A stretch of DNA of 64,000 nucleotides from Planctomycetota bacterium (GTDB lineage: Bacteria; Pseudomonadota; Gammaproteobacteria; Eutrophobiales; Eutrophobiaceae). The notes beneath the pieces were generated by a model, which did not search any database, was not told where the DNA came from, and worked only from the letters and a program-made list of their open reading frames with translations. How positions within the stretch are numbered: the stretch's first letter is position 1; each line of letters opens with the position of its first letter. Shown here in pieces: positions 1 through 64,000 of this stretch. The DNA is taken from NCBI GenBank assembly GCA_047638675.1, contig JBLIML010000001.1:13822-77821 (forward strand). The letters are read 5' to 3'. The position numbers and the translations under genes are program-made.

Positions 1-357
1 TTTACTCTGATAGCAGGCATAGTGGTCATGCTAGCGGCCTTGCAAACTACCCATGACGAACGCAGCTACGAATCAGCATTGTTAAGCGCACTCGGTGCCA
101 GTCGCAAGCAAGTTCTGGCAAGTCTAACCGCTGAATTTATAACACTCGGTTTAATTGCTGGCGGGATAGCGGCGTTTGCGGCGACAGCCGTCGAATTAGT
201 ACTAGCAGAATATGTTTTAAAAATAGATATCACTATTAATCCCCTGGTTTGGATCGTCGCTCCCGCTATTTGTACTTTTATTGTCGTTGTCGGCGGACTT
301 GCAGGGACAAGAAAAGTGCTCGAAACACCACCTATGCATGTATTGCGGAAACTCTAA
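1..357 (+). CDS. C-terminal part of an FtsX-like ABC transporter permease (LolC/LolE/MacB-type). Partial gene, start lies upstream of the window.
   Basis: The ORF runs off the 5' edge of the window. The C-terminal hydrophobic helices and the motif LGASRKQVL...GLIAGGIAA are typical of the FtsX permease C-terminus. Confidence 0.5.
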   Translation, partial: FTLIAGIVVMLAALQTTHDERSYESALLSALGASRKQVLASLTAEFITLGLIAGGIAAFAATAVELVLAEYVLKIDITINPLVWIVAPAICTFIVVVGGLAGTRKVLETPPMHVLRKL

Positions 358-459
358 AAGTCGAATTTCACATCGACCCGACTTGCATAACCGGTTAGTG
401 TGAATTCGTAGTAATTGTACATTTATATGTTTGAAATCATGATTCCTAACTAAACGAAT

Positions 460-750
460 ATGAGAGAAATATATTTTGGCGATTTCAGAAGCTATGTGAT
501 TCAGCACATAAGACAGATCGAAAAGATTGATTATGATGTTGATTCACTTGAATGGTTTCTGCTCAAATATTTGCGGCGAGTTGTAAAGGCCACCGAGAAT
601 GAAAATGCGCCTGGACGAATTGAAGGTTGTATGCGATCTCTGGTTCGCTTTTATGTCGATAATCTTGACGAACGATCAGAACTGGCTGACCAATGCATCA
701 AGATTTACAATCAGTATCGCTTAACCTTGCGTCATAGTCAGACCAGATGA
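460..750 (+). CDS. Hypothetical 96-aa protein.
   Basis: ORF in an otherwise non-coding gap directly upstream of hemH. No recognisable motif. Confidence 0.3.
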   Translation: MREIYFGDFRSYVIQHIRQIEKIDYDVDSLEWFLLKYLRRVVKATENENAPGRIEGCMRSLVRFYVDNLDERSELADQCIKIYNQYRLTLRHSQTR

Positions 751-801
751 TCTCAACTTATTTAAGCGACTATTCAGTTTTACATATAAAATAGCGATCC
801 C

Positions 802-1839
802 ATGGCAAAATACACCAGCAATCCTGATTATCCCGATGACATACCCGTTTGCACCGGGATTCTGCTGACTAATCTCGGCACGCCGGACGCGCCGACTGTA
901 ACTGCAGTACGTCGATATTTGGCCGAATTTCTCTCCGATCCGCGGGTGATTGAACTAGCGAAACCTCTGTGGTGGTTAATCCTGCACGGCATTATTTTAC
1001 GTACCCGACCCCGTCGTTCTGCGCATGCCTACAGTCAAGTCTGGACCGATGAAGGCTCACCACTTCTCCGTATTTCCAATCAACAGACAGCCCTTATTAC
1101 CGAAAACCTGCGAGAGCGCGCGGCAGAACCGATTCACGTGGAATTAGCCATGCGCTACGGCACGCCATCGATAAGCTCAGCACTTGAAAAATTAAGAGCT
1201 GCGAACGCACAACGACTAATCGTACTACCTCTTTACCCTCAATACTCGGCTACCACCACAGCATCTACCTTTGATGAGATCGCGAGAATTTTAAAAACCT
1301 GGCGCTGCATCCCCGAGCTGCGCATGATTAACCATTATCATGAAGACAGTGGCTATATCTCTGCGTTGGTGGAAAGCATTCGGGATCATTGGGCCGAATT
1401 CGGCAAAGCAGAAAAATTGTTAATGTCTTTTCACGGTCTACCCAAAAAATATATACTCGCTGGCGATCCTTATGAAGACGAGTGTCAAAGAACAGCCTGC
1501 CTGCTTGCTGAACAATTGGGACTGGAAGAAGAATCGTGGGCAGTTAGTTTTCAGTCTCGACTCGGCTTGCAGGAGTGGTTAAAACCTTACACGGACAAAG
1601 TATTAAAAAAATGGGGTAAATCCGGTATAAAAAATGTTCAAGTTATCTGTCCGGGGTTTTCAGCAGATTGCCTTGAGACCCTCGAAGAAGTCTCATTGCA
1701 GAATAGAGAGTTCTTTCTTCAAGCCGGTGGCTCTGAATTTTCATATATTCCCGCTCTTAACGATCAAACCATGCATATAAATGCCCTTTCAGACATCATC
1801 GTGAAACATAGTCAGGGTTGGCCAGCATTCTCACATTAG
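802..1839 (+). CDS. hemH: Ferrochelatase.
   Basis: 345 aa. N-terminal LLTNLGTPDAPT and RYLAEFLSDPRV and the length are characteristic of the HemH family. Confidence 0.9.
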   Translation: MAKYTSNPDYPDDIPVCTGILLTNLGTPDAPTVTAVRRYLAEFLSDPRVIELAKPLWWLILHGIILRTRPRRSAHAYSQVWTDEGSPLLRISNQQTALITENLRERAAEPIHVELAMRYGTPSISSALEKLRAANAQRLIVLPLYPQYSATTTASTFDEIARILKTWRCIPELRMINHYHEDSGYISALVESIRDHWAEFGKAEKLLMSFHGLPKKYILAGDPYEDECQRTACLLAEQLGLEEESWAVSFQSRLGLQEWLKPYTDKVLKKWGKSGIKNVQVICPGFSADCLETLEEVSLQNREFFLQAGGSEFSYIPALNDQTMHINALSDIIVKHSQGWPAFSH

Positions 1840-1951
1840 CTGGCACTTACGCCAAATGCAGATGAATTGATATAAGTAAATTAGCTCAAGCACATAGGTC
1901 TCGGAGTTATTTCTAATCGTAACTAGCATCAATAAATAAAAAGCAAATCAA

Positions 1952-3202
1952 ATGATAACTAAACTGCTTACGCTGTACAGAGAAAAACTCGGACCCGGTT
2001 TAATGTTTGCCGCCGTGGCGGTTGGCGTATCACATCTTGTTCAATCAACACGGGCTGGAGCCACGTATGGTCTGACGCTGGCTGGATTAATCGTCTTCGC
2101 CTGCCTGGTAAAATATCCCGCTTTTCGCTTCGGCGCAGAATATGGCGCTGCTACCGGCAAACCGCTTCTTAATGCCTACGAACGACAAGGTCGCTGGGTA
2201 TTAATCGTCTATCTGATCGGTTTACCTTTCGATTTATTTGTCGCCACCGCTGCCATCGTGCTGGTAACTTCGGGCGTATTCAAGAATATTTTTCAAATCA
2301 ACCTGAATGATATATGGCTCTCACTTATTATATTAATCAGCTGTGCGACCTTACTTATGTCGGGCCGATATAAATTATTTGAAAATATAACAAAATTCAT
2401 TGTAGTGCTGTTTTCCATCCTGACCGTCATAGCGGCGGCATTGTCAGTACCCGAACTGCACTGGGAAACCAATGACCTGACGCGGGAAGTCGTATTCGAC
2501 CAAACAACGATATTGTTTATGATCGCCATCGCTGGGTGGATGCCTACTGCGGTTTCTGTATCCATGTTTCAGTCTATTTGGGTGTGTGAAAAAGCTAAGT
2601 CACTCAATCGTCCTATAACAACAAAAGAAGCACGTTTTGATTTTAATGTCGGCTATATCAGCACAATCATCCTCGCTCTCTGTTTTGTTCTAATGGGAAC
2701 GGCTCTGATGTACAACACAGGAATGGAGATAGAGTCCAGCCCAAGTAGATTCGCCGGCCAACTCATTGCCATGTTTACCCAGGTCATCGGTCCCTGGGCG
2801 AAACCTCTGATTGCGCTTGCGGCTCTAGCGGTGATGGTGTCCACCACACTTGGCGCGCTGGATGTCGGTCCACGCATCATGGGTTCAGTTCTGCAACTAT
2901 TAATGCCGGACCGCAGATTCAATGACAATAAGTTTCACCTTGTTTTTCTGGTTACTCAGGTTATCGGTGCTACCCTGATACTTGTGTTTTTCATGAAGTC
3001 CTTCAAAACCTTTATTGACTTCGCTACCAGCGTAGCTTTCCTGTCTGCACCCGCATTGGCCTGGTTTAATCATCGCGCCATTTATTCTGATGAAATTGAC
3101 CCGGCGCTAAGGCCAGGAAAAATTATGCGTTTGTGGAGCCTACTCGGCATTGCGGTTATGCTCATCGTCGCAACTTATTACTTAAGCACTAAATTATTCT
3201 GA
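1952..3202 (+). CDS. NRAMP-like polytopic membrane transporter related to divalent-metal transporters. The first motif is non-canonical.
   Basis: 416 aa with about 11 predicted TM helices. The GPG(L/F)...Q.GA.YG...TGK...GRW pattern resembles the NRAMP N-terminus, but the metal-binding DPGN motif is replaced by VGVSHL. Confidence 0.5.
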   Translation: MITKLLTLYREKLGPGLMFAAVAVGVSHLVQSTRAGATYGLTLAGLIVFACLVKYPAFRFGAEYGAATGKPLLNAYERQGRWVLIVYLIGLPFDLFVATAAIVLVTSGVFKNIFQINLNDIWLSLIILISCATLLMSGRYKLFENITKFIVVLFSILTVIAAALSVPELHWETNDLTREVVFDQTTILFMIAIAGWMPTAVSVSMFQSIWVCEKAKSLNRPITTKEARFDFNVGYISTIILALCFVLMGTALMYNTGMEIESSPSRFAGQLIAMFTQVIGPWAKPLIALAALAVMVSTTLGALDVGPRIMGSVLQLLMPDRRFNDNKFHLVFLVTQVIGATLILVFFMKSFKTFIDFATSVAFLSAPALAWFNHRAIYSDEIDPALRPGKIMRLWSLLGIAVMLIVATYYLSTKLF

Positions 3203-3215
3203 ACCAAAAAAATAA

Positions 3216-4373
3216 ATGAATCGCCGCCTGTCAAAGTGTGTGAACATTGCTGATTTGCAAAGGCTGGCGAAGCGACGTTTGCCAAGAGCCCTGTACGATT
3301 ATATCGATGGCACTGCAGAAGATGGCGTAAGCGGCAGAGCAAACCGAAGCAGCTTCGATCATTATCAACTTGTACCCCGAACTCTGGTTGATGTCAGTAA
3401 GGTAGAATCTTCCACCAGTGTATTTGGGCAAAAAATGAGTTCCCCGATCATCCTTTGCCCTACTGCCTTTACGCGCGCTTTTCATCATCATGGCGAAACT
3501 GCCGTGGCAAAAGCGGCAAAAGAGGCCGGGCTCATTTACAGCCTGTCGACAGTTTCGAATACCTCGCTTGAAGATATCGCCAGCATCGACGGGCCTCGCT
3601 GGTTTCAAATCTATGTCTATAAAGATCGTTCGCTTGTTAAAGATCTTATCGATCGCTGCAAGCTCGCCAAATATCAGGCATTGATTCTCACCGTCGATGC
3701 CAGCACACCCGGTAACCGCGAACACGATTTGCGCAATGGCCTCACGGTTCCTCCGAAACCCAGCCTGGCGACGATACTGGATGCAGTCAAACATCCTTAC
3801 TGGTGCTGGCACATGCTTACATCGCCAGCGATCACGACTGCCAATATCAAAGGTAATAGTGCGCTTGACGCCGCTGACACAAAAGCCTTGTTACGATATA
3901 TGCACGAGCAGTTGGATATCAGCGTTGACTGGGACGATGTCGCGTGGATGATGGCGCAATGGCAAGGGCCTTTCCTGATTAAGGGCATTCTAAGTGTGGA
4001 AGATGCGATTCGAGCGGCTGATCTTGGTGTACACGGTATTGTTATTTCCAACCATGGTGGCCGGCAACTGGATCACGTGCCAGCAACGCTAGATGTATTA
4101 CCGGAAATTGTTGAAGCAGTTGGAGATCGCTGTGAAATAATTGTCGACAGTGGATTTCGTCGTGGCACTGATATCATCAAAGCACTGGCGTTGGGGGCAA
4201 AGGCCTGCATGATCGGTCGACCTTATCTTTATGGTCTGGCCGCAGGAGGCGAAGCCGGCGTCAAAAGGGCGCTGCAAATACTGGATGAAGAATTCAAACG
4301 TAATATGCGATTGCTTGGCTGCACTTCTGTATCCCAGTTAAATAAATCCTGTTTACGGTCTCTCGATAGATAA
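3216..4373 (+). CDS. lldD: FMN-dependent alpha-hydroxy-acid dehydrogenase (L-lactate dehydrogenase/glycolate oxidase family).
   Basis: 385 aa. TIM-barrel FMN-dependent dehydrogenase signatures (ISNHGGRQLD, SGFRRGTDIIKALALGA). Confidence 0.85.
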   Translation: MNRRLSKCVNIADLQRLAKRRLPRALYDYIDGTAEDGVSGRANRSSFDHYQLVPRTLVDVSKVESSTSVFGQKMSSPIILCPTAFTRAFHHHGETAVAKAAKEAGLIYSLSTVSNTSLEDIASIDGPRWFQIYVYKDRSLVKDLIDRCKLAKYQALILTVDASTPGNREHDLRNGLTVPPKPSLATILDAVKHPYWCWHMLTSPAITTANIKGNSALDAADTKALLRYMHEQLDISVDWDDVAWMMAQWQGPFLIKGILSVEDAIRAADLGVHGIVISNHGGRQLDHVPATLDVLPEIVEAVGDRCEIIVDSGFRRGTDIIKALALGAKACMIGRPYLYGLAAGGEAGVKRALQILDEEFKRNMRLLGCTSVSQLNKSCLRSLDR

Positions 4374-4392
4374 GCTGCGAGGACAATTTGAT

Positions 4393-5778
4393 ATGTCGTT
4401 AGAAAACTTACTAGATAGATTGAAATCCGAACTCGGCGAAAGCGCTGTTATTCTTGCTGAAGAAATTGGTGAGAAGTACCTGTCCGACTGGAGCGGCGAA
4501 AGCGCCAAAGCGACGCCAAAAGCGCTTATTCGACCTGCGAATACGAACGAGGTCTCGCAGCTGATGAAACTTTGTCATGATGCTGGACAAGCTGTTGCCG
4601 TTCAAGGAGGCATGAGTGGCCTGTCAGCCGGGGCGGTACCAGAGAATAACGAATTGGCAGTTTCACTCGAACGTATGTCAGGCATTGAAGAAATTGATTC
4701 AGATTCAATGACAATGACTGTACTCAGCGGCACGCCTCTACAAACAATTCAGGAAGCGGCGGCGGCGGCCGGTCTTAATTTTCCTCTGGATCTCGGGGCA
4801 CGCGGTTCATGCACCATAGGTGGTAATGTATCTACGAATGCGGGAGGCAACCAGGTAATTCGTTTTGGTATGACACGTGCCCTGATACTGGGTCTGGAAG
4901 CTGTGCTAGCCGATGGTACTGTTGTGTCTTCGCTGAACAAAATGCTAAAGAACAATGCTGGTTATGATCTTAAACACTTGTTTATCGGCACGGAAGGGAC
5001 TCTTGGTATTGTGACTCGTGTCGTTCTGCGTCTTTATCCGAAACTGAGCAGTCGTTGCACTGCGCTTTGTGCCCTTGCAAGTTTGCCCGATGTCATCACT
5101 TTACTAAAACTTACCGGTTCGAAAATGGGCGGCCTGCTCAGCTCCTATGAAGTCATGTGGGCAAATTACTATGATCTTGTCATTGATCAGGTCAGTAACT
5201 TGCAATCCCCATTTGACGAAAAACATGCATTTTACGTTTTAATGGAAATAGAAGGCTCTGATCAGGATCAGGACAGCGAGCGTTTTCAGTCAATGCTGGC
5301 GTCAGCGCTTGAAAGTAATTTGATTCAGGATGCAGCGATTGCACAATCAGAAAAAGAGTCTGCGGCATTTTGGCAAATACGAGATGGCGTCGGTGAAATA
5401 TTGCCAAATTTTGCGCCCTGTGCCAATTTCGATATCAGCGTGCCTATCAGCGAAATGCAGACCTTTGTCGACAATGCAGACAAGCGCCTGGAGGATGCGT
5501 TTCCCTCGGTGCAGATTCTTGTTTTTGGTCATCTCGGCGATAGCAATTTACATTACATTGCACGTACAGGCCGCAAAGAAGATAAAGAAAAAATCTACAA
5601 CATTATCTACGAACTAACTGGCGAACATAATGGTTCGATTTCAGCCGAACACGGTATTGGCAAAATCAAACGTTCTTACCTGAAATATTCCCGTAATGAA
5701 GTTGAAATAAAGTTAATGCGTCAATTAAAAAACACCTTTGACCCCAAAGGTATTTTGAACCCAAACCGGGTGATCTAA
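4393..5778 (+). CDS. FAD-linked oxidase (GlcD/D-lactate dehydrogenase-like FAD-binding oxidoreductase).
   Basis: 461 aa. FAD_binding_4-type N-terminus (AVQGGMSGLSAGAVP...GGNVSTNAGG) and an FAD-oxidase C-terminal domain. Translationally close to the preceding alpha-hydroxy-acid dehydrogenase gene. Confidence 0.8.
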   Translation: MSLENLLDRLKSELGESAVILAEEIGEKYLSDWSGESAKATPKALIRPANTNEVSQLMKLCHDAGQAVAVQGGMSGLSAGAVPENNELAVSLERMSGIEEIDSDSMTMTVLSGTPLQTIQEAAAAAGLNFPLDLGARGSCTIGGNVSTNAGGNQVIRFGMTRALILGLEAVLADGTVVSSLNKMLKNNAGYDLKHLFIGTEGTLGIVTRVVLRLYPKLSSRCTALCALASLPDVITLLKLTGSKMGGLLSSYEVMWANYYDLVIDQVSNLQSPFDEKHAFYVLMEIEGSDQDQDSERFQSMLASALESNLIQDAAIAQSEKESAAFWQIRDGVGEILPNFAPCANFDISVPISEMQTFVDNADKRLEDAFPSVQILVFGHLGDSNLHYIARTGRKEDKEKIYNIIYELTGEHNGSISAEHGIGKIKRSYLKYSRNEVEIKLMRQLKNTFDPKGILNPNRVI

Positions 5779-5836
5779 TAATTACGGGTCTTCAGCAGAA
5801 TTTGTGGGTTAACATAAAACGTAAGTAAAAGATCAT

Positions 5837-6101
5837 CGTCATTCCCGCATGTTTTTAGCGGAGTAATGGCACAAGGATGTGCCGCATATGAACCAAAGGA
5901 TGGAAATCCAGAAGGAAATGAGAAATACGGAAATATACCAATTCGGTACTAGCTCACTGGTGCGATATCAAAAGTTGAATGAAACCATTGTTTAACTGGA
6001 TTTGCATCCTTAGCTTCGTGGACGGTGCGTACCGTTGTACATCTTTTGAACGGCACATTGTCCATGCACCACTTCTCCGCTAAAAACTTGCGGGAATGAC
6101 G
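5837..6101. repeat. MITE-like element. Two 27-bp terminal inverted repeats (26/27 match) flank about 210 bp of non-coding sequence between convergent genes.
   Basis: CGTCATTCCCGCATGTTTTTAGCGGAG at 5837-5863 is the reverse complement of 6075-6101 (CTCCGCTAAAAACTTGCGGGAATGACG) with one mismatch. The interior has small hairpins and no long ORF. Confidence 0.5.
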
Positions 6102-6169
6102 GGTCTTTGTTTTGCAACCTCAATAGAATTGATGTGTTTCTACCTATAGGTTCTGCGGAAGAGCCATAA

Positions 6170-6457
6170 TTACTCACTAACCTCGACACCACGCCAGAAA
6201 GCGATGTGCCCTTCTATATTCTTTGCTGCATCTTTGGTTTGAGGATAGTACCAGGCAGCATCCTTGTTCACTTCATCCTTCACTGTAATATGATAGTAGT
6301 TGGCTTCGCCCTTCCACGGACAGTTCGTGTGCTTATCACTGTCGCTGAAGTGCTCTTTGTTTATTGCACTAGCAGGAAAATAGATATTGCCTTCCACCGT
6401 TTCGAACATATCGCTTTCCGCCAGTATTACGCCGTTCCAGCTTGCTCTTGCCATCAC
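6170..6457 (-). CDS. DUF427 domain protein.
   Basis: 95 aa. The conserved WNGVILAES...YFP...CPWKG...YY pattern matches the DUF427 family. Confidence 0.7.
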   Translation of the reverse strand: MMARASWNGVILAESDMFETVEGNIYFPASAINKEHFSDSDKHTNCPWKGEANYYHITVKDEVNKDAAWYYPQTKDAAKNIEGHIAFWRGVEVSE

Positions 6458-6480
6458 TCTCTCCTCTATTGTTTACCAAT

Positions 6481-6897
6481 TCACTCACCATACACGGTGA
6501 GAATAATTTGTCGCGTGTGTGACTGGGTTCTGTGCTCCCATAGATAGATGCCTTGCCAGGTTCCCAACATACAACGCCCTCCGCTTATGGGTATGGTCAA
6601 GCTACTATCCGTTAATATGCTGCGTACATGAGCAGACATATCATCCGGTCCTTCGGCAACATGACGAAACATCGCATCTCCATCAGGCACTAGTTTTTGC
6701 ATAAATGTTTCCAGATCCCCACGCACAGAAGCATCTGCATTTTCACATAGCATCACCGAAGCGCTGGTATGTTGAATGAATACATTACACAAGCCCTGGG
6801 CTATTCCGCTACTGCTAACAAACGCATCTATCTGAGAACTAATCTCTGTACTACCACGACCACTTGTTCTAACTACTATCGTTTCTTGTTTTACCAT
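6481..6897 (-). CDS. yjbQ: YjbQ/UPF0047 family protein (secondary thiamine-phosphate synthase-like).
   Basis: 138 aa. Family-typical motifs: N-terminal TSASVMLCENAD, a DxxHVR stretch, and C-terminal GTWQGIYLWEHR. Confidence 0.8.
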   Translation of the reverse strand: MVKQETIVVRTSGRGSTEISSQIDAFVSSSGIAQGLCNVFIQHTSASVMLCENADASVRGDLETFMQKLVPDGDAMFRHVAEGPDDMSAHVRSILTDSSLTIPISGGRCMLGTWQGIYLWEHRTQSHTRQIILTVYGE

Positions 6898-7004
6898 TGG
6901 TTTGCGGCACCCTAATATTGCTGTCCTTAATTAATTAGTCAATATCCAACACGCTACTTATTCCCACGCGCGAGCGTGAGAATGAATAAGGCGATTTATA
7001 GAGT

Positions 7005-7424
7005 TCATTTCGATACATGGTCACTACTAATTATCCTGTCCGTAATTAAGCCATAAAAGCGACTCTCTCCTGTAAACAACCATCCCAGCTGCTCAAGACA
7101 GGCATTGCAAACTGCGACCTGCCAACAATAGCCAGGAAACCAACTATGACCCAGACTGGCTGGTCCCAACTCAGAACAACCTGTCGCGTTCTGATAACAG
7201 GCAAAACGAAAACTATGGCCGGCCGGATTGGTGCCATTATGAATATGACTTCCATTTTGATTTATAGCCTCTTCACTAACCGTTACCATTTCGTGGCATT
7301 TCCAACACAGTATTTTAATTCCTGCATCAGTAGGCGCAGGTTTAATTGCCGTGTTTTTTGAAGGCCTGGGCAAGGACGGTTGCGCTCTGAAGTGGTGCCA
7401 GGGCAAGCTCAGTTCCATATTCAC
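7005..7424 (-). CDS. Bacterial cereblon-like CULT-domain protein (thalidomide-binding-domain homologue).
   Basis: 139 aa. Two CxxC pairs (CWKC...CNAC) and the segment HSWFPGYCWQVAVCNACLEQLGWLF...GLITDRI align with human cereblon [24 protein letters not shown]...GLTRSAL, including the tri-Trp cage residues. Confidence 0.7.
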   Translation of the reverse strand: MNMELSLPWHHFRAQPSLPRPSKNTAIKPAPTDAGIKILCWKCHEMVTVSEEAINQNGSHIHNGTNPAGHSFRFACYQNATGCSELGPASLGHSWFPGYCWQVAVCNACLEQLGWLFTGESRFYGLITDRIISSDHVSK

Positions 7425-7614
7425 CTCCCGAATTAAATTGGACTATGTACTAACTATAGTCAATAATTAGTGACAATTGCTAAGAAAATTATTTCAAATT
7501 CCGGCTACTAATTTCCTTTTAAGACTTCTATTAACTTCTTTCTCCATGCACAATAGAAGTGTCTCCATGACTGCATATACTAAACAACTTTCGCTAAGCT
7601 TTTAAACAATAACA

Positions 7615-9606
7615 TTGATCACTATTTGCACCAATCTAGTTAAGACACTGCGATTAAGCCTGTTTGTTGTCATCGCCTGGTCATTAACCATCCCTTATGT
7701 CCTCGCTGACGACTCAAAACTCCTTGAGCAACGTAAACAGTACACTGCAGAAAAAAAGTCACTAAGTGCAGGGCATTTGAAGGCGTTTCAAAAAACGACC
7801 GATGAATTGAAAGATTATCCTTTATATCCCTACCTTCTTTATGACTTTCTAAGCCGTCGCCTTTGGAAGGTAGAAAATGCTGAAATTGTTGATTTTTTAA
7901 AAAACTATGGCGATTTGCCCAATGCGAACGACTTAAGACGTTCCTGGTTGAAACTGCTGATCAAACGCGGTCACTGGCAGACGTATGTTGACAACTATAC
8001 GCCACAGAGTGACAAGGTACTTCAGTGCTATCAATTAGTGGCACGCATCAAAACAAAAAATGAAGTCTATTTGCTGGAAGACATCCGCTCACTTTGGTTA
8101 ACTGGCGAATCTTTGCCACCAGAGTGTGATCCAGCCTTTGTTCTGCTTTATAAAAGCAATCTTTTAAGCGAGGAGGTGATTTGGCAGCGGATACGCCTGG
8201 CCATGGAAAACAATCAAACCGGTCTGGCGGCTTACATTGGCAGGCGACTCGATTCAGATCAGCAGCTTTGGGTGACGCGTTGGATAGCCATGCATAACAA
8301 CCCGTCAAAGCATACTCTTAATCCTGAATACGAGGACAGACCACTAGCACGTGAGATCCTGTTACACGGTATGCATCGCCTGGTAAGACAGAATATTAAT
8401 CATGCACTGTCCCGCTGGAACAATCTAAAATCAACATATAGTTTCTTACAAAGTGAAATCGATGAGTTCGAGGGCAAGCTGGCCATACATGCTGCCCGAA
8501 AAAATCATAAACAGGCAAAACAACTTCTGGATAACATTGCCTTTACTGAGGTTGATGAGGAAATCCTGCACCTGCGATTACGTATTGCACTGGATGACGA
8601 GGATTGGGACACAATAATTAAATGGACCACGGGTGAACCCACAGATGAGGGAATTCGTTTGCGCTGGTTCTACTGGCGAGCACGAGCTTTTGAAGAGACC
8701 GGGAACGTCGCCAGCGCGAATGAGATATACAAATGGCTAGCAAAAGAGCGTGATTATTACGGTTTTCTCGCGGCAGATCGTATCGATGCCCCCTATCAGA
8801 TGAACTATCACCCCTTGCCCGAGAATCTGGAAGAGTGGCGAAAATTAACAACGATGCCAGGCATTGCCCGTGCCCGGGAACTCTACCTACTTGGTTCACA
8901 TTATTCCGCCCGCAGAGAATGGCATCATAACCTGACTCAACTAACCAGCTACCAGATACAGATAGCCGCTACGATTGCAGCCAGTTGGGGTTGGCATGAT
9001 CGCGCGATTATTACGCTGGCCAAAGCTGAAATTTACGACGATCTTGTAACGCGTTTTCCACTACCGTTTAATAGCACAATAGAACAGTTTTCCAAAATGA
9101 GAAATCTGGATATCGGTTGGATGTATGCTTTGACACGCGCGGAAAGTGCTTTCATGGAAGACGTGCGCTCACCCGCCGGGGCACTGGGCTTGATGCAGAT
9201 CATGCCTGCGACGGGTAAATATGTGGCCAAGAATATTGGATTGCGAAATTATGATACCAGGCAGTTGTCACAATCGAACATTAATGTGCGCATTGGCAGT
9301 GCTTATTTAAAACAGATGTATGATAATTTTAATAAAAACACCGTGCTGGCAACCGCTGCTTATAACGCCGGACCGACAAATGTAAAACGTTGGTTGCCAA
9401 AAAGTAATTGTGAACAAGCCGATGTCTGGATAGAGAAAATACCTTTCACCGAAACAAGAAAATATGTCCGCCGGATTCTTTTTTTCGCCAGCGTTTACGA
9501 TTGGCGAATGAAGCGCGAGATAATCCCGATTCAAAAACGAGTTACTTTGATTCAGCCGAACAAACAAATACTTGCGAGCAAAAGTTGTCCCGTAGGAAAA
9601 GCATGA
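7615..9606 (+). CDS. slt: Soluble lytic murein transglycosylase (Slt70-like).
   Basis: 663 aa. N-terminal signal peptide, a long superhelical N-domain, and a C-terminal lysozyme-like domain with ESAF...GLMQIMPAT and AYNAGP motifs. Confidence 0.85.
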   Translation: MITICTNLVKTLRLSLFVVIAWSLTIPYVLADDSKLLEQRKQYTAEKKSLSAGHLKAFQKTTDELKDYPLYPYLLYDFLSRRLWKVENAEIVDFLKNYGDLPNANDLRRSWLKLLIKRGHWQTYVDNYTPQSDKVLQCYQLVARIKTKNEVYLLEDIRSLWLTGESLPPECDPAFVLLYKSNLLSEEVIWQRIRLAMENNQTGLAAYIGRRLDSDQQLWVTRWIAMHNNPSKHTLNPEYEDRPLAREILLHGMHRLVRQNINHALSRWNNLKSTYSFLQSEIDEFEGKLAIHAARKNHKQAKQLLDNIAFTEVDEEILHLRLRIALDDEDWDTIIKWTTGEPTDEGIRLRWFYWRARAFEETGNVASANEIYKWLAKERDYYGFLAADRIDAPYQMNYHPLPENLEEWRKLTTMPGIARARELYLLGSHYSARREWHHNLTQLTSYQIQIAATIAASWGWHDRAIITLAKAEIYDDLVTRFPLPFNSTIEQFSKMRNLDIGWMYALTRAESAFMEDVRSPAGALGLMQIMPATGKYVAKNIGLRNYDTRQLSQSNINVRIGSAYLKQMYDNFNKNTVLATAAYNAGPTNVKRWLPKSNCEQADVWIEKIPFTETRKYVRRILFFASVYDWRMKREIIPIQKRVTLIQPNKQILASKSCPVGKA

Positions 9607-9610
9607 ACCC

Positions 9611-10582
9611 ATGATAATAAGAAAGATCTGCATGCTAGGAGGGAGTGGCTTCGTTGGCCGCACTCTGGCGAACCAGTTGTATGCCGCAGGTTATCAGGTA
9701 AAAATCCTAACTCGTCATCGGGAGCCAAATCGAAATAATTTAATCGTGCTCCCTGAACTCGATCTGGTGGAAACAGACATTCATGATCAAAATAGCTTGA
9801 ACAGGCATTTCCGGGACTGCGATGCTGTGATTAACCTGGTCGGTATTCTAAACGAACGGGGTCGCAACGGCGCCGGTTTTCGACATGCGCATATTGAGTT
9901 GGTGGAGAAAATAATCCTGGCTTGCCATGAAAATGGTATTTCGCGCATCTTGCAAATGAGCGCACTGAACGCCGATGCAGAGAATGGCCCCAGTCATTAT
10001 CTGCGCAGCAAGGGCGAGGCCGAAAAGTTGTTGTTTGCTGAGGAGGGCCTGCAGGTAAGCTGTTATCGACCTTCGGTAATATTTGGCAGCAGCGACGATT
10101 TTTTTAATCGTTTTGCTCAATTATTGAAAATGATGCCTCTTATATTTCCACTAGCCTGCCCCCATTCGCGATTTGCGCCGGTTTTCGTTGAGGATGTTGC
10201 TGCGACTTTTGTAAGAACACTAACTGATCCCCACAGTTATGGAAAATCCTATTGCCTGTGTGGTCCTCTTAGTTACAGTCTGGAGGAGCTTGTGAAATAT
10301 ACTGCCACCTGTCTGAATATAAAGCGCCACATCTTGCCATTAACAAATAGCTTGTCTCGTTTGCAGGCCGCTGTATTTGATTTTGTGCCAGGCAAACCAT
10401 TTTCCACCGACAACTATCTGTCAACCAGGGTGGACAGCGTTTGCATGAGTAATGACCTGGCCAAACTGGGTATTACTGCAAGGGCCCTCGAGGGCGTCGT
10501 ACCCGAATACCTGGCAAATCGAAAACAACGGGCCCACTACCATGAATATCGTCAACAATCGCGTCGATCGTCCGGCATGTGA
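9611..10582 (+). CDS. NAD(P)-binding Rossmann protein of the NDUFA9-like, complex-I-associated family (epimerase/dehydratase fold).
   Basis: 323 aa. GGSGFVGR nucleotide-binding motif and the YxxxK region of the SDR-extended fold. The real start may be the internal Met at 9632. Confidence 0.7.
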   Translation: MIIRKICMLGGSGFVGRTLANQLYAAGYQVKILTRHREPNRNNLIVLPELDLVETDIHDQNSLNRHFRDCDAVINLVGILNERGRNGAGFRHAHIELVEKIILACHENGISRILQMSALNADAENGPSHYLRSKGEAEKLLFAEEGLQVSCYRPSVIFGSSDDFFNRFAQLLKMMPLIFPLACPHSRFAPVFVEDVAATFVRTLTDPHSYGKSYCLCGPLSYSLEELVKYTATCLNIKRHILPLTNSLSRLQAAVFDFVPGKPFSTDNYLSTRVDSVCMSNDLAKLGITARALEGVVPEYLANRKQRAHYHEYRQQSRRSSGM

Positions 10583-10676
10583 TTCAATCGGCATTCTGTT
10601 TGCTGAGGAATTCCTGGTTTCAAGTACAATAGCCCAGCAAATCCCTATGTGACATGAGCATATTCCCTCGATAAGA

Positions 10677-11897
10677 ATGAAAGTTTACAAAGTTGGCGGT
10701 GCTATACGCGATAAATTGCTAGGCCTGGCAGTTAAGGATCAGGACTGGGTTGTGGTTGGTAGCACGGCTCAACAACTGATTGATTTAGGTTATAAACCCA
10801 TCGGCAAAGATTTTCCGGTCTTTCTTCACCCCGATAGCAAGGAAGAATACGCCCTCGCCCGCACCGAAAGGAAAACCGCTCCTGGCTACAAGGGCTTCTC
10901 CTTTGACACAGATAAAAATGTCACTCTTGAAGAAGACCTGCAACGACGGGATCTGACAATCAACGCCCTCGCGGAAGACGAGCAATCCAATATTATTGAT
11001 TGCTTTAATGGTCGGGAGGATCTTGAGGCAGGTATTTTACGGCACATCTCTCCCGCTTTTACCGAAGATCCCCTGCGTGTTTTACGTGTGGCGCGTTTCG
11101 CCGCACGTTTCAATTTTCGGGTTGCCGATGAGACCAAAGTGCTAATGAAGGTTATCAGTGAATCGGGTGAACTCGACACGCTTGTTGCTGAACGTGTCTG
11201 GACCGAACTTGAACGTGCACTTTGTGAAGCCTTCCCTGTGCGTTTCTTCGAAGTACTTCGAGAATGCGGTGCGCTGAAACGGGTTTTCCCGGAAATAGAT
11301 CGTCTGTTCGGTATTCCCCAACCAGAAAAGCATCATCCTGAAATCGATTGCGGCATACACACTTTGATGGTCGTGGAACAGGCCTGCAAATTAACAAGCG
11401 ATCCCCTTATACGTTTCGCTGCACTGGTACATGATTTGGGGAAAGGCACGACACCTGAAGAACAATGGCCCAGCCACCGGGGTCATGAGGAACGAAGTGT
11501 CGGCTTAATTGAAAAAATGTGTGATCGCTATCGTATACCAAAAAGTTACCGAGGTCTGGCCGTCATTGTTGCCAGGCATCACCTTGATTGCCACCGTATC
11601 GCAGAAATGCGCCCGGACACTATATTGAGAAAGCTCGAGGCGATGGATGCTTTTCGCAGGCCGGATCGTTTTGAGCAGTTCCTCATCGCCTGTGAGGCAG
11701 ATATTCGGGGTCGCAAGGGATTCGAAGATCGAGATTACCCGCAAGCCGCGTATCTAAAAAGCGCGCTGGAAGCCGCGAGCGCTATAGATACGAGCAGTGT
11801 GCAAAAAGAGGCCATGAGTGGACCGGAAATCGCGCAGGTAATTGGCAAACTAAGAGTGGCTGCGATAGAAGAAGTTAGACGGCTGGCGAATAAGTAA
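10677..11897 (+). CDS. cca: Multifunctional CCA-adding tRNA nucleotidyltransferase with HD phosphohydrolase domain.
   Basis: 406 aa. N-terminal MKVYKVGGAIRDKLLG polymerase-beta-type head and an HD domain (HTLMV...HDLGK). Confidence 0.9.
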   Translation: MKVYKVGGAIRDKLLGLAVKDQDWVVVGSTAQQLIDLGYKPIGKDFPVFLHPDSKEEYALARTERKTAPGYKGFSFDTDKNVTLEEDLQRRDLTINALAEDEQSNIIDCFNGREDLEAGILRHISPAFTEDPLRVLRVARFAARFNFRVADETKVLMKVISESGELDTLVAERVWTELERALCEAFPVRFFEVLRECGALKRVFPEIDRLFGIPQPEKHHPEIDCGIHTLMVVEQACKLTSDPLIRFAALVHDLGKGTTPEEQWPSHRGHEERSVGLIEKMCDRYRIPKSYRGLAVIVARHHLDCHRIAEMRPDTILRKLEAMDAFRRPDRFEQFLIACEADIRGRKGFEDRDYPQAAYLKSALEAASAIDTSSVQKEAMSGPEIAQVIGKLRVAAIEEVRRLANK

Positions 11898-11933
11898 AGT
11901 TCCCCGCTGCAAGCAAACAAGGCGACAATCCTA

Positions 11934-12320
11934 TTGTCGCCCTGAGCAACTAGACCTGCCGCCCTGAGCATCGTCGAAGGGTCTCGGGACGGAGGCATTG
12001 TTCACAAGATCTCTCCACTTCGGTCGAGATGACAGGTTCTTTTATTTCACCCTAAGCAAAGAGTATTGTCACCCTGAGCAAGTGACCTTGTCACCCTGAG
12101 CATCTAACCTTGTCACCCTGAGCATCGTCGAAGGGTCTCGGGACGGAGGCGGGGCTCGACATATCTCTCCACTTCGGTCGAGATGACAGGTTCTTTTTTT
12201 TCACCCTAAGCAAAGAGTTTTGTCACCCTGAGCAAGTGACCTTGTCACCCTGAGCAACGCCGAAGGGTCTCGGAGCGGAGGCGCCGCTCGCAAGATCTCT
12301 TGAACGCCGCTTGGTCTCTG
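11934..12320. repeat. Composite tandem-repeat array. About 9 copies of a 14-bp motif TGTCACCCTGAGCA (partly as 22-bp tandem units) interleaved with 2.5 copies of an ~75-bp module.
   Basis: The motif occurs at about 11934, 11956, 12046, 12066, 12088, 12110, 12198, 12219 and 12243. The module TCGTCGAAGGGTCTCGGGACGGAGGC...ATCTCTCCACTTCGGTCGAGATGACAGGTTCTTTT is repeated at 11970-12045 and 12124-12197, with a partial copy at 12258-12320. Each 22-bp unit carries a GTCAC...GTGAC hairpin. The array lies between convergent cca and uppP. Confidence 0.8.
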
Positions 12321-12401
12321 TTCCAGACTCGACCCTACCACTCACTTCCATGTGAGCGTCCCGACGCGTTTCTACCACCTGGCTCCTGCATGCAAGTAAT
12401 A

Positions 12402-13193
12402 CTAATAAATAGCAAATATTGCCAGTCCCAGAACCACGCGATAAATGACATAAGGCAGCATACCCGTGCGATCCAGCAATCTAAGAAAATAATGGATCGA
12501 TAACCAGGCAGTAACAAAGGCCACAGCGCTGACTGCGAGGACCGAAATCCAGTCAATATTCAGTTGCTGCGAAGATAACTTAAAGGTCTCGTAAGCTGTG
12601 GCCAGAATAATGACCGGTACTGCCAGTAAAAAAGAAAAGCGCGATGCAGCTTGTCGATTCATCCCTAACATAAGACCGGCAGTTATTGTGATGCCCGAAC
12701 GGGAAGTGCCTGGGATAATAGCGATTGCCTGGGCGACACCAATAAGCAAAGCATCTCTCCATCCAAGCTGATCCCGCTCACGTGTCTGCGCACCAAATTT
12801 ATCGGCCCACCACAGCATTAGACCAAAGCCAATCGATGCAGAAGCAATGACCTGCGGATCACGTAAGGTTGTCGCGACAAAGTCATGCAAAAACAGACCT
12901 GAGAGACCAACGGGTATCGTCGCGACCATTAAATACCAGAGCAAATAATCCTTTTTCTGATTTGCCGGATCGAATGAAGCAATCCATCCCGATGTCATGC
13001 TCTGCAGGTCTTTACGAAAATACAATAACACGGCGCCCAAACTACCGGCATGCACGGCAACGTCATAGACAATTCCCTGATCATTCCAGCCCATCAGGGC
13101 GGGCAAAAGAATCAGGTGCGCCGAACTGGAGATTGGCAGAAATTCAGTAAGGCCCTGTATTATCCCAAGTATTATTAAGTGTGCTAACTCCAA
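12402..13193 (-). CDS. uppP: Undecaprenyl-diphosphate phosphatase.
   Basis: 263 aa. MELAHLIILGIIQGLTEFLPISSSAHL N-terminus and the PGxSRSG motif of the BacA/UppP family. Confidence 0.9.
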   Translation of the reverse strand: MELAHLIILGIIQGLTEFLPISSSAHLILLPALMGWNDQGIVYDVAVHAGSLGAVLLYFRKDLQSMTSGWIASFDPANQKKDYLLWYLMVATIPVGLSGLFLHDFVATTLRDPQVIASASIGFGLMLWWADKFGAQTRERDQLGWRDALLIGVAQAIAIIPGTSRSGITITAGLMLGMNRQAASRFSFLLAVPVIILATAYETFKLSSQQLNIDWISVLAVSAVAFVTAWLSIHYFLRLLDRTGMLPYVIYRVVLGLAIFAIY

Positions 13194-13253
13194 ATTAATT
13201 TCCAGATATTTAAATTAATACTTCCTGCAATTTTATTGCCCATCAATATATGA

Positions 13254-13976
13254 TCAAAAAACAGGCAGAAAAACCGCCGTTGCTATGCGCTGTATGATTT
13301 TTATTAAGGTTCGACTTGTTTTGCCAACAATAATGACTGCCATTGTATCCTGTAAGGCAATGAGTTTGCCAAACAACCTCTCGTAACTGAGGTTAGTGAC
13401 TTCACCAGGAAGTGAATTGCTATAGAGATATAACTCATTGTTTATATCATAATCGTGTCCCAGCTTCCAAAGCGCTATTTCAATATTCCTGGCGCTGTTA
13501 TATAGATTCTGTGGATCTGCTGAATCGAAAAGGAAGAATTCTTCCCTGTATCCATAGGAAGACATGATCATTGAGGTTAATCCTACGATAAAGGCAAAAA
13601 CACGATCACCTTTATACTGTTCGCTGAAGGTTAGCTTTACGGCATCAATACCCATCGCACCATTCAGTTCGGGAAAATTCCAACCATGTCTTTGCTCAAA
13701 AACTCGGTCAATATTCTCTTCAGCGCCGGGATAGTTGGATTTCTTCAGTTCTCTCGGATTACGCTTATATAACTTGCCCATTAATGCACGTAAATAACTT
13801 CTCGCTTCATGCACATGCACTTCCATCACTATGCCGATATCAGTTTTTGCTAAAGAGTCAAAATTGAATTCTTTAGCATCGGGCCCATCTGCTTTAGTGT
13901 TGGATTGGCTACAGGCACTGAGGATTGCGCCGGTCATCAAGAATGTTGCAACTCTGATGGCTGAACGAAAATTCAT
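13254..13976 (-). CDS. Hypothetical lipoprotein.
   Basis: The likely start is the internal Met (MNFRSAIRVATFLMTGAILSACSQ), with lipobox L-S-A-C. No recognisable catalytic motif. The longer ORF would overlap the upstream gene. Confidence 0.5.
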   Translation of the reverse strand: MNFRSAIRVATFLMTGAILSACSQSNTKADGPDAKEFNFDSLAKTDIGIVMEVHVHEARSYLRALMGKLYKRNPRELKKSNYPGAEENIDRVFEQRHGWNFPELNGAMGIDAVKLTFSEQYKGDRVFAFIVGLTSMIMSSYGYREEFFLFDSADPQNLYNSARNIEIALWKLGHDYDINNELYLYSNSLPGEVTNLSYERLFGKLIALQDTMAVIIVGKTSRTLIKIIQRIATAVFLPVF

Positions 13977-14013
13977 AATCCAGTTTAGATATATGGTAAA
14001 CGAAACTTCTGAA

Positions 14014-15192
14014 TTAAAGACGCCGGCGATGATCAATCAAACTAAAACCGGCAAGCTCAGTTTCAATATCCCGACTGAGGGCAATGACCTTGAATCGCTC
14101 GCCCATTTCACCTGGCAGGGTCAATAGTTTTATTTGTCGACTGAATTCTAGCTGCTGAATCTGACTCATGTCTTTCCGTTCGTGCATGATCTGTTCGAGT
14201 CCGCACGCCATTAGAAAATAAGCTTGAGTGGTAAAACCGGACACACTCAGTTTTGCACTTACAGCAGCTTCTGCCACGGCCGTAAAATCTACCGAAGCGC
14301 TAATGTCCTGCAAACCGACATACAAAAAGGGATCTGACTGTGCCCGATGTCGATAGTGGCAAATCAAAGTGCCCTGTGAGCGTTGTTCATGATAATACTC
14401 ATGACGTGAATAACCGTAATCAACAAATAACATGACCCCACGCCGCAAACAATCCGACATGGATTTAATCCAGGCAGGAAGATTGCCGTTTATCTCAGAT
14501 GTGTAACCGTCATCAAATGACGTAGTCGAATCTTGAATAATATTCTCAATTTTTTGAGTGAGCTCATCATTCGCGTCATACCGTCCCCAGGCGAAACCAT
14601 CTTCTTTCCATTCGACATGTAACTCTTCTATTTTCTTTTTCCCCAGGCGAAAGCGCTGCACCGGCATGGCATCCAGAACCTCATTCGCCAGGATAAGACC
14701 CTCAAAACCATCTTCTGGCAATGCATCCAGCCAGCATACTTTTGACATGAGTTCAGGTATTCGTGCCAACAACAAATCCTGCTGTCTTTGTCTTAGATCA
14801 GCGCCAGGTTCCAGTATGTAATACTTTATGGGAAGAGAATTCAGATTTTGTAATTCCTTAAGTAGATCGCTGGCAAGAACCCCAGTGCCTGCACCTAATT
14901 CCAGAATCATCGGCTGATCCAACTCATTCATCACCTCGGCGCATTGTCTGGCAAGGCAAATTGAAAACAAGGGTGATATTTCCGGTGCTGTAGTGAAATC
15001 GCCGCTTTCACCAAATTTGATGGCGCCCGCACTGTAGTAACCAAGACCAGGTTCATACAAGGCCATCTGCATGAAACGGGAGAAACTGATATGACCTTCG
15101 TTATCTTTTATCTGATCACGGATGACTTCTTGCAAAGCCAGACTGTGAGTCAGTGCATGTTCATCCGGCAGGGGTAACTCTGTTATTGACAC
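14014..15192 (-). CDS. Class I SAM-dependent methyltransferase, MidA/NDUFAF7 (DUF185) family.
   Basis: 392 aa. ILELGAGTG SAM motif I and the family-specific FDDGYTSEINGNLPAW segment. Confidence 0.75.
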   Translation of the reverse strand: MSITELPLPDEHALTHSLALQEVIRDQIKDNEGHISFSRFMQMALYEPGLGYYSAGAIKFGESGDFTTAPEISPLFSICLARQCAEVMNELDQPMILELGAGTGVLASDLLKELQNLNSLPIKYYILEPGADLRQRQQDLLLARIPELMSKVCWLDALPEDGFEGLILANEVLDAMPVQRFRLGKKKIEELHVEWKEDGFAWGRYDANDELTQKIENIIQDSTTSFDDGYTSEINGNLPAWIKSMSDCLRRGVMLFVDYGYSRHEYYHEQRSQGTLICHYRHRAQSDPFLYVGLQDISASVDFTAVAEAAVSAKLSVSGFTTQAYFLMACGLEQIMHERKDMSQIQQLEFSRQIKLLTLPGEMGERFKVIALSRDIETELAGFSLIDHRRRL

Positions 15193-15479
15193 TAGATGAT
15201 AACTTCGCGCATTAAACCGCCAAATTCAACATGCGCACAACAGCGAGCCAGGATAAAAAGAGGAAGATATAAACGCATGTCCGATATTAATTCGTAAATT
15301 GAAGAAAAGTTTCGAATGCTTATTCTGTTTTTATGAAGATTTCTTTGTCATACTCAGCAACCTGGAAATAATGAAGTTCCCCATTGACATAATACTTATC
15401 TATTTTGGCACTTCATTGGCAATAGTTACCCCGGTTACTATATACAATGTGTTGTGAACTATACTTTCATACGTAAACT

Positions 15480-16211
15480 ATGACTAGCAAAACAGTCCTC
15501 ATTACTGGCGCCGCGCATCGTATCGGTGCGGCTATTGCACGCAATCTTCACGACAACAATATGGATGTGATCATCCACTATTATCAATCACGAGCGGCGG
15601 CCGAAGAACTCGTCGCTGATTTGAACAGCAAACGAGGCAACTCGGCACATCTTATTCAAGGTGATTTACTGGAGTTCGAGAGCTATAGCAATATAATCGA
15701 GCAAGCCTACGAATTTAGAAGCCGTCTTGATGTTCTGGTTAATAATGCCTCTTCATTTTTCCCAACGCCCTTTGGCCAAATCACGGCCGCCCAATGGCAG
15801 AACCTCATCGGTGTTAATATGCAAGCACCTTTGTTCCTGGCCCAGCATGCTGCTGAGTATCTCAGTGCCAGTAATGGATGCATAATTAATCTGACAGATA
15901 TTCACGCACTTCGTCCCCTGAAAAATCATGCGGTCTATAGTACGGCGAAGGCTGGACTGGTAATGCTAACTAAAGCCATGGCCAAAGAGCTTGGACCGGC
16001 TGTCCGCGTTAACGGATTGTCGCTCGGAGCCGTACTCTGGCCTGAAAACATGGATGATGAAAAGCAGCAACATATTCTTGAGCAAATCACATTGGAACGT
16101 ATTGGCGATCTAACTGACGTTGCAAGTGCTATACGCTTTCTAATCGACGAAGCTACGTATATGACTGGTCAGATTTTGACTATTGATGGTGGCCGAACGC
16201 TTTATTCATGA
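15480..16211 (+). CDS. Short-chain dehydrogenase/reductase, pteridine reductase-like.
   Basis: 243 aa. TGAAHRIGAAIA NADPH-binding motif, a YxxxK catalytic dyad, and pteridine-reductase-like spacing. Confidence 0.7.
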   Translation: MTSKTVLITGAAHRIGAAIARNLHDNNMDVIIHYYQSRAAAEELVADLNSKRGNSAHLIQGDLLEFESYSNIIEQAYEFRSRLDVLVNNASSFFPTPFGQITAAQWQNLIGVNMQAPLFLAQHAAEYLSASNGCIINLTDIHALRPLKNHAVYSTAKAGLVMLTKAMAKELGPAVRVNGLSLGAVLWPENMDDEKQQHILEQITLERIGDLTDVASAIRFLIDEATYMTGQILTIDGGRTLYS

Positions 16212-16259
16212 TCTATGATAAAATTTTCATTCAAGCAATAGAAACCACTCTACACAATC

Positions 16260-16628
16260 ATGTTAATAGAAATCCCTGACGTAAAACAGCTGAGCGGAGA
16301 ACCTAAACGCCGATGGTTTTCCTCACCTTCGTTGGATCTCTTCCTTTGGTACGATGAGAAAGATAAGATCATTCAATTTCAGATCTGTTACGGCAAGGGA
16401 CCCAACGAGCACGCGCTCACCTGGCAACAGGAAGGCGGGCTGCTCCATCATTCCGTGGATGATGGTGAGAACCGATCTTTTCGAATGAAAAGCACGGCAA
16501 TCATGGTGAGTGGTAGTGACTTTGATGCCGAAAAAATTGCCGGGCAATTTGAACAATTGGCCGGAAATATAGATTACAAAACCGTTCAATTCATCTTATC
16601 CAAAATAATGTCCAAGGAAGATCTTTAA
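16260..16628 (+). CDS. Hypothetical 122-aa protein.
   Basis: ORF translationally coupled (3-nt gap) to the following secreted-protein gene. Confidence 0.4.
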   Translation: MLIEIPDVKQLSGEPKRRWFSSPSLDLFLWYDEKDKIIQFQICYGKGPNEHALTWQQEGGLLHHSVDDGENRSFRMKSTAIMVSGSDFDAEKIAGQFEQLAGNIDYKTVQFILSKIMSKEDL

Positions 16629-16630
16629 AT

Positions 16631-17503
16631 ATGAAAACTCCTTTTTTGATTCTAAACACTTATCTGACTGCCATTTTACTTTCCTCCAACGTCTACGCCG
16701 ACGTTATGAACCTCAATGAACTATGGCAAGTGGATGAGTTTAGCGATCCAGAAGCCGTCATTTACGCTGAGCGGACGAATAGTCTATATGTATCCAATAT
16801 TAACGGTAAGCCTGCGGAAAAAGACGGCAATGGGTTTATTTCAAAAGTGTCGATGGAAGGCGAGATAGTGGAAAAAAACTGGTCTACTGGATTCAACGCG
16901 CCAAAAGGTCTTGCCATACACGGTACTCGCTTGTACGTCGCCGATGTGGATGAGTTAGTGGAGGTAAGTCTGGACACCGGTGAGATCCTCAATCGTTATA
17001 CTGATTCCGAGGCAAAATTTTTCAACGATGCCGTCGCCGCCAATGATGGCTCAATCTATGTGGCTGATACGAAGACAAACACCATACATCAATTGAAAAA
17101 TGGGAAATTTATCCGCTGGCTGAACTCCGCCGAGTTGAGAGGTCCGAATGGCTTACTCCTTGAATCCGAAAGAATGCTTGTGACCGCCTGGGGCACAGAT
17201 GAAGGATCTGAGGCCATTTCGGGTCAAGTGCTAGGCATCTCAATGCTGGATAAATCGATTACGATTGTTGGTAATGAACACACTAAAGGAAACCTGGACG
17301 GTATAAAGGTCAATAATAATGGCGATTACTTCATCACTGACTGGATGTTGGGAAAATTATTGCTCTTGCCTGCCTCAGGTGCAGTGCAAACCCTGCTTAG
17401 TCTTGAACAAGGGACGGCTGATCTGGAATATATTCAATCAAAGGACATACTGATATTGCCGATGATGAAAAGCAATAAGTTGATCGCATACAAAGTACAG
17501 TAG
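16631..17503 (+). CDS. Secreted beta-propeller-like protein (SMP-30/gluconolactonase/LRE-like or NHL-type repeats).
   Basis: 290 aa. N-terminal signal peptide and repeated LYVAD.../IYVADT... blades. Confidence 0.5.
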   Translation: MKTPFLILNTYLTAILLSSNVYADVMNLNELWQVDEFSDPEAVIYAERTNSLYVSNINGKPAEKDGNGFISKVSMEGEIVEKNWSTGFNAPKGLAIHGTRLYVADVDELVEVSLDTGEILNRYTDSEAKFFNDAVAANDGSIYVADTKTNTIHQLKNGKFIRWLNSAELRGPNGLLLESERMLVTAWGTDEGSEAISGQVLGISMLDKSITIVGNEHTKGNLDGIKVNNNGDYFITDWMLGKLLLLPASGAVQTLLSLEQGTADLEYIQSKDILILPMMKSNKLIAYKVQ

Positions 17504-17532
17504 ATACGCATCGAGAACGAGAAATTACGCTG

Positions 17533-18399
17533 ATGAAAATATACCGCGATTTTAGCTCACAAGAACAAATCGACGCTCAATACAATATCGGTGCCTCTAT
17601 GCCGGGCTGGGAATCTTATATTGAACGTTACATTGATGACAGTAAGAAAGCCCGTGAGTCGATGAACTGTGCGCTCGATATTCAATATGGACCGACCCTG
17701 GACGAACAGCTCGACATTTTCCCTTCAGCAAAACCAAATTCGCCGATACTTGTGTTTATCCATGGCGGCTACTGGCGAGCGCTATCCAGTAAGGAGTTCA
17801 GTTTCATCGCCAGCACGCTGGTAAAAAATGACATCACTGTCGTCATCAACAATTATTCTTTGTGTCCAAAAGTGTCCATTGCAGAGATCACTCGCCAAAA
17901 TCGATCCGTGATTGCCTGGCTGGCCAGGGATGCACACAAATACAATGGCGATCCGAAGAAAATATTTGTCTCTGGCCACTCTGCAGGTGGGCATCTGACG
18001 GCAATGGTTTGTTCGACCAACTGGCAAAAGGAATATGGCCTGAGCCAGGACCTGATCAAAGGGGGTATTGCTATTAGCGGTATCTATGACCTGCAACCCT
18101 TTCGTTATTCCTACCTACAACCCGTACTTTTACTCAGCCACGAATTAATCAGGGAACAAAGCCCGTGTTTTGTTCTTCCGGAAGATGGCCCGCCGATGCT
18201 TATGACGGTGGGCGAAAAAGAATCGTCGGAGTTTCATCGGCAGGCACAGGACTATCAGCAAGCCTGGCAGTCCACAGGAAAGCAGAGCGAGTTTCAGGTT
18301 GAAGCAGGCGAGGATCACTTCTCAATTTTGTACAATATGCTGGATCCTGCTACACCATTGTTTAATAAGGTGATGGAGATGATTAAAGCCGGTAGCTAA
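17533..18399 (+). CDS. Alpha/beta-hydrolase, arylformamidase (kynurenine formamidase)-like esterase.
   Basis: 288 aa. HGGYW oxyanion motif and a GHSAGGHL nucleophile elbow, as in the AFMID/Bna7 family. Confidence 0.6.
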   Translation: MKIYRDFSSQEQIDAQYNIGASMPGWESYIERYIDDSKKARESMNCALDIQYGPTLDEQLDIFPSAKPNSPILVFIHGGYWRALSSKEFSFIASTLVKNDITVVINNYSLCPKVSIAEITRQNRSVIAWLARDAHKYNGDPKKIFVSGHSAGGHLTAMVCSTNWQKEYGLSQDLIKGGIAISGIYDLQPFRYSYLQPVLLLSHELIREQSPCFVLPEDGPPMLMTVGEKESSEFHRQAQDYQQAWQSTGKQSEFQVEAGEDHFSILYNMLDPATPLFNKVMEMIKAGS

Positions 18400-18498
18400 A
18401 GTATTATTTTGGGCTAAATCTCGGCAAATTACGCGCTTTATCCGTGACAGCACTATGAGGCTATTACGCTTGGTGGAAATGGATTTCGATGTTGCTAT

Positions 18499-18921
18499 TT
18501 ATTCTCCAGACTCCAGAATCTCGAAATCGTGAGTAATTAGTGCGGTTTTGCCCAGCATAATGGATGCTGAGCAGTACTTTTCCGCCGACAGGTTGATCGC
18601 TCTTTCCACCTGTTTTTCCTTCAGGCCTTTGCCCATCACGATGAAGTGGATGTGGATATCGGTGAACACTTTTGGGTGCTCGTCGGCTCTACTGGCGGAC
18701 ATTGTCATCGTGCAATCCTGAATATCCTGTCTCGATTTTTGTAGAATAGAAACAACATCATAAGCCGTGCAAGCCCCCATTCCCAGTAGCAGGGTTTCCA
18801 TTGGTCGGGCACCCAAATTACGACCACCGCCCTCAGGTGGACCATCCATGACGATCTTATGTCCATCGCCGGACTCACCTATAAAAGTAGCGCCACCGGC
18901 CCACGATATTTTTGTCTCCAT
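18499..18921 (-). CDS. osmC: OsmC/Ohr family peroxiredoxin-like protein.
   Basis: 140 aa. Both conserved Cys segments are present (GMGACTAYD... and KYCSAS). Confidence 0.85.
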   Translation of the reverse strand: METKISWAGGATFIGESGDGHKIVMDGPPEGGGRNLGARPMETLLLGMGACTAYDVVSILQKSRQDIQDCTMTMSASRADEHPKVFTDIHIHFIVMGKGLKEKQVERAINLSAEKYCSASIMLGKTALITHDFEILESGE

Positions 18922-19034
18922 TTATCCCTCCAACTGGTTGATTTCTTGAAAGAAGAGTAACATAGTCATCTCATAGGAAAAAACTAGAGCGCAATACAAG
19001 TCCGGACAGCATTGGACGAGGGGAGAAAAAACAA

Positions 19035-19670
19035 ATGAGCGATCAGCCTTTGCAAGGCCGTGATGTCGTTATCAGTAAATTTCTGGATCATTGCCATCAG
19101 AAATCTTACCCGGCGAAACATCTTATCATTAAGGAAGGCGACCTTTCCAAAGACCTGTATTACATTATCTCAGGCTCTGTTACCGTCATGATCGAAGACC
19201 AGAAAGGTCATGAGATAGTCCTCGCCTACCTTAATCCCGGAGACTTTTTTGGCGAAATTGGCCTTTTCGATACAGAACACAAACGTAGTGCTTTCGTGCG
19301 CGCGAAAAGCGCCTGCGAAATTGCCCAGATAAGCTATGACCGCCTGAAAGGGATGCAGGAGTTATTCCCTGGTCTGTTGTATGCCATTGCCTCTCAACTT
19401 GCCATGCGTCTGCGTAAGACCAGCCGCAAGGTCAGCGATTTGGCTTTCACTGATGTCAAGGGGCGGGTAGCACGTACCCTGCTTGATCTTTGTAAGGAAC
19501 CAGATGCGATTACCCACCCGGACGGTATGATGGTAAAAGTCACTCGTCAGGAATTGGGTCGAATAGTGGGTTGTTCGCGAGAAATGGTGGGACGCGTCCT
19601 CAAAGACCTCGAAGAAGACCATCTCATTTCCGTATCGGGCAAATCCATGGTGGTGTTCGGCACGCGTTGA
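19035..19670 (+). CDS. crp: cAMP receptor protein (Crp/Vfr-type global regulator).
   Basis: 211 aa. cNMP-binding domain (GDFFGEIGLF) and a C-terminal HTH (TRQELGRIVGCSREMVGRVLK), close to enterobacterial CRP. Confidence 0.85.
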   Translation: MSDQPLQGRDVVISKFLDHCHQKSYPAKHLIIKEGDLSKDLYYIISGSVTVMIEDQKGHEIVLAYLNPGDFFGEIGLFDTEHKRSAFVRAKSACEIAQISYDRLKGMQELFPGLLYAIASQLAMRLRKTSRKVSDLAFTDVKGRVARTLLDLCKEPDAITHPDGMMVKVTRQELGRIVGCSREMVGRVLKDLEEDHLISVSGKSMVVFGTR

Positions 19671-19716
19671 CTAAAGAGTTTGAAGGAGATCGTTGACGGT
19701 CTCCGGTAATCCTATC

Positions 19717-19745
19717 TTGACAAGCCGCAGCAGAGTAAAGACAAT
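19717..19745 (+). promoter_or_regulatory. Putative sigma70 promoter for the tRNA-Met gene.
   Basis: Perfect TTGACA at 19717-19722, a 17-nt spacer, and GACAAT (4/6 match to TATAAT). An 8-bp stem hairpin (GGAGATCG ttga CGGTCTCC) lies just upstream at about 19686-19705, after crp. Confidence 0.3.
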
Positions 19746-19768
19746 CCGTTTCCCTGCAAAAACGTAAC

Positions 19769-19845
19769 GGCTATGTAGCTCAGCTGGTTAGAGCGCGGCA
19801 TTCATAATGCTGAGGTCGGTGGTTCAAGTCCACCCATAGCCACCA
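19769..19845 (+). tRNA. tRNA-Met (elongator, anticodon CAU), 77 nt with an encoded CCA.
   Basis: Cloverleaf: acceptor GGCTATG/CATAGCC, D-arm GCTCAGCTGGTTAGAGC, anticodon loop TTCATAA, T-arm GGTGGTTCAAGTCCACC. Close to E. coli elongator tRNA-Met. Confidence 0.9.
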
Positions 19846-19935
19846 CACCTTCCTATCGATGTGCAATGTGAGAATTGACCCTGCACTGCGCTGGGATTGT
19901 TGGCAAAGATTTTGTTATCGAGAAGGAAAAGCTAA

Positions 19936-20445
19936 TCAACTTACATCTGATTTTGCAATGGACACTTCTGCCAGCATAGCGGTTGTTTTTCTCAGGCGCG
20001 CACTGATGATTTGCCCGATTTTCTTTAATAGCTTGACTCCCATTTTTTCATTTTCAGTTATCAAGCGATTGAAATTATCGGCAGAAATAATAAAAACAAC
20101 CGAATTCACTGACGCAATGGCAGTAGCGGATATCGGCTTATCTTCCAGCACTCCCATTTCCCCTATCGAGCCACCCTCCTTTATTTGAGCAACCTGAAAT
20201 AGCTCCGCTTCGTTTATTTGCTTATAAATAGTAATAAGCCCTTCGGCCACCAAACACAGTTGAGATGACTGATCACCTTCCTTGAAAACAAATTCTCCTG
20301 CTTTCGCCGTGTACACCCTAAACCACCTGGCCAATTGTGCAAATTCGCTTTCATCTAAATCAGAGAATAATGACAGGTTTCTAACATATTTTTTTACGAT
20401 TCCTTCATTACAGGTAATTTCTTCCAATGAGATATTTTGATCCAT
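19936..20445 (-). CDS. Stand-alone cyclic-nucleotide-binding domain protein.
   Basis: 169 aa. A single cNMP-binding fold (GGSIGEMGVL..., ATAIA) and no DNA-binding domain. Confidence 0.7.
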   Translation of the reverse strand: MDQNISLEEITCNEGIVKKYVRNLSLFSDLDESEFAQLARWFRVYTAKAGEFVFKEGDQSSQLCLVAEGLITIYKQINEAELFQVAQIKEGGSIGEMGVLEDKPISATAIASVNSVVFIISADNFNRLITENEKMGVKLLKKIGQIISARLRKTTAMLAEVSIAKSDVS

Positions 20446-20619
20446 AGCGCTCCCAAACTCGAATGATTAAAAGTTACTTCCAGAAACATTGAAATGCTTC
20501 GCTTTAATCATAGCAAAATAAACGATAGTGAGAAAAATAATCTGCACAGGACAAGGTTTTAGGATGATTAAAGAAGAAAACCCCTGGACACTTGAGAACA
20601 AGGGGCATAAAGGGGGGGG

Positions 20620-20874
20620 TTATACATTAGGCTCTTTAAATTTTTGGACGAATAATTTGAGTGGCATATTACCTAAACCAAAAATTCGATCTCTTGAATA
20701 AGACAGCGAGCGCCTCATAGTGGCCGGTGAGCCCGTAAAGAAAATTATAAGTCCATCGCCATAAGACTTTTTTATGGAAGGATAGTAACTTGAAGTAGGG
20801 TGTTCGTCTCCTATATTGTAGTAAATAGTAATGCCAGCTTCCTTTTTTAGAAATCCGGTAATTATTGCTTTCAT
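20620..20874 (-). CDS. Hypothetical 84-aa protein in an AT-rich segment.
   Basis: ORF only. Low GC. Immediately followed by a G8/C8 homopolymer. Confidence 0.3.
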   Translation of the reverse strand: MKAIITGFLKKEAGITIYYNIGDEHPTSSYYPSIKKSYGDGLIIFFTGSPATMRRSLSYSRDRIFGLGNMPLKLFVQKFKEPNV

Positions 20875-20895
20875 TTCCCCATCATCAGCTTGTTC

Positions 20896-21168
20896 CTATC
20901 CTGCAAGGGCAATTGCATTGGATGCGATTATTTGTCCATCGAGATCTAATTCATGAAACTCAATGTCTTCCCCTTTAGATCTAGTCGCTCCCAATGCTAT
21001 TGAGGAGTCTGTAGTTTGCTTGCTATCTGATACCAGATCGTGGTCACAATTGGATTTATTGACAATCATCACCGGATATATGTAATAAAAAGACAAAAAA
21101 CAAATAGCAACAAATGAAATCCCAAGTCCAGCGCCAAACACCAGGCCTTCAGTAAATTTTTTTACCAT
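20896..21168 (-). CDS. Hypothetical small membrane protein (90 aa, one N-terminal TM helix).
   Basis: ORF with a hydrophobic N-terminus. Tandem with the 84-aa ORF in an AT-rich segment. Confidence 0.35.
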   Translation of the reverse strand: MVKKFTEGLVFGAGLGISFVAICFLSFYYIYPVMIVNKSNCDHDLVSDSKQTTDSSIALGATRSKGEDIEFHELDLDGQIIASNAIALAG

Positions 21169-21347
21169 GATTTATCCTTCTCGATTAATAAGATCCGGAC
21201 AAAAAGGTCAGCACACTGTTTACACCGAGTCTCATTTGAGCAGGAATGCATCCGTCGACTCTGCCAGGAGATATTTCTTCAATCAGGAGTGCCATTTTCT
21301 AAAATGGCTTATTGGATCCTGAAAACACGTCCTAATGTTCCTGCCAT

Positions 21348-22565
21348 CTACAAATAACTTAACCACCAATCTTTGCGCTTGCGCTTAACATTTGCCATCC
21401 ATCTGCAAAATGGGTACAGGATGATGAGTACCGTTATCCAGGTGATATAGACACCAATCAGTCCCGTGCCATAGCCTTGTGGGTAGAAAATAAAGGAATG
21501 TAAAAATTGTCCGGACTCGAACCCTTGTGTCATACCAAAGAAGATACTCAGTACATGTATCAAATAGAAATGTGCAACGTAAAAGGCGAAAGGCACTCTT
21601 CCAAACATCACCAGGGTATCTTTGAACCATCCCTGGAGTTTATCCGCATAGGCGCAGACAATTGCCATGGGACCGAGGGTTGCAAGTAGAAATAAAAGAC
21701 TGGGTGGGTATTTGCTGACATTCATGAAATCAAAGAAAGTTGCTATCCCACCCCCGCTTTGAATTTCCCATGAATTCGGATCACCATAAATACCAAGTGC
21801 TCTAAGGGCGATAAAGGCTGCGATAAAGGCCAATCCCGTTTTGACCAGAAAGGGATCCCGTGATTCTGGCGCTTTCTGAAATATAAAGGCCGTGCCGTAG
21901 CCAAGCAACATAAGCCCTATCCACGGCAATAAGGGATAAACAAAGATCAAATAGAAAGGCCCTAACACCATTGACCCTTGCGCATGCAAACCTAGCCAGA
22001 AAGGATCATTACCGCCCATAATATTTCCTACAGGCCAATACGGATCCAACAAATTGTGGCCCACAAGAATAAGAGCCGCGATGATAAAACAGGCTTTTGC
22101 GCCCATGTATTGCGCGCCTGCCAGCACAAGCATGCCTAAGCCGAGTACTCAAATCACTTGCAGGACGACTATGGTTAAGCCACCCATTTGAGGCTCTCCG
22201 AATGGTGAGAATGAAATTCCTGTAGAGATAATGGCTACTTCTACAAAGATCAGCCAGAGACCACGTTTGAAGACGAAACTCGCTACTTCATTTCGTGATT
22301 TACGCACAGCCATTAAACCAACAGACGTCCCGGCAAGAAACACAAACACTGGTGCACAGAAGTGTGTGATCCAACGAGTGAAATAAAGTCCGGCACTAAC
22401 ATCCGGCTGCGACATGGGATCCTGCACACCACCCACCATAAAAAAATCACGCACGTGGTCAAGTGCCATAATAATGATTACCAGGCCACGTAACATGTCA
22501 ATGTTAGTTAGTCGGTATGAGCGCGCATCTTTGTCTATACCAGAAGTGCTTTCCATAGATACCAA
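21348..22565 (-). pseudogene. DUF1624 polytopic membrane protein (heparan-alpha-glucosaminide N-acetyltransferase-like), interrupted by an in-frame TGA.
   Basis: ORFs 22149..22565 (IDMLRG...H DUF1624 N-terminus) and 21348..22133 are in the same frame. They are separated only by a TGA at 22149-22151 and 15 further nt. The combined length of about 400 aa matches the family. Confidence 0.6.
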
Positions 22566-22594
22566 TTACTCAAAAGTAAAAAATAGTTTGCGAA

Positions 22595-22951
22595 TCAGCG
22601 CTTTTTATCCAACAAGTCCTTCAAGTTTGCAAAGGGCTTGCTTGTAGCCTGAGACTTCTCGTTCTCGCTGCTTCTGCCGCTTGTAGAAACTTCACGATCG
22701 AGGTAACGCGCATGTTCGTTATCGTGACAATATAAACACAGCAATTCCCAGTTGCTGCCATCGGAGGTGTTATTATCGTGATTATGATCTTTATGATGCA
22801 CGGTCAATTCACTGAGATTCTCGCGAGTAAATTCACGTGAACATTTGCCACATATCCAGGGATACATCTTGAGAGCCAAATCGCGATATGAGTGGCCTCT
22901 TGTCTCGGCCTGCTTTCTTGATTCTGCTACGACTTTATCGAGTTCATTCAT
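22595..22951 (-). CDS. yajD: HNH nuclease family protein YajD.
   Basis: 118 aa. HNH motif (HHKDHNHDNN...ELLCLYCH) with a zinc-binding Cys pair. Close to E. coli YajD. Confidence 0.8.
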   Translation of the reverse strand: MNELDKVVAESRKQAETRGHSYRDLALKMYPWICGKCSREFTRENLSELTVHHKDHNHDNNTSDGSNWELLCLYCHDNEHARYLDREVSTSGRSSENEKSQATSKPFANLKDLLDKKR

Positions 22952-23035
22952 TGTTGCCAGTATAGAATGGAAAGATAGAATAATAAATTAGCAAATTCGA
23001 CCAGCGAACTCATTTTCTTTAATGCCGGTGATTTT

Positions 23036-24067
23036 TCATATTATCTTAAATGCAGGCATTATTTTGCTAGTAACAAGTTTCAGTGAACGCATCTCTTCAA
23101 CATGACCAAGATCACCGAAAGCGATTTGTAGTGCAAAATAATTTATCCCAGTTTCAACTACTTGCTGCTTAAGCTTTTCAGTAACTTGCGCTGATGTACC
23201 ACACACCATCATTCCGCAATCATTTGCAACTTCAAAACTTCCCAATACCGTGAGAAAGGGAACGGAAAGGTCATTTTCTTTCCAGAGTTTTTCAAGTTTC
23301 GTGCGCCAGTCGTCGAAAGCGCGCTCACCGATTTCCCGCGCTTTGACCTCGTCATCGTTGACATAAATAAGTCGATAAGCGCCAAGGTAAGGCGTTTCTG
23401 GCGCGCTTGCCTGTCTTTCCGCGCGATTCTTATCCCAATATTCCAGGTAACTCGCCGTGAGTGCTTTTACAGTCGCTGTCGCGCCTAATGAAACACTGTG
23501 CATGCCACGCCGCGAGGACATGTCCTGACCCTCTGGCGATTTCGCCGCACTCCACATGGGGACAGGATTCTGCAGGGGCCGGAGTGTCATAGGCACCTTG
23601 TCATAGTGATAGTATTTACCCTGGTAGGTCAGGGTTTCAGAAATCAGCCCTAAGGCAATTATTTCTTCTGCTTCTGCGAGCAAATCGATTGTGTCTTCAG
23701 GATTCAGCCCGCAATATTTTATTTCTATCGGTGAGATACCCCGGCCCATGCCAAATTCAAGTCGACCATTACTCAGGTTATCAAGCATACAAATCTCTTC
23801 CAGCAAACGCATAGGTAAGTAGGCTGGAACGACATAAACGAGCGGTCCTATCTTAATTCTACTGGTGTGGGTAGCTACTGCGGCAAGAAAAACATTAGGC
23901 GATGGTGCCGAACCCAATGGTGTGCCGTGGTGTTCAGCCAGATGATAATTTCGAAAGCCACCTTCTTCTGCTGCCTGAATGAAGCGAAGACGCTCTGTAT
24001 AAGTCTGTGCAAGGGTCTCCCCTGCCCGCATATCAAGGTGATCAAATATTCCGAATTCGATTGTCAT
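23036..24067 (-). CDS. LLM-class flavin-dependent oxidoreductase (luciferase-like monooxygenase).
   Basis: 343 aa. TIM-barrel luciferase-like family pattern (FGIFDHLD N-terminus, GxGxG region). Confidence 0.8.
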   Translation of the reverse strand: MTIEFGIFDHLDMRAGETLAQTYTERLRFIQAAEEGGFRNYHLAEHHGTPLGSAPSPNVFLAAVATHTSRIKIGPLVYVVPAYLPMRLLEEICMLDNLSNGRLEFGMGRGISPIEIKYCGLNPEDTIDLLAEAEEIIALGLISETLTYQGKYYHYDKVPMTLRPLQNPVPMWSAAKSPEGQDMSSRRGMHSVSLGATATVKALTASYLEYWDKNRAERQASAPETPYLGAYRLIYVNDDEVKAREIGERAFDDWRTKLEKLWKENDLSVPFLTVLGSFEVANDCGMMVCGTSAQVTEKLKQQVVETGINYFALQIAFGDLGHVEEMRSLKLVTSKIMPAFKII

Positions 24068-24254
24068 GTCTAATAGACTCAGTAATGATAAATATGCGTC
24101 TCATCGCGATGAATGATTATTTCTTTAAGACTAATACGGTATATCCAGCAAATATCATGCATTGCAGCGGCACAATTTCCTGGTGCATGGACCTCACCGA
24201 CATTATTCCTTTCCAGTTCCAGATAGACGTCCAAAGATAATTTTCAGCGAGCGT

Positions 24255-25451
24255 TTAAACTAGGGACTCTTTTTTTAAAGGCAAACTAAAACGCAGTATC
24301 AAATAACCTGCAAGACCCGATGCCACAGAACCGACAATGATGCCCAGACGCTCATCAAACAAGTGGTTTACATTTGTTTCTTCGAAAGCCAGAGAGCCAA
24401 TAAACAAGCTCATTGTAAAACCTACGCCACAAAGCGCCGCGGTCCCATATAAAGAGGCAAAAGACATTCCTTTCGGCAAGCTCGCCAATTTCAATTTTAT
24501 AGCCATCCAGCAAAGACCAAAGACACCCACTTGCTTGCCAATGAATAAACCAAGAGCAATGCCGAGTGGGACACTGTGTAAAAGATGCTCACTACCAACA
24601 CCAGACAAGTTAATACCTGCGTTCGCAAAAGCAAAAACTGGCAACACGTAAAATGCAACGATAGTATGCAAATCAGACTCCATACTTTTCAGAGGTGAAT
24701 GGTCTGGGTTTGTTTTTGACTTCATCGGAATAAACATCGCCAGGATAACTCCCGCAAGCGTTGCATGGACACCGGATTTCAACATTGCCACCCACATCAC
24801 AAGTCCAACCATTAGATAAACACTTTTCGATTCGGTATTACGTCTGTTTAACAAGACAAGGACCGGAATACAACTTGCAACGACAAACAAAGACATCGGA
24901 GATATTTTTGCAGTGTAAAAAAATGCGATAATAATTATTGCTCCGACATCATCAAATATTGCTAATGATGTCAGGAATATCTTTAGACTCGTTGGCACTC
25001 GTGAGCCTAATAATGAAAGTACGCCTAATGCAAATGCTATATCGGTAGCCGCGGGAATAGCCCAGCCTTTCATGGCAACAGGATCATCATAGTTAAAATA
25101 GCCATAAATAAGTGCCGGTATAAGCATGCCACCTACAGCAGCCACACCAGGCAATATAATATTTCGTCTATCTGATAGTTCCCCTTCAACAAGCTCTCTT
25201 TTTAATTCTAGCCCGATAAGGAAAAAGAATATCGCCATTAAGCCGTCGTTGACCCAAAGCAATAGTGGTTTCGCTATCTCGAGGACGCCAATCCGGATCT
25301 CTACAGGCGTCTCAAGTAAAAGAGCGTAGTATGAATGCAAGGGTGTATTTGCACATAAAAGTGCAAACGCCGCCGCAAACATTAGAATTATTCCGCTTGC
25401 GGATTCTAGCTTGAAAAAACCAGATAAAAATGTATCTCGTTGATTACTCAC
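24255..25451 (-). CDS. nhaA: Na+/H+ antiporter NhaA.
   Basis: 398 aa, 12 TM. The conserved DD pair is in [15 protein letters not shown], and the N-terminus matches NhaA. Confidence 0.9.
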
Positions 25452-25554
25452 AGATCAATCTGTCCTCTGCTTCATTCAATAGATTTATTTAAAGTAGTAG
25501 GAAAAGAATCAATTAAAACTACAGGCATGGACGTTACTAAAAGCGCGGTTAGAA

Positions 25555-25992
25555 TTACCTCTCTTCCTGATTCAAACTCCGAATTACGACGGTTCCTGCC
25601 AACTTGTCATGCCAGCCTTGTTTTCGACTATCAAACCCAACCCATATAATCCCCAGAAAAAAGGGTAGCATAGAGACATAGTAGCCCAAATAACGACCGA
25701 CAAGTTGTCCAGCTGAGGGTTTGCCACCCGTTTTTGCATCCACTATTTTTAGTTTTAGCAACATTTTCCCCGGTGTGGCCGATTTGTAAATCCAAAATAA
25801 TATAATAACAATTGCAGGTAATACGTAATTCAACATCACATCCCAATAACCAAGGATAACGCTTTCGCTCATCAAGTACTTTTCACCGTAAATTAGAAAT
25901 AATAATGGGAATACGATGAACATAATCATTATCGTGTCTACGATTGCCGCCAGTGTTCTAATCCAGAAACCTGCATAATCGACATCATTCAT
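25555..25992 (-). CDS. RDD family membrane protein.
   Basis: 145 aa. YAGFWIRTLAAIVD N-terminus and the R...D...D pattern of the RDD family. Confidence 0.75.
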   Translation of the reverse strand: MNDVDYAGFWIRTLAAIVDTIMIMFIVFPLLFLIYGEKYLMSESVILGYWDVMLNYVLPAIVIILFWIYKSATPGKMLLKLKIVDAKTGGKPSAGQLVGRYLGYYVSMLPFFLGIIWVGFDSRKQGWHDKLAGTVVIRSLNQEER

Positions 25993-26050
25993 TTTGGATC
26001 TCTCCCGTTTGCTGACTATTTTTTCTTATTATCTATTTGCCTTACTTTGA

Positions 26051-26404
26051 TTAATCTGAAGAGAGAAACTCAGGACGATCTTCGCCCTGGGTGACCAGTA
26101 CAAGGGTATCTAGCAAGGCCGTTTCCATATGCGTGTCGCCCGGTTCGACAAAATAACAACCACCAGCAGCCACATTGATTTTCTCTCCTTGACCCGTATC
26201 AATTTCCATTTCACCTTCTACCACCATTACCTGTACCCACTTAGGGTGAGTATGTCGGGGAATGCACATGCCCTTTGGCATGCGAAAGAAAGCTGAGCGT
26301 ATATTGAACGCGCCTTCCCAAATAACGCTCTTATTTATTTCGGTACCGCCTCGTACCGGAGCGACGATCCACGACTGCTTTTCTTTTGGAAAATATTTAC
26401 TCAT
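26051..26404 (-). CDS. Cupin domain protein.
   Basis: Cupin_2 two-motif pattern (IPRHTHPKW...EGE and GGCYFVEPGDTHM). The start is ambiguous within 26404-26455. Confidence 0.6.
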   Translation of the reverse strand: MSKYFPKEKQSWIVAPVRGGTEINKSVIWEGAFNIRSAFFRMPKGMCIPRHTHPKWVQVMVVEGEMEIDTGQGEKINVAAGGCYFVEPGDTHMETALLDTLVLVTQGEDRPEFLSSD

Positions 26405-26531
26405 TATCAACCCAGTATTCCTGACCATAGATGAAAGTGTGTATTGGCATAACAACCATGAGGACTAAAATCGTATCAATCATTGCCGCTACGGTCCTAA
26501 TCCAAAACCCGGCGTATTTTTGTTCACTCAT
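26397..26531 (-). pseudogene. Truncated duplicate of the N-terminus of the RDD-family gene.
   Basis: MSEQKYAGFWIRTVAAMIDTILVLMVVMPIHTFIYGQEYW parallels residues 1-45 of the 25555..25992 protein, then terminates. It lies directly upstream of the cupin gene on the same strand. Confidence 0.5.
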
Positions 26532-26843
26532 CCAATTCTCCTTAAAACATTCAGCTTCGTATGCTATGGCTATTAGCATTGCCTGGAACAAGTCTCTTAA
26601 CACCTCTTTGTTATCTTATGTGCTAACTCCGTTCATGAAAATACCACGACAATAACCTTTAGCGTAATAAGATGAATATCTGACAACAGAGCTATTGTAA
26701 ATTTACCCCTATTCGATTCTGCTCTCTTACCGATGATAAAGAGGGACTATACCGCAATTTCTCCTTTGCCAGTGTGACTCACATAGTATACGATTTCACG
26801 CTTGTGAATCTTACATCAATACACATCAGATAATTCCTATTCC

Positions 26844-28073
26844 ATGCCAGACTACGTATACATGGTCAATGACGTGCCCGTTTCTATTTGGGGATTGACT
26901 TCTCGTGAACGATTACAACGAATGATTCTACGTGCAGGTCATTTGACCTTCACTAAAGACCTGGCCTCTTTACCGGCTGATTCTTCAGTCCTGATTCTTA
27001 GAGGTGATTTCCTCTACGACGATCGAATCATTAAGCGGCTTGTTAAAGAAGAAAATACGCTGCTGCAAATATCACTTAATAAAAACCTTGTCCCCGTTGC
27101 CGCCGTGGTTAATTCACAACTGGCTGTTCAGACAGAGGCAATATTATTGATAAATGCGTCGGCAAGAGATACCCCAGAAATTCCAACAGTTCAGCTTAAT
27201 GATTGGTCATCTGGATTTCAAGAACAACTTCGTAAGTTTGATCCTCCTTATATTTTGCCAATTGTTGCTGATAATAAAGAAGCCTTTGAAGAACATTTGT
27301 ATTCGGGTTCATACAAAGGAGTAACCGACCTGGTCACCAAATGGCTCTGGCCTATCCCGGCTAAATGGGTCGTTCGGATATGTGTCAATACTGGCATTAC
27401 GCCAAATGCTGTCACCATCTTCAGTTTGATCCTGACCATTATAGTTGGAGTGTGCTTTGCGCAGGGACAGTACGTGTTAGGACTTCTCGCAGGTTGGCTT
27501 ATGACCTTTCTCGATACCGTAGATGGGAAACTTGCTCGAGTGACAGTTACCTCTAGCAAAATTGGCCACATTCTGGATCACGGACTCGATATTATACATC
27601 CCCCATTTTGGTATATCGCCTGGGGTATGGGGCTAGGTATTTTCACGCCACCAACGTCCTGGCTTTCACTTCACAACATTTTTGGGATTATTCTTGTTGG
27701 GTATATTGTAGGTCGATTATGTGAAGGCCTGTTTCAATTGTGCCTCGGCAAATTTGGCTTGTACTGCTGGCGACCACTCGACTCTTTTAACAGACTCATT
27801 ACGGCTCGACGAAACCCCAATCTTATTTTGCTGACGATCTCGCTAGTTTGTGGTCGTCCAGATTTAGGGCTGCTCGCAGTCGTAGCCTGGACGGCACTCT
27901 CAACTCTCATTATCCTTATTCGTCTGATTTTTGCATTTGGCGCCAGATTAATTTCCGGCAAGCCACTTCGTCCATGGCTTGCAGATATTGGTACAATCAT
28001 CGATCGCAATTCCATAGCGGCTAAAATATTTACACGGCCTCCTCTCACTACTACCATTCAATCAACGGATTGA
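26844..28073 (+). CDS. Two-domain protein. An N-terminal degenerate nucleotidyltransferase-like domain is fused to a C-terminal CDP-alcohol phosphatidyltransferase.
   Basis: 409 aa. The C-terminal membrane domain has a perfect CDP-OH phosphotransferase motif, D-TV-DG-KL-AR-x8-G-HIL-D-HGL-D. The N-terminal 150 aa are soluble, with a degraded GxGTRL-like stretch (IWGLTSRERL). Confidence 0.65.
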   Translation: MPDYVYMVNDVPVSIWGLTSRERLQRMILRAGHLTFTKDLASLPADSSVLILRGDFLYDDRIIKRLVKEENTLLQISLNKNLVPVAAVVNSQLAVQTEAILLINASARDTPEIPTVQLNDWSSGFQEQLRKFDPPYILPIVADNKEAFEEHLYSGSYKGVTDLVTKWLWPIPAKWVVRICVNTGITPNAVTIFSLILTIIVGVCFAQGQYVLGLLAGWLMTFLDTVDGKLARVTVTSSKIGHILDHGLDIIHPPFWYIAWGMGLGIFTPPTSWLSLHNIFGIILVGYIVGRLCEGLFQLCLGKFGLYCWRPLDSFNRLITARRNPNLILLTISLVCGRPDLGLLAVVAWTALSTLIILIRLIFAFGARLISGKPLRPWLADIGTIIDRNSIAAKIFTRPPLTTTIQSTD

Positions 28074-28327
28074 TTCTAGTATCATCAAGGATAAAACTGA
28101 CGTTCTATTCCTGACAAAGACTCAAGCATATTTCACGACCAAGGCAATGACAGGGCTACTTTCTCTCTGTAAATGAGTTTGCTCAAAGCGTTTATATGAC
28201 TATCTATTGCAGGTTCAGTACGATACCTATTAGTGAGTTTACACAGTTCATGAGTATTACCGAATTGTTTCAGTGAACTAATAAAGTCTACGGCTAAAGC
28301 GTCAGGATCCCGTATCGCCGTAACATC

Positions 28328-29107
28328 TTATGATGTCACACCCTTCAGTAATTCGCGTGCTGCAAGGAAGGGATCTGTACTTACCACCGAGATATTATGA
28401 GCAAGTGCTTCCAATACGACTGCGAGCAAACCTTCATAATCGGAAGACAACACGAAAAGACCTGACGAAGCCAAATATTCTTCCACATCTGAAACGAAAC
28501 CCGGCATGTCAATCAAAAGTGTTATTCCCAGGGTCTTCGTCAAAGCTTCGAGCGCCTGGCGGTCCTTGCCATCCCCAAGTACCAGGAGTCGACAGTCGAT
28601 AGAATTTCTGACTAAATCAACGGTCTGCAATAACATACATTATATTATTGCGGATGTACTTGAGATTTTCATGTAACAGCTCAGACTCGGGCTCACTAGG
28701 TGTCAATGCACCATTACAAAAACAAAAAATACAGCCGCAGCATAGGCGACGTAATAATCGTTTAAGCATTTTGTCATAGGGTCTAAGGATGGGATTGGTG
28801 GTTTTGACGAAAATAGAGGTTTTCCATGGACAATAAAGCCTTGCTAATAACAAGGAAAACAGACTGACATTATTGCCTGCTGAAAGTATTACGTCAGAGT
28901 TTTCCAGACGCAAATAACGACCCGTTTTTTTAAACCATAGCCTAAATCACGTACGCGACTGCCGTTTGATTCACAGAAAAAACGAATTTTCACTCCCTCT
29001 TTAAGAACTTCCTTTAAGTCATCTTCACCGGAGCCACCACTAGCGCGAACAAAAATTTCCGTTTCTACCCCACGATTCGCAAAGCCATTGCCGAGGATTG
29101 CAGTCAC
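28328..29107 (-). pseudogene. GT4-family glycosyltransferase disrupted by two frameshifts.
   Basis: Three consecutive minus-strand ORFs in different frames (28889..29107, 28617..28913, 28328..28636) carry the N-terminal, middle and C-terminal parts of a GT-B glycosyltransferase. The C-terminal domain is GT4-like (LLVLGDG...SSDYEGLLAVVLEALAHNISVVSTD). Confidence 0.65.
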
Positions 29108-29328
29108 CCGTTCTACACCACCTCAACCTAATTGATGAACAATAATACTTACACGGTTTGGCACGTAAGGATGAAGAGTGAATTTATCCACTCTGAAAGA
29201 GAAAATATTCATATAACATGAGCATCATGCTTTGCTTGCTATACCTTGCATAAAACCCTGTTAAAAACAGTGTTAATTCAACTGGCTTTTATGAACGCTG
29301 TTTGACCTGATTTTTTGAACACTCATAT

Positions 29329-30867
29329 TCACGAATACAATTTGAGTCGTCGCCCGAATTTGCCTAATGCGATTCTGTCTCGTCTTGGTAGTGCAAAACG
29401 TATGCTTAGCCAGATAACCGACAAATAGACTATGAATATCACGGCACCCTGAAAATAAATGTGTGTTCCAGAAGTTACAATTTCTGCAATAAAAATCGCC
29501 AGACATGCAATTGATACTGAACCAAGTATTCTTAATATACTACCATCAAGTGCATGCAGTTTTTCTCGCCTGGATAATTGTAAAACAGACAATGCTGCTT
29601 TCGTAAGTTGGCCGGCTGCAACAGCGAAAGCTACGCCCAAAGTTTCATACTGAGGAAAGGCAACAAACAATACGATGGTCGCAACGATAAATCCAATTGC
29701 ACTATTTATTAAGGGTAACCCACGATGACTGATCACCTGCTGAATAGCCGATGCCGGACCAATACCTGCTTCTATGCCCTTGGCAGCTGTTAAAATAACA
29801 AGAATGGGCCATGCAGCCGCTGCACCGGTAACAAACAGTGCCAGAAGAGAATCGGCGGCAATGATTATGGCGACAGCAGTAGGCATTGCTAGTAGTAAGG
29901 AGATACGAATTGAAAAAGTGTAAAGCGCCTGCATAGCTTCATGGTCACTGTTCGTATTTGAGGCTGCGATCGGTGACAAAACATGAGAAAAAACACTGCG
30001 TACCAGCTGCGGAATACTTGCCAGTTTACGCGCAATGCTATACAAACCTGCGGCGTTGGCACCAGCTGCGCCGGGTATACAAAAATTAATAATGACAGCG
30101 GGCAAATCAACAAACATCCGCCCCAGTACATTCGAGGGCAATACGGATAAACCAGAAAGAAAAAGATCGTGATTTACAGAGCGGGAAAGCTTTGATTTCC
30201 AAATTAACTTCAGGTTGCAATAATTATTCAGCACACGCAATGCCAATATTGCAGTAACTAAAAGTGAGCCTAGATGGGCGATGAACAAGGCAAGGGTATC
30301 CACACCAACCAGCCACAAAACGACTGCTAACACTAGACGTAATAACTGTTCCCATAGAAGACGTAGTCTGATCTCCGGTCCAAAGGCGTGACAGGCGCGC
30401 AATGCTGACGTAGCAATTTCTACCGTTGCCCACAAGGGTAGAGCCCAGACAAAAAGGCTGATCGCCAGCTCAAGCTGTACCAAATCCTTCTCGGCGACAT
30501 TAAATAAGGGGGCGATTGACGCTGAAGACCAGGACAGAATACCGGCAAGTATTAGACAAGGTGTTACACCCAGAACAAACGCGCCTTTAATGATAACAGC
30601 GCGAGCCTCAGCTTCATTTACTTTAGGTAACACGCGTTGCAATGCTGCTGTCATTGCCAGATCCGCGATATTTTCCAATAAATTAATCAAAGACCAGAGA
30701 ACGGTATATAGACCATAGGTTGCCAGCCCAAACATCCAGGTATAAGCAGGTAGTGTAACGATTTCGATGATTGAGCCAAACTTGGCCAGAAACACGGAAC
30801 CGGCACCGCGAGCAACATCCCGACGGGCATCGAACTCGCTATTATTATGATCCTTACTTTTACTCAC
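29329..30867 (-). CDS. MOP-superfamily polysaccharide/oligosaccharide flippase (Wzx-like).
   Basis: 512 aa, about 14 TM helices. Polysaccharide-biosynthesis-protein topology. Located in the glycan locus. Confidence 0.7.
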   Translation of the reverse strand: MSKSKDHNNSEFDARRDVARGAGSVFLAKFGSIIEIVTLPAYTWMFGLATYGLYTVLWSLINLLENIADLAMTAALQRVLPKVNEAEARAVIIKGAFVLGVTPCLILAGILSWSSASIAPLFNVAEKDLVQLELAISLFVWALPLWATVEIATSALRACHAFGPEIRLRLLWEQLLRLVLAVVLWLVGVDTLALFIAHLGSLLVTAILALRVLNNYCNLKLIWKSKLSRSVNHDLFLSGLSVLPSNVLGRMFVDLPAVIINFCIPGAAGANAAGLYSIARKLASIPQLVRSVFSHVLSPIAASNTNSDHEAMQALYTFSIRISLLLAMPTAVAIIIAADSLLALFVTGAAAAWPILVILTAAKGIEAGIGPASAIQQVISHRGLPLINSAIGFIVATIVLFVAFPQYETLGVAFAVAAGQLTKAALSVLQLSRREKLHALDGSILRILGSVSIACLAIFIAEIVTSGTHIYFQGAVIFIVYLSVIWLSIRFALPRRDRIALGKFGRRLKLYS

Positions 30868-31132
30868 AACATTTATCTTCTATCAATATCGAGTCAGCAC
30901 GAAAAACCCTACCTGCTACGAATGTGCTCTGATGAGATGATGAATTTTTGATGATCATGGCAAGATTGATATTGTTCTGCAAAATCGGGCAATAAATGAC
31001 AAGTATATACTTGAAATGTGAATAATATAAATCAATGGACTGGATCTATGACTCATTCATAGTCATATGCAAGGTCATAAAACCTTTCGGCATTTTTCAG
31101 GTTTTTTCTCCGTTAAATCACCACTAAGCTAA

Positions 31133-31342
31133 CTAGAAAGGAATATCCACACTTCCACCAATTGTTAACGGCGTACCTGGGTGGAGGTGCAACAAACCTA
31201 CTTGCGAAGGGGCAAGGTAATTGTTATCAAAAATATTAGTTAAATTCAAACCCAAGCCGATCCGTGGCATGAGCTGATATTTGGCAAACAAATCACCCAG
31301 CCAGTAGCCGGAGATGCTTGCTCTCAGTTCATCAGGTTCCAA
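31133..31342 (-). pseudogene. Possible 3' remnant of an outer-membrane beta-barrel (TonB-dependent-receptor-like) gene.
   Basis: The 69-aa ORF ends in a C-terminal aromatic (...GGSVDIPF) after alternating-hydrophobic beta-strand-like sequence. There is no upstream body. Confidence 0.25.
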
Positions 31343-31790
31343 GCTTACCTTCTGCCTGCTTTTGTATCTAACACTCTAATTGTGGTGCTTTGGTGACTAT
31401 GTTTATTGTGCATTTCTTATCGCGATAGACGAAGCTTTACACTACAGACCCTCACAAAGGCCGATATCAATTAGTGCCTGGCTGGATTTATTAAATGGGA
31501 GTAATTCCACTTTTACTTTTTACATTAGTCCCGATGTAACGAACACCCCATCAAGTGATGAAGTCATTTTCGTCCTCCGCTAACAAGCCAGCGATCCGAA
31601 GAAATAACTCTTAACTCAGCTTAATTATGTTCATTTGACTCTCTATTGCTTCTACATCCTCTATTGCCATATTATGGGATGCAGTAGATTTAAGGTTGTC
31701 CTATACACTCTCCTATGTATTCCACTTGCTCCCAAATTCCTGTGTACTCATGTAGAATTATATCAATATCTACTTTCCATACCTGATTTC

Positions 31791-32591
31791 ATGAAGTCCA
31801 CTTTTATTTATCACAGCCTGCGTCGGGATATATCCAATTTTTCTCTGATAAAAAGACGCAACTTTGACGGCTTTTTGATCAGTATGCACCAGTCCGGAAC
31901 CCACTGGCTTAAACACATGCTGGCTACTGCGCTGACACACAAACTTGATCTACCGCCACCTCAATACATCCATGCCAATGATGTAATTCCGGGCCCCAAA
32001 GGCCCCCCAGTTAACAAAATCCTTCCTCGTATTGTGAGTTCCCATTCCATCCCTCACGCCCTGCTCGGAAGCCGACTATTTCGCCGCCTTGTAAAACTGC
32101 CTCCCTACGTTGTGCTAGTAAGAGACATTCGAGCAACTTTGGTATCGACTTATGAAAAATGGAAAGAACATTACAATTGCGACTTCCCGGTCTTTTTGCG
32201 TGGCGATGTGAGCGGTCATCGTTTTCATAACGATATCTGGTGGTGCCTTCGTTTTTGCAATAGCTGGGGTGATCTGCAACAACGTTTTCCCGAATCGACG
32301 CTCATAGTGAAGTATGAAGAACTGAAATCCAGCCCACTAAGTCAGTTACAGCGTATCGTTGAGTATTGGCAGCTTGAATTAGATGAGTCACACTTGCTTT
32401 ATGCCATTAACGAATCAAGTAAAGAAAAAATGGCTCGAAAAAAAGATCCTGAAGATCCGTTCAATGTCACCGTCATCCGCAACGACAAGCAATCTTTTCT
32501 GGACTGGTATGATAAGGCACAGACTGAATATGTTATTCAAGTCTGCAACGACTTTCTAAAGTACGACTTTGGCTACGACTACAAAAATTGA
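31791..32591 (+). CDS. Sulfotransferase-family protein.
   Basis: 5'-PSB-like motif HQSGTHWLKHML and a later 3'-PB-like region. The start is placed at the internal Met (MKSTF...), because the first 150 nt of the longer ORF are AT-rich and look non-coding. Confidence 0.6.
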   Translation: MKSTFIYHSLRRDISNFSLIKRRNFDGFLISMHQSGTHWLKHMLATALTHKLDLPPPQYIHANDVIPGPKGPPVNKILPRIVSSHSIPHALLGSRLFRRLVKLPPYVVLVRDIRATLVSTYEKWKEHYNCDFPVFLRGDVSGHRFHNDIWWCLRFCNSWGDLQQRFPESTLIVKYEELKSSPLSQLQRIVEYWQLELDESHLLYAINESSKEKMARKKDPEDPFNVTVIRNDKQSFLDWYDKAQTEYVIQVCNDFLKYDFGYDYKN

Positions 32592-32631
32592 ACACACAGA
32601 TATATCGTTTTTTAAATATGAATTGTCAATA

Positions 32632-33030
32632 ATGAAAGATGACAAACAAGCCGTGCTTAACGCAAATGACGAGTTCTATAGTACTTTTTCGAACAACGAC
32701 TTTGTAAGCATGGAGGAACTATGGTCAGTCAATGACAACATAAGCGTTATTCATCCAGGCTGGCCGCCCTTAACAGGGCATCACTCAGTAATATCCAGTT
32801 GGAAGCGGATTATGGATGGAGGCAATTCGCCAAATATCACTTGCATTAACGCCAACGTTAATTTGTCAGGTGATATCGCGATAGTAATATGTACAGAATT
32901 ACTAGCTGGTGCGAAACTGGTAGCTACCAATATTTTTGCTCTGGAACAAGGCAGTTGGAAGCTTATTCATCATCAGGCAGGCCTGCTGCATCAATCAAAT
33001 AACAATAAAGAAGGCGATACACTACATTAA
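32632..33030 (+). CDS. SnoaL-like/NTF2-like (DUF4440-type) small protein.
   Basis: About 130 aa with the NTF2-like fold pattern (DEFYSTFSNNDFVSMEELWS...VIHPGW). Start taken at MKDDKQ. Confidence 0.55.
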   Translation: MKDDKQAVLNANDEFYSTFSNNDFVSMEELWSVNDNISVIHPGWPPLTGHHSVISSWKRIMDGGNSPNITCINANVNLSGDIAIVICTELLAGAKLVATNIFALEQGSWKLIHHQAGLLHQSNNNKEGDTLH

Positions 33031-33117
33031 TCTAGCTCGACTTATTATCGTATGTTATAAATACCTTACTGTTTTTTTGTTACATAAATCAGGACAAAGA
33101 ATCTATAGGCTAGTCAC

Positions 33118-33786
33118 ATGCAACAAAAACAATTAATTCGTTCGCAGGTTGAGATTTTGTACTCTCAATCAGCCGTCACATTTTTGTTCCCGGTTTTCGT
33201 TTCCATTATCCTGGCCTTCGTTTTGTGGAAGATCGCTAATCGCCCTGTTTTATTGGGCTGGGTAACCTCAGTTTGTATTTACGCTGTAGCCCGCTTTGTC
33301 TTGCTGTGGAAATACACAAACACTGAAATAACACCGGATAATGCTTCCAAATGGCATGATGCTTTTATTGCGACAGCCTGTCTGTCTGGCATTATGTGGG
33401 GACTCGCTGCAATCATTTTGATCCCCCATGACGGCAAAAATATCGTCGAATTCACACTTTATACCGGCATCACTTTATTATCTGTTTCGGGTCTGGTTGC
33501 CGGCGCTACGATTTCATATGCAGTGAGTTTGAAAGTATTGTTTTTTTATATACTGCCAGCGTTATTACCACCTGCTCTTTACTTGATCTCATTGGGGGAT
33601 ATTTATAGCAGTACGTTGGGTGGGTTTATATTGCTTTACTGTTTTTTTATTTCAAGCGCAGGATACAGAATGAATGGCCAACTGCTTGGTTATATACAAA
33701 AACAGAGTGAGTTGGAAAAACTCAAATGGCACTACCAAAAACTAAAGTTAATGTACGAAAAAATCTCCACGCGCGATATACCCTGA
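33118..33786 (+). CDS. Polytopic membrane protein resembling an N-terminal membrane sensor module (6-7 TM) with no output domain.
   Basis: 222 aa with hydrophobic helices throughout. It ends in a short coiled-coil-like tail. No catalytic motif. Confidence 0.4.
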   Translation: MQQKQLIRSQVEILYSQSAVTFLFPVFVSIILAFVLWKIANRPVLLGWVTSVCIYAVARFVLLWKYTNTEITPDNASKWHDAFIATACLSGIMWGLAAIILIPHDGKNIVEFTLYTGITLLSVSGLVAGATISYAVSLKVLFFYILPALLPPALYLISLGDIYSSTLGGFILLYCFFISSAGYRMNGQLLGYIQKQSELEKLKWHYQKLKLMYEKISTRDIP

Positions 33787-33847
33787 TGAGGGTAGCATCG
33801 CCCTGGCCAGATTGATTAATAAAGCATATGTCCCACTTGTAGATAGG

Positions 33848-34189
33848 TTAGTCACCTATCTTTTTATTCAAATGCGGCACCGACTCCATATCACCTTTAT
33901 TCATGTAACGTTTCTCACTGCCGGTAGCGGTGACATTTTCGTAAACACCATCGTCGCGTTTCACCAGTTTAGTAAAGCCCATATTTTTTAACTCACTATT
34001 AAATGTCGAGCTGGCAATTCCAGGCGGACGCGTAAATATACGTGATATCGAGGCCAGTGGATCTGTATCTTCAAGTGGTATCTGGGCAACAAAGCACAGC
34101 TCGCCCCATGTAAGCAGTTTCACAGCCATAGGATGGACAACTTCAACTGTACAACCGTTGTCTTCGCAATGATATTCGTAAACAGGCAT
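33848..34189 (-). CDS. FmdB-family zinc-ribbon protein.
   Basis: N-terminal MPVYEYHCEDNGC...C zinc-ribbon signature typical of the FmdB putative regulatory family. Confidence 0.6.
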   Translation of the reverse strand: MPVYEYHCEDNGCTVEVVHPMAVKLLTWGELCFVAQIPLEDTDPLASISRIFTRPPGIASSTFNSELKNMGFTKLVKRDDGVYENVTATGSEKRYMNKGDMESVPHLNKKIGD

Positions 34190-34207
34190 AACTGACTGGA
34201 ACTTCCG

Positions 34208-34846
34208 TTAAATTGTAGGTGAGTTGTCTGCCAGGAGGGCCGTCAAATTTTCTCGGGTGTGAGCATGAAACACAGAATTTCCATTTTCATCATAGTAATC
34301 ACTTGTTAGTTTGAGTTCCTCTCGCAGAAAAAGTTCGAGATTCTCCTTTACGCCAAGCTTCCAGTCTTCCCATGCTACTTTTTCTCCATGCATCATCTCG
34401 TGCTCTTCCATTAATCTGATAGCATTCAACTTAAACACTTTATATTCGGCCGTCAGACCCGACAAGTCGGAGGCTCTTACCGCTTTGTCCTCGTTTGAAT
34501 AACATTGAGCATCGACATGAGTGGCCAAAATAGCCGCATGAACTTTGCTGATTGTGTCTTCATCGACACCATAATCGCGCAAGGCCTGTCCTGAGAGTTC
34601 AGCGGAATACGCTTCCTTGGTGTCAAAACCTTTCGCCAGATGATCCTCGTGGTAACCGGCATCATGAAAAATCAAAGCATAGTAAACAACTTTCTCATCG
34701 AGAAGCACACTTTCGTGCTTGCACTTTTCAATGATCCCTTCAGAGAAACGCGTAACCGTAATAGCATGACCAAAATTATGGTATGGCATTTTCGGCTCAT
34801 ACAACTCCGAAGCTGTTTTCTCGATCGTTTTGTCGTGCATGACCAT
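34208..34846 (-). CDS. HD-domain phosphohydrolase.
   Basis: 212 aa. H...HD...D metal-binding pattern (FGHAITV...FHDAGYHEDH). Confidence 0.7.
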   Translation of the reverse strand: MVMHDKTIEKTASELYEPKMPYHNFGHAITVTRFSEGIIEKCKHESVLLDEKVVYYALIFHDAGYHEDHLAKGFDTKEAYSAELSGQALRDYGVDEDTISKVHAAILATHVDAQCYSNEDKAVRASDLSGLTAEYKVFKLNAIRLMEEHEMMHGEKVAWEDWKLGVKENLELFLREELKLTSDYYDENGNSVFHAHTRENLTALLADNSPTI

Positions 34847-34995
34847 ATGATAAATCTATACTATTGGCTTACTTTCCGTTGCTAAGTTCATAAGAATACT
34901 CATTATTATATGCCGTTACCATGTCATTTTAGAAGAGAATACTTTGTCAATTACACAAAATTGATGACATTTTTTCTCGTTTTGCAGCCAATTCG

Positions 34996-35991
34996 TCAAA
35001 AAACCTGTACTGCAGTCGATTTGAAGCTCAACCAGACAGTTTCGCCGATGTTAATATTAAGTTCATTCAGTGCCGATTGCGTAATGCTAACGTGCCAGGA
35101 CTCCATAGCATCCACAATCACGTGTATTTCGCCATTGGCTTCCTGCATGGACGTAATTCTCCCCTGAAAATGATTGCGCATGCTGGATTTGAGCACATCT
35201 TTGGATAAAACCAGATGGGAGGAATCTATCGCTATTTGTGTGCCGGTCTTGATGGTCGAGGCAAGTTGAATCTGTAACTTCCCGGTATCAAAAACACCCC
35301 TGTTGGCATCGACCCGCCCATTAAAGGTATTCATTTGCAATCGTTGCCTGATCTTTCCTTTTTCAAGGCTACAAACGTACTCAGCCAGCTTATGTGCCTG
35401 TATCTGATCGTGGGTACTGAAAATCACCGTTTGAGAACCCGATTCTCCTAAACCATGTAATAGAAATTCGATATCTATTCGGGACTGCCTATCCAGATGA
35501 CTAAAAGGTTCATCCAATATTAATACTGGCGGGTTCAGCACCAGGGCTCTGGCGATGGCCACTTTCTGAACTTCACCGCCGGATAACTCATGCGCCCTTT
35601 TCGACAATAAATCTTGCAGATTTAGTTTCAGCGCCTGAGCTTCAGCACGTTCACGCCGAGACTGTTTTCCCATGCCTCTTAGTTTCAGGCCCAATTCAAT
35701 ATTCTGTAACACCGTAAAATTAAACAGATAAGGCTTTTGTTGGACATAAGCAGTATGCCTCCTCAGGGCCTGGGTATTTCCTTCGATTACCAGCTCATTG
35801 GAATAACTTAGCTCTCCCCGAGACGGTAAGGTAATAAAAGCCAGTAAATTGAGGAGAGTACTTTTGCCGGAACCATTCGAGCCCACCAGCGCATTAATGG
35901 CATTTTGTTCGATGGAATACTCATCTATACGCAAGACCACTTCATCGCCATAGGCGTATTCAATGTTACGGAGGCGGTAGAGCTGGCTCAT
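34996..35991 (-). CDS. ABC transporter ATP-binding protein with a C-terminal TOBE/MOP domain (ModC/TupC/CysA-like).
   Basis: 331 aa. Walker A GSNGSGKST, signature LSGGEVQKVAIARA, Walker B LILDEP, and a C-terminal TOBE-like domain. Confidence 0.8.
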   Translation of the reverse strand: MSQLYRLRNIEYAYGDEVVLRIDEYSIEQNAINALVGSNGSGKSTLLNLLAFITLPSRGELSYSNELVIEGNTQALRRHTAYVQQKPYLFNFTVLQNIELGLKLRGMGKQSRRERAEAQALKLNLQDLLSKRAHELSGGEVQKVAIARALVLNPPVLILDEPFSHLDRQSRIDIEFLLHGLGESGSQTVIFSTHDQIQAHKLAEYVCSLEKGKIRQRLQMNTFNGRVDANRGVFDTGKLQIQLASTIKTGTQIAIDSSHLVLSKDVLKSSMRNHFQGRITSMQEANGEIHVIVDAMESWHVSITQSALNELNINIGETVWLSFKSTAVQVF

Positions 35992-36680
35992 TTGTTTAAA
36001 TATTGGAAGCGTTGTAATAAGCCATTAATGACGAAAGCCACCAGCAGTAACAAGATACCCAAAGCCAAAGCAAATTCAAACTCACCTTTGCTGGTTTCCA
36101 GAGCAATAGCCGTGGTCATGGTACGAGTGAAGCCTTCGATATTTCCACCCAGCATCATGGCAATGCCCACTTCTCCAATGGCTCTACCAAAACCCATAAC
36201 GACAGCTGCCATGATCAAGAAGCGAACTTCGTTTAAAAATAATAAACCCTGCTGGATGGTGTTAGCGCCCAGTCCTCGGCAGGTCATTAACAATCTAGGA
36301 TCGGCACTGAGGGCGGCACTTATGCTCAGACTCCAGATAACAGGGATAATCAACACACATTGGCCGATTATCATGGCAGTGGGTGTATAAAGCAGCCCCA
36401 ACTCGCCCATGGGTCCCTGCCTGCTCAATATGCCGTAGAGCAAAAGTCCGACGACGACTGTGGGCAAAGCAACAAGCGTATTTAGCGTTTGTAACAGCAA
36501 GGGTTTTCCAGGAAAGGTACTTAGAGCGACCAGGAGCCCCATGGGTACGCTGAACAAGGAAGCCAGAATGACGGCAATAAGAGATATCCGAATTGAAGTC
36601 CACACGACGACGAATACACTTGAGTCGAAGTCAAAAATGAGTATTAAAGCGGATGCAAGCGAGCCCAGTAAAAATTCCAT
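35988..36680 (-). CDS. ABC transporter permease (ModB/TupB-like, molybdate/tungstate/sulfate-type).
   Basis: 230 aa, 5-6 TM. An EAA-like loop (GANTIQQGLLFLNEVRFLIMAAVVMGFGRAIGE). It overlaps the ATPase gene by 4 nt. Confidence 0.8.
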   Translation of the reverse strand: MEFLLGSLASALILIFDFDSSVFVVVWTSIRISLIAVILASLFSVPMGLLVALSTFPGKPLLLQTLNTLVALPTVVVGLLLYGILSRQGPMGELGLLYTPTAMIIGQCVLIIPVIWSLSISAALSADPRLLMTCRGLGANTIQQGLLFLNEVRFLIMAAVVMGFGRAIGEVGIAMMLGGNIEGFTRTMTTAIALETSKGEFEFALALGILLLLVAFVINGLLQRFQYLNK

Positions 36681-36798
36681 TGTTTATATTACTCCTGCAT
36701 TCGATTTAAATCCGTGCCCAATGCCAATCGAGTCATCAGCTTGCTTGACTTGGCCATAGCAGCAACTAATATGCAGGTATATTCCTCGGGTCAATACG

Positions 36799-37254
36799 AT
36801 GAAAATTGAGTTTGAAAAAAACATAAATGGTTTTCAGGAAGCACGAAAGCTAAAAATGATATTGGAGCATTATGCCCATTCAGACGCGACTGATAAACCT
36901 ACCTTATTGCAAATTGAGTCCATTATTGAGCAGATTGAAAATTTTATTTCCGATCCGGAATTCAATTCGCTCGCCAAAGATATCCGTGTTGACGATGCCG
37001 CCTACCGTTCGCTGGAAGGATCCCCTACTTTATTAAGACGTCTAATCGCCAGTGTACGTGCAATTGTCGGCCCCTCAAAAAAGGAAATGCTACTAAGTAA
37101 ACAGCGCCAGGAGCTGCTGGAAAGGGCCGAAAGGGCTGAATCCATGGCTTTTGATGCACTGGCAGAGACGGCTGAGATCGGTCGAGAACGCGATGGCCTG
37201 GAACGCAGATTGAAGCAGCAGAAAGAGGGTGCAGACTCTAAAAAGGAAAATTAA
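36799..37254 (+). CDS. Hypothetical coiled-coil protein.
   Basis: 151 aa. Charged heptad-rich sequence with no enzymatic motif. Confidence 0.4.
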   Translation: MKIEFEKNINGFQEARKLKMILEHYAHSDATDKPTLLQIESIIEQIENFISDPEFNSLAKDIRVDDAAYRSLEGSPTLLRRLIASVRAIVGPSKKEMLLSKQRQELLERAERAESMAFDALAETAEIGRERDGLERRLKQQKEGADSKKEN

Positions 37255-37330
37255 GTTCTGCTGTGACTCATAATGGGCACTACGACGCTAAGACCCATCC
37301 GACAATTTTCCTGGTGTTCCAATTATCGTA

Positions 37331-38806
37331 TTAAGGAAAACTGAAATAACGTTCCAGTAAATCAGCATCATCAAAGTGGCGTCGACCAATAAAGGCCGTT
37401 GCATGATGTCCCCACTGCCGCATTGCACCGGCATCTTCCACACCCATAGGCCATAACAACCAACGCTCCTTACGACTGCTGCCAGGAACAATGCCAGTTG
37501 CACCAAACATACTTTTATACTTTCCGTTTTTCATCGCTATGGAACGTAATTGATTATAATCCGCAAAGCGATAGACTCGATGTTCTATGCTCAGATCTTT
37601 GGCCAGTACGGATTCAATATAATGAGATCCGGCGGCTATGCGCAAATGCACCCGCTGACCCACCTCTCGTACTGGCCCTCGTTTAGGCACCAACAAAGGT
37701 TCTTCCCTGTCACTAAGTGGCAATTCACGCATGACAGTGCTGCCAGCGGGGAAGAACATATGGTAACAACCGCAATTGTGCATAGCGTCGTACATCAGCA
37801 CTTTGCCATCCCTGCCAACAGTTACCCGCCAGGTAATGCCATCTAAACGACCGGAGAGGATGTCCGCAACTGAGGTCGCCGTTCGAGCGGGAAACCAGAT
37901 AATATAATTAAACTGCGGCAATATTTGACCCTTTACTTTCATATAGGAAAGATATTGATAAACCACGCCATCGCTTGTGTTAATTTTTAATTGTTCGTCA
38001 GCTGACCAGTAAGGCGAGCCGATTTTGTCATCATCGCTGACTTCATCCACCTCCCATACCGGGGCGAAATGTCTGAACAATCTATTTTCGTCGTACACGT
38101 TGAATGAAGGCAGAGATAGGACATTGCTGCTGCTTGTTCGCAGCAATTTTGCAATTTCATCTTCACTAATCTCAAGAGGTTTTTCTGGCGCATAGCGGAG
38201 AAGAGTGCCTTTGACGGCAAGGTCCTTTTCCGCAATTGAAAACGTCTGCTTTATCTTTTTCTGTAATTTGCCTACGCCTCTTTTTACGAACAAACTGGAA
38301 ATTGGGTATATACCAAATATGCGGTTTCCTTTCAGATAACTGTCCGCCACTACGGCGGCCTCTCTAATTTTTTCAATTTGCTCGGGATCTTGAAGGTCCT
38401 CCTGCATCATTAATTCAGCACACTTATCCAGTGCCTCTATTGAAGCAAAATCTAAGGCATTGGCATTTTGCAGCTCGATCTGACGAGCCTGTTGATCCCG
38501 TTTCGCCATCGCTTCCATCCATGCTTTGAGTTTATGTTTTTCCTTAAGCTCTCCACTTAATGATGCCAAAAAGCGATTGCTGCGCAGATGGGGAAAACCC
38601 GTCAGGCGAGCAAATTGCGCATCGATTGCGGAGGTTTTAATAGTCAATTCATCGGCTTTGGCATATAAACTCGCGCACTCCGCGAGGCGGCCCTGTGAAT
38701 GCAGATAAGCGGATTTCAGATCAGATATGCGCTTTGGCTGTATGCTACAGGCGCATAGCATCATCATGGCGAATGCTGGAAGAACTCGACGGAGCGACAT
38801 AGGCAT
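37331..38806 (-). CDS. Hypothetical lipoprotein (491 aa).
   Basis: Signal peptide with lipobox LCAC. The N-terminal half is alpha-helical and the C-terminal half is beta-rich. Divergent from miaB. Confidence 0.5.
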   Translation of the reverse strand: MPMSLRRVLPAFAMMMLCACSIQPKRISDLKSAYLHSQGRLAECASLYAKADELTIKTSAIDAQFARLTGFPHLRSNRFLASLSGELKEKHKLKAWMEAMAKRDQQARQIELQNANALDFASIEALDKCAELMMQEDLQDPEQIEKIREAAVVADSYLKGNRIFGIYPISSLFVKRGVGKLQKKIKQTFSIAEKDLAVKGTLLRYAPEKPLEISEDEIAKLLRTSSSNVLSLPSFNVYDENRLFRHFAPVWEVDEVSDDDKIGSPYWSADEQLKINTSDGVVYQYLSYMKVKGQILPQFNYIIWFPARTATSVADILSGRLDGITWRVTVGRDGKVLMYDAMHNCGCYHMFFPAGSTVMRELPLSDREEPLLVPKRGPVREVGQRVHLRIAAGSHYIESVLAKDLSIEHRVYRFADYNQLRSIAMKNGKYKSMFGATGIVPGSSRKERWLLWPMGVEDAGAMRQWGHHATAFIGRRHFDDADLLERYFSFP

Positions 38807-38895
38807 CGTATTTTCGGTAGTTTTCCGCTAAAAGTGGCTGGAAAAGCTGAATAATACAGTGTAATTTACCCATCCCTTTGAAAACAGTAATATTT

Positions 38896-40266
38896 ATGGG
38901 CAAGAAGCTCTACATCAAATCATTTGGCTGTCAGATGAATGATTACGATTCCGCAAAGATGCGCGATATCCTTGCCGCATCCCACGATACAACAACGACT
39001 GACGATCCGAGTTCAGCAGATATTATTCTGGTAAATACCTGCTCGATTCGTGAAAAAGCAGAGGAAAAGCTATTCTCCGACCTTGGGCGTTGGCGAAAGC
39101 TCAAAGTTGAGAACCCTGATTTAATTATCGGTGTTGGTGGTTGTGTCGCAAGTCAGGAGGGTTCTGCAATCCGTGAGCGTGCACCTTACGTCGATATGGT
39201 ATTCGGTCCACAAACCCTGCATCGATTACCCGAGATGCTCGATAGCGTTCGTGAGCATGGTCAACCGGTGGTAGACATCTCTTTTCCCGAGATAGAAAAA
39301 TTTGATCGCATGCCGGAACCCCGTGCCGAAGGACCCAGTGCATTTGTATCGATCATGGAAGGATGTAGCAAATATTGCACATTTTGTGTCGTGCCCTATA
39401 CCCGCGGCGAAGAGATCAGTAGACCGTTGGATGATGTCATCACCGAGGTAGTAGCGCTGGCTGAACAGGGTGTCAGGGAAGTGACTCTGCTGGGGCAAAA
39501 TGTTAATGCTTATCGGGGTGACACGCACGAAGGTGATATTGCAGATTTCGCCAGCTTGATTGAATATGTCGCCGCCATTGAAGGAATCGAGCGTCTTCGA
39601 TACACAACCTCGCACCCGGTAGAGTTTAGCGAAAGATTAATCCAGACTTATGCGCATGTTCCGGAACTGGTGAATCATTTACACCTGCCCGTGCAAAGCG
39701 GCTCAGATCGCATATTGGCGATGATGAAACGTGGCCACACTGTTCTGGAATATAAAGCCAAACTTCGCAAGCTGAGAAAGATTCGACCGAATATCAGCAT
39801 ATCTTCAGACTTTATAGTGGGTTTTCCCGGCGAGTCGGATAAAGATTTTGAGGCTACCATGAATCTCATTAACGACATTGGTTTTGATCAATCATTCAGC
39901 TTTATATATAGCAAGCGCCCTGGCACGCCGGCGGCGAACATGGCGGATGACACTCCGGATGAGGTAAAAAAACAGCGCCTGCAAATATTACAAGCCCGCA
40001 TTAATCAGTTTTCCACGGATATCAGTGCAAGTATGCTCGGCACACAGCAGCGTATTTTGCTTGAAGGACCTTCTCGCAAAGACCCCGCCGAACTTTGCGG
40101 TCGTACTGAAAATAATCGTGTAGTGAATCTCGCAGGTGATCTGGAATTAATTGGTCAGTTCGCTGAAGTCCGAATCACAAAAGCTTTGCCCAATTCGCTA
40201 CGCGGTGAACTGATTGCCCGCCACCTCGGCGCTCCAACACTCATTGACCAACGTATTGCTGTCTAA
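38896..40266 (+). CDS. miaB: tRNA-2-methylthio-N6-dimethylallyladenosine synthase.
   Basis: [16 protein letters not shown]-terminus, a radical-SAM CxxxCxxC (CSKYCTFC), and a TRAM C-terminus. Confidence 0.9.
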
Positions 40267-40269
40267 TTC

Positions 40270-41253
40270 TTGAACACGCCCAATATTAAAGTCCAACCCA
40301 TCGCTACAGAAGTGGTGCTGGAGCCGATGGACAATCACCGACTCGCCAATTTCTGTGGACCTTTGGATTCGCACCTGCGTCAATTAGAACGTCGTCTGGG
40401 AGTCGAGATAAACAACAGGGCCAACCGCTTTCGGGTTATTGGATCAGTAAAAACTGTCGAAATTACAACTCAATTAATTCAGGAAATTTACGCCGCTGGC
40501 AAAGATGAATTAATCACTGCGGAGTTAATACATCTACATCTTCGAGGTGCCAATATTGACGAAAAAATAGACAGTGACTTCTCTGAAGACATCTCTATTA
40601 AAACCAAACGTGGGATCGTTAAAGGAAGAACGCCTAATCAACGCCTTTATTTGCACAATATTCTAAATAACGACATTAGCTTTGGTATCGGACCTGCCGG
40701 TACGGGAAAAACCTACCTGGCCGTGGCCTGTGCAGTCGCGGCACTGGAACAGGACTCCGTCCGACGCATAGTGCTGGTGCGACCTGCAGTTGAAGCGGGA
40801 GAAAAACTGGGCTTTTTACCGGGCGACCTCGTACAAAAAGTCGATCCTTATCTGCGTCCGCTCTATGACGCTTTATTCGAAATGTTTGGCTTCGAAAAAG
40901 TAGCAAAGTATATTGAACGCAATGTGATTGAAGTGGCTCCCCTTGCCTTCATGCGTGGTCGTACGCTAAACGAATCGTTTGTTATCCTCGATGAGGCGCA
41001 AAATACCACAGTGGAACAGATGAAGATGTTCCTCACCCGTATTGGTTTTGGCTCGAAAGCCGTAATCACTGGTGACATCACCCAGGTCGACCTTCCACAG
41101 GAAAGAAAATCAGGACTGCGCCATATCATTGATATATTGAACAATGAACAGGATATCAGTTTCACTTTTTTTAAATCAAAGGATGTCGTCAGACACCCGC
41201 TGGTTGCCCGTATACTGAATGCATATGAGCGGCATGAGCCCTCTAATAATTAG
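40270..41253 (+). CDS. ybeZ: PhoH-family ATPase (YbeZ).
   Basis: 327 aa. P-loop GPAGTGKTYLA and a PhoH C-terminal domain. Position between miaB and ybeY. Confidence 0.9.
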   Translation: MNTPNIKVQPIATEVVLEPMDNHRLANFCGPLDSHLRQLERRLGVEINNRANRFRVIGSVKTVEITTQLIQEIYAAGKDELITAELIHLHLRGANIDEKIDSDFSEDISIKTKRGIVKGRTPNQRLYLHNILNNDISFGIGPAGTGKTYLAVACAVAALEQDSVRRIVLVRPAVEAGEKLGFLPGDLVQKVDPYLRPLYDALFEMFGFEKVAKYIERNVIEVAPLAFMRGRTLNESFVILDEAQNTTVEQMKMFLTRIGFGSKAVITGDITQVDLPQERKSGLRHIIDILNNEQDISFTFFKSKDVVRHPLVARILNAYERHEPSNN

Positions 41254-41268
41254 TCCTCTGATAATACT

Positions 41269-41718
41269 GTGATACACACTGTAGATGTCCAGTATGGAAT
41301 TGATGGACCCGATTTGCCAAAGCGCACACAGGTAACACTCTGGGCCAACGCCGCATTACAGAATATTGATACAGCGGTCGAACTAAGTATTCGTATAGTG
41401 GACGAGCTGGAAGGAACGCAGTTAAATGAGCAATGGAGCAAAAAAACCGGGCCAACCAACGTTTTGTCTTTCCCCTTCGAAGGGAATGAGGAAATGCAAC
41501 CGAAATTACTCGGTGATGTTGTACTCTGTGCGCCGGTAATTGCCAGAGAGGCCTTTGAGCAGGACAAGTCAGTAGATGCACATTGGGCACACATGATTAT
41601 TCATGGCACATTGCATTTATTAGGCTATGATCATATTGAGGGACAACAAATAGAGATTATGGAATCTCTTGAGATCAAAATCCTTAACAAGCTAAATTTT
41701 AACAACCCGTATACCTAA
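41269..41718 (+). CDS. ybeY: rRNA maturation endoribonuclease YbeY.
   Basis: 149 aa. Zinc motif HGTLHLLGYDH. Confidence 0.9.
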   Translation: MIHTVDVQYGIDGPDLPKRTQVTLWANAALQNIDTAVELSIRIVDELEGTQLNEQWSKKTGPTNVLSFPFEGNEEMQPKLLGDVVLCAPVIAREAFEQDKSVDAHWAHMIIHGTLHLLGYDHIEGQQIEIMESLEIKILNKLNFNNPYT

Positions 41719-41726
41719 ATACCTTT

Positions 41727-42584
41727 ATGAACAAAGATGACCCTGGCAGCGGCCCTCATTCCTTTGTAAGTTGGCTGAAAAATGCACTTACCAGGGAACC
41801 GCAGGATCTACAAGATCTCATCGAAATTCTACGTAACTCCGAAGCCAGAAACCTGCTTGATCCTGATGTACTTGCCATGGTGGAAGGAGCTCTGCACGTC
41901 TCCACTATGAAAGTGCGTGACATTATGGTGCCGAAGATACAAATGGTCGTCATCAATAATGAGACTCAGCCTGAAGATATCATTAAAACTGTACTGGAGT
42001 CAGGACACTCGCGTTTTCCTGTTATCGCAGGTGATGCCAACGATGTCATTGGTATTTTACTGGCGAAAGACCTGCTTTCCTGTTTCAAAAAAAATGACAC
42101 AGACAATGACTTTGATATAAAGGACATGATGCGACCGGCTATTTTTATTCCGGAAAGTAAACGCCTCAATGTCTTGCTTAGAGAATTCCGATCCTCTCGC
42201 AACCATATGGCTATCGTCGTAGATGAGTACGGCATTGCCGGGCTTGTGACTATTGAAGATGTCATCGAAGAGATAGTCGGGGAAATTGAGGATGAGCATG
42301 ACATAGACGAAGAAGAGAATATTAATCAACACGGCAAAAATCGCTATACTGTCAATGCGATCACGACTATAGATGATTTTAATAAATACTTCGACACTGA
42401 TTTGAGTGATGACGAATACGAAACTATAGGCGGTCTTGTCATTAATGCTTTTGGTCACCTGCCCAAACGCGGCGAAATGATAGATTTCGCAGGCTACAAC
42501 ATCAAAATCCTACGTTCCGATAAACGCCGAGTGCATTTGCTGCGTTTGATTAAAACAGAAGCCATCACGGAACAGGAAACCTGA
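41727..42584 (+). CDS. corC: CorC/HlyC-family Mg/Co efflux-associated protein (tandem CBS plus CorC_HlyC domain).
   Basis: 285 aa. Two CBS domains and a C-terminal transporter-associated domain. Conserved position after ybeY. Confidence 0.85.
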   Translation: MNKDDPGSGPHSFVSWLKNALTREPQDLQDLIEILRNSEARNLLDPDVLAMVEGALHVSTMKVRDIMVPKIQMVVINNETQPEDIIKTVLESGHSRFPVIAGDANDVIGILLAKDLLSCFKKNDTDNDFDIKDMMRPAIFIPESKRLNVLLREFRSSRNHMAIVVDEYGIAGLVTIEDVIEEIVGEIEDEHDIDEEENINQHGKNRYTVNAITTIDDFNKYFDTDLSDDEYETIGGLVINAFGHLPKRGEMIDFAGYNIKILRSDKRRVHLLRLIKTEAITEQET

Positions 42585-42685
42585 CAACATAAACAGATTG
42601 CAGACAAAGAGCGTGGATACTTAAGTCATAGCTTCCCACCAAGCGCATAATTATTAGTGTCTCATCTCAAACATAGGAGTCGCTT

Positions 42686-43345
42686 ATGTCTTATGTAGAC
42701 TGGATGATTAGAACGAAGCAAATCGGAGCTTGCAGTTGCGATTATGGCTGTCCGTGTGAATTTAACGCACCACCGACACGTCTTCCCTGCGAAGGCGTAA
42801 TGGCCATGGAAATTGCCGAGGGCTACTTTAGCGACATACGACTTGATGGTCTTCGTGTGGCTGGCGTATACAATTGGCCAGGCCCGGTACACGAAGGCAA
42901 GGGCACATGGTTAAGTATCATCGATAAAGCGGCATCTAAGGAACAGGCAGCGGCTCTTTTTAAAATTATGGGGGGTGAGGAACAGGCGCCCAATACTGGC
43001 TTCGCAATTTACGGATCAACTATCGAATATGAACCAGACCCGATTTATGCTGATATTGAATTTCAGTTTGACCTCGAAGGACGCAAAGGGCGTTTTGTCG
43101 TCGACAATGTGCTTGCCGCTGAAGTTGAACCCATTAAAAACCCGGTAACAGGACAATCGCATTTTATTTCAATTCGTCCCCATGATGGATTCGAATTTCG
43201 CGAAGCTGAAATGGCAAGTGCCACTTTCTGGAGTAAAGGTGCAGTGGAACAGCAACACGAGGGAAGATTCGCAGCTATAAGCTACGTCAGCTATGGGCCT
43301 CATGGAATCATTTCAGAGGAAAGTTATCCACATAGAAGTAGCTAA
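42686..43345 (+). CDS. Cys-rich DUF1326-like protein.
   Basis: N-terminal ...GACSCDYGCPCEF... cysteine cluster typical of DUF1326. 219 aa. Confidence 0.5.
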   Translation: MSYVDWMIRTKQIGACSCDYGCPCEFNAPPTRLPCEGVMAMEIAEGYFSDIRLDGLRVAGVYNWPGPVHEGKGTWLSIIDKAASKEQAAALFKIMGGEEQAPNTGFAIYGSTIEYEPDPIYADIEFQFDLEGRKGRFVVDNVLAAEVEPIKNPVTGQSHFISIRPHDGFEFREAEMASATFWSKGAVEQQHEGRFAAISYVSYGPHGIISEESYPHRSS

Positions 43346-44421
43346 ACTTGACTCTTTCTTACAGACCAGATGAAGCTGTCGTACCAAAAATGCATAATAG
43401 AAACCGTTAGAGCTACAGCAAAAATGCTCTCATAGTAAAACATATTTGTTTCCAGAAAATAGCCAGCACTTATTCCGATTAAAATGAATATCAAAAATGT
43501 GTTGATGACACCGCGCTTTTTCCCTTCCTGGCCAAAAGATTTTTGCATATTCTTTTTTTCGAAGTGCCATACAATGGCAAAGTATTGTATGGCATGGAAA
43601 AAATTCATTATGACAAAGGCTTGCCCGAAGCTATTAAAGCCCCATGCCGAAATTGAACAGATCGCAGTGCACGTTAGAAGAGCAATTTTTTGAAAAGATA
43701 TGGCATAACCTGCTTTATAGAATCTCCAATATGAATACAGATAGAAGATCAAAAATGGCAGGCCAATGAGAAATACGAACTCAGTTATGTTGCTCTTATA
43801 TTGAAAGACCAGATCTGGTATTTGAATCAGGAAAGACTGGTCATTGATTTGTTCATATCCGTTAAAAACCTTCATATGAGGCATCAACGCCCAACCTGCG
43901 AATATGGGGCCTACGTAAAGTGACAGGTTCAGGAAATAGTCTAGCCGCCTGCCGATATTCATATTAGCATTGCCTGCTTTTTTGTCATAAATTCTTCCCA
44001 GGCCAAAAGTTTGCAGACTTGAATGGTACACGTCCCACCAGCTTGCTAATATTAAAATCAATACACCAAAGAACAGAGAAGAATTAATGAGCGCTGCTAA
44101 AACAATGGGAACAAGCGTAAATCGATAAGGATATAATTTAAATATTTTTCTATTCCCGTGGCTTCTGAAAAATACTATAAATAAATGTGCGTAAATTAAT
44201 CCTCCTATAATGACTCCACTTAAAGGTCGTACTTTATCCTTCATCCCGGCTTTGATGGTGCCGTCAAGGAATTCCAGATTGAATATATATGAAATGATCA
44301 GTAGACCGATGAGGGGTGTTGCTATAAAGAATACGATGTCATAAGCAGGACTAACTATAAATCCCTTATTGTCATAAGACATTATGGCTTTTTTATAAAC
44401 ATCAGAAGTTGTTTCAAACAT
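43342..44421 (-). CDS. Hypothetical polytopic membrane protein (359 aa, about 10 TM).
   Basis: Long hydrophobic ORF rich in F/Y/I/K (AT-rich codons). It is inserted between corC and lnt. Confidence 0.5.
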   Translation of the reverse strand: MFETTSDVYKKAIMSYDNKGFIVSPAYDIVFFIATPLIGLLIISYIFNLEFLDGTIKAGMKDKVRPLSGVIIGGLIYAHLFIVFFRSHGNRKIFKLYPYRFTLVPIVLAALINSSLFFGVLILILASWWDVYHSSLQTFGLGRIYDKKAGNANMNIGRRLDYFLNLSLYVGPIFAGWALMPHMKVFNGYEQINDQSFLIQIPDLVFQYKSNITEFVFLIGLPFLIFYLYSYWRFYKAGYAISFQKIALLTCTAICSISAWGFNSFGQAFVIMNFFHAIQYFAIVWHFEKKNMQKSFGQEGKKRGVINTFLIFILIGISAGYFLETNMFYYESIFAVALTVSIMHFWYDSFIWSVRKSQV

Positions 44422-44583
44422 ACAAAACTATATCCTTTATTGGACTACACGATATTGTAATAGTGCTAGATATACAACGTTTATGGCATAAAGATAGAAA
44501 TCCAGTTAACCTAATTTTACTAACTCCGGTGTTTTTCTCCGGACTCTATTGACCAGGCTGATAAGAACAGAAGGAAATTAACA

Positions 44584-45051
44584 ATGAGCAGATTGAGGCT
44601 ATTAGTTGCTATTACATTACTGAGCGGAGGATATTTCACGCATGCAGAAGAAAACTCAACAAAACAACCCATGAACGTAAGCTACACTCGAATAGTTGTA
44701 GACGAAGAGGGTAAATCCCACTTTTCTTCTGGGGAAATTCCTATGGCCTTAGGTAGTTACGCGCAGCCTGAACCGAAGCTTCGTTTATCAAAAACCTATC
44801 CGGCAACTTCCGCTACATTTTTTTCGGCCCCTCCCGGTTATTTTGGTGATTGGCATACTGCCATTCGTAAACAATTCTTGTTTCATCTCTCCGGTGTTTC
44901 GGAAATCGTCGTTAGCGATGGCGAGACACGGCAATTCGGTCCGGGCGATATACTATTAGTGGAGGATACCACTGGCCAGGGTCATACCGCTCGCGTTGTG
45001 GGCGACGAAGATATTGTAATCGTTGCCGTGCCTGCAGCTTTGGATGAATAA
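44584..45051 (+). CDS. Secreted small protein, cupin-like beta-barrel.
   Basis: 155 aa. N-terminal signal peptide and a C-terminal cupin-like GDWH...GPGDILLVED region. Confidence 0.45.
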   Translation: MSRLRLLVAITLLSGGYFTHAEENSTKQPMNVSYTRIVVDEEGKSHFSSGEIPMALGSYAQPEPKLRLSKTYPATSATFFSAPPGYFGDWHTAIRKQFLFHLSGVSEIVVSDGETRQFGPGDILLVEDTTGQGHTARVVGDEDIVIVAVPAALDE

Positions 45052-45224
45052 ATATTTTCCTGGTAAGAAAGATATGCCATTGGCAATTAACATGGTGGAG
45101 GTTACCGCGATTCTTCTTCAAAATGTAATTGCCAAAACGATATTGACTGTTCGTCAGTACTCGTAAACGAATGCGCGTATTCCTGTTCACTTCCCCAATT
45201 TAAATCAGGTATATTGCGCTTTAT

Positions 45225-46715
45225 ATGTTCAGAAAATTACCACTCAGTCTACTGTGTTTGATTGCAGGCGCATTTATGCCGCTGGCTTTTGCTCCGAGCA
45301 AGCTATTTTTTGTTGCCATTATTGGCGTTGCATTACTTTTACTTAGCTGGGTAAATAGTTCTCCTCAAAGCGCGTTTCGCCAGGGATATATGTTTGGTCT
45401 CGGTATGTTTGGTGTAGGCGTCTACTGGCTGCATATCAGTGTCAATATGTTTGGTGGTGTCAACTTCATAGGTTCGATTCTGGTAACCGCCTTACTGGTA
45501 GCCTATTTGTCCCTCTATCCGGCGCTTGTTGGCTATATTGGTAGACGCTGGTTTAGCCAAAACGATGCCATTTATTTGTTGATCGCTGTACCTGCCTTAT
45601 GGGTTCTTGCAGAATGGACAAGGGCCTGGTTTCTTACCGGCTTCCCCTGGTTGAATATCGGTTACAGCCAGACCGATTCTTTCTTGTCAGCGCTGGCACC
45701 TGTGTTTGGTGTTTATGGCGTTTCCTGGTTTGTTATTCTCATTGCGGCTTTGTTGGTATGTCTTAATCGCTACAAACGCGAGCGGGCGCTAACCGTGCTC
45801 ACCACGATTGCATTGCTTTCCCTAAGCAGCTGGTCGCTAACAAAGATAGAGTGGACGAATGCCAGTAAAGAGAATGTCTCAGTTGCCGTGGTGCAGGGAG
45901 GTATACCTCAAGAGCTGAAATGGCGTCCTGAATTGCGCGAGCAATCGCTTGAACTTTATATGTCCTTGTCAGCGCCTTATTGGGGGAATGATCTGATCAT
46001 TTGGCCAGAAACGGCGATAACAGCTTATAGCTATATGCTTCCTGACTTCATCAACAAACTAACTAAACTAACAACTAAACATCAGACGACTTTTCTCAGC
46101 GGGATTCCCAGTAAACAGATCGAGGCCGGAGACTATTATAATAGTGTAATGATGTTGTCTGAGGGAAAAGTTGACTGGTATCACAAACAACACCTCGTGC
46201 CCTTTGGTGAATACTTGCCGTTAAAACCCTTGCTGGGAGTAGTCCTCGATTTTCTGCAGATTCCGATGTCAGACTTCAGCCCCGGGCAACAGGCTTTACC
46301 TTTGCTAATAACAACACATTTGTCTCTTGGAATGTCTATTTGTTATGAAGACACTTTCGGTGAAGAAGTAATCAAGGCGCTACCCGAGGCAAATGTGTTA
46401 GTAAATGTTAGTAATGACGCCTGGTTTGGCGATTCCCTCGCGCCACATCAACATCTACAAATGGCGCGTATGCGTGCACTGGAAAGTGGCCGCTACATGA
46501 TACGGGCAACCAACACCGGGGTCAGCGCCATTATTAATGAGAAGGGCGAGATCGTAAAACAATCGCCACAATTTATAGCAACTGCATTAACAGCACAGAT
46601 CAGCCTGTTTGAAGGCAGCACACCCTATGCCCTATGGGGTAATATTCCAGTAGTCTTAACGGCCTTGATATTGATGATTTTTTTGTGGCTCTCTCAAAAA
46701 CGTTTCGCTAATTGA
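45225..46715 (+). CDS. lnt: Apolipoprotein N-acyltransferase.
   Basis: 496 aa. N-terminal multi-TM region plus a CN-hydrolase domain (E...K...C triad, CYEDTF). Confidence 0.9.
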   Translation: MFRKLPLSLLCLIAGAFMPLAFAPSKLFFVAIIGVALLLLSWVNSSPQSAFRQGYMFGLGMFGVGVYWLHISVNMFGGVNFIGSILVTALLVAYLSLYPALVGYIGRRWFSQNDAIYLLIAVPALWVLAEWTRAWFLTGFPWLNIGYSQTDSFLSALAPVFGVYGVSWFVILIAALLVCLNRYKRERALTVLTTIALLSLSSWSLTKIEWTNASKENVSVAVVQGGIPQELKWRPELREQSLELYMSLSAPYWGNDLIIWPETAITAYSYMLPDFINKLTKLTTKHQTTFLSGIPSKQIEAGDYYNSVMMLSEGKVDWYHKQHLVPFGEYLPLKPLLGVVLDFLQIPMSDFSPGQQALPLLITTHLSLGMSICYEDTFGEEVIKALPEANVLVNVSNDAWFGDSLAPHQHLQMARMRALESGRYMIRATNTGVSAIINEKGEIVKQSPQFIATALTAQISLFEGSTPYALWGNIPVVLTALILMIFLWLSQKRFAN

Positions 46716-46719
46716 ATCC

Positions 46720-49152
46720 TTAGCTGCTTCTTACGTCGTTTGCATCTTCAAGACGTGTTTTCAGTTCAGGGTCCTCATCTGCTAATGCCAGCACATCGCG
46801 GCGACTCAACCTGAGTAATGTTGTGGGTGCCAATGCCTCCACTGTAGCTGTCCTTACCTGATCGCCCAGCAAAGCCATTTCACCAAAGAAATCGCCATCT
46901 CTCAGTTCAGCTATCACGCTCGTTTCATCGGTCTCCCTGTAGACCTTCACCCGACCGTGACTAATAATGTATAAAGCATCACCTCTGTCTCCTTCACCAA
47001 TAATAATATCTTTACTAATAAAAGTGACAGCCTTCGCTTTGTCGGCAAGATGTTGCAATGTATCTTCTGAAAGACCATTCAGTAAGGGCACTGTCCCGAT
47101 TAAATCTCCAGGTGTTAACTTTGGCGCGGGATTGGAAATCGCAGGCAAAGCGCTGATAGTGCTGTCTATTCGTTGTTCAATATTAGTCAGGGTTTTTGCC
47201 CCAATTTCTCCATGTTGACATGCGGCCTCGGTATAGTGTCTGGCGACAAGCATAGTCACCTTTGCAAACAATCTTGTTTCATAACGCAGGTAAAATTCAG
47301 GGAACTCCGTTGCCACGTGTTTTAATCGTTCACGCCGACGTTCGAGCCGCTGCTGATATACAAGGACAACCTGCTGCTTTTGTTGCTCATCATGCTCGTC
47401 TTCCTTCTGCAACATCTCCAGCACCGCTGTAGCAATCATAACGCCTACCATGTCACGTTGCAGGCTTTGCGAGAAACGAAGATATTGATAACGTGCCAAT
47501 ATGCTCGCGGCCCAATTGTGCTCACGCAATCTTTTTATCAAAGTCGACTCCATCTGTTTGAACAAATTTATTTTTACCCTGCTCTGTATTTCTGGTTGTT
47601 GCGACTGATAACCCAGGCGGAATTCACGATCACGTTGAAGAGTATTTTTTAAATCCAGGTAAATATATTGTTGTATCAAACCGATATCATAGAGATGTTT
47701 GAGTTCTTCCAGTTCGGTTCTCAAGGCCATGACATATAGATGCCGAACCTCCTGCTGAGGATCAGTTTCTTTTTCTTCCGTGGCAAAAACCTGTTTGGAC
47801 TTTCTTTGTATCAGCTGTTGAGTGCTACGAGATATGAGCTGCGCTTTATAAAGACGCTGCAAAATATTATCAGCCTGCTTTTCCGCATTGAGCAATCCGT
47901 GCTTTAATTCCGCCTTCTCATCTTCAGTCAGCCTATCAATACCGAGCCAATGCATTAGTGGTCTGATGGTAGGTGCGTTAACTAATAACGAAAACAAGAC
48001 AACCCCTAGCGTCATATCCAGCAGGAGATCGCGCGCTGCAATTTCTGCTGGAATGGAAAGCACGATAGCAATCGCCAGACCGCCTTTCAAACCTCCCCAC
48101 CACATGATGTGTCGTTCGCCAAGAGCGACATAAGGTAGTTTGAATAGCCTGGTGGTGGCTGGCACCATGCTGTAAATGGTGGCCGCTCGAGCAATTAGCA
48201 TCAGCAGTATTGCCACAAAAATCGCCTCTCTGCGTTCGAACAAGACTGAAATATTTACCGACAGCCCCACAAGCAAAAAGAGCAATGAATTACATACCAA
48301 AGCGATAACTTCCCATGTCTCCATCACCATGTTCATTGCAGATTGCTGCACGCGGCTAACACCAAAAATACTTAGACATATGGCTGCTGCCAATACCGCC
48401 ATTACCCCGGAGACGTGCAAGACATGCTCAGCCACCGCAAAACTGGCATAAGCAAGGACAATGGACATGACCAGATAGGAATTCAATCCCGCCTTCAATC
48501 GATAGAGCATTTCGCTGAGCACAATACCGATAACAGAGCCAACCACCGCGCCACCTATAAACACCTTCAAAAAACTGGACGTCGCAAGGCCAATATCAGA
48601 CCAGACAAAACTGCCTGTTATTACCAGACCCAGAATAATATTAAACACAACTATTGCGGTTGCATCGTTTAAAAGCGATTCACCCTCCACCAGCACGGTT
48701 AATCGTTGCGGTGCACCCAGTTCTTTAAACAAGGCAACAACAGCGACGGGATCCGTCGCAGAAATAAGCGCACCAAACAACAGGGCAATAAAGATATCCA
48801 TGTCAATTAGCCACCAGAGCCCGAGGCCAATGATGGCCGTCGATATCAATAAGGCTGGTATCGCCAATGTCAAAACCGGAGCTAGATCTTTTATCAGTTG
48901 TCTGGCATCAAGGTTAAAGGCAGATTCAAATATAAGGGCGGGAAGAAAAAGGAATAAAACCAGTTCGGGCGTCAACTGAAACGCCTGCAGCTGAGCCAGT
49001 TGTGGCCAGTTTCTGGCCATGCTACCGAGCAAAACACCAAGAATGACCAGAAAAACGGTGTAGGGAATGGGAAGATTCTTGCAAATAGCTGCCGCGATCA
49101 TGGCGACTGTCAATAGCCCCATTATGATCAAAATGATTTCAGATAGTGGCAT
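46720..49152 (-). CDS. CPA1 (NhaP-type) Na+/H+ exchanger fused to a C-terminal cyclic-nucleotide-binding domain.
   Basis: 810 aa. The N-terminal ~400 aa are an NhaP-type cation/proton antiporter. A long helical linker follows. The C-terminus is a cNMP-binding fold (GDFFGEMALLG...RTATVEA). Confidence 0.8.
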   Translation of the reverse strand: MPLSEIILIIMGLLTVAMIAAAICKNLPIPYTVFLVILGVLLGSMARNWPQLAQLQAFQLTPELVLFLFLPALIFESAFNLDARQLIKDLAPVLTLAIPALLISTAIIGLGLWWLIDMDIFIALLFGALISATDPVAVVALFKELGAPQRLTVLVEGESLLNDATAIVVFNIILGLVITGSFVWSDIGLATSSFLKVFIGGAVVGSVIGIVLSEMLYRLKAGLNSYLVMSIVLAYASFAVAEHVLHVSGVMAVLAAAICLSIFGVSRVQQSAMNMVMETWEVIALVCNSLLFLLVGLSVNISVLFERREAIFVAILLMLIARAATIYSMVPATTRLFKLPYVALGERHIMWWGGLKGGLAIAIVLSIPAEIAARDLLLDMTLGVVLFSLLVNAPTIRPLMHWLGIDRLTEDEKAELKHGLLNAEKQADNILQRLYKAQLISRSTQQLIQRKSKQVFATEEKETDPQQEVRHLYVMALRTELEELKHLYDIGLIQQYIYLDLKNTLQRDREFRLGYQSQQPEIQSRVKINLFKQMESTLIKRLREHNWAASILARYQYLRFSQSLQRDMVGVMIATAVLEMLQKEDEHDEQQKQQVVLVYQQRLERRRERLKHVATEFPEFYLRYETRLFAKVTMLVARHYTEAACQHGEIGAKTLTNIEQRIDSTISALPAISNPAPKLTPGDLIGTVPLLNGLSEDTLQHLADKAKAVTFISKDIIIGEGDRGDALYIISHGRVKVYRETDETSVIAELRDGDFFGEMALLGDQVRTATVEALAPTTLLRLSRRDVLALADEDPELKTRLEDANDVRSS

Positions 49153-49213
49153 CAGATCCGCATATCAATATTGTGTTTATTCTCTTAAGTGTAGACCAGC
49201 AGTGCCTTTTCTT

Positions 49214-50122
49214 CTAAGTCTGTTTCCTGTTACTCATCCAGCTTAAAGCAATCACAACGACCAGCCCGACAACAAGAAGCGCAATCGATACAACAACCGT
49301 AGAGGATATTTCCGATGGAAGAACAGGCCTTGAGGCTATCAGTCGTGGTTTCTCTCTAACAATCTCATAGATGCGATCCTGAAACGGCCAAATCACATAG
49401 AGTGATGCGATCAAAAGACCGCTAATAAATAATATTGTGCGACGATAATATTTGCTTAACAAATATGAGAGAACACGACTAAATAGCAATAAGCCAGTGA
49501 TCGCGCCCAAACCAAAAGGGATCAAGACTGAAAAATTGAAGTAGCCAATAGCATTAAATATATACGCATACTTGTTGAGTACTAGTAAGATGAATGAGCC
49601 GGAAATTCCTGGCAATATCATCGCGCAAATCGCCAGGGCCCCGGATAGAAAAACGAACCAGGCTGTTTCCGGTGTTTCAGTTGGCACCAGGTTGAAGACT
49701 AGTAAACCCAGAACAAGACCCGGCACTATCATTAGGTAATCTTTTGTTTGTAGTTCCTTCATCTCAGTAATCAACAGTATAATTGAGCCAACAATCAGAC
49801 CGAAAAAAAGACCGTAAATTTGCTCGGGATAGCTGCGTAACAAATCTGGTAAATGAACAATCCTAGTAAAAAACAATAGTGCGCCCAGCACGCCAAGACC
49901 CAATGGAATAAGGAAACCAAAATGAGGTCGGGAAAGCGCTGACTTTACATCCAGCCGTAATAGAGCAAGCAAGCTCTCCTTGTCAAAAGACCTTATTGCC
50001 GCAATTAGCTCTGCGTAAATACCCAAAATAAACGCCATAGTACCACCACTGACACCAGGAACTACATCGGCCGCGCCCATGCAAAAACCTTTGGCTACAA
50101 GTACTGCTTTCTTTTTCATCAT
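49214..50122 (-). CDS. DUF368 family membrane protein.
   Basis: 302 aa. Hallmark PGVSGGTMAFILGIY motif, repeated as PGISGSF in the second half. Confidence 0.75.
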   Translation of the reverse strand: MMKKKAVLVAKGFCMGAADVVPGVSGGTMAFILGIYAELIAAIRSFDKESLLALLRLDVKSALSRPHFGFLIPLGLGVLGALLFFTRIVHLPDLLRSYPEQIYGLFFGLIVGSIILLITEMKELQTKDYLMIVPGLVLGLLVFNLVPTETPETAWFVFLSGALAICAMILPGISGSFILLVLNKYAYIFNAIGYFNFSVLIPFGLGAITGLLLFSRVLSYLLSKYYRRTILFISGLLIASLYVIWPFQDRIYEIVREKPRLIASRPVLPSEISSTVVVSIALLVVGLVVVIALSWMSNRKQT

Positions 50123-50147
50123 TGTATCGATACAAGCATCAGCATCA

Positions 50148-51212
50148 CTAATGATAGGCTACGCTTTGTTCGTGCACAGCATCCACAAGCACGGCGACAT
50201 TATCAGGATTTATCCCGGGATGGATACCATGACCAAGGTTAAAGACATGACCACTACCCGGACCGTAGGAATGCAATACCTTTGCTACCTCTCGACGAAT
50301 CGCTTCGGGATTTGAATACAATACCGCCGTATCCAGGTTGCCTTGAATTGCAACTCGGTCGCCTACCTGACGACGGGCGGCGCCAATATCCATGGTCCAG
50401 TCCAGACCGATAGCATCACTCCCTGCCCCGGCAATTTTGTCGAGCCAAAGACCTCCACCCTTGGTGAATAATATACAAGGCACTTTATTTCCATTCGCAT
50501 CGTTATCCAGGCTCTCAATTATCTGTCGCATATAGTCGAGAGAGAAAGCCTCATAACTTGCCTCAGAGAGTGCGCCACCCCATGAATCGAAAATCATCAC
50601 CACCTGCACGCCCGCAGCAATTTGCGCATTCAAATATTCAGTGATTGATCTTGCCAGAATCGCAAGCAAACTGTGCATACTCCCCGGGTCTTCATAAAGC
50701 ATGCCTTTAGCAAGACTGAACTCCTTGCTGGATTCGCCTTCCACCATGTAGGTAGCGATAGTCCAGGGGCTCCCCGCAAAACCAATCAAAGGCACCGCTC
50801 CATCGAGCTCCTTACGAATAAGGCGTACCGCATCCATGACATAGCGCAAGTCGGTCTCAGGGTCAGGCACGCCAAGCTTTGCTATCTCCGATTTACTACG
50901 CACCGGCCGGGCAAAGCGCGGACCTTGATTCTCAATGATGCTCAGGCCAAGGCCCATGGCATCGGGGATGGTGAGAATATCGGAAAACAGGATCGCTGCA
51001 TCAAGAGGAAAGCGTGCCAGAGGTTGTAAGGTCACTTCACAGGCAAGCTCCGGCGTTTTACACAAGGTAATAAAGTCACCGGCTTTCTCGCGTGTTGCTC
51101 GATATTCAGGCAGGTAACGGCCAGCTTGCCGCATGATCCAGACAGGCGTTTTGTCGACTGGTTGACGCCGCAGTGCACGAATCAAGCGGTCATTTTTTAA
51201 TTCAGAATTCAT
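50148..51212 (-). CDS. hemE: Uroporphyrinogen decarboxylase.
   Basis: 354 aa. [15 protein letters not shown] signature. Confidence 0.9.
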
Positions 51213-51335
51213 AAAGATAAGGAGTTGATTTAATTGAGGAAATTATACCTTATATCCCACTTTTATTCACCCATCATCTTGAGAAGTCATTGCTTCTACG
51301 CCGAATAAACAGAAAAACCAAAAGGTGGTGCAAAT

Positions 51336-53171
51336 GTGTACACTACCGCCATGCGTGGACATGGCGACAGCACATCTAACAGTGATTGGTCAGGAGACTG
51401 GACGGCGATAAAAAGTCTTGTGCCTTATTTTATGGAGTTTAAAGGCCGTGTATTCCTCGCGCTTTTCTTTTTACTTCTGGCCAAGATTGCCAATGTCATG
51501 ATTCCCTTTGCGATGAAGCATATTGTCGACGCTCTCGATTCCAGCCAATCGCAAATTATCGCCGTACCAATCTTGTTTCTGGTGATGTATGGCGTGTTAC
51601 GTCTGGGAACAATATTGTTTGGCGAAATCCGCGATACCATATTTGGTCGGGTTACCGAACGCGCCATGCATCGTATCGGTTTGAAACTATTCAAACACCT
51701 GCATGCACTGGATCTCGATTTTCATCTTTCGAGACGCACAGGCGGGATGGCACGGGATATCGAACGTGGCACCAATGGGATCAATTTTCTCATGCGTTTT
51801 ATGCTTTTTAACATTATTCCCACCTTACTGGAAATTTCCTTAATCACTGCCATTCTTTTTCTTAACTACAGTGCCTGGTACGCCGTGGTCATTGTCACAG
51901 CGGTGACAATTTATATTGCGTTTTCAGTCGTATTTACGGAAAAACGAACCAAAATCGTACGTCAAATGAACGAAATGGATAACCAGACCAATACGCGCGC
52001 CATTGACAGTCTGCTTAATTTTGAAACCGTAAAATATTTTGGCAATGAGAATTATGAAGCTGAGCAATACGATCAAAATCTAACGGGCTGGGAAAATGCC
52101 CGTGCGAAAAACAGGATATCCATGGCCACCTTGAACTCCGGCCAGGCTTTTGTTATCGCCACTTCCATCACCATCATTATGACTCTGGCGGCTTATGATG
52201 TTAGTTCAGGGAAGATGACAATAGGTGATCTGGTACTGGTCAATGCTTACATGATGCAGTTATTTATTCCTCTTAATTTCCTCGGCTTCGTTTATCGCGA
52301 AATTAAAAAGTCGTTGGCTGACATAGAACATTTGTTTTCACTATTGGCGAAGAAGACTAAAATTAAGGATAAGGTGGATGCCAATGAACTGGTGCTCAAC
52401 GGAGGCGATGTCCACTTCGAGCATGTCAGCTTCGGCTACAAAGAAGACAGGCAAATCCTGCGAGATGTTTCCTTTAGTATTCCGGCCGGGAAAAAAGTCG
52501 CTGTTGTCGGCCCAAGCGGCGCGGGGAAATCGACTATCGCCCGTCTGCTATTTCGTTTTTATGATGTGGATGAAGGCAAAATAACCGTAAACAACCAGGA
52601 TGTCCGTGATTTAACTCAACATAGTTTGCGCGCGGCCATCGGCGTTGTACCGCAGGACACGGTTCTCTTTAATAATAATATTTATTACAACATTGCCTAT
52701 GGTCGCCCTGATGCAAGCAGAGAAGACGTTGAACAAGCAACACGACTTGCCCACCTTGATCAGTTTATCCAACAGCTTCCGCAAGGCTATGAAACCCTGG
52801 TCGGTGAACGCGGATTAAAAGTATCCGGTGGTGAAAAACAACGCATTGCTATTGCCAGAATGTTGCTCAAAAATCCAGGCATCATGGTGTTCGACGAAGC
52901 CACATCATCATTGGACTCCAGTTCCGAGCAAGCCATATTAGAAGCATTAAGCGAGGTAGCACAAAGCAACACGACGCTAGTCATTGCCCATCGACTATCT
53001 ACGATTGTTGATGCAGACAACATCATCGTCCTCGACAAAGGTCGCGTGGTTGAACAAGGAACACACGCCTCTCTGTTACAACAGAAGGGCATCTATGCAA
53101 GTCTATGGGAGATGCAACAACGAGAAGCACAACAACCGGATGAACTCTTGGCAATAGTTGGAAAGACGTAG
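51336..53171 (+). CDS. ABC exporter, fused TMD-NBD, Atm1/ABCB7/HMT1-like.
   Basis: 611 aa. Six TM, then an NBD with Walker A GPSGAGKST, signature LSGGEKQR, and Walker B VFDEATS. Divergent from hemE. Confidence 0.8.
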   Translation: MYTTAMRGHGDSTSNSDWSGDWTAIKSLVPYFMEFKGRVFLALFFLLLAKIANVMIPFAMKHIVDALDSSQSQIIAVPILFLVMYGVLRLGTILFGEIRDTIFGRVTERAMHRIGLKLFKHLHALDLDFHLSRRTGGMARDIERGTNGINFLMRFMLFNIIPTLLEISLITAILFLNYSAWYAVVIVTAVTIYIAFSVVFTEKRTKIVRQMNEMDNQTNTRAIDSLLNFETVKYFGNENYEAEQYDQNLTGWENARAKNRISMATLNSGQAFVIATSITIIMTLAAYDVSSGKMTIGDLVLVNAYMMQLFIPLNFLGFVYREIKKSLADIEHLFSLLAKKTKIKDKVDANELVLNGGDVHFEHVSFGYKEDRQILRDVSFSIPAGKKVAVVGPSGAGKSTIARLLFRFYDVDEGKITVNNQDVRDLTQHSLRAAIGVVPQDTVLFNNNIYYNIAYGRPDASREDVEQATRLAHLDQFIQQLPQGYETLVGERGLKVSGGEKQRIAIARMLLKNPGIMVFDEATSSLDSSSEQAILEALSEVAQSNTTLVIAHRLSTIVDADNIIVLDKGRVVEQGTHASLLQQKGIYASLWEMQQREAQQPDELLAIVGKT

Positions 53172-53323
53172 ATACTCTGTAGGGCAAGCATATTCATATG
53201 CATTAATCCGCATTCGAACAGACAAACTTAACCAGCATTGCTCGCACCCGAAAAGTCGTTCTCCGTTTGAGTGTAGCCCTACCACCACGTAAAAGGTGCT
53301 TGTCAGAACTGCGTTCCTTTGCG

Positions 53324-53716
53324 TCATTCCACATAATCGATCAATATCGGATCGCCCGCTCGCAGCTTTCTGTTTAAACGCTTGCCTTTAATTTTATCCT
53401 TGTAATCCCTGGACAATATATAATAGGTCGTATAGTGCTCGCCCGGCATCACTCTATTTCTTACTATTAAATCATTAAAATAATTCCCGGCATCAAGATC
53501 TTTGCCCGCCACAAGTATTGAATAACTTCGTTTACGACCTTCCGCCAGCGCTGGGGAGCCTGACTGATTTGCATGAGGGTCATGCGCTTTTTCTGTTTGA
53601 TTCGAATTAATCGTTTTTTGAACATGATCAACAAAATATACTGTCCCAATTCCAGCTATCGCCACACCCAGAAAAAAACTGAGCACTATTGAAATGGTTA
53701 AAGTATTTATCTTCAC
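53324..53716 (-). CDS. Small membrane-anchored SAF-domain protein (CpaB/FlgA-like SAF fold).
   Basis: 130 aa. One N-terminal TM. The C-terminal ILVAGKDLDAGNYF...IKGKRLNRKLRAGDPIL fits the SAF-domain consensus V.VA.RDL.AG...GK.L...L..GEPIL. Paralogous to the C-terminus of the next gene. Confidence 0.5.
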   Translation of the reverse strand: MKINTLTISIVLSFFLGVAIAGIGTVYFVDHVQKTINSNQTEKAHDPHANQSGSPALAEGRKRSYSILVAGKDLDAGNYFNDLIVRNRVMPGEHYTTYYILSRDYKDKIKGKRLNRKLRAGDPILIDYVE

Positions 53717-53808
53717 GGATTTGTCACATTAATTTTCGATTGAATGGCGATACAATGCTCAAATTTCTTTTACGATAGAGATTCCGATTTTCTTTTCAAT
53801 ATATAAAA

Positions 53809-54654
53809 TCAATCAACAAAATGACTTAATATCGCCTCGCCTTTTTGCAAGCTTCTGTTTAATTTTTTACCCCTTAGTGTGGTTTTGTAATCCTCGGCCA
53901 GAATATGATAAGACATTATATAATCATCAGGGGTTTTTCTGAGGGCAGCCGTAGTATCATTTATCACATCGCCAGGGAAAAGATCCTTGCTCGCCACGAC
54001 AATTCTGACAGTAGATTCAACCGCCTTTATTTCTTTAGATGCGACGGGTTCATTGCTTGCGCTATAGGGAACATAAGCATTTCTCACGACTATGGCGCCG
54101 ATTGGCAGACCAATCGTAAAGCTTAGTATAATTGATAAAAACAGAGTGGATCTTTCACTGTTTTTAGCAAGAGGAACACCATTGGCATCCATCGTTGCAA
54201 CATATTTTTTATTAGCGGGGAATTGCTTTACGATATTTTCTGCTGAAAGACACTTAACAACAATAATAAATAAAACCAACTGCACGATAGATTTTCCTGT
54301 TGTACTAATACTGAACTCCCGGGCATCACTAAAGATTGACCATGGAATCCCTACAGCGAGTATCAAACCAAGAATTATCAGGTTAATCCAGTAAAGACTC
54401 AGTAATATTTTCCGCGCGATTTCAATTCTAAACCATATGCCGCAACCAAGAACAAAAGAAACAAATCCGGTAAACATAGAAAAAAAATAGACAGTGTCAT
54501 CATCTCTGGTCGATATCATCCATATACTCGCGATTATTATTAGCAAACCCAGAGTCAGATTGAAGATCAAAATAATATTCAGCACGATGGTCGAGGATAC
54601 CCAACTTAACCTGGGCGCCGTAGACGGGGGAGTTTCGTTCAATTCACTAGCCAT
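53809..54654 (-). CDS. Polytopic membrane protein with a C-terminal SAF domain.
   Basis: 281 aa. Five TM helices. The C-terminal RIVVASKDLFPGDVI...LRGKKLNRSLQKGEAIL parallels the 130-aa neighbour. Confidence 0.5.
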   Translation of the reverse strand: MASELNETPPSTAPRLSWVSSTIVLNIILIFNLTLGLLIIIASIWMISTRDDDTVYFFSMFTGFVSFVLGCGIWFRIEIARKILLSLYWINLIILGLILAVGIPWSIFSDAREFSISTTGKSIVQLVLFIIVVKCLSAENIVKQFPANKKYVATMDANGVPLAKNSERSTLFLSIILSFTIGLPIGAIVVRNAYVPYSASNEPVASKEIKAVESTVRIVVASKDLFPGDVINDTTAALRKTPDDYIMSYHILAEDYKTTLRGKKLNRSLQKGEAILSHFVD

Positions 54655-54752
54655 ATAAACGTATCATAAACTTATATCATGTCCGGGCAAGCACCTACTC
54701 TAATATTGAAAAGCGTGGTCGCCTTTTACTGTTTTCAGACGAAATATTTGTA

Positions 54753-56264
54753 CTAGGACTTTACATAACGATGCTTGATGCCATTACCCCCTGCAATTCG
54801 AGGATCACGATAGGGATAGAGCTGTACCTCAAGTAGTGCTTTATCACCAACGACTTTTCTGAGTGCACGATAGTCTGTGTTTTGTTTCTCCAGCCCTTTC
54901 GTAACGGTCTCAGAATATTTATTTTCAAGTTCTTCGCTTACCTGAACACCTACACTTAGTTCAATTTTAAGTTGCAGAACCTCGTTCTGTTCTTCGTCAT
55001 GCCTGTGCACCAATCTAAATAGTCCAGTCCAGCTATCAGAGATTGCAGAGTTGTCCAATATAGCTTTAATATTCTCGGGATAAATGACTGCGCCATAAAT
55101 AAGTGCAGATCCATCATTTCTTCCCCAAACATAAAGAAACGGAAATTTAATAATATTTTTGTTTGAATAGCCATACTCGGAAAGCATTTCCAGTACATCA
55201 TAGCCATGATCAGCAATGATAGTCTGGACTTCATCAAAGGATAACAATCCACCACGGTCATGAATGTTATATCGAACTAAAGGTATGGCAGTCATGGCCG
55301 TGAAGACCAGTTCATTGTCCACAGTTTCGGTATAATATTCTGCTGGATTATACTGGCAAAAGGCCGGTGATAAATTTTCCTGACCGAATAAATCCCTGGC
55401 AAAACTTTTATCTTCATGCGCCAGTTTTTTTACCAATATGGAATACCGGGTTTCCTGTGCCATCATTGTACTCATTTCCGACGCTCCATATATGCCAAGG
55501 ATACTTGTCAGATCTTTTTCATGATGACCAAATTTCTTATGCATATAAAGCCGCCATTCTTCGCTAAAATGTTCTCCGCCTGTTAACAATTTAATATTGA
55601 GCTTTTTCCAGTCAATGCCCTCCTGGTCCCCCAGGCCGGTCACGTATTTTATGAAGGGCGGATAAGCCGCGATGAGTGTTTGATGATGTAAAGGCGAGAA
55701 TTTTTTGATTATATCTACAATTTCTTCCGCATTACTTCCGGGAGTTATGATCGTCAGAGGATAATTAGTATTCATTGAGATTTGTCTAAGCGCCCAGGAT
55801 ATTTTTTCGCCGGACACCCAGACTCCTAACATCAAACCCACTATCACCAGTGTTGGTTTCTGGTCAATTTGGTAAAGTTGACGAAAAAGTGAATCCAAAC
55901 GACCGGGTAGATTTCTGTCATCTTTCTTCACTCGTGGCCAATATGACCTTTCCCCACTAAGACCACTACTCCCTTCGATTAAATATTTATCCGTCAATGT
56001 CCCGTCGAGACAGAGCTGTTCAAAAGGGTATTTGTGCAAGTAATCGTTTTTGCCCATCAGCGGAAGTTCTTTAAAATCATCCATTGAAGTTACAGCAGCT
56101 TTATCAAAACCTTTTTCCGATAGAAATTGCTGATAAGCAGGCACTTTACTGTGTGCGTTATTAAAAGTAGACAAGGCATAGTTGACGCCTCTTTTTTCAT
56201 GAATGTTGGAGGAACAACGCGATAACATAAAACGGTAGCTATCACTGATTAGTCTTTCAAACAT
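54753..56264 (-). CDS. Adenylate-forming enzyme of the GH3/ANL type (GH3-like acyl-acid amido synthetase, or PaaK/CapK/F390-synthetase-like).
   Basis: 503 aa. GSSGLSGERSYWP resembles the GH3 SSGTSxGERK..P phosphate-binding loop. YGASE matches ANL motif A5-like (Y-G-x-[ST]-E). RYNIHDRGG resembles the YRxGD hinge. The N-terminal FKELP...YLHKYPFE resembles the GH3 N-domain. Confidence 0.55.
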   Translation of the reverse strand: MFERLISDSYRFMLSRCSSNIHEKRGVNYALSTFNNAHSKVPAYQQFLSEKGFDKAAVTSMDDFKELPLMGKNDYLHKYPFEQLCLDGTLTDKYLIEGSSGLSGERSYWPRVKKDDRNLPGRLDSLFRQLYQIDQKPTLVIVGLMLGVWVSGEKISWALRQISMNTNYPLTIITPGSNAEEIVDIIKKFSPLHHQTLIAAYPPFIKYVTGLGDQEGIDWKKLNIKLLTGGEHFSEEWRLYMHKKFGHHEKDLTSILGIYGASEMSTMMAQETRYSILVKKLAHEDKSFARDLFGQENLSPAFCQYNPAEYYTETVDNELVFTAMTAIPLVRYNIHDRGGLLSFDEVQTIIADHGYDVLEMLSEYGYSNKNIIKFPFLYVWGRNDGSALIYGAVIYPENIKAILDNSAISDSWTGLFRLVHRHDEEQNEVLQLKIELSVGVQVSEELENKYSETVTKGLEKQNTDYRALRKVVGDKALLEVQLYPYRDPRIAGGNGIKHRYVKS

Positions 56265-56783
56265 CCCTTATACCCCTGTGAAAAAAAATAAAAGCATCAT
56301 ATCAAATAAAATTTTTATTCAAAAAATCAGATTGACCAAAATAAGACTTGTGATTTTTCGCTTTGAATAAATTTTATTTCAATGAATTTCGTTCGCTACT
56401 CAAAATCATAATGATACAGGCCTACTTTCAAGCACGTCGTCTGATTTTATTATGAGCTAAAACGAAACGAATCACCTTCCTTTGCTTCGTATTATTAATA
56501 ATCTATTAAGTTTTTTCAAACGTACCCAATATCGAGTATGTCTTCTAAATGTTCAAAGGATGTCAGAGTGATTGCTCAAACAATATGGTGACATTGTTAT
56601 CAAGCAAGCAAACAAAGAAAGTCTTTCAAATAGAACGTGTATTTGAAAAACTCTGCATTTTATAAAATGGCGTAGAATGGTGATCATGCCAGGGAAGGAC
56701 TTTGGGGGCTGACATCAACTGCGCAAATAAAGTGCCAACTACTCACTTGTTATCAATAGGTGTGAGCTTCCTAATAAGTCTAA

Positions 56784-58406
56784 TCAAGAACTACAGGAAA
56801 GCATGGAACAGCCCGCTCGCTGGCGTGCCCAGTCCGGACGCTTTTGATAGTATTCTATTTCTTTGTCAGGCTGCTCATCATAGGGATGGCGTAACACATC
56901 CAATAATTCATTCACCATAGAGTGATCGCCTTGCTCAGATTTATCAATGGCTAATTGTGCCAGATAGTTTCTTAATACGTACTTCGGGTTGACGGCATTC
57001 ATGCTTTGACGACGTTCTTCATCACTTCGGCCATCCTCTCGCACACGTTCTATGTACTGACGTAACCACTCGCCCAAACACTCCTTATAAGAATCCGTGG
57101 GTTGATCGGTGACATAAAATGCATTCATTAATGGCGCCATCAAGGCCTCATTACTTAGAGCGCCCACATTCTCCACATTGGTCTCCACTTCGGCCAGTTG
57201 TCGATAGAATATCGTCATGTCCGTCTCGACCAGTTTGAGTGTTACAAGAAGATCATCTATCAGCGTTTTATCCGTCTTCTCCTCAAAGACCTGCAAGCCA
57301 AGTTTTTGCGCCATCATGTTTTGAAAGCCTTCCTGAAAACTTTCGGGGTAGACCTCCAGGGCTTTTTCAAGAGGTTCTACCTCATCGATTAGAGGATAAA
57401 TCGCATTAGCCAGTTGGATGAGATTCCACATCGCGATCTGCGGCTGATGACCATAGCGATAACGTCGACCCTGCGCATCGGTGGTGTTGGGTGTCCAGTC
57501 CGGATCATAATTCTCCAGCCAGCCATAGGGCCCGTAATCGATGGTCAGCCCAAGAATGGACATATTGTCCGTGTTCATCACACCATGGACAAAACCGACG
57601 CGTTGCCAATGCACAATCATCTCCGCTGTACGACGACATATTTCCTCGAGCCAGTTTAAATAAACCTGTTTCGAAGGCTCACCCAGATGGGGAAAGTCGG
57701 TACGAATGGTATAGTCCACCAACTGTTTCAATTCATCAATTTCGCCTTTGGATGCAAACAGTTGAAAACTACCGAAGCGAACAAATGAGGGCGCAACCCG
57801 ACAGACAATAGCGCCGGGTTCAGCCTTCGGATGTCCGTCGTAGAACATATCCCGAACGACTTCTTCACCTGTTAGTACCAGACTCAAAGCGCGTGTCGTT
57901 GGCACCCCCAGATGATGCATCGCCTCACTACATAAAAACTCCCTGACAGAAGAACGTAGTACAGCCAGGCCATCTGCCGTTCGGGAATAGGGTGTCGGTC
58001 CGGCACCTTTTAGCTGCAAGGTAAGTCGCTCACCCGCATCGTTCACAACTTCACCCAGATTAATAGCGCGACCATCACCAAGCTGTCCCGCCCAGTTGCC
58101 AAATTGGTGGCCGCCATAACACATAGCGTAGGGCTGCATGTCATCGAGTAAATGATTCCCCGCAAACACTTGAGTGAACAAGGCAGATTGACACAGGGCA
58201 TCACTCAGATCGAGCTGCGCTGCGACTTCCTTTGAGTAAGCAACCAACTGTGGCTGGGCTACCTTGGCAGGGGAGACAAATGAATAGCAGGCTCCGCTTA
58301 CCTGTCGTCGCTGATTCACTTTCTCAGGATCGCCAGGGAGATCTCTGACAAAACGGTTATCGAAGCTCAACTCATCGAAGGCATCAAGATGCACCTGGGC
58401 GTTCAT
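56784..58406 (-). CDS. selO: Protein adenylyltransferase SelO (YdiU/UPF0061).
   Basis: 540 aa. Pseudokinase-fold motifs (GRAINLGEV, MNTDNMSILGLTIDYGP). Confidence 0.85.
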   Translation of the reverse strand: MNAQVHLDAFDELSFDNRFVRDLPGDPEKVNQRRQVSGACYSFVSPAKVAQPQLVAYSKEVAAQLDLSDALCQSALFTQVFAGNHLLDDMQPYAMCYGGHQFGNWAGQLGDGRAINLGEVVNDAGERLTLQLKGAGPTPYSRTADGLAVLRSSVREFLCSEAMHHLGVPTTRALSLVLTGEEVVRDMFYDGHPKAEPGAIVCRVAPSFVRFGSFQLFASKGEIDELKQLVDYTIRTDFPHLGEPSKQVYLNWLEEICRRTAEMIVHWQRVGFVHGVMNTDNMSILGLTIDYGPYGWLENYDPDWTPNTTDAQGRRYRYGHQPQIAMWNLIQLANAIYPLIDEVEPLEKALEVYPESFQEGFQNMMAQKLGLQVFEEKTDKTLIDDLLVTLKLVETDMTIFYRQLAEVETNVENVGALSNEALMAPLMNAFYVTDQPTDSYKECLGEWLRQYIERVREDGRSDEERRQSMNAVNPKYVLRNYLAQLAIDKSEQGDHSMVNELLDVLRHPYDEQPDKEIEYYQKRPDWARQRAGCSMLSCSS

Positions 58407-58416
58407 GTCCCTATCA

Positions 58417-59214
58417 CTAACGACAATCCGGTTTTTTGTTATTTGCGCGGGCCTGTTTATACAACTTCATGGCCGACTCCATACGACCATTGAGATCATT
58501 AATCCGCGTCGTATTCGATGGATGCGTAGACAATAACTCAGGCGGTTTTTTCCCACCGGCCTTGCCCATGTTTTCCCATAAGGTCACACTTTGCCTGGGG
58601 TCAAAACCCGCGCTCGCCATATAATCCAGTCCAAGAATATCAGCCTCGCTTTCCTGCGTACGCCCGTAAGGTAACAAAACACCCACCTGTGCGCCCAATC
58701 CCAGCAGGCCCAATAATTGCGACTTCATCGGGGTTGCCTGCCCGGCAAGCACCTGCGCCATTTTCATGCCTGAGTCCGCAGCAAAGGCCACTGATACACG
58801 TTCGTTACCATGATTGGCCAACACATGGGCTACCTCATGTCCGATGACCGCGGCGAGCTGATGCTGGTTTATAGCTACCTGTAACAAGCCGGTGTACACA
58901 CCAATCTTGCCACCTGGCAAAGCGAAAGCATTGACGGCCTTGTCATCAAAGACATTCACTTCCCATTGGTACCCAGCCCCGGTTTCGCGGGTGATGGCCT
59001 CGGCCACACAGGTGACATAGTTATTCGTCACTTTGTCTTTGGATAAGGGCGTTTGCTTTTTCATTTCGACATAAGAAGCAATTCCCATTTGCGCCATTTG
59101 ATTCTCTGGAAAAAGTTTTAGTTGTTTGCGTCCGGTTGGCGAAGTTGCACATGCACTTGTTAGTAGCACAATGATGACTGTACTAATTCGAAAAAAACTA
59201 CTTACTTGAGACAT
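58417..59214 (-). CDS. M48-family zinc metallopeptidase lipoprotein (LoiP/YcaL-like).
   Basis: Signal peptide with lipobox LTSAC. HEVAHVLANH zincin motif. Confidence 0.8.
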   Translation of the reverse strand: MSQVSSFFRISTVIIVLLTSACATSPTGRKQLKLFPENQMAQMGIASYVEMKKQTPLSKDKVTNNYVTCVAEAITRETGAGYQWEVNVFDDKAVNAFALPGGKIGVYTGLLQVAINQHQLAAVIGHEVAHVLANHGNERVSVAFAADSGMKMAQVLAGQATPMKSQLLGLLGLGAQVGVLLPYGRTQESEADILGLDYMASAGFDPRQSVTLWENMGKAGGKKPPELLSTHPSNTTRINDLNGRMESAMKLYKQARANNKKPDCR

Positions 59215-59236
59215 GAATTTATTCCTTTATTTATTT

Positions 59237-59590
59237 CTACGATTTTGCTTTAAACGCTTCAGCAAAAACATCAAAAGGTGCGTTTACAATATACACGTTT
59301 TCATAACCCATACTTTTAAGGGATTGCGCGGCAAGTGAGGCCCGTCCGCCACCACCACAATGTAAGACAATCTCCTGTGTGGGGTCTGCGCAGGCCTCGG
59401 TAATCTTAAACTCCAATATACCGCGAGGTATGTGAACTGCAATAGGCACAGCAGCCGCTTCATGCTCAGCAGGCTCGCGTATATCCACCAGCAATACACC
59501 CGGCTCAAGCACCTTCGTCGCGGCTTCCTCGGCATTAAGACAATTTCCCTCCGCTTTTGCAGCGGCAATAAGTTCCTGGGCTGTGATCAT
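59237..59590 (-). CDS. Single-domain rhodanese-like sulfurtransferase.
   Basis: 117 aa. Active-site loop HCGGGGRAS. Confidence 0.8.
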   Translation of the reverse strand: MITAQELIAAAKAEGNCLNAEEAATKVLEPGVLLVDIREPAEHEAAAVPIAVHIPRGILEFKITEACADPTQEIVLHCGGGGRASLAAQSLKSMGYENVYIVNAPFDVFAEAFKAKS

Positions 59591-59822
59591 ATAAAAACTC
59601 CTTGGTTGTTATTAATGGCAGCTTCAGTCGAAGACTATTGTGCTCCACATTCTAATGGCTGATCAGGCAAACTGGCAAAGACTATATGGGGCAAAATACA
59701 CTTTCGCAGGGATACCATTAAAAACAGGGATTCATCGCCAACTATGAATTATACTGAGGTTTGAAGTTTGAACGCAGCTGAAAAAAGTGTCACTGGAATC
59801 ACGGACAGTAAGGGAGTCATTC

Positions 59823-60278
59823 ATGACTAAGATAAATACGGCAGACAAACTCAACCAGAAACTGAAAGAATTCTCAGAACTATGTGGCAATCTACTGGTA
59901 GACGGGTTCCATTACCTCGCCCTGTTTGCCATCGGCGGTGCAACAGCCTGGTCTGCTGTCATTGCCTTCATGCAAATGGTTTCCACTGGCCATGCCACCA
60001 TCGCCGATATTCTGCTCCTTTTCATCTATCTCGAACTCGGTGCCATGGTCGGTATTTACTTTAAGACCAACCACATGCCAGTGCGATTCTTAATCTATGT
60101 CGCCATCACAGCTCTCACCAGAATGCTCATCGGCGATCTTCAAGTACATCATCAACCCACACTGGAAATATTGTACGTTGCTGGCGCAATTTTATTGCTG
60201 GCGATCGCCAATCTTGTTATTCGATATAGCTCGAAGAATTTTCCTTATGGTGATGCGGAAGGGGAAAATACAGAATAG
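59823..60278 (+). CDS. PsiE-like small inner-membrane protein.
   Basis: About 150 aa. Four TM. Similar architecture and conserved aromatic/His positions to phosphate-starvation-inducible PsiE. Start taken at MTKINT. Confidence 0.5.
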   Translation: MTKINTADKLNQKLKEFSELCGNLLVDGFHYLALFAIGGATAWSAVIAFMQMVSTGHATIADILLLFIYLELGAMVGIYFKTNHMPVRFLIYVAITALTRMLIGDLQVHHQPTLEILYVAGAILLLAIANLVIRYSSKNFPYGDAEGENTE

Positions 60279-60364
60279 CTTTTAGCAGGCCCACTCATAT
60301 ATTTCAGTGCAAACTATATCAGCAACTATCTTATTTAAAGTGAAAGGAATAAAAGGATATTCTC

Positions 60365-63300
60365 ATGGAAGACAAAAACGGAATTCAAACCACACAAATT
60401 GAGCGTCGACATCTCACTGTAGTAGAGTGCGATCTTGTCGGTTCAACAGCGCTTGCCCATAAACTCGATCCTGAGCAACTGAGGGATCTCATCCTAAGTT
60501 ACCAGGACTGTGCTTTGTCCTGGATAAAAAAACTGGATGGCTATTTTGCACAATTCGCCGGCGACGCAATATGGGTTTATTTTGGCTACCCAACAGCCCA
60601 TGAGGACGACGCATATCGTGCAATCCGGGCAGGTTTGGGTATTGCCAAAGCTGTTAGGTCAATCAAACTACATGGCGAATCACTCAATGTCAGAATTGGG
60701 ATAGCGAGCGGTTTATGCGTTGTTGGAAACCTGCGTCAACCCTTAACCAACGACGAACGTAAAATTGGTGAATATATTACTGCCATAGGTGACCCACCTA
60801 ATTTGGCAGCCCGTCTACAAACAATAGTTGAACCAGGTGCTGTTGCTGTATCCGACGAAACCCGTTCGTTAGCGGGCAACCTCTTTGAATTTGAAGACAT
60901 AGGCTTTCATGAATTAAAGGGATTTACAGATAAAATTAGGGCGTGGCGCGCAGTTGGCGAAAGCGGGGAGCAGAGTCGCTTCCTGGCATTGAGACCTGAA
61001 ACACGAACCCCATTAATTGGAAGAACTGATGAGTTAGAGGCGATAAATGGGTTATGGGATGAAGCCTGCAATGGAAATGGACAGGTCGTTTACTTATCAG
61101 GTGAACCTGGAATTGGTAAATCACGCCTCGCTTCCAATATTGCTGAGGAAATGGTTGGGGAAAATTATCCTCAATGGTGGTTGCACTGTAGCGAATACCT
61201 TCAAGGTAGTGCATTTGCTCCAATTATCTCGCTTATTCAGGTGCAAGCTCAGTTTACAGACAAAGACGAAATATCAAGCCGCTTCAGCAAATTGAAGAAA
61301 AGATTCCCAAGTCTTGAAAATGATGCACTCTATTTGCTTGCCGAACTACTTTCCATTACAGCTAACCAAGAGCTGAATGTAGCCAAAATGTCACCATCAA
61401 GACGCCGCGAACGTTTATATGAAGTACTCATAGGATTAATCGAAGAAACTTGTAAAGACCAGCCACTCTTATTCGTTGTCGAAGACATGCAGTGGATTGA
61501 TCCATCAACGCGTGCACTCATTCATCGTCTCACTCTTCGGCTAGTAAATTTACCTCTATTAATCCTTACCACAAGTCGTACAATTGACGATGGAGACAGG
61601 TCATTCTTAGAATTATCCCAGGTTCATAATTTTCATATTGCGCAGCTAAAACGTGACGAATGTTTTGACATGTTAATTGCCTTGTGGGGAGAACAAGAAC
61701 TACCCATCTCGATCGCAGAGAAAATAGTCAAACAGACTGATGGTGTACCCTTGTTCATCGAAGATGTAATATTTTCAATTCGTCGTATGCCCGATAGCAA
61801 TAAGGGCGATATTCTTAGCGATAAAATCGCAGTACCAATAAAGCTTAGTGACCACTTAATGTCGCGCATTGATGAATTGGGAGAAAGTAAGAAAATCGCT
61901 CAGATTGCTGCCGTTGTTGGCCGCGAGTTTTCGACTGTCATGATGACCGCCCTCACCAGTTTATCAGCTTCAAAACTCGCGAAAAAATTGCAAACACTTA
62001 TCGATGCCGGAATGGTGACTGCTTCTGAGAGAAATGGAGACCAATTCTATGTATTCAGGCATGCCATGATTCGCGATGCAGCTTACAATAGTTTGCTATT
62101 TTCTCATCGGAAAGACCTGCATAGCCGTATTGCAACCTGGTTGACTAGCAAACATCCGAATCTACGGAATTCGCAACCAGAAACAATCGCCCATCATTAC
62201 AATGCCGCCGGTGCCTTCGACCTGGCAATCGACTACTGGCTTGCAGCGGGAAAACTTGCCAAAAGTCGTTCTAGTTATGCTGAAGCCGCTATCCACTTAA
62301 AAAATGCTCGTGAACTGATTCCCATGCTATCTCCATCAACGGATAGAGATAGACTTGAACTTGATATTATAATGTCTTTAGGTGTTGCTCAGGCGGGTGT
62401 TTACGGGATATCTGGTGAGCACACAGGTAAAACTTACGATAAAGCTCTTCAGCTTTGCAAAGCACTTTGCTATCCACCCGAAGTATTTCCTGTTCTCGCT
62501 GGTGCCGCTTCTTTTAATTTCATCCGTGGGGATTACGAGAAATCATTGGAGATTGCTGAACATTCGAAAAAGTTGGCTACAGAAAAATCTAATCCTACAG
62601 GCAATCTCATAAATTATCGAATACTCGGTGCGGTGCAATTCGTAACAGGCGACTTAAACGCTGCCACGAAAAATCTACAACTTGCTATAAATATTTACGA
62701 GGAAAGTCCGGAATTTCATCAAAGCTTTTCCCCCGTTTATGCACTAGACCATAAAACAACAGCTCTTTGTTATTTGGCACTCGCCCATGCCACAATTGGC
62801 AATATCGAAATTGCTTTCGAATTTTCGCAACAATCTGTTGCGCATTCGAAAACCATAAACATGCACAGTACTAACTGTTCACTTTGTTATCAAGCAGCTT
62901 TGCGACATATACTAAGCAATCCTGCTTCCGAAATAGTCAAGAATGCAACTCAAAGTCTAGAACTTGCTCTTGACGAAGGCTTTGCCTCCTGGCAAGGAAT
63001 GTCAAGATTAATAAGAGGCGAAGCCAATATACAACTTGGCCATCATAAAAAGGGAATGCAGGAGATAGAAGAGGGTGTATTGGAGCACGGCAGCGCAAAA
63101 GCAGAAACATTTCTTCCACTGGCAAAATCAGTTCTTGCTAAAGGATACCTCGCGACCATGCGTTTTGAAAATGCACTAGCGATACTAAATGATGCTGAAA
63201 CACTTAGTGTACATACCAGACAGTTTTGGTATTTACCAGAAATACAACGACTTCAAGCGGAAACATTAATCGGATTAAAAGAATATGGATCTGCACAAGA

Positions 63301-63406
63301 TTATTATCATAGGGCTAATGCTTCGGCAGTTAAGATTGGTGCAAAATTTTGGCTGGAAAAAATTAAGCGTAGCATGGAAAAAAACAGAGCATATTTACAA
63401 TATTAA
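60365..63406 (+). CDS. Multidomain class-III nucleotidyl cyclase with a STAND/AAA ATPase and TPR repeats (adenylate/guanylate cyclase).
   Basis: 1013 aa. N-terminal CHD cyclase fold (RRHLTVVECDLVGST...FAGDAIWVYFG). Walker A GEPGIGKSR at about residue 250. Long C-terminal TPR-like helical repeats. Confidence 0.8.
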   Translation: MEDKNGIQTTQIERRHLTVVECDLVGSTALAHKLDPEQLRDLILSYQDCALSWIKKLDGYFAQFAGDAIWVYFGYPTAHEDDAYRAIRAGLGIAKAVRSIKLHGESLNVRIGIASGLCVVGNLRQPLTNDERKIGEYITAIGDPPNLAARLQTIVEPGAVAVSDETRSLAGNLFEFEDIGFHELKGFTDKIRAWRAVGESGEQSRFLALRPETRTPLIGRTDELEAINGLWDEACNGNGQVVYLSGEPGIGKSRLASNIAEEMVGENYPQWWLHCSEYLQGSAFAPIISLIQVQAQFTDKDEISSRFSKLKKRFPSLENDALYLLAELLSITANQELNVAKMSPSRRRERLYEVLIGLIEETCKDQPLLFVVEDMQWIDPSTRALIHRLTLRLVNLPLLILTTSRTIDDGDRSFLELSQVHNFHIAQLKRDECFDMLIALWGEQELPISIAEKIVKQTDGVPLFIEDVIFSIRRMPDSNKGDILSDKIAVPIKLSDHLMSRIDELGESKKIAQIAAVVGREFSTVMMTALTSLSASKLAKKLQTLIDAGMVTASERNGDQFYVFRHAMIRDAAYNSLLFSHRKDLHSRIATWLTSKHPNLRNSQPETIAHHYNAAGAFDLAIDYWLAAGKLAKSRSSYAEAAIHLKNARELIPMLSPSTDRDRLELDIIMSLGVAQAGVYGISGEHTGKTYDKALQLCKALCYPPEVFPVLAGAASFNFIRGDYEKSLEIAEHSKKLATEKSNPTGNLINYRILGAVQFVTGDLNAATKNLQLAINIYEESPEFHQSFSPVYALDHKTTALCYLALAHATIGNIEIAFEFSQQSVAHSKTINMHSTNCSLCYQAALRHILSNPASEIVKNATQSLELALDEGFASWQGMSRLIRGEANIQLGHHKKGMQEIEEGVLEHGSAKAETFLPLAKSVLAKGYLATMRFENALAILNDAETLSVHTRQFWYLPEIQRLQAETLIGLKEYGSAQDYYHRANASAVKIGAKFWLEKIKRSMEKNRAYLQY

Positions 63407-63506
63407 GCTATTTTAACCAATGCAAATACACTTTCGAAATCTGCATTTCCTATTTCACTATACAGCTTCCAATTCATAATTTCGTGGTAACTCTACTTTT
63501 AATATT

Positions 63507-64000
63507 TTATTTTTCATAGTTTAGAACATCGCTCACCATTTTTTGCAGTGTATTTATGTCTTGTATTATGAGAGTGTTTTTTTCCTTCCGAATAATGTTT
63601 TGACGAGTTAACAAGCCCATTTCACGTGTCACCGCTTCCCTATGCGTGCTCACCCTGCTTGCGATTTCTGCATGAGTTGGAGCAGGAACAATCGCAACTA
63701 CACTTTCATTACGTTGCGCATCCTTACCAAGACGAAGTAATTCCGCATGTATTCTGTTTTTGACATCTAATGCACTAAATTCGATAACACGGTCTGATAA
63801 TAGCCTGATGAGTCTAGTTAAATATTTTAACGTTCTTTGTGCAATGACAGGATAAGTACTCAATAGTCTCCAGAAATTGCCTGGCGTGATAAATACAATA
63901 GTAGCTACTGTATTAGCAATTACATGAGCAGATCTAGGTTCACCATCAATTGCAGATAACTCGCCAAACATTTGCCCCGCCAACACATCGCGAAAAGTGA
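63507..64000 (-). CDS. Crp/Fnr-family transcriptional regulator. Partial gene, N-terminus lies beyond the window end.
   Basis: cNMP-binding-fold C-half (GELSAIDGEPRSAHVIA) and a C-terminal HTH (RVSTHREAVTREMGLLTRQNII). The ORF reaches the 3' edge of the window. Confidence 0.7.
   Translation of the reverse strand, partial: TFRDVLAGQMFGELSAIDGEPRSAHVIANTVATIVFITPGNFWRLLSTYPVIAQRTLKYLTRLIRLLSDRVIEFSALDVKNRIHAELLRLGKDAQRNESVVAIVPAPTHAEIASRVSTHREAVTREMGLLTRQNIIRKEKNTLIIQDINTLQKMVSDVLNYEK

What the first reader, a model, noticed from the sequence alone, without database searches (positions are those of the whole stretch)
7005..7424. Bacterial cereblon-like CULT-domain protein
The 139-aa product aligns residue by residue with the thalidomide-binding domain of human cereblon. 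Both CxxC zinc pairs are present. So is the aromatic-cage segment SWFPGYxWxVAxCxxCxxxxGWxF. Bacterial CULT-only proteins are uncommon and their ligands are unresolved. This one sits between a YjbQ/DUF427 pair and slt, divergent from slt. A 21-bp imperfect palindrome (GACTATGTACTAACTATAGTC, about 7440-7460) lies in its upstream region.
Basis: partly seen in the sequence, partly recalled or inferred. Interest (0 to 1): 0.6.

Follow-up and report, generated by a model that had tools for sequence, protein, structure and literature searches.

The report
Bacterial single-domain cereblon-like (CULT) protein
The gene encodes a small bacterial relative of the drug-binding domain of human cereblon, with the zinc site and three-tryptophan pocket intact; it belongs to a protein family described in 2014-2015, so it is a sound but ordinary find.

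Summary
The ORF is real, but the true start is most likely the ATG at 7418 (137 aa), because the GTG at 7424 lies inside the ribosome-binding site.

- **Family:** the product matches Magnetospirillum "cereblon isoform 4" (MsCI4) at E=5e-17. It matches the human cereblon thalidomide-binding domain at about 1e-11 to 2e-9.
- **Structure:** an AlphaFold model (pLDDT above 90 for residues 31-135) superposes on MsCI4 crystal structures at 0.9-1.7 A, TM 0.85-0.92.
- **Key residues:** both CxxC pairs, all three cage tryptophans, the Phe at the pocket floor and the N-P loop are present. All are invariant or nearly so in 120 homologues.
- **Named test:** PF03226 is the Yippee/Mis18 profile, not a CULT profile. 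It scores only E=0.11 here.
- **Palindrome:** it has only 6 of 10 complementary pairs, is at chance level and is not conserved. Only a TATAGT inside it, a candidate -10 box, is invariant in orthologous loci.
- **Neighbourhood:** slt <> CULT-YjbQ-DUF427 recurs in many uncultured Gammaproteobacteria, often with TauE upstream, but not in other phyla.

Single-domain bacterial CULT proteins are already described, so this is a new member of a known kind. Its physiological role in bacteria remains unknown.

The parts
7005..7418 (-). CDS of the 137-aa CULT-only protein (stop codon included).
   Evidence: ORF. The identical 137-aa protein P0001 is called from this ATG in NCBI, JGI and Logan contigs. 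The start and SD align in orthologous loci.
7023..7316 (-). CULT domain (beta-tent fold), residues about 35-132.
   Evidence: phmmer against MsCI4 gives E=5e-17 over residues 36-130. AF2 pLDDT is above 90 for residues 31-135. Foldseek gives TMt 0.85-0.92 and rmsd 0.9-1.7 A against MsCI4.
7329..7418 (-). N-terminal tail, residues 1-30. It is predicted disordered, has no hydrophobic signal-like stretch, and carries a conserved aromatic residue at position 10.
   Evidence: pLDDT is below 50 for residues 1-30. F10 is conserved in 85% of 120 homologues.
7296..7307 (-). First CxxC pair (C38, C41) of the Cys4 zinc site.
   Evidence: Invariant in 120 of 120 homologues. Aligned with the first CxxC of MsCI4.
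7098..7109 (-). Second CxxC pair (C104, C107), equivalent to human C391 and C394.
   Evidence: Invariant in 120 of 120 homologues. The numbering map is verified.
7074..7145 (-). Aromatic-cage segment S92-F115. W93, W99 and W113 correspond to human W380, W386 and W400. F115 corresponds to F402.
   Evidence: The three Trp are invariant in 120 of 120 homologues, and F115 is Phe in 109 and Tyr in 11. The alignment to MsCI4 and human CRBN is gapless here.
7224..7229 (-). [quoted passage not shown]
   Evidence: N is invariant and P is present in 119 of 120 homologues. The loop is described.
7424..7428 (-). Shine-Dalgarno GGAGG, 5 nt upstream of the ATG.
   Evidence: Read directly from the sequence. 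GAGGTGA is conserved in orthologous loci.
7453..7458 (-). TATAGT, a candidate -10 promoter element for the CULT gene.
   Evidence: Invariant in five orthologous slt-CULT spacers while the flanks vary. No good -35 element was found, so the promoter function is inferred only.
7441..7461 (.). It is not supported as a functional element.
   Evidence: 6 of 10 pairs are complementary, and simulations put it at chance level. The arm distal to TATAGT is not conserved.
6481..6897 (-). yjbQ (UPF0047), 107 nt downstream on the same strand.
   Evidence: Pfam E=7e-41 and TIGR00149 E=4.6e-40. It follows CULT at -1 to 57 nt in about 10 related genomes.
6170..6457 (-). DUF427 gene, 23 nt after yjbQ on the same strand.
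   Evidence: Pfam PF04248 E=1.8e-31. Profile hit to PDB 3djm at E=1.3e-13. Described as a beta-tent fold in PMC4287342.
7615..9606 (+). Divergent slt (soluble lytic murein transglycosylase) with a signal peptide.
   Evidence: Pfam SLT E=8e-26 and SLT_L E=6e-19. NF008631 E=1.4e-104, below its equivalog cut-off.

Best explanation
The gene encodes a cytoplasmic, stand-alone CULT-domain protein of the bacterial "cereblon family".

**Shown.** It has a beta-tent fold held together by a Cys4 zinc site (C38, C41, C104, C107). It carries an intact ligand pocket made of three tryptophans (W93, W99, W113) over a Phe floor (F115), next to the conserved N64-P65 loop.

**Inferred from MsCI4 and human cereblon.** The pocket binds a small cyclic imide or lactam-like group of the glutarimide, succinimide or uracil type. 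That group could be a free metabolite or the C-terminal cyclic imide of a damaged protein.

**Shown.** The protein has no LON-like or DDB1-binding part. It therefore cannot act as a ubiquitin-ligase receptor and must work as a free-standing binding or sensor module.

**Inferred.** It is probably transcribed from its own promoter (the conserved TATAGT). In related genomes it is probably co-transcribed with yjbQ and DUF427, and often with an upstream TauE-family permease.

Its physiological ligand and partners in bacteria are not known.
For: **Sequence similarity.**
- MsCI4 at E=5e-17; human CRBN TBD at 1e-11 to 2e-9.
- BLASTP against verified human residues 319-442 gives E=2e-13.

**Fold.**
- AF2 mean pLDDT is 82, and above 90 across residues 31-135.
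- The top 50 Foldseek PDB hits are all MsCI4 or CRBN, with TMt up to 0.92 and rmsd about 1 A.

**Residues.**
- All four Cys, all three Trp and N64 are invariant in 120 homologues.
- P65 is present in 119 of 120, and F115 is Phe or Tyr in all.

**Ligand chemistry of homologues.**
- PDB entries show MsCI4 bound to thalidomide, deoxyuridine, glutarimides, lactams and dihydrouracil compounds.
- The pocket contacts are described in PMC8900816.
- Cyclic imide degrons are described.

**Real gene.**
- The identical protein occurs on 4-5 independent metagenome contigs.

**Operon-like spacing in relatives.**
- TauE to CULT is 4-86 nt in 24 of the 25 loci that have TauE upstream (126 nt in the other).
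- CULT to YjbQ is -1 to 57 nt in about 10 loci.
- YjbQ to DUF427 is mostly -4 to 42 nt.
Against: - No binding was measured, and I could not inspect the model coordinates for pocket geometry.
- G90 replaces the Glu equivalent to human E377 and MsCI4 E76. That Glu is present in 107 of 120 homologues and contacts some ligands, so specificity or affinity may differ.
- Pfam and NCBIfam give no significant hit.
- In this window CULT and yjbQ are 107 nt apart. The gap holds a hairpin (6957-6990) and a promoter-like site (6942 to 6914), so co-transcription here is uncertain.
- The gene-order conservation is confined to one gammaproteobacterial clade and may be plain synteny.
Confidence: 0.85

Rival explanations
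1. It is an enzyme rather than a passive binder. It would use the beta-tent scaffold catalytically, as MsrB and GFA do, for example to open cyclic imides or perform redox chemistry, with the extra conserved His and Cys residues acting in catalysis.
For: Relatives with the beta-tent fold include the enzymes MsrB and GFA (PMC4287342). Weak SelR and GFA Pfam hits appear in a few family members. H58, H60, C74 and C81 are 79-98% conserved in the bacterial family, but by ungapped alignment they are absent from human CRBN. Some MsCI4 crystal entries contain hydrolysis products of soaked compounds (titles).
Against: No catalytic activity has been reported for MsCI4 in the papers read. The window protein itself has no SelR or GFA hit. 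MsCI4 lacks the equivalent of C81 (alignment). IMiD-type ligands are inherently unstable and hydrolyse under moderate conditions (abstract of PMC10641816).
Confidence: 0.08
2. It is a Yippee/Mis18-like zinc-binding beta-tent protein that mediates protein or nucleic-acid contacts and has no small-ligand cage function.
For: The only Pfam family touched is PF03226 Yippee-Mis18, at E=0.11 for this protein and down to 1.2e-7 in homologues.
Against: The hit is far below the cut-off (13 versus 26.6 bits). Matches to solved CULT domains are 10-16 orders of magnitude better. The tri-Trp cage is invariant in the family; Lupas et al. report these three tryptophans as highly conserved in the CULT core group, declining toward the periphery of the wider family.
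Confidence: 0.03
3. With YjbQ, DUF427 and (in relatives) TauE, it forms one functional module, and the CULT protein is its ligand-recognition subunit.
For: The same-strand order is conserved, with gaps of 0-60 nt, in many gammaproteobacterial MAGs. CULT-DUF427 or CULT-YjbQ adjacency persists where the third gene is missing. DUF427 is a second beta-tent family.
Against: All linked loci carry Gammaproteobacteria-type labels. CULT genes in Desulfobacterota, Acidobacteriota and Myxococcota have other neighbours. YjbQ homologues from other lineages lack CULT, at 0-1 of 28 per identity band. CULT and DUF427 show no sequence relation (hhalign probability 0.2%). This window lacks TauE.
Confidence: 0.12

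Closest known systems
MsCI4 (MGR_0879, "cereblon isoform 4") of Magnetospirillum gryphiswaldense; PDB 4v2y and many others
   Same: - Single-domain bacterial CULT protein of similar size (124 versus 137 aa).
- About 35-40% identity, E=5e-17.
- Same Cys4 site, tri-Trp cage and N-P loop.
- The predicted structure superposes at about 1 A.
   Different: - The pocket floor is Phe, as in human, not Tyr101.
- The residue before S-W-F is His, as in human H378, not Phe77.
- Gly replaces Glu76.
- It has an extra conserved Cys (C81).
- The disordered N-terminal tail is longer.
- The host is a gammaproteobacterium, not an alphaproteobacterium.
Thalidomide-binding (CULT) domain of human cereblon, residues about 318-442
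   Same: - The pocket motif HSWFPGYxWxVAxCxxCxxxxGWxF is the same.
- N351-P352 is conserved.
- Same fold; Foldseek E about 1e-8 to 1e-9.
   Different: - No LON-like domain and no DDB1-binding region, so no CRL4 ubiquitin-ligase context.
- Ala in place of H353 and Gly in place of E377.
- Only about 33% identity over 75 aligned residues.
Yippee / Mis18 (Pfam PF03226)
   Same: A beta-tent zinc-binding fold and the nearest related family in sequence space (PMC4287342). There is a weak profile hit.
   Different: The hit is below the Pfam threshold (E=0.11). This protein carries the intact three-tryptophan cage that marks the CULT core group.
Secreted animal CULT-only proteins (Lupas et al. 2015, group II)
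   Same: They consist of the CULT domain alone.
   Different: [quoted passage not shown] This protein has a polar, disordered N-terminus without one (sequence).

Membership tests
CULT domain / bacterial cereblon family | Significant sequence similarity to established CULT domains | tested here: met
   phmmer gives E=5e-17 against MsCI4 and 1e-11 to 2e-9 against human CRBN. BLASTP against human CRBN gives E=2e-13.
CULT domain / bacterial cereblon family | Two CxxC motifs forming the Cys4 zinc site | tested here: met
   C38/C41 and C104/C107 are present and invariant in 120 homologues. Zinc occupancy itself cannot be tested here.
CULT domain / bacterial cereblon family | Three invariant tryptophans of the aromatic cage, plus an aromatic floor residue | tested here: met
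   W93, W99 and W113 align without gaps to W380, W386 and W400, and F115 aligns to F402.
CULT domain / bacterial cereblon family | [quoted passage not shown] | tested here: met
   N64-P65-A66-G67. N is invariant, P is in 119 of 120 and G is in 96%.
CULT domain / bacterial cereblon family | Beta-tent fold | tested here: met
   AF2 pLDDT is above 90 over the domain. Foldseek gives TMt 0.85-0.92 against MsCI4.
CULT domain / bacterial cereblon family | Binding of thalidomide, glutarimide or uridine-type ligands | not testable with these tools
   This needs purified protein, using FRET displacement, ITC or crystal soaking.
Cereblon proper (CRL4 substrate receptor) | N-terminal LON-like domain and DDB1-binding region | tested here: not met
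   The protein has 137 aa. Residues 1-30 are disordered and the rest is the CULT domain.
Yippee/Mis18 (PF03226) | Score at or above the Pfam gathering threshold | tested here: not met
   E=0.11 and 13 bits against a cut-off of 26.6. No hit at E<=0.1.
MsrB (SelR, PF01641) and GFA (PF04828) | Profile match | tested here: not met
   The window protein has no hit. Only 8-10 of 120 homologues give weak hits.
Known anti-phage defence proteins (PADLOC) | Profile match of CULT, YjbQ or DUF427 | tested here: not met
   No families at E<=0.01.

The most novel reading that the evidence does not exclude
The conserved same-strand cluster (TauE)-CULT-YjbQ-DUF427 of this gammaproteobacterial clade may be a real functional module. 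In it, two unrelated-in-sequence beta-tent proteins (CULT and DUF427) and YjbQ would together sense or process an imide- or uracil-like metabolite, or damaged protein C-termini. That would be the first genomic handle on what CULT domains do in bacteria.
Probability: 0.12. Interest if true: 0.6.

Novelty: new member of a known kind. Interest (0 to 1): 0.25.

Why it matters
Cereblon's CULT domain is the target of thalidomide-type drugs and of most clinical protein degraders. Bacterial homologues such as MsCI4 serve as structural surrogates for it. This protein's pocket is closer to the human one than MsCI4's at two positions: a Phe floor and His before S-W-F. It has an unusual Gly where nearly all relatives have Glu. 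It could therefore be a useful comparison protein. Its conserved neighbourhood offers a modest lead on the unknown bacterial role of the domain. It does not change what is known about the family.

Tried and rejected
1. **Pfam-A and NCBIfam scans of the protein.** No significant family was found, and PF03226 scored only E=0.11. I do not count this as evidence against CULT, because no dedicated CULT model turned up in either library and PDB sequence and fold matches are strong.
2. **Palindrome as operator.** Rejected. It has 6 of 10 complementary pairs, it is at chance level in simulations, and one arm is not conserved.
3. **Intrinsic terminator after the CULT stop.** The 6957-6990 hairpin folds, but it lacks a U-tract and the 113-nt gap has a z-score of only -1.26. 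The scanner found no terminator there.
4. **Defence-system membership.** No PADLOC hit.
5. **Sequence relation between CULT and the neighbouring DUF427.** hhalign probability is 0.2%, so there is no evidence of a diverged tandem duplicate.
6. **A universal CULT neighbour across phyla.** De novo clustering of flanking ORFs found none. An apparent 15-locus cluster was made of antisense ORFs overlapping the CULT gene itself.
7. **Multi-CULT proteins P0121 and P0266.** These are eukaryotic cereblon gene models with artefactual identical repeats.
9. **One uninformative literature search**.
10. **Rfam.** The only match in the whole window is a tRNA at 19769, far from this locus.

Full report
**Observation**

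The window has an ORF at 7005..7424 on the minus strand, 139 aa from a GTG. Read on the coding strand, the upstream sequence is GGGAGGTGAATATG. The GTG sits inside a GGAGG Shine-Dalgarno sequence that lies 5 nt before an ATG at 7418.

The identical 137-aa product (P0001) is called from that ATG in NCBI, JGI and Logan assemblies on several independent contigs. The ATG and the GAGGTGA motif also align in five orthologous loci. I therefore take 7005-7418 as the CDS.

- yjbQ/UPF0047 at 6481-6897 (Pfam E=7e-41; TIGR00149 E=4.6e-40).
- DUF427 at 6170-6457 (E=1.8e-31).
- A divergent Slt70-type lytic transglycosylase at 7615-9606.

**What the protein is**

phmmer against all PDB sequences returns only cereblon entries. 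Magnetospirillum MsCI4 scores E=5.1e-17 over residues 36-130. Human and mouse thalidomide-binding-domain constructs score 1e-11 to 2.7e-9.

I checked a recalled human CRBN 319-442 sequence against the PDB and it is identical. I then aligned it to the window protein: E=2e-13, 33% identity. That alignment fixes the following map:

| Window residue | Human residue |
|---|---|
| N64 | N351 |
| P65 | P352 |
| A66 | H353 |
| G90 | E377 |
| H91 | H378 |
| W93 | W380 |
| W99 | W386 |
| C104 | C391 |
| C107 | C394 |
| W113 | W400 |
| F115 | F402 |

A profile search found 236 homologues in the word-indexed database. Exhaustive HMMER found 2,165 clusters at 50% identity with E<=1e-3. Several sources name these proteins "cereblon family protein" or "CULT domain-containing protein".

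In an alignment of 120 homologues, the four Cys, the three Trp, N64, F94, G112 and F121 are invariant. P65, H60, G67 and F115 are nearly so.

AlphaFold2 with that alignment gives pLDDT above 90 for residues 31-135 and a disordered N-terminal 30 residues. The best 50 Foldseek PDB matches are all MsCI4 or CRBN, with TM-scores normalised to the target of 0.85-0.92 and rmsd of 0.9-1.7 A for the MsCI4 chains.

The family is described in Lupas et al. 2015 (PMC4287342). That paper covers single-domain prokaryotic CULT proteins, mainly from delta-proteobacteria with a few alpha and gamma members. The window protein is a typical member in length (the mode is 132-137 aa) and in residues.

Pfam-A gives no hit at E<=0.1. 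At E<=10 it gives only PF03226 Yippee-Mis18, at E=0.11 and 13 bits against a cut-off of 26.6. PF03226 is the sister family's model, not a CULT model. It matches 119 of the 120 homologues, but mostly weakly. This failure says something about the profile, not about the protein.

**Departures from the family**

- G90 replaces a Glu found in 107 of 120 homologues (human E377, MsCI4 E76). This protein is the only one of the 120 with Gly there. That Glu contacts extended ligands in MsCI4 (PMC8900816).
- The pocket floor is Phe and the residue before S-W-F is His. Both are as in human CRBN, and both differ from MsCI4 (Tyr101, Phe77).
- The bacterial family conserves H58, H60, C74 and C81 at 79-98%. 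By ungapped alignment these are absent from human CRBN. Their role is unknown, and I could not inspect the model coordinates.

**Mechanism**

What is shown:
- The fold.
- The zinc-ligand set.
- An intact cage.
- The absence of a LON-like or DDB1-binding region.
- The absence of a signal peptide.

What is inferred from homologues: the cage binds a cyclic imide or lactam-like ring. MsCI4 structures exist with thalidomide, deoxyuridine, glutarimides, valerolactam and dihydrouracil compounds. C-terminal aspartimide and aminoglutarimide are now regarded as physiological ligands of CRBN.

In a bacterium without CRL4, the protein must act as a free-standing binder or sensor. I found no paper that addresses the bacterial role.

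**Surroundings**

A scan of species-level genomes found relatives in 232 genomes, and 80 loci were fetched.

Within MAGs labelled Gammaproteobacteria, the order NAD-epimerase - slt <> CULT - YjbQ - DUF427 recurs. About 35 loci have slt, 26 have YjbQ and 25 have DUF427. The neighbours are 50-83% identical to the window's, while CULT is only 32-53% identical.

In 25 of these loci a TauE-family permease sits just upstream on the same strand. The gaps are as follows:

| Junction | Gap |
|---|---|
| TauE to CULT | 4-86 nt in 24 loci, 126 nt in one |
| CULT to YjbQ | -1 to 57 nt in about 10 loci; about 495-534 nt in 12 others |
| YjbQ to DUF427 | mostly -4 to 42 nt |

CULT genes in Desulfobacterota, Acidobacteriota, Myxococcota and Betaproteobacteria lack these neighbours.

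The reverse test used 80 metagenome loci fetched through YjbQ. CULT lay upstream in every locus whose YjbQ was at least 65% identical, but in only 1 of 28 loci at 60-65% identity and 0 of 28 at 50-60%. Those other loci also lacked an adjacent slt and DUF427.

The linkage is therefore conserved within one clade. It is compatible with an operon there, but it cannot be separated from inherited synteny. In this window, TauE is absent and CULT and yjbQ are 107 nt apart. That gap holds a hairpin without a U-tract and a promoter-like site.

The window's DUF427 is homologous to the structure they used (3djm, E=1.3e-13). The two families show no sequence relation (hhalign probability 0.2%).

**Palindrome**

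GACTATGTACTAACTATAGTC lies at 7441-7461. Only the outer six positions pair. In Markov simulations of the 196-bp, 31% GC spacer, 71% of sequences contain at least one 6-bp inverted repeat with a spacer of 20 nt or less.

I aligned the slt-CULT spacers of the window and four orthologous loci. Only TATAGT (7458 to 7453 on the gene's strand) is invariant inside the palindrome, and the other arm varies freely. TATAGT lies about 24 nt upstream of the Shine-Dalgarno sequence and about 35 nt upstream of the ATG, and is a plausible -10 box. I found no convincing -35 element.

The same alignment shows an invariant 10-mer, ATTGTGCATG (plus strand 7545-7554), of unknown role.

**Verdict**

The finding is correct and well observed, but it concerns a family that has been known since 2014-2015. 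One member of that family has dozens of crystal structures. I rate it as a new member of a known kind, with interest 0.25.

The most novel reading still open is that the clade-conserved (TauE)-CULT-YjbQ-DUF427 cluster is a functional module that would reveal the bacterial role of CULT. I put that at about 0.12.

Noticed in passing
window 6170-6457 (-) with 7005-7418 (-): DUF427, two genes downstream of CULT on the same strand, is itself listed as a beta-tent fold family in Lupas et al. 2015. Two beta-tent proteins therefore share one conserved cluster. hhalign finds no sequence relation between them (probability 0.2%).
   Followed up: partly
window 7149-7151 (-), residue G90: Gly replaces the Glu equivalent to human E377 and MsCI4 E76. 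That Glu is present in 107 of 120 homologues, and this is the only Gly among the 120. The same protein is seen on several independent contigs, so a sequencing error is unlikely.
   Followed up: partly
window residues H58, H60, C74, C81 (about 7176-7247, minus strand): Two His and two Cys are 79-98% conserved in the bacterial family. By ungapped alignment they are absent from human CRBN, and MsCI4 lacks the C81 equivalent. They could form a second metal site or a redox site. I could not check the geometry.
   Followed up: no
window 7545-7554: An invariant 10-mer, ATTGTGCATG on the minus strand (CATGCACAAT on the plus strand), occurs in the slt-CULT spacer of five orthologous loci. A conserved TGAAG follows it about 17-20 nt downstream on the same strand. 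Its role is unknown; it may be a regulatory site for slt or for CULT.
   Followed up: partly
window 7389-7391 (-), residue F10: An aromatic residue (F10, inside a MxL....YxF-type motif) is conserved in about 85% of homologues, although the N-terminal 30 residues are predicted disordered. It may be a short linear motif.
   Followed up: no
L005, L014, L018, L019, L026, L035, L040, L046, L047, L055, L072, L080, about 10400-10900: In 12 related genomes a spacer of about 0.5 kb separates CULT from yjbQ. In 11 of them it holds a conserved ORF of about 147 aa on the opposite strand. That ORF was not called as a gene in the one annotated record.
   Followed up: no
L037, L045, L049, L052, L063, L074, L081: In these loci the CULT gene lies next to an asparagine-synthetase-like (AsnB-type) gene; the record titles label five of them Desulfobacterota-type MAGs, one Deltaproteobacteria and one Acidobacteria. 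In five of these, plus two other loci, an EF-G paralogue is also nearby. This is a different lineage-specific neighbourhood.
   Followed up: partly
window 11934-12258: A tandem repeat of a 154-bp unit, 2.1 copies, 90% matching. It contains 22-nt sub-repeats (TTGTCACCCTGAGCA...).
   Followed up: no
window 6957-6990: A GC-rich hairpin (CTTATTC..CACGC GCGA GCGTG..GAATAAG) lies just after the CULT stop codon. It has no U-tract and is not significant against shuffles.
   Followed up: yes
P0121 and P0266 (not in the window): Proteins of 1,737 and 1,022 aa with 22 and 4 CULT matches. They are eukaryotic cereblon gene models with identical tandem fragment repeats, most likely assembly or annotation artefacts.
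   Followed up: yes
window 19769-19845 (+): A tRNA-Met (CAT) gene, the only Rfam or ARAGORN hit in the 64-kb window.
   Followed up: no

Follow-up and report, generated by a model that had tools for sequence, protein, structure and literature searches.

Architecture of the repeat array between cca and uppP

The locus considered here is a 504-bp spacer that separates the stop codons of two convergent genes in a Planctomycetota bacterium, cca (10677-11897, + strand; NF008137, E = 6.6e-190) and uppP (12402-13193, - strand; NF001393, E = 6.7e-107); all coordinates refer to the 64-kb window, i.e. the entire stretch of DNA that was analyzed. These profile matches agree with the placement given in an earlier note on this DNA, which had described a repeat array lying between convergent cca and uppP. 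The array has a GC content of 54.8%, as against 44.4% for the window. It is dominated by a 14-mer, TGTCACCCTGAGCA, which occurs nine times between 11935 and 12256 when up to two mismatches are allowed, always on the + strand: five copies are exact, one has one mismatch and three have two. The expected number of such matches is 0.39 and none of 100 shuffles reached nine. The count of about nine copies in the earlier note is upheld. At the same threshold no copy was found elsewhere in the 64-kb window, and scans with the degenerate half-site, the 3' arm and the right arm (all defined below) likewise matched at the array locus alone. The copies are arranged in short runs with a spacing of 22 bp.

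Two kinds of building blocks are interleaved in the array. The half-site unit comprises the 14-mer and 8 variable bases, and the long module (2.5 copies of about 80 bp each) starts with the same 14-mer, which is followed by TCGTCGAAGGGTCTCGGGACGGAGGC, 14 variable bases and CTCTCCACTTCGGTCGAGATGACAGG. The 2.5 long modules reported earlier are recovered, with GGGTCTCGGGACGGAGGC at 11979 and 12133 (and a variant of it at 12265) and CTCTCCACTTCGGTCGAGATGACAGG at 12011 and 12165. The reverse complement of CTCTCCACTTCGGTCGAGATGACAGG, GTCATCTCGACCGAAGTGGAGAG, is a diverged copy of the module start; hence, the two ends of the long module form an inverted pair, though an imperfect one, bounded on the outside by TGTC and GACA. 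The overall order is a half-site, long module 1, a T-run, three half-sites, long module 2, a second T-run, two half-sites and an incomplete long module 3.

Reading away from cca on the + strand, the first half-site unit (11935..11956) consists of TGTCGCCCTGAGCA, with one mismatch, and the 8-nt spacer ACTAGACC. This degenerate half-site pairs with the flank just past the cca stop as an inverted repeat, CAAGGCGACAAT/ATTGTCGCCCTG (11918..11944), with 12-nt arms that are 92% complementary and a terminator-like score on the - strand alone. Long module 1 (11957..12036) is a head-to-head dimer, an architecture also present at three other loci (L022, L046 and L169), in which a full tagged hairpin, TGCCGCCCTGAGCATCGTCGAAGGGTCTC (11957-11985), is followed past a middle part by the inverted, diverged second arm (12011-12036). 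The T-rich run after it, TTCTTTTATTT (12037..12047), overlaps the start of the next degenerate half-site, which is the distal unit of a run of three: TTTCACCCTAAGCA, with two mismatches, plus AAGAGTAT (12045..12066), followed by two exact units, TGTCACCCTGAGCA plus AGTGACCT (12067..12088) and TGTCACCCTGAGCA plus TCTAACCT (12089..12110). Long module 2 (12111..12190) has the same layout, with its full tagged hairpin at 12111-12139 and its inverted arm at 12165-12190 on either side of a middle part, and is again followed by a T-rich run, TTCTTTTTTTT (12191..12201), a degenerate distal unit, TTTCACCCTAAGCA plus AAGAGTTT (12199..12220), and an exact unit, TGTCACCCTGAGCA plus AGTGACCT (12221..12242). 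Long module 3 (12243..12320) is a third copy at 81%, with a full tagged hairpin (12243-12271; loop AACGC) and a left extension that is the variant GGGTCTCGGAGCGGAGGC; its likeness to modules 1 and 2 stops past CAAGATCTCT and it has no inverted right arm. The mini-hairpin GTCAC-N9-GTGAC, which had been attributed to each of the 22-bp units, is found at 12068-12086 and 12222-12240 but is lacking in the others.

The array also displays a higher-order organization. TRF detected a 154-bp unit present 2.1 times (11934-12258, 90% matches) as well as two sub-arrays of 22-bp units, one at 12066-12126 and the other at 12196-12257; together with a repeat search it delimits a tandem duplication on the + strand (11934..12241) of two 154-bp units, 11934-12087 and 12088-12241, which are 89% identical and each comprise half-sites and one long module. 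Growth by local tandem duplication, in keeping with the expansion suggested in the earlier note, is thus apparent at both the 154-bp and the 22-bp scale.

The spacer is an insertion in this lineage

Relatives with a uppP 72-76% identical to that of the window show the gene order methyltransferase, hypothetical, uppP, and then convergent cca, epimerase and SLT. In three relatives with this synteny the ends of cca and uppP abut or overlap, with gaps of +7, +6 and -10 nt, from which it follows that the 504-bp spacer is an insertion in this lineage and not a conserved terminator. A fourth relative has a gap of 184 nt, occupied by a different hairpin repeat; the cca/uppP junction tolerates such elements. 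Short-read contigs break in or near the array. The few other samples that carry it have the same 504-bp spacer with SNPs only. Hence, the differences in array length between strains, for which the earlier note had proposed to look, did not appear among these samples, and the constant length gives no sign of ongoing activity.

This context bears on the possibility that the array functions at the level of RNA, as an intrinsic and perhaps bidirectional terminator, a 3'-UTR stabilizer or a small structured RNA, which we regard as unlikely. Its position between convergent genes would suit such an element, as would the T-runs past the right arms of modules 1 and 2 on the + strand and the terminator-like hairpins on the - strand at 11944-11918 and 12086-12068; further, REPs often lie downstream of ORFs (Di Nocera et al. 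2013; PMC3733652). Intrinsic terminators combine a G+C-rich stem of at least 5 bp and a short loop with a U-run within 0-2 nt; here, the hexamer GACAGG separates the T-runs (12037-12047 and 12191-12201) from the nearest local stem. However, the three same-synteny relatives manage with no spacer element at all, and the scan for terminator-like sites yielded none on the + strand of the array. Homologous modules in other genomes are followed by no T-runs, which makes this a feature local to the window and not one of the family. When the spacer, the modules and the units were folded, both as RNA and as DNA, none clearly outperformed its shuffles (best z -1.98, equaled by 3 of 100 shuffles). A search of Rfam with the whole window at the gathering threshold, and with the array at E<=10, recovered only a far tRNA and two meaningless eukaryotic matches. 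Finally, SsnA, a GIY-YIG nuclease of the family considered below and the only partner protein characterized for repeats of this kind, binds single-stranded DNA and did not bind RNA (PMC11893778). Both the bidirectional terminator and the small structured RNA put forward in the earlier note are therefore disfavored. A secondary, exapted role as a terminator for cca is conceivable, and any effect on the transcription of cca or uppP would likewise be secondary. As a separate matter, the sequence does not fit the cores of hammerhead or other ribozymes.

A conserved tagged hairpin with a covarying stem

The oriented unit that recurs in the array can be written as a TGTC tag, ACCCT, GAGC-N2-3-GNCGA, AGGGT and a following C. 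Across the family this generalizes to an unpaired 5' tag (T/C)GTC, a 5-bp stem A-CCCT/AGGG-T, an interior GAGC-N2-3-G-N-CGA and a 3' C; the three full copies in the window read TG(T/C)C-(A/G)CCCT...AGGGT, then C. The three bases past the 4-bp stem, the first of which is the T pairing with A7, are mostly TCT and also CGA or TGA in different family members, and this position varies. The stem itself covaries: among 53 hairpins picked by the fixed tag and interior alone, 50 have fully complementary 4-bp stems, and these are of varied types, e.g. CCCT/AGGG, TTCT/AGAA, TGCT/AGCA, CGCT/AGCG and TGGT/ACCA. Conservation and covariation were assessed in an alignment of 41 diverse family sequences. In this alignment, 88.8% of the cells of the 5-bp helix are paired as against 67.8% in shuffles, double-sided changes number 46 cells versus 11.9 in shuffles, and the covariation score is 0.601 versus 0.03-0.155 for slid partners. 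The same 41 sequences are invariant at G4, T5 and C6 of the tag and at G12, A13, G14, C15, G19, C21, G22 and A23 of the interior, and A7 is conserved in over 90% of them.

A single hairpin folded as DNA has an energy of about -2.5 kcal/mol and a z near zero, not better than shuffles, which weighs against the Ssn-type reading developed below. It is covariation that carries the structural case, and on this comparison of aligned sequences the hairpin is real. The conserved interior could extend it: G12A13 and G22A23 may form tandem G.A pairs, with the pairs G14-C21 and C15-G19 perhaps closing a small loop, which is often of the GNA kind. Such a continuous, G.A-paired hairpin would be best suited to single-stranded DNA.

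Distribution across bacteria and phages

An exact scan with GTCA-CCCT-GAGC-NNNGN-CGA-AGGG-T (GTCACCCTGAGC-NNNGN-CGAAGGGT) retrieved nine stretches on eight unrelated IMG/VR viral contigs; on one of these contigs (loci L012 and L018) tandem half-copies again precede the full hairpin. In GTDB, with each species represented by a single genome, a search for pairs of 12-mers placed 7-11 nt apart yielded at least 120 loci with tandem half-sites. These belong to Eremiobacterota, Bacteroidota (Dyadobacter, Niastella and others), Dehalococcoidia, Nitrospirota, Gemmatimonadota, Clostridia, Planctomycetota, Actinomycetota, a Porticoccaceae gammaproteobacterium and a CPR lineage. In all, the hairpin subtype spans at least 10 phyla and extends to phage contigs, and the combination of 12-mer, hairpin and array architecture recurs in about 20 viral contigs. 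The earlier description of a REP/BIME-like cluster of oriented hairpin repeats stands, while the view that it is clade-specific is overturned.

The same distribution disposes of the idea that a unique sequence, belonging to no family, was duplicated locally or expanded by slippage on a single occasion. Seen from the window, this idea has some appeal, given that the motif occurs at the array locus alone in those 64 kb, and that a scan of a metagenome collection for the lineage-specific extension CGAAGGGTCTCGGNNCGGAGGC gave just five chance matches in coding sequence (the source sample is not part of that collection). However, it is refuted by the presence of the same 12-mer, hairpin and array in the at least 120 unrelated genome loci and the viral contigs, and its probability is practically nil. 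The earlier note had reasoned that a motif occurring only here would point to simple local duplication; the confinement holds for the visible 64 kb, but not beyond it, the family being dispersed across bacteria.

Half-site arrays are polar and have a period of about 21 bp

Across the family the half-copy comprises the tag, the 5' arm, GAGC and then about 8-9 nt, and it recurs in steps of about 21 bp on the upstream side of a single full hairpin. This polarity is pronounced: the full hairpin lies at the 3' end in 123 of 146 tight arrays drawn from the genome loci counted above (at least 120). A spacing of 21 bp is the most frequent, with exact-unit counts of 20, 46, 72, 29 and 15 at 19, 20, 21, 22 and 23 bp, respectively; when degenerate units are included there are 95 at 21 bp and few at 17-18 or 24-26 bp. 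In the viral contigs no tandem arrays of the 3' half were found, the five matches all being unrelated iteron-like repeats; the comparable pattern for the 5' half is present at 19 loci versus no true 3'-half arrays.

The spacers between the half-sites vary among the loci of a given genome, and they frequently reproduce sequence from the upstream flank of their own array. In 47% of arrays the distal spacer equals, with at most one mismatch, the loop prefix joined to the array's own flank, compared to 17% when the flank of another array is used, although about half of the arrays are left unexplained by a simple duplication of flank plus half-site. That the spacers copy the local flank suggests that the arrays were made in situ and not carried as a unit. 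The distal-most units have on average 1.86 mismatches versus 0.82 for the middle units, a comparison biased by the stopping rule; the runs in the window agree with this, each having the degenerate TTTCACCCTAAGCA as its distal unit. The simplest reading of these features would be a repeated in-situ duplication of about 21 nt, spanning roughly -9 to +12 from the G of GTCA, beside an intact hairpin.

Two further kinds of arrays were compared and rejected. In CRISPR arrays, which mostly come with cas genes and a leader, repeats of 24-48 bp are separated by unique spacers of similar size, as against repeats of 12-14 bp and 8-nt spacers derived from the local flank in the present case. A Tn7- or Mu-like transposon end with 22-bp sites was set aside, there being no inverted partner array or cargo in the 64 kb.

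A period close to two helical turns raises the prospect that the 12-14-mers are phased, double-stranded binding sites of an iteron- or centromere-like kind. The constancy of the period (21 +/- 1 bp across genomes, 22 bp here) and the retention of the 12-14-mer while the spacers diverge are in keeping with such sites. However, the polar arrays nearly always end in a full hairpin with a covarying stem, which implies a folded single strand; the copying of the local flank into the spacers speaks for arrays made in situ and not carried as a unit; no DNA-binding protein gene is enriched nearby; and SsnA does not bind double-stranded DNA (PMC11893778). Hence, we consider binding sites of this kind quite improbable. 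Term searches of the texts of PMC11893778 and PMC3733652 found no mention of tandem half-site arrays; these arrays and the GAGC-type subtype of the hairpin appear to be undescribed.

Association with single-domain GIY-YIG genes

When about 1,600 ORFs from the neighborhoods of the arrays (about 130 loci) were clustered, the recurrent neighbor families proved to be generic, the largest being an ABC-type ATPase, with the addition of a small GIY-YIG protein found at six loci; otherwise no family occurs at more than seven loci. At four of the loci (L053, L132, L098 and L102) the GIY-YIG gene is closely preceded by a forward hairpin, while an inverted hairpin coincides with its stop or follows it; the tags and the half-site arrays point outward from the gene. 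These neighbors are 95-115 aa long, have PF01541 as their single domain and resemble the proteins of PDB 1ywl and 1zg2 (UPF0213). Counting against the Ssn reading, about 125 of the 130 array loci have no GIY-YIG gene within a few kb and there is no GIY-YIG ORF in the 64-kb window. In the viral contigs, a scan with the GIY-YIG profile found such genes at three loci only.

The association was also evident from the opposite direction. Among the best 120 of 7,955 GIY-YIG homologues, at least 18 end in a C-terminal extension encoded by the hairpin, e.g. HPSTSSG, PFDSAQGD, TLRQAQGD and VSLSGVED, and in all five homologues picked for inspection, representing four phyla (Mucilaginibacter, Nitrospinae, Kiritimatiellales, Chryseobacterium and Candidatus Cybelea), family hairpins lie beside the gene. 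At the Mucilaginibacter locus L169 (CP188251.1), where the gene spans 801-1091 and encodes 96 aa, four head-to-head dimers follow one another in tandem next to the gene, one about every 113 bp, in the same higher-order architecture as in the window.

These neighborhoods also speak to a classical REP/BIME (REPIN) cluster moved by a RAYT tyrosine transposase. Clustered, oriented hairpins and head-to-head dimers are found in BIMEs and REPINs too, and the comparison is also made in PMC11893778. However, the tag here is TGTC and not GTAG, the recurrent neighbors of the roughly 130 loci include the GIY-YIG protein and no Y1-transposase family, and CGTC/TGTC repeats were set apart from GTAG repeats, with no transposase found for the former (PMC3733652). 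A RAYT-mobilized cluster is thus very improbable.

The GIY-YIG genes instead direct attention to the Ssn family of single-domain GIY-YIG proteins (CDD cd10448; Chenal et al. 2025, Nat Commun, PMC11893778). Ssn proteins bind hairpin repeats (NTS, CGTCATTCCCGCGMAVGCGGGAATCYRG, and more generally SRM) as single-stranded DNA only, and on one strand only, and cut a few nucleotides 5' of the folded hairpin (PMC11893778). The three bases ahead of the palindrome matter for cutting, the C after it is the most critical for binding by SsnA, and SsnA cuts even with the two hairpin halves on separate strands (PMC11893778). SRM lie near 71% of ssn genes, and on both sides in 42%, and in N. meningitidis the system restricts transformation by NTS-bearing single-stranded DNA (PMC11893778).

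Mechanistic interpretation

The anatomy of the locus, the covariation of the stem, the spread across phyla, the link to GIY-YIG genes, the polarity and approximately 21-bp period of the half-site arrays and the status of the spacer as an insertion lead to the proposal that the 504-bp spacer is probably an inserted, non-autonomous, gene-less cluster of an Ssn-type, TGTC-tagged hairpin repeat with reiterated 5' half-copies. Under this proposal, the long modules would correspond to the hairpin pair of an NTS/SRM-ssn-NTS/SRM unit minus the gene, i.e. head-to-head dimers analogous to REPINs, and the 22-bp units would be 5' half-copies stacked upstream of each full hairpin, with one whole block having presumably been duplicated later as the 154-bp unit. 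The hairpins of the window may fold in transient single-stranded DNA during replication, repair or DNA uptake, and would be putative substrates of an Ssn-type nuclease whose gene lies, or once lay, elsewhere in the genome.

Because the half-site arrays extend to both sides of the SsnA cutting position, which is located 5' of the tag, they may be by-products of events in the cutting zone of the nuclease. They would grow by repeated in-situ duplication of the segment from about -9 to +12 around the cut; candidate routes from a nick to a 21-nt duplication are strand-displacement resynthesis with retention of the flap and hairpin-induced slippage. We tentatively suggest, as a conjecture to which we assign a rather low probability, that the arrays are scars of repeated hairpin-directed cleavage and repair by Ssn-type nucleases, with about 21 nt, comprising the cut site and the 5' arm, added in each cycle. 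A variant is that the stacked 5' halves could be functional, each pairing in turn with the single 3' arm to provide alternative cut sites; the cutting by SsnA of hairpins with halves on separate strands (PMC11893778) would allow for this functional reading.

How REP-like hairpin repeats spread and what they do is a decades-old question. Ssn nucleases were tied to one REP-like family only in 2025. The present analysis adds a hairpin subtype that was missed by the published search pattern and is nonetheless widespread in bacteria and phages, the bracketing by this GAGC-type subtype of the same kind of GIY-YIG gene, and stereotyped, polar half-site arrays that recur exactly at the reported nuclease cut zone. 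These three results offer a testable handle on the in-vivo activity and the mechanism of proliferation of these elements. If the arrays are indeed scars, they would constitute a readable in-vivo record of nuclease activity and expose how REP-like hairpins seed and multiply, including in-frame inside genes. The repeats are also of concern for annotation: they break short-read assemblies, give rise to spurious ORFs and to C-terminal extensions, and can lie in-frame within genuine genes.

Comparison with known systems

The ends of IS200/IS605 elements and of the gene-less PATEs resemble the present repeats in that sub-terminal hairpins are read as single-stranded DNA, on one strand, and cutting takes place at a distance 5' of them. 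The two IS200/IS605 ends face the same way on the active strand (direct orientation) instead of being inverted. The enzyme differs, being a Y1 transposase in IS200/IS605, and we know of no half-site arrays in these elements.

With REP/BIME/REPIN systems the repeats share short tagged hairpins, inverted doublets, clusters with reiterated flanking DNA and a single dedicated enzyme proposed to act on folded single-stranded DNA. They differ in that the REP tag is GTAG and the enzyme an HUH/Y1 protein (RAYT), whereas the tag in the window is TGTC, and in that REP sequences are species-specific, whereas the motif of the window is nearly identical across phyla.

A closer parallel is the superfamily of CGTC-tagged REPs (including dRS3 and RPE-4/6), whose tag is often TGTC and which mostly form head-to-head dimers with outward tags and have no transposase found for them (Di Nocera et al. 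2013, PMC3733652). The likeness extends to the terminal tag (TGTC in the window), the predominance of head-to-head dimers, the occurrence in several phyla and the intergenic sites between convergent or unidirectional genes; modules 1 and 2 run from a TGTC-hairpin to an inverted hairpin-GACA, and so do the dimers at L022, L046 and L169. The four CGTC families (CGTC-1 to -4) have an 8-9-bp stem, a 4-5-nt loop and a CCA tail, with TGTC or CCTC as tag variants, and grouped elements are reported to be rare (PMC3733652). In contrast, the repeat of the window has a stem of five Watson-Crick pairs, a 12-nt interior and a CTC tail. To read its stem as nine 'pairs' would call for tandem G.A mismatches, i.e. 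G.A/A.G followed by GC pairs around a 2-3-nt loop.

The closest comparison is with the Ssn/SRM system, whose authors themselves draw the analogy to IS elements and REP/BIME-RAYT (PMC11893778). The published stem is of 8-9 bp and of the ATTCCCGCG type, whereas here a 5-bp stem encloses an 11-12-nt invariant interior, GAGC...GNCGA. The published SRM pattern, HGTCWYN(0-2)YYVSBRHN(0-5)WNVSBRGN(0-2)RNCYNB, matched nowhere in the window and none of 223 GAGC-type hairpins, while the NTS control was matched. Under the published definition the present repeats are therefore not a proven member of the system, and the case for including them is built on their architecture and on the genes with which they are associated: an unpaired (C/T)GTC(A) tag directly ahead of the palindrome on its 5' side, a C after it, intergenic clusters, a distribution over many phyla and, in other genomes, inverted copies that bracket a single-domain GIY-YIG gene of about 95 aa.

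Genomic setting of the array and its effect on assembly

In other samples, short-read contigs (L002-L005, L007 and L009) end inside the array or directly beside it, with ends at window positions 12351, 12269 and 11991, and the array is spanned in only some assemblies. Assemblies are broken by the repeat, which MAGs may therefore contain less often than it occurs. The NCBI/JGI contig from the same population differs from the window by two SNPs, one at 11901 (T/A) and one at 11959 (C/T), the latter converting TGCCGCC to TGTCGCC, which is nearer the consensus tag of the hairpin. The sole Rfam match at the gathering threshold in the window is a tRNA gene (19769-19842, + strand; 71.9 bits), which is unrelated to the array. 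At the same cca/uppP junction, a relative of the source organism (L177, 3296-3479) carries another hairpin repeat family, with the sequences TTCCCAAGCTCCGCGTGGGAA and GATTCCCACGGAGACCGTGGGAACC; the junction seems to tolerate the arrival of more than one repeat family, acting as a permissive landing site.

Half-site arrays and hairpin-flanked genes in other genomes

Half-site arrays, i.e. tandem 5' half-copies of the hairpin, can also persist in intact genes, because in L140, a stretch from another genome or sample, one lies in-frame in an interdomain linker. There, a 506-aa ORF (2406-3926, + strand) coding for an NtrC-like response regulator contains 21-nt units between its receiver and AAA+ domains, translated as GHPEQFS about five times and then HPERSEGS. 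A Nitrospinae MAG (L170 and L171, 631-1212) has a small, hairpin-flanked GIY-YIG (ssn-like) gene placed between ruvA and ruvB; the gene seems to have inserted into a conserved operon.

Tandem repeats containing GTCGAAGGGT on phage contigs (L149, 1883-1914; L150, 4561-4592; L151, 8130-8157), with units such as GTCGAAGGGTGCAAAA, are unrelated and iteron-like and do not belong to the hairpin family. On viral contigs, GIY-YIG genes are flanked by an extended hairpin variant (L146, ~1285-1345; L147, ~1310-1420 and ~1780-1889) with the layout GTCATGGTGAGGAGC-[extra stem-loop]-GTCTCGAACCA, which may link the GAGC-type interior of the hairpin to a longer three-part structure.
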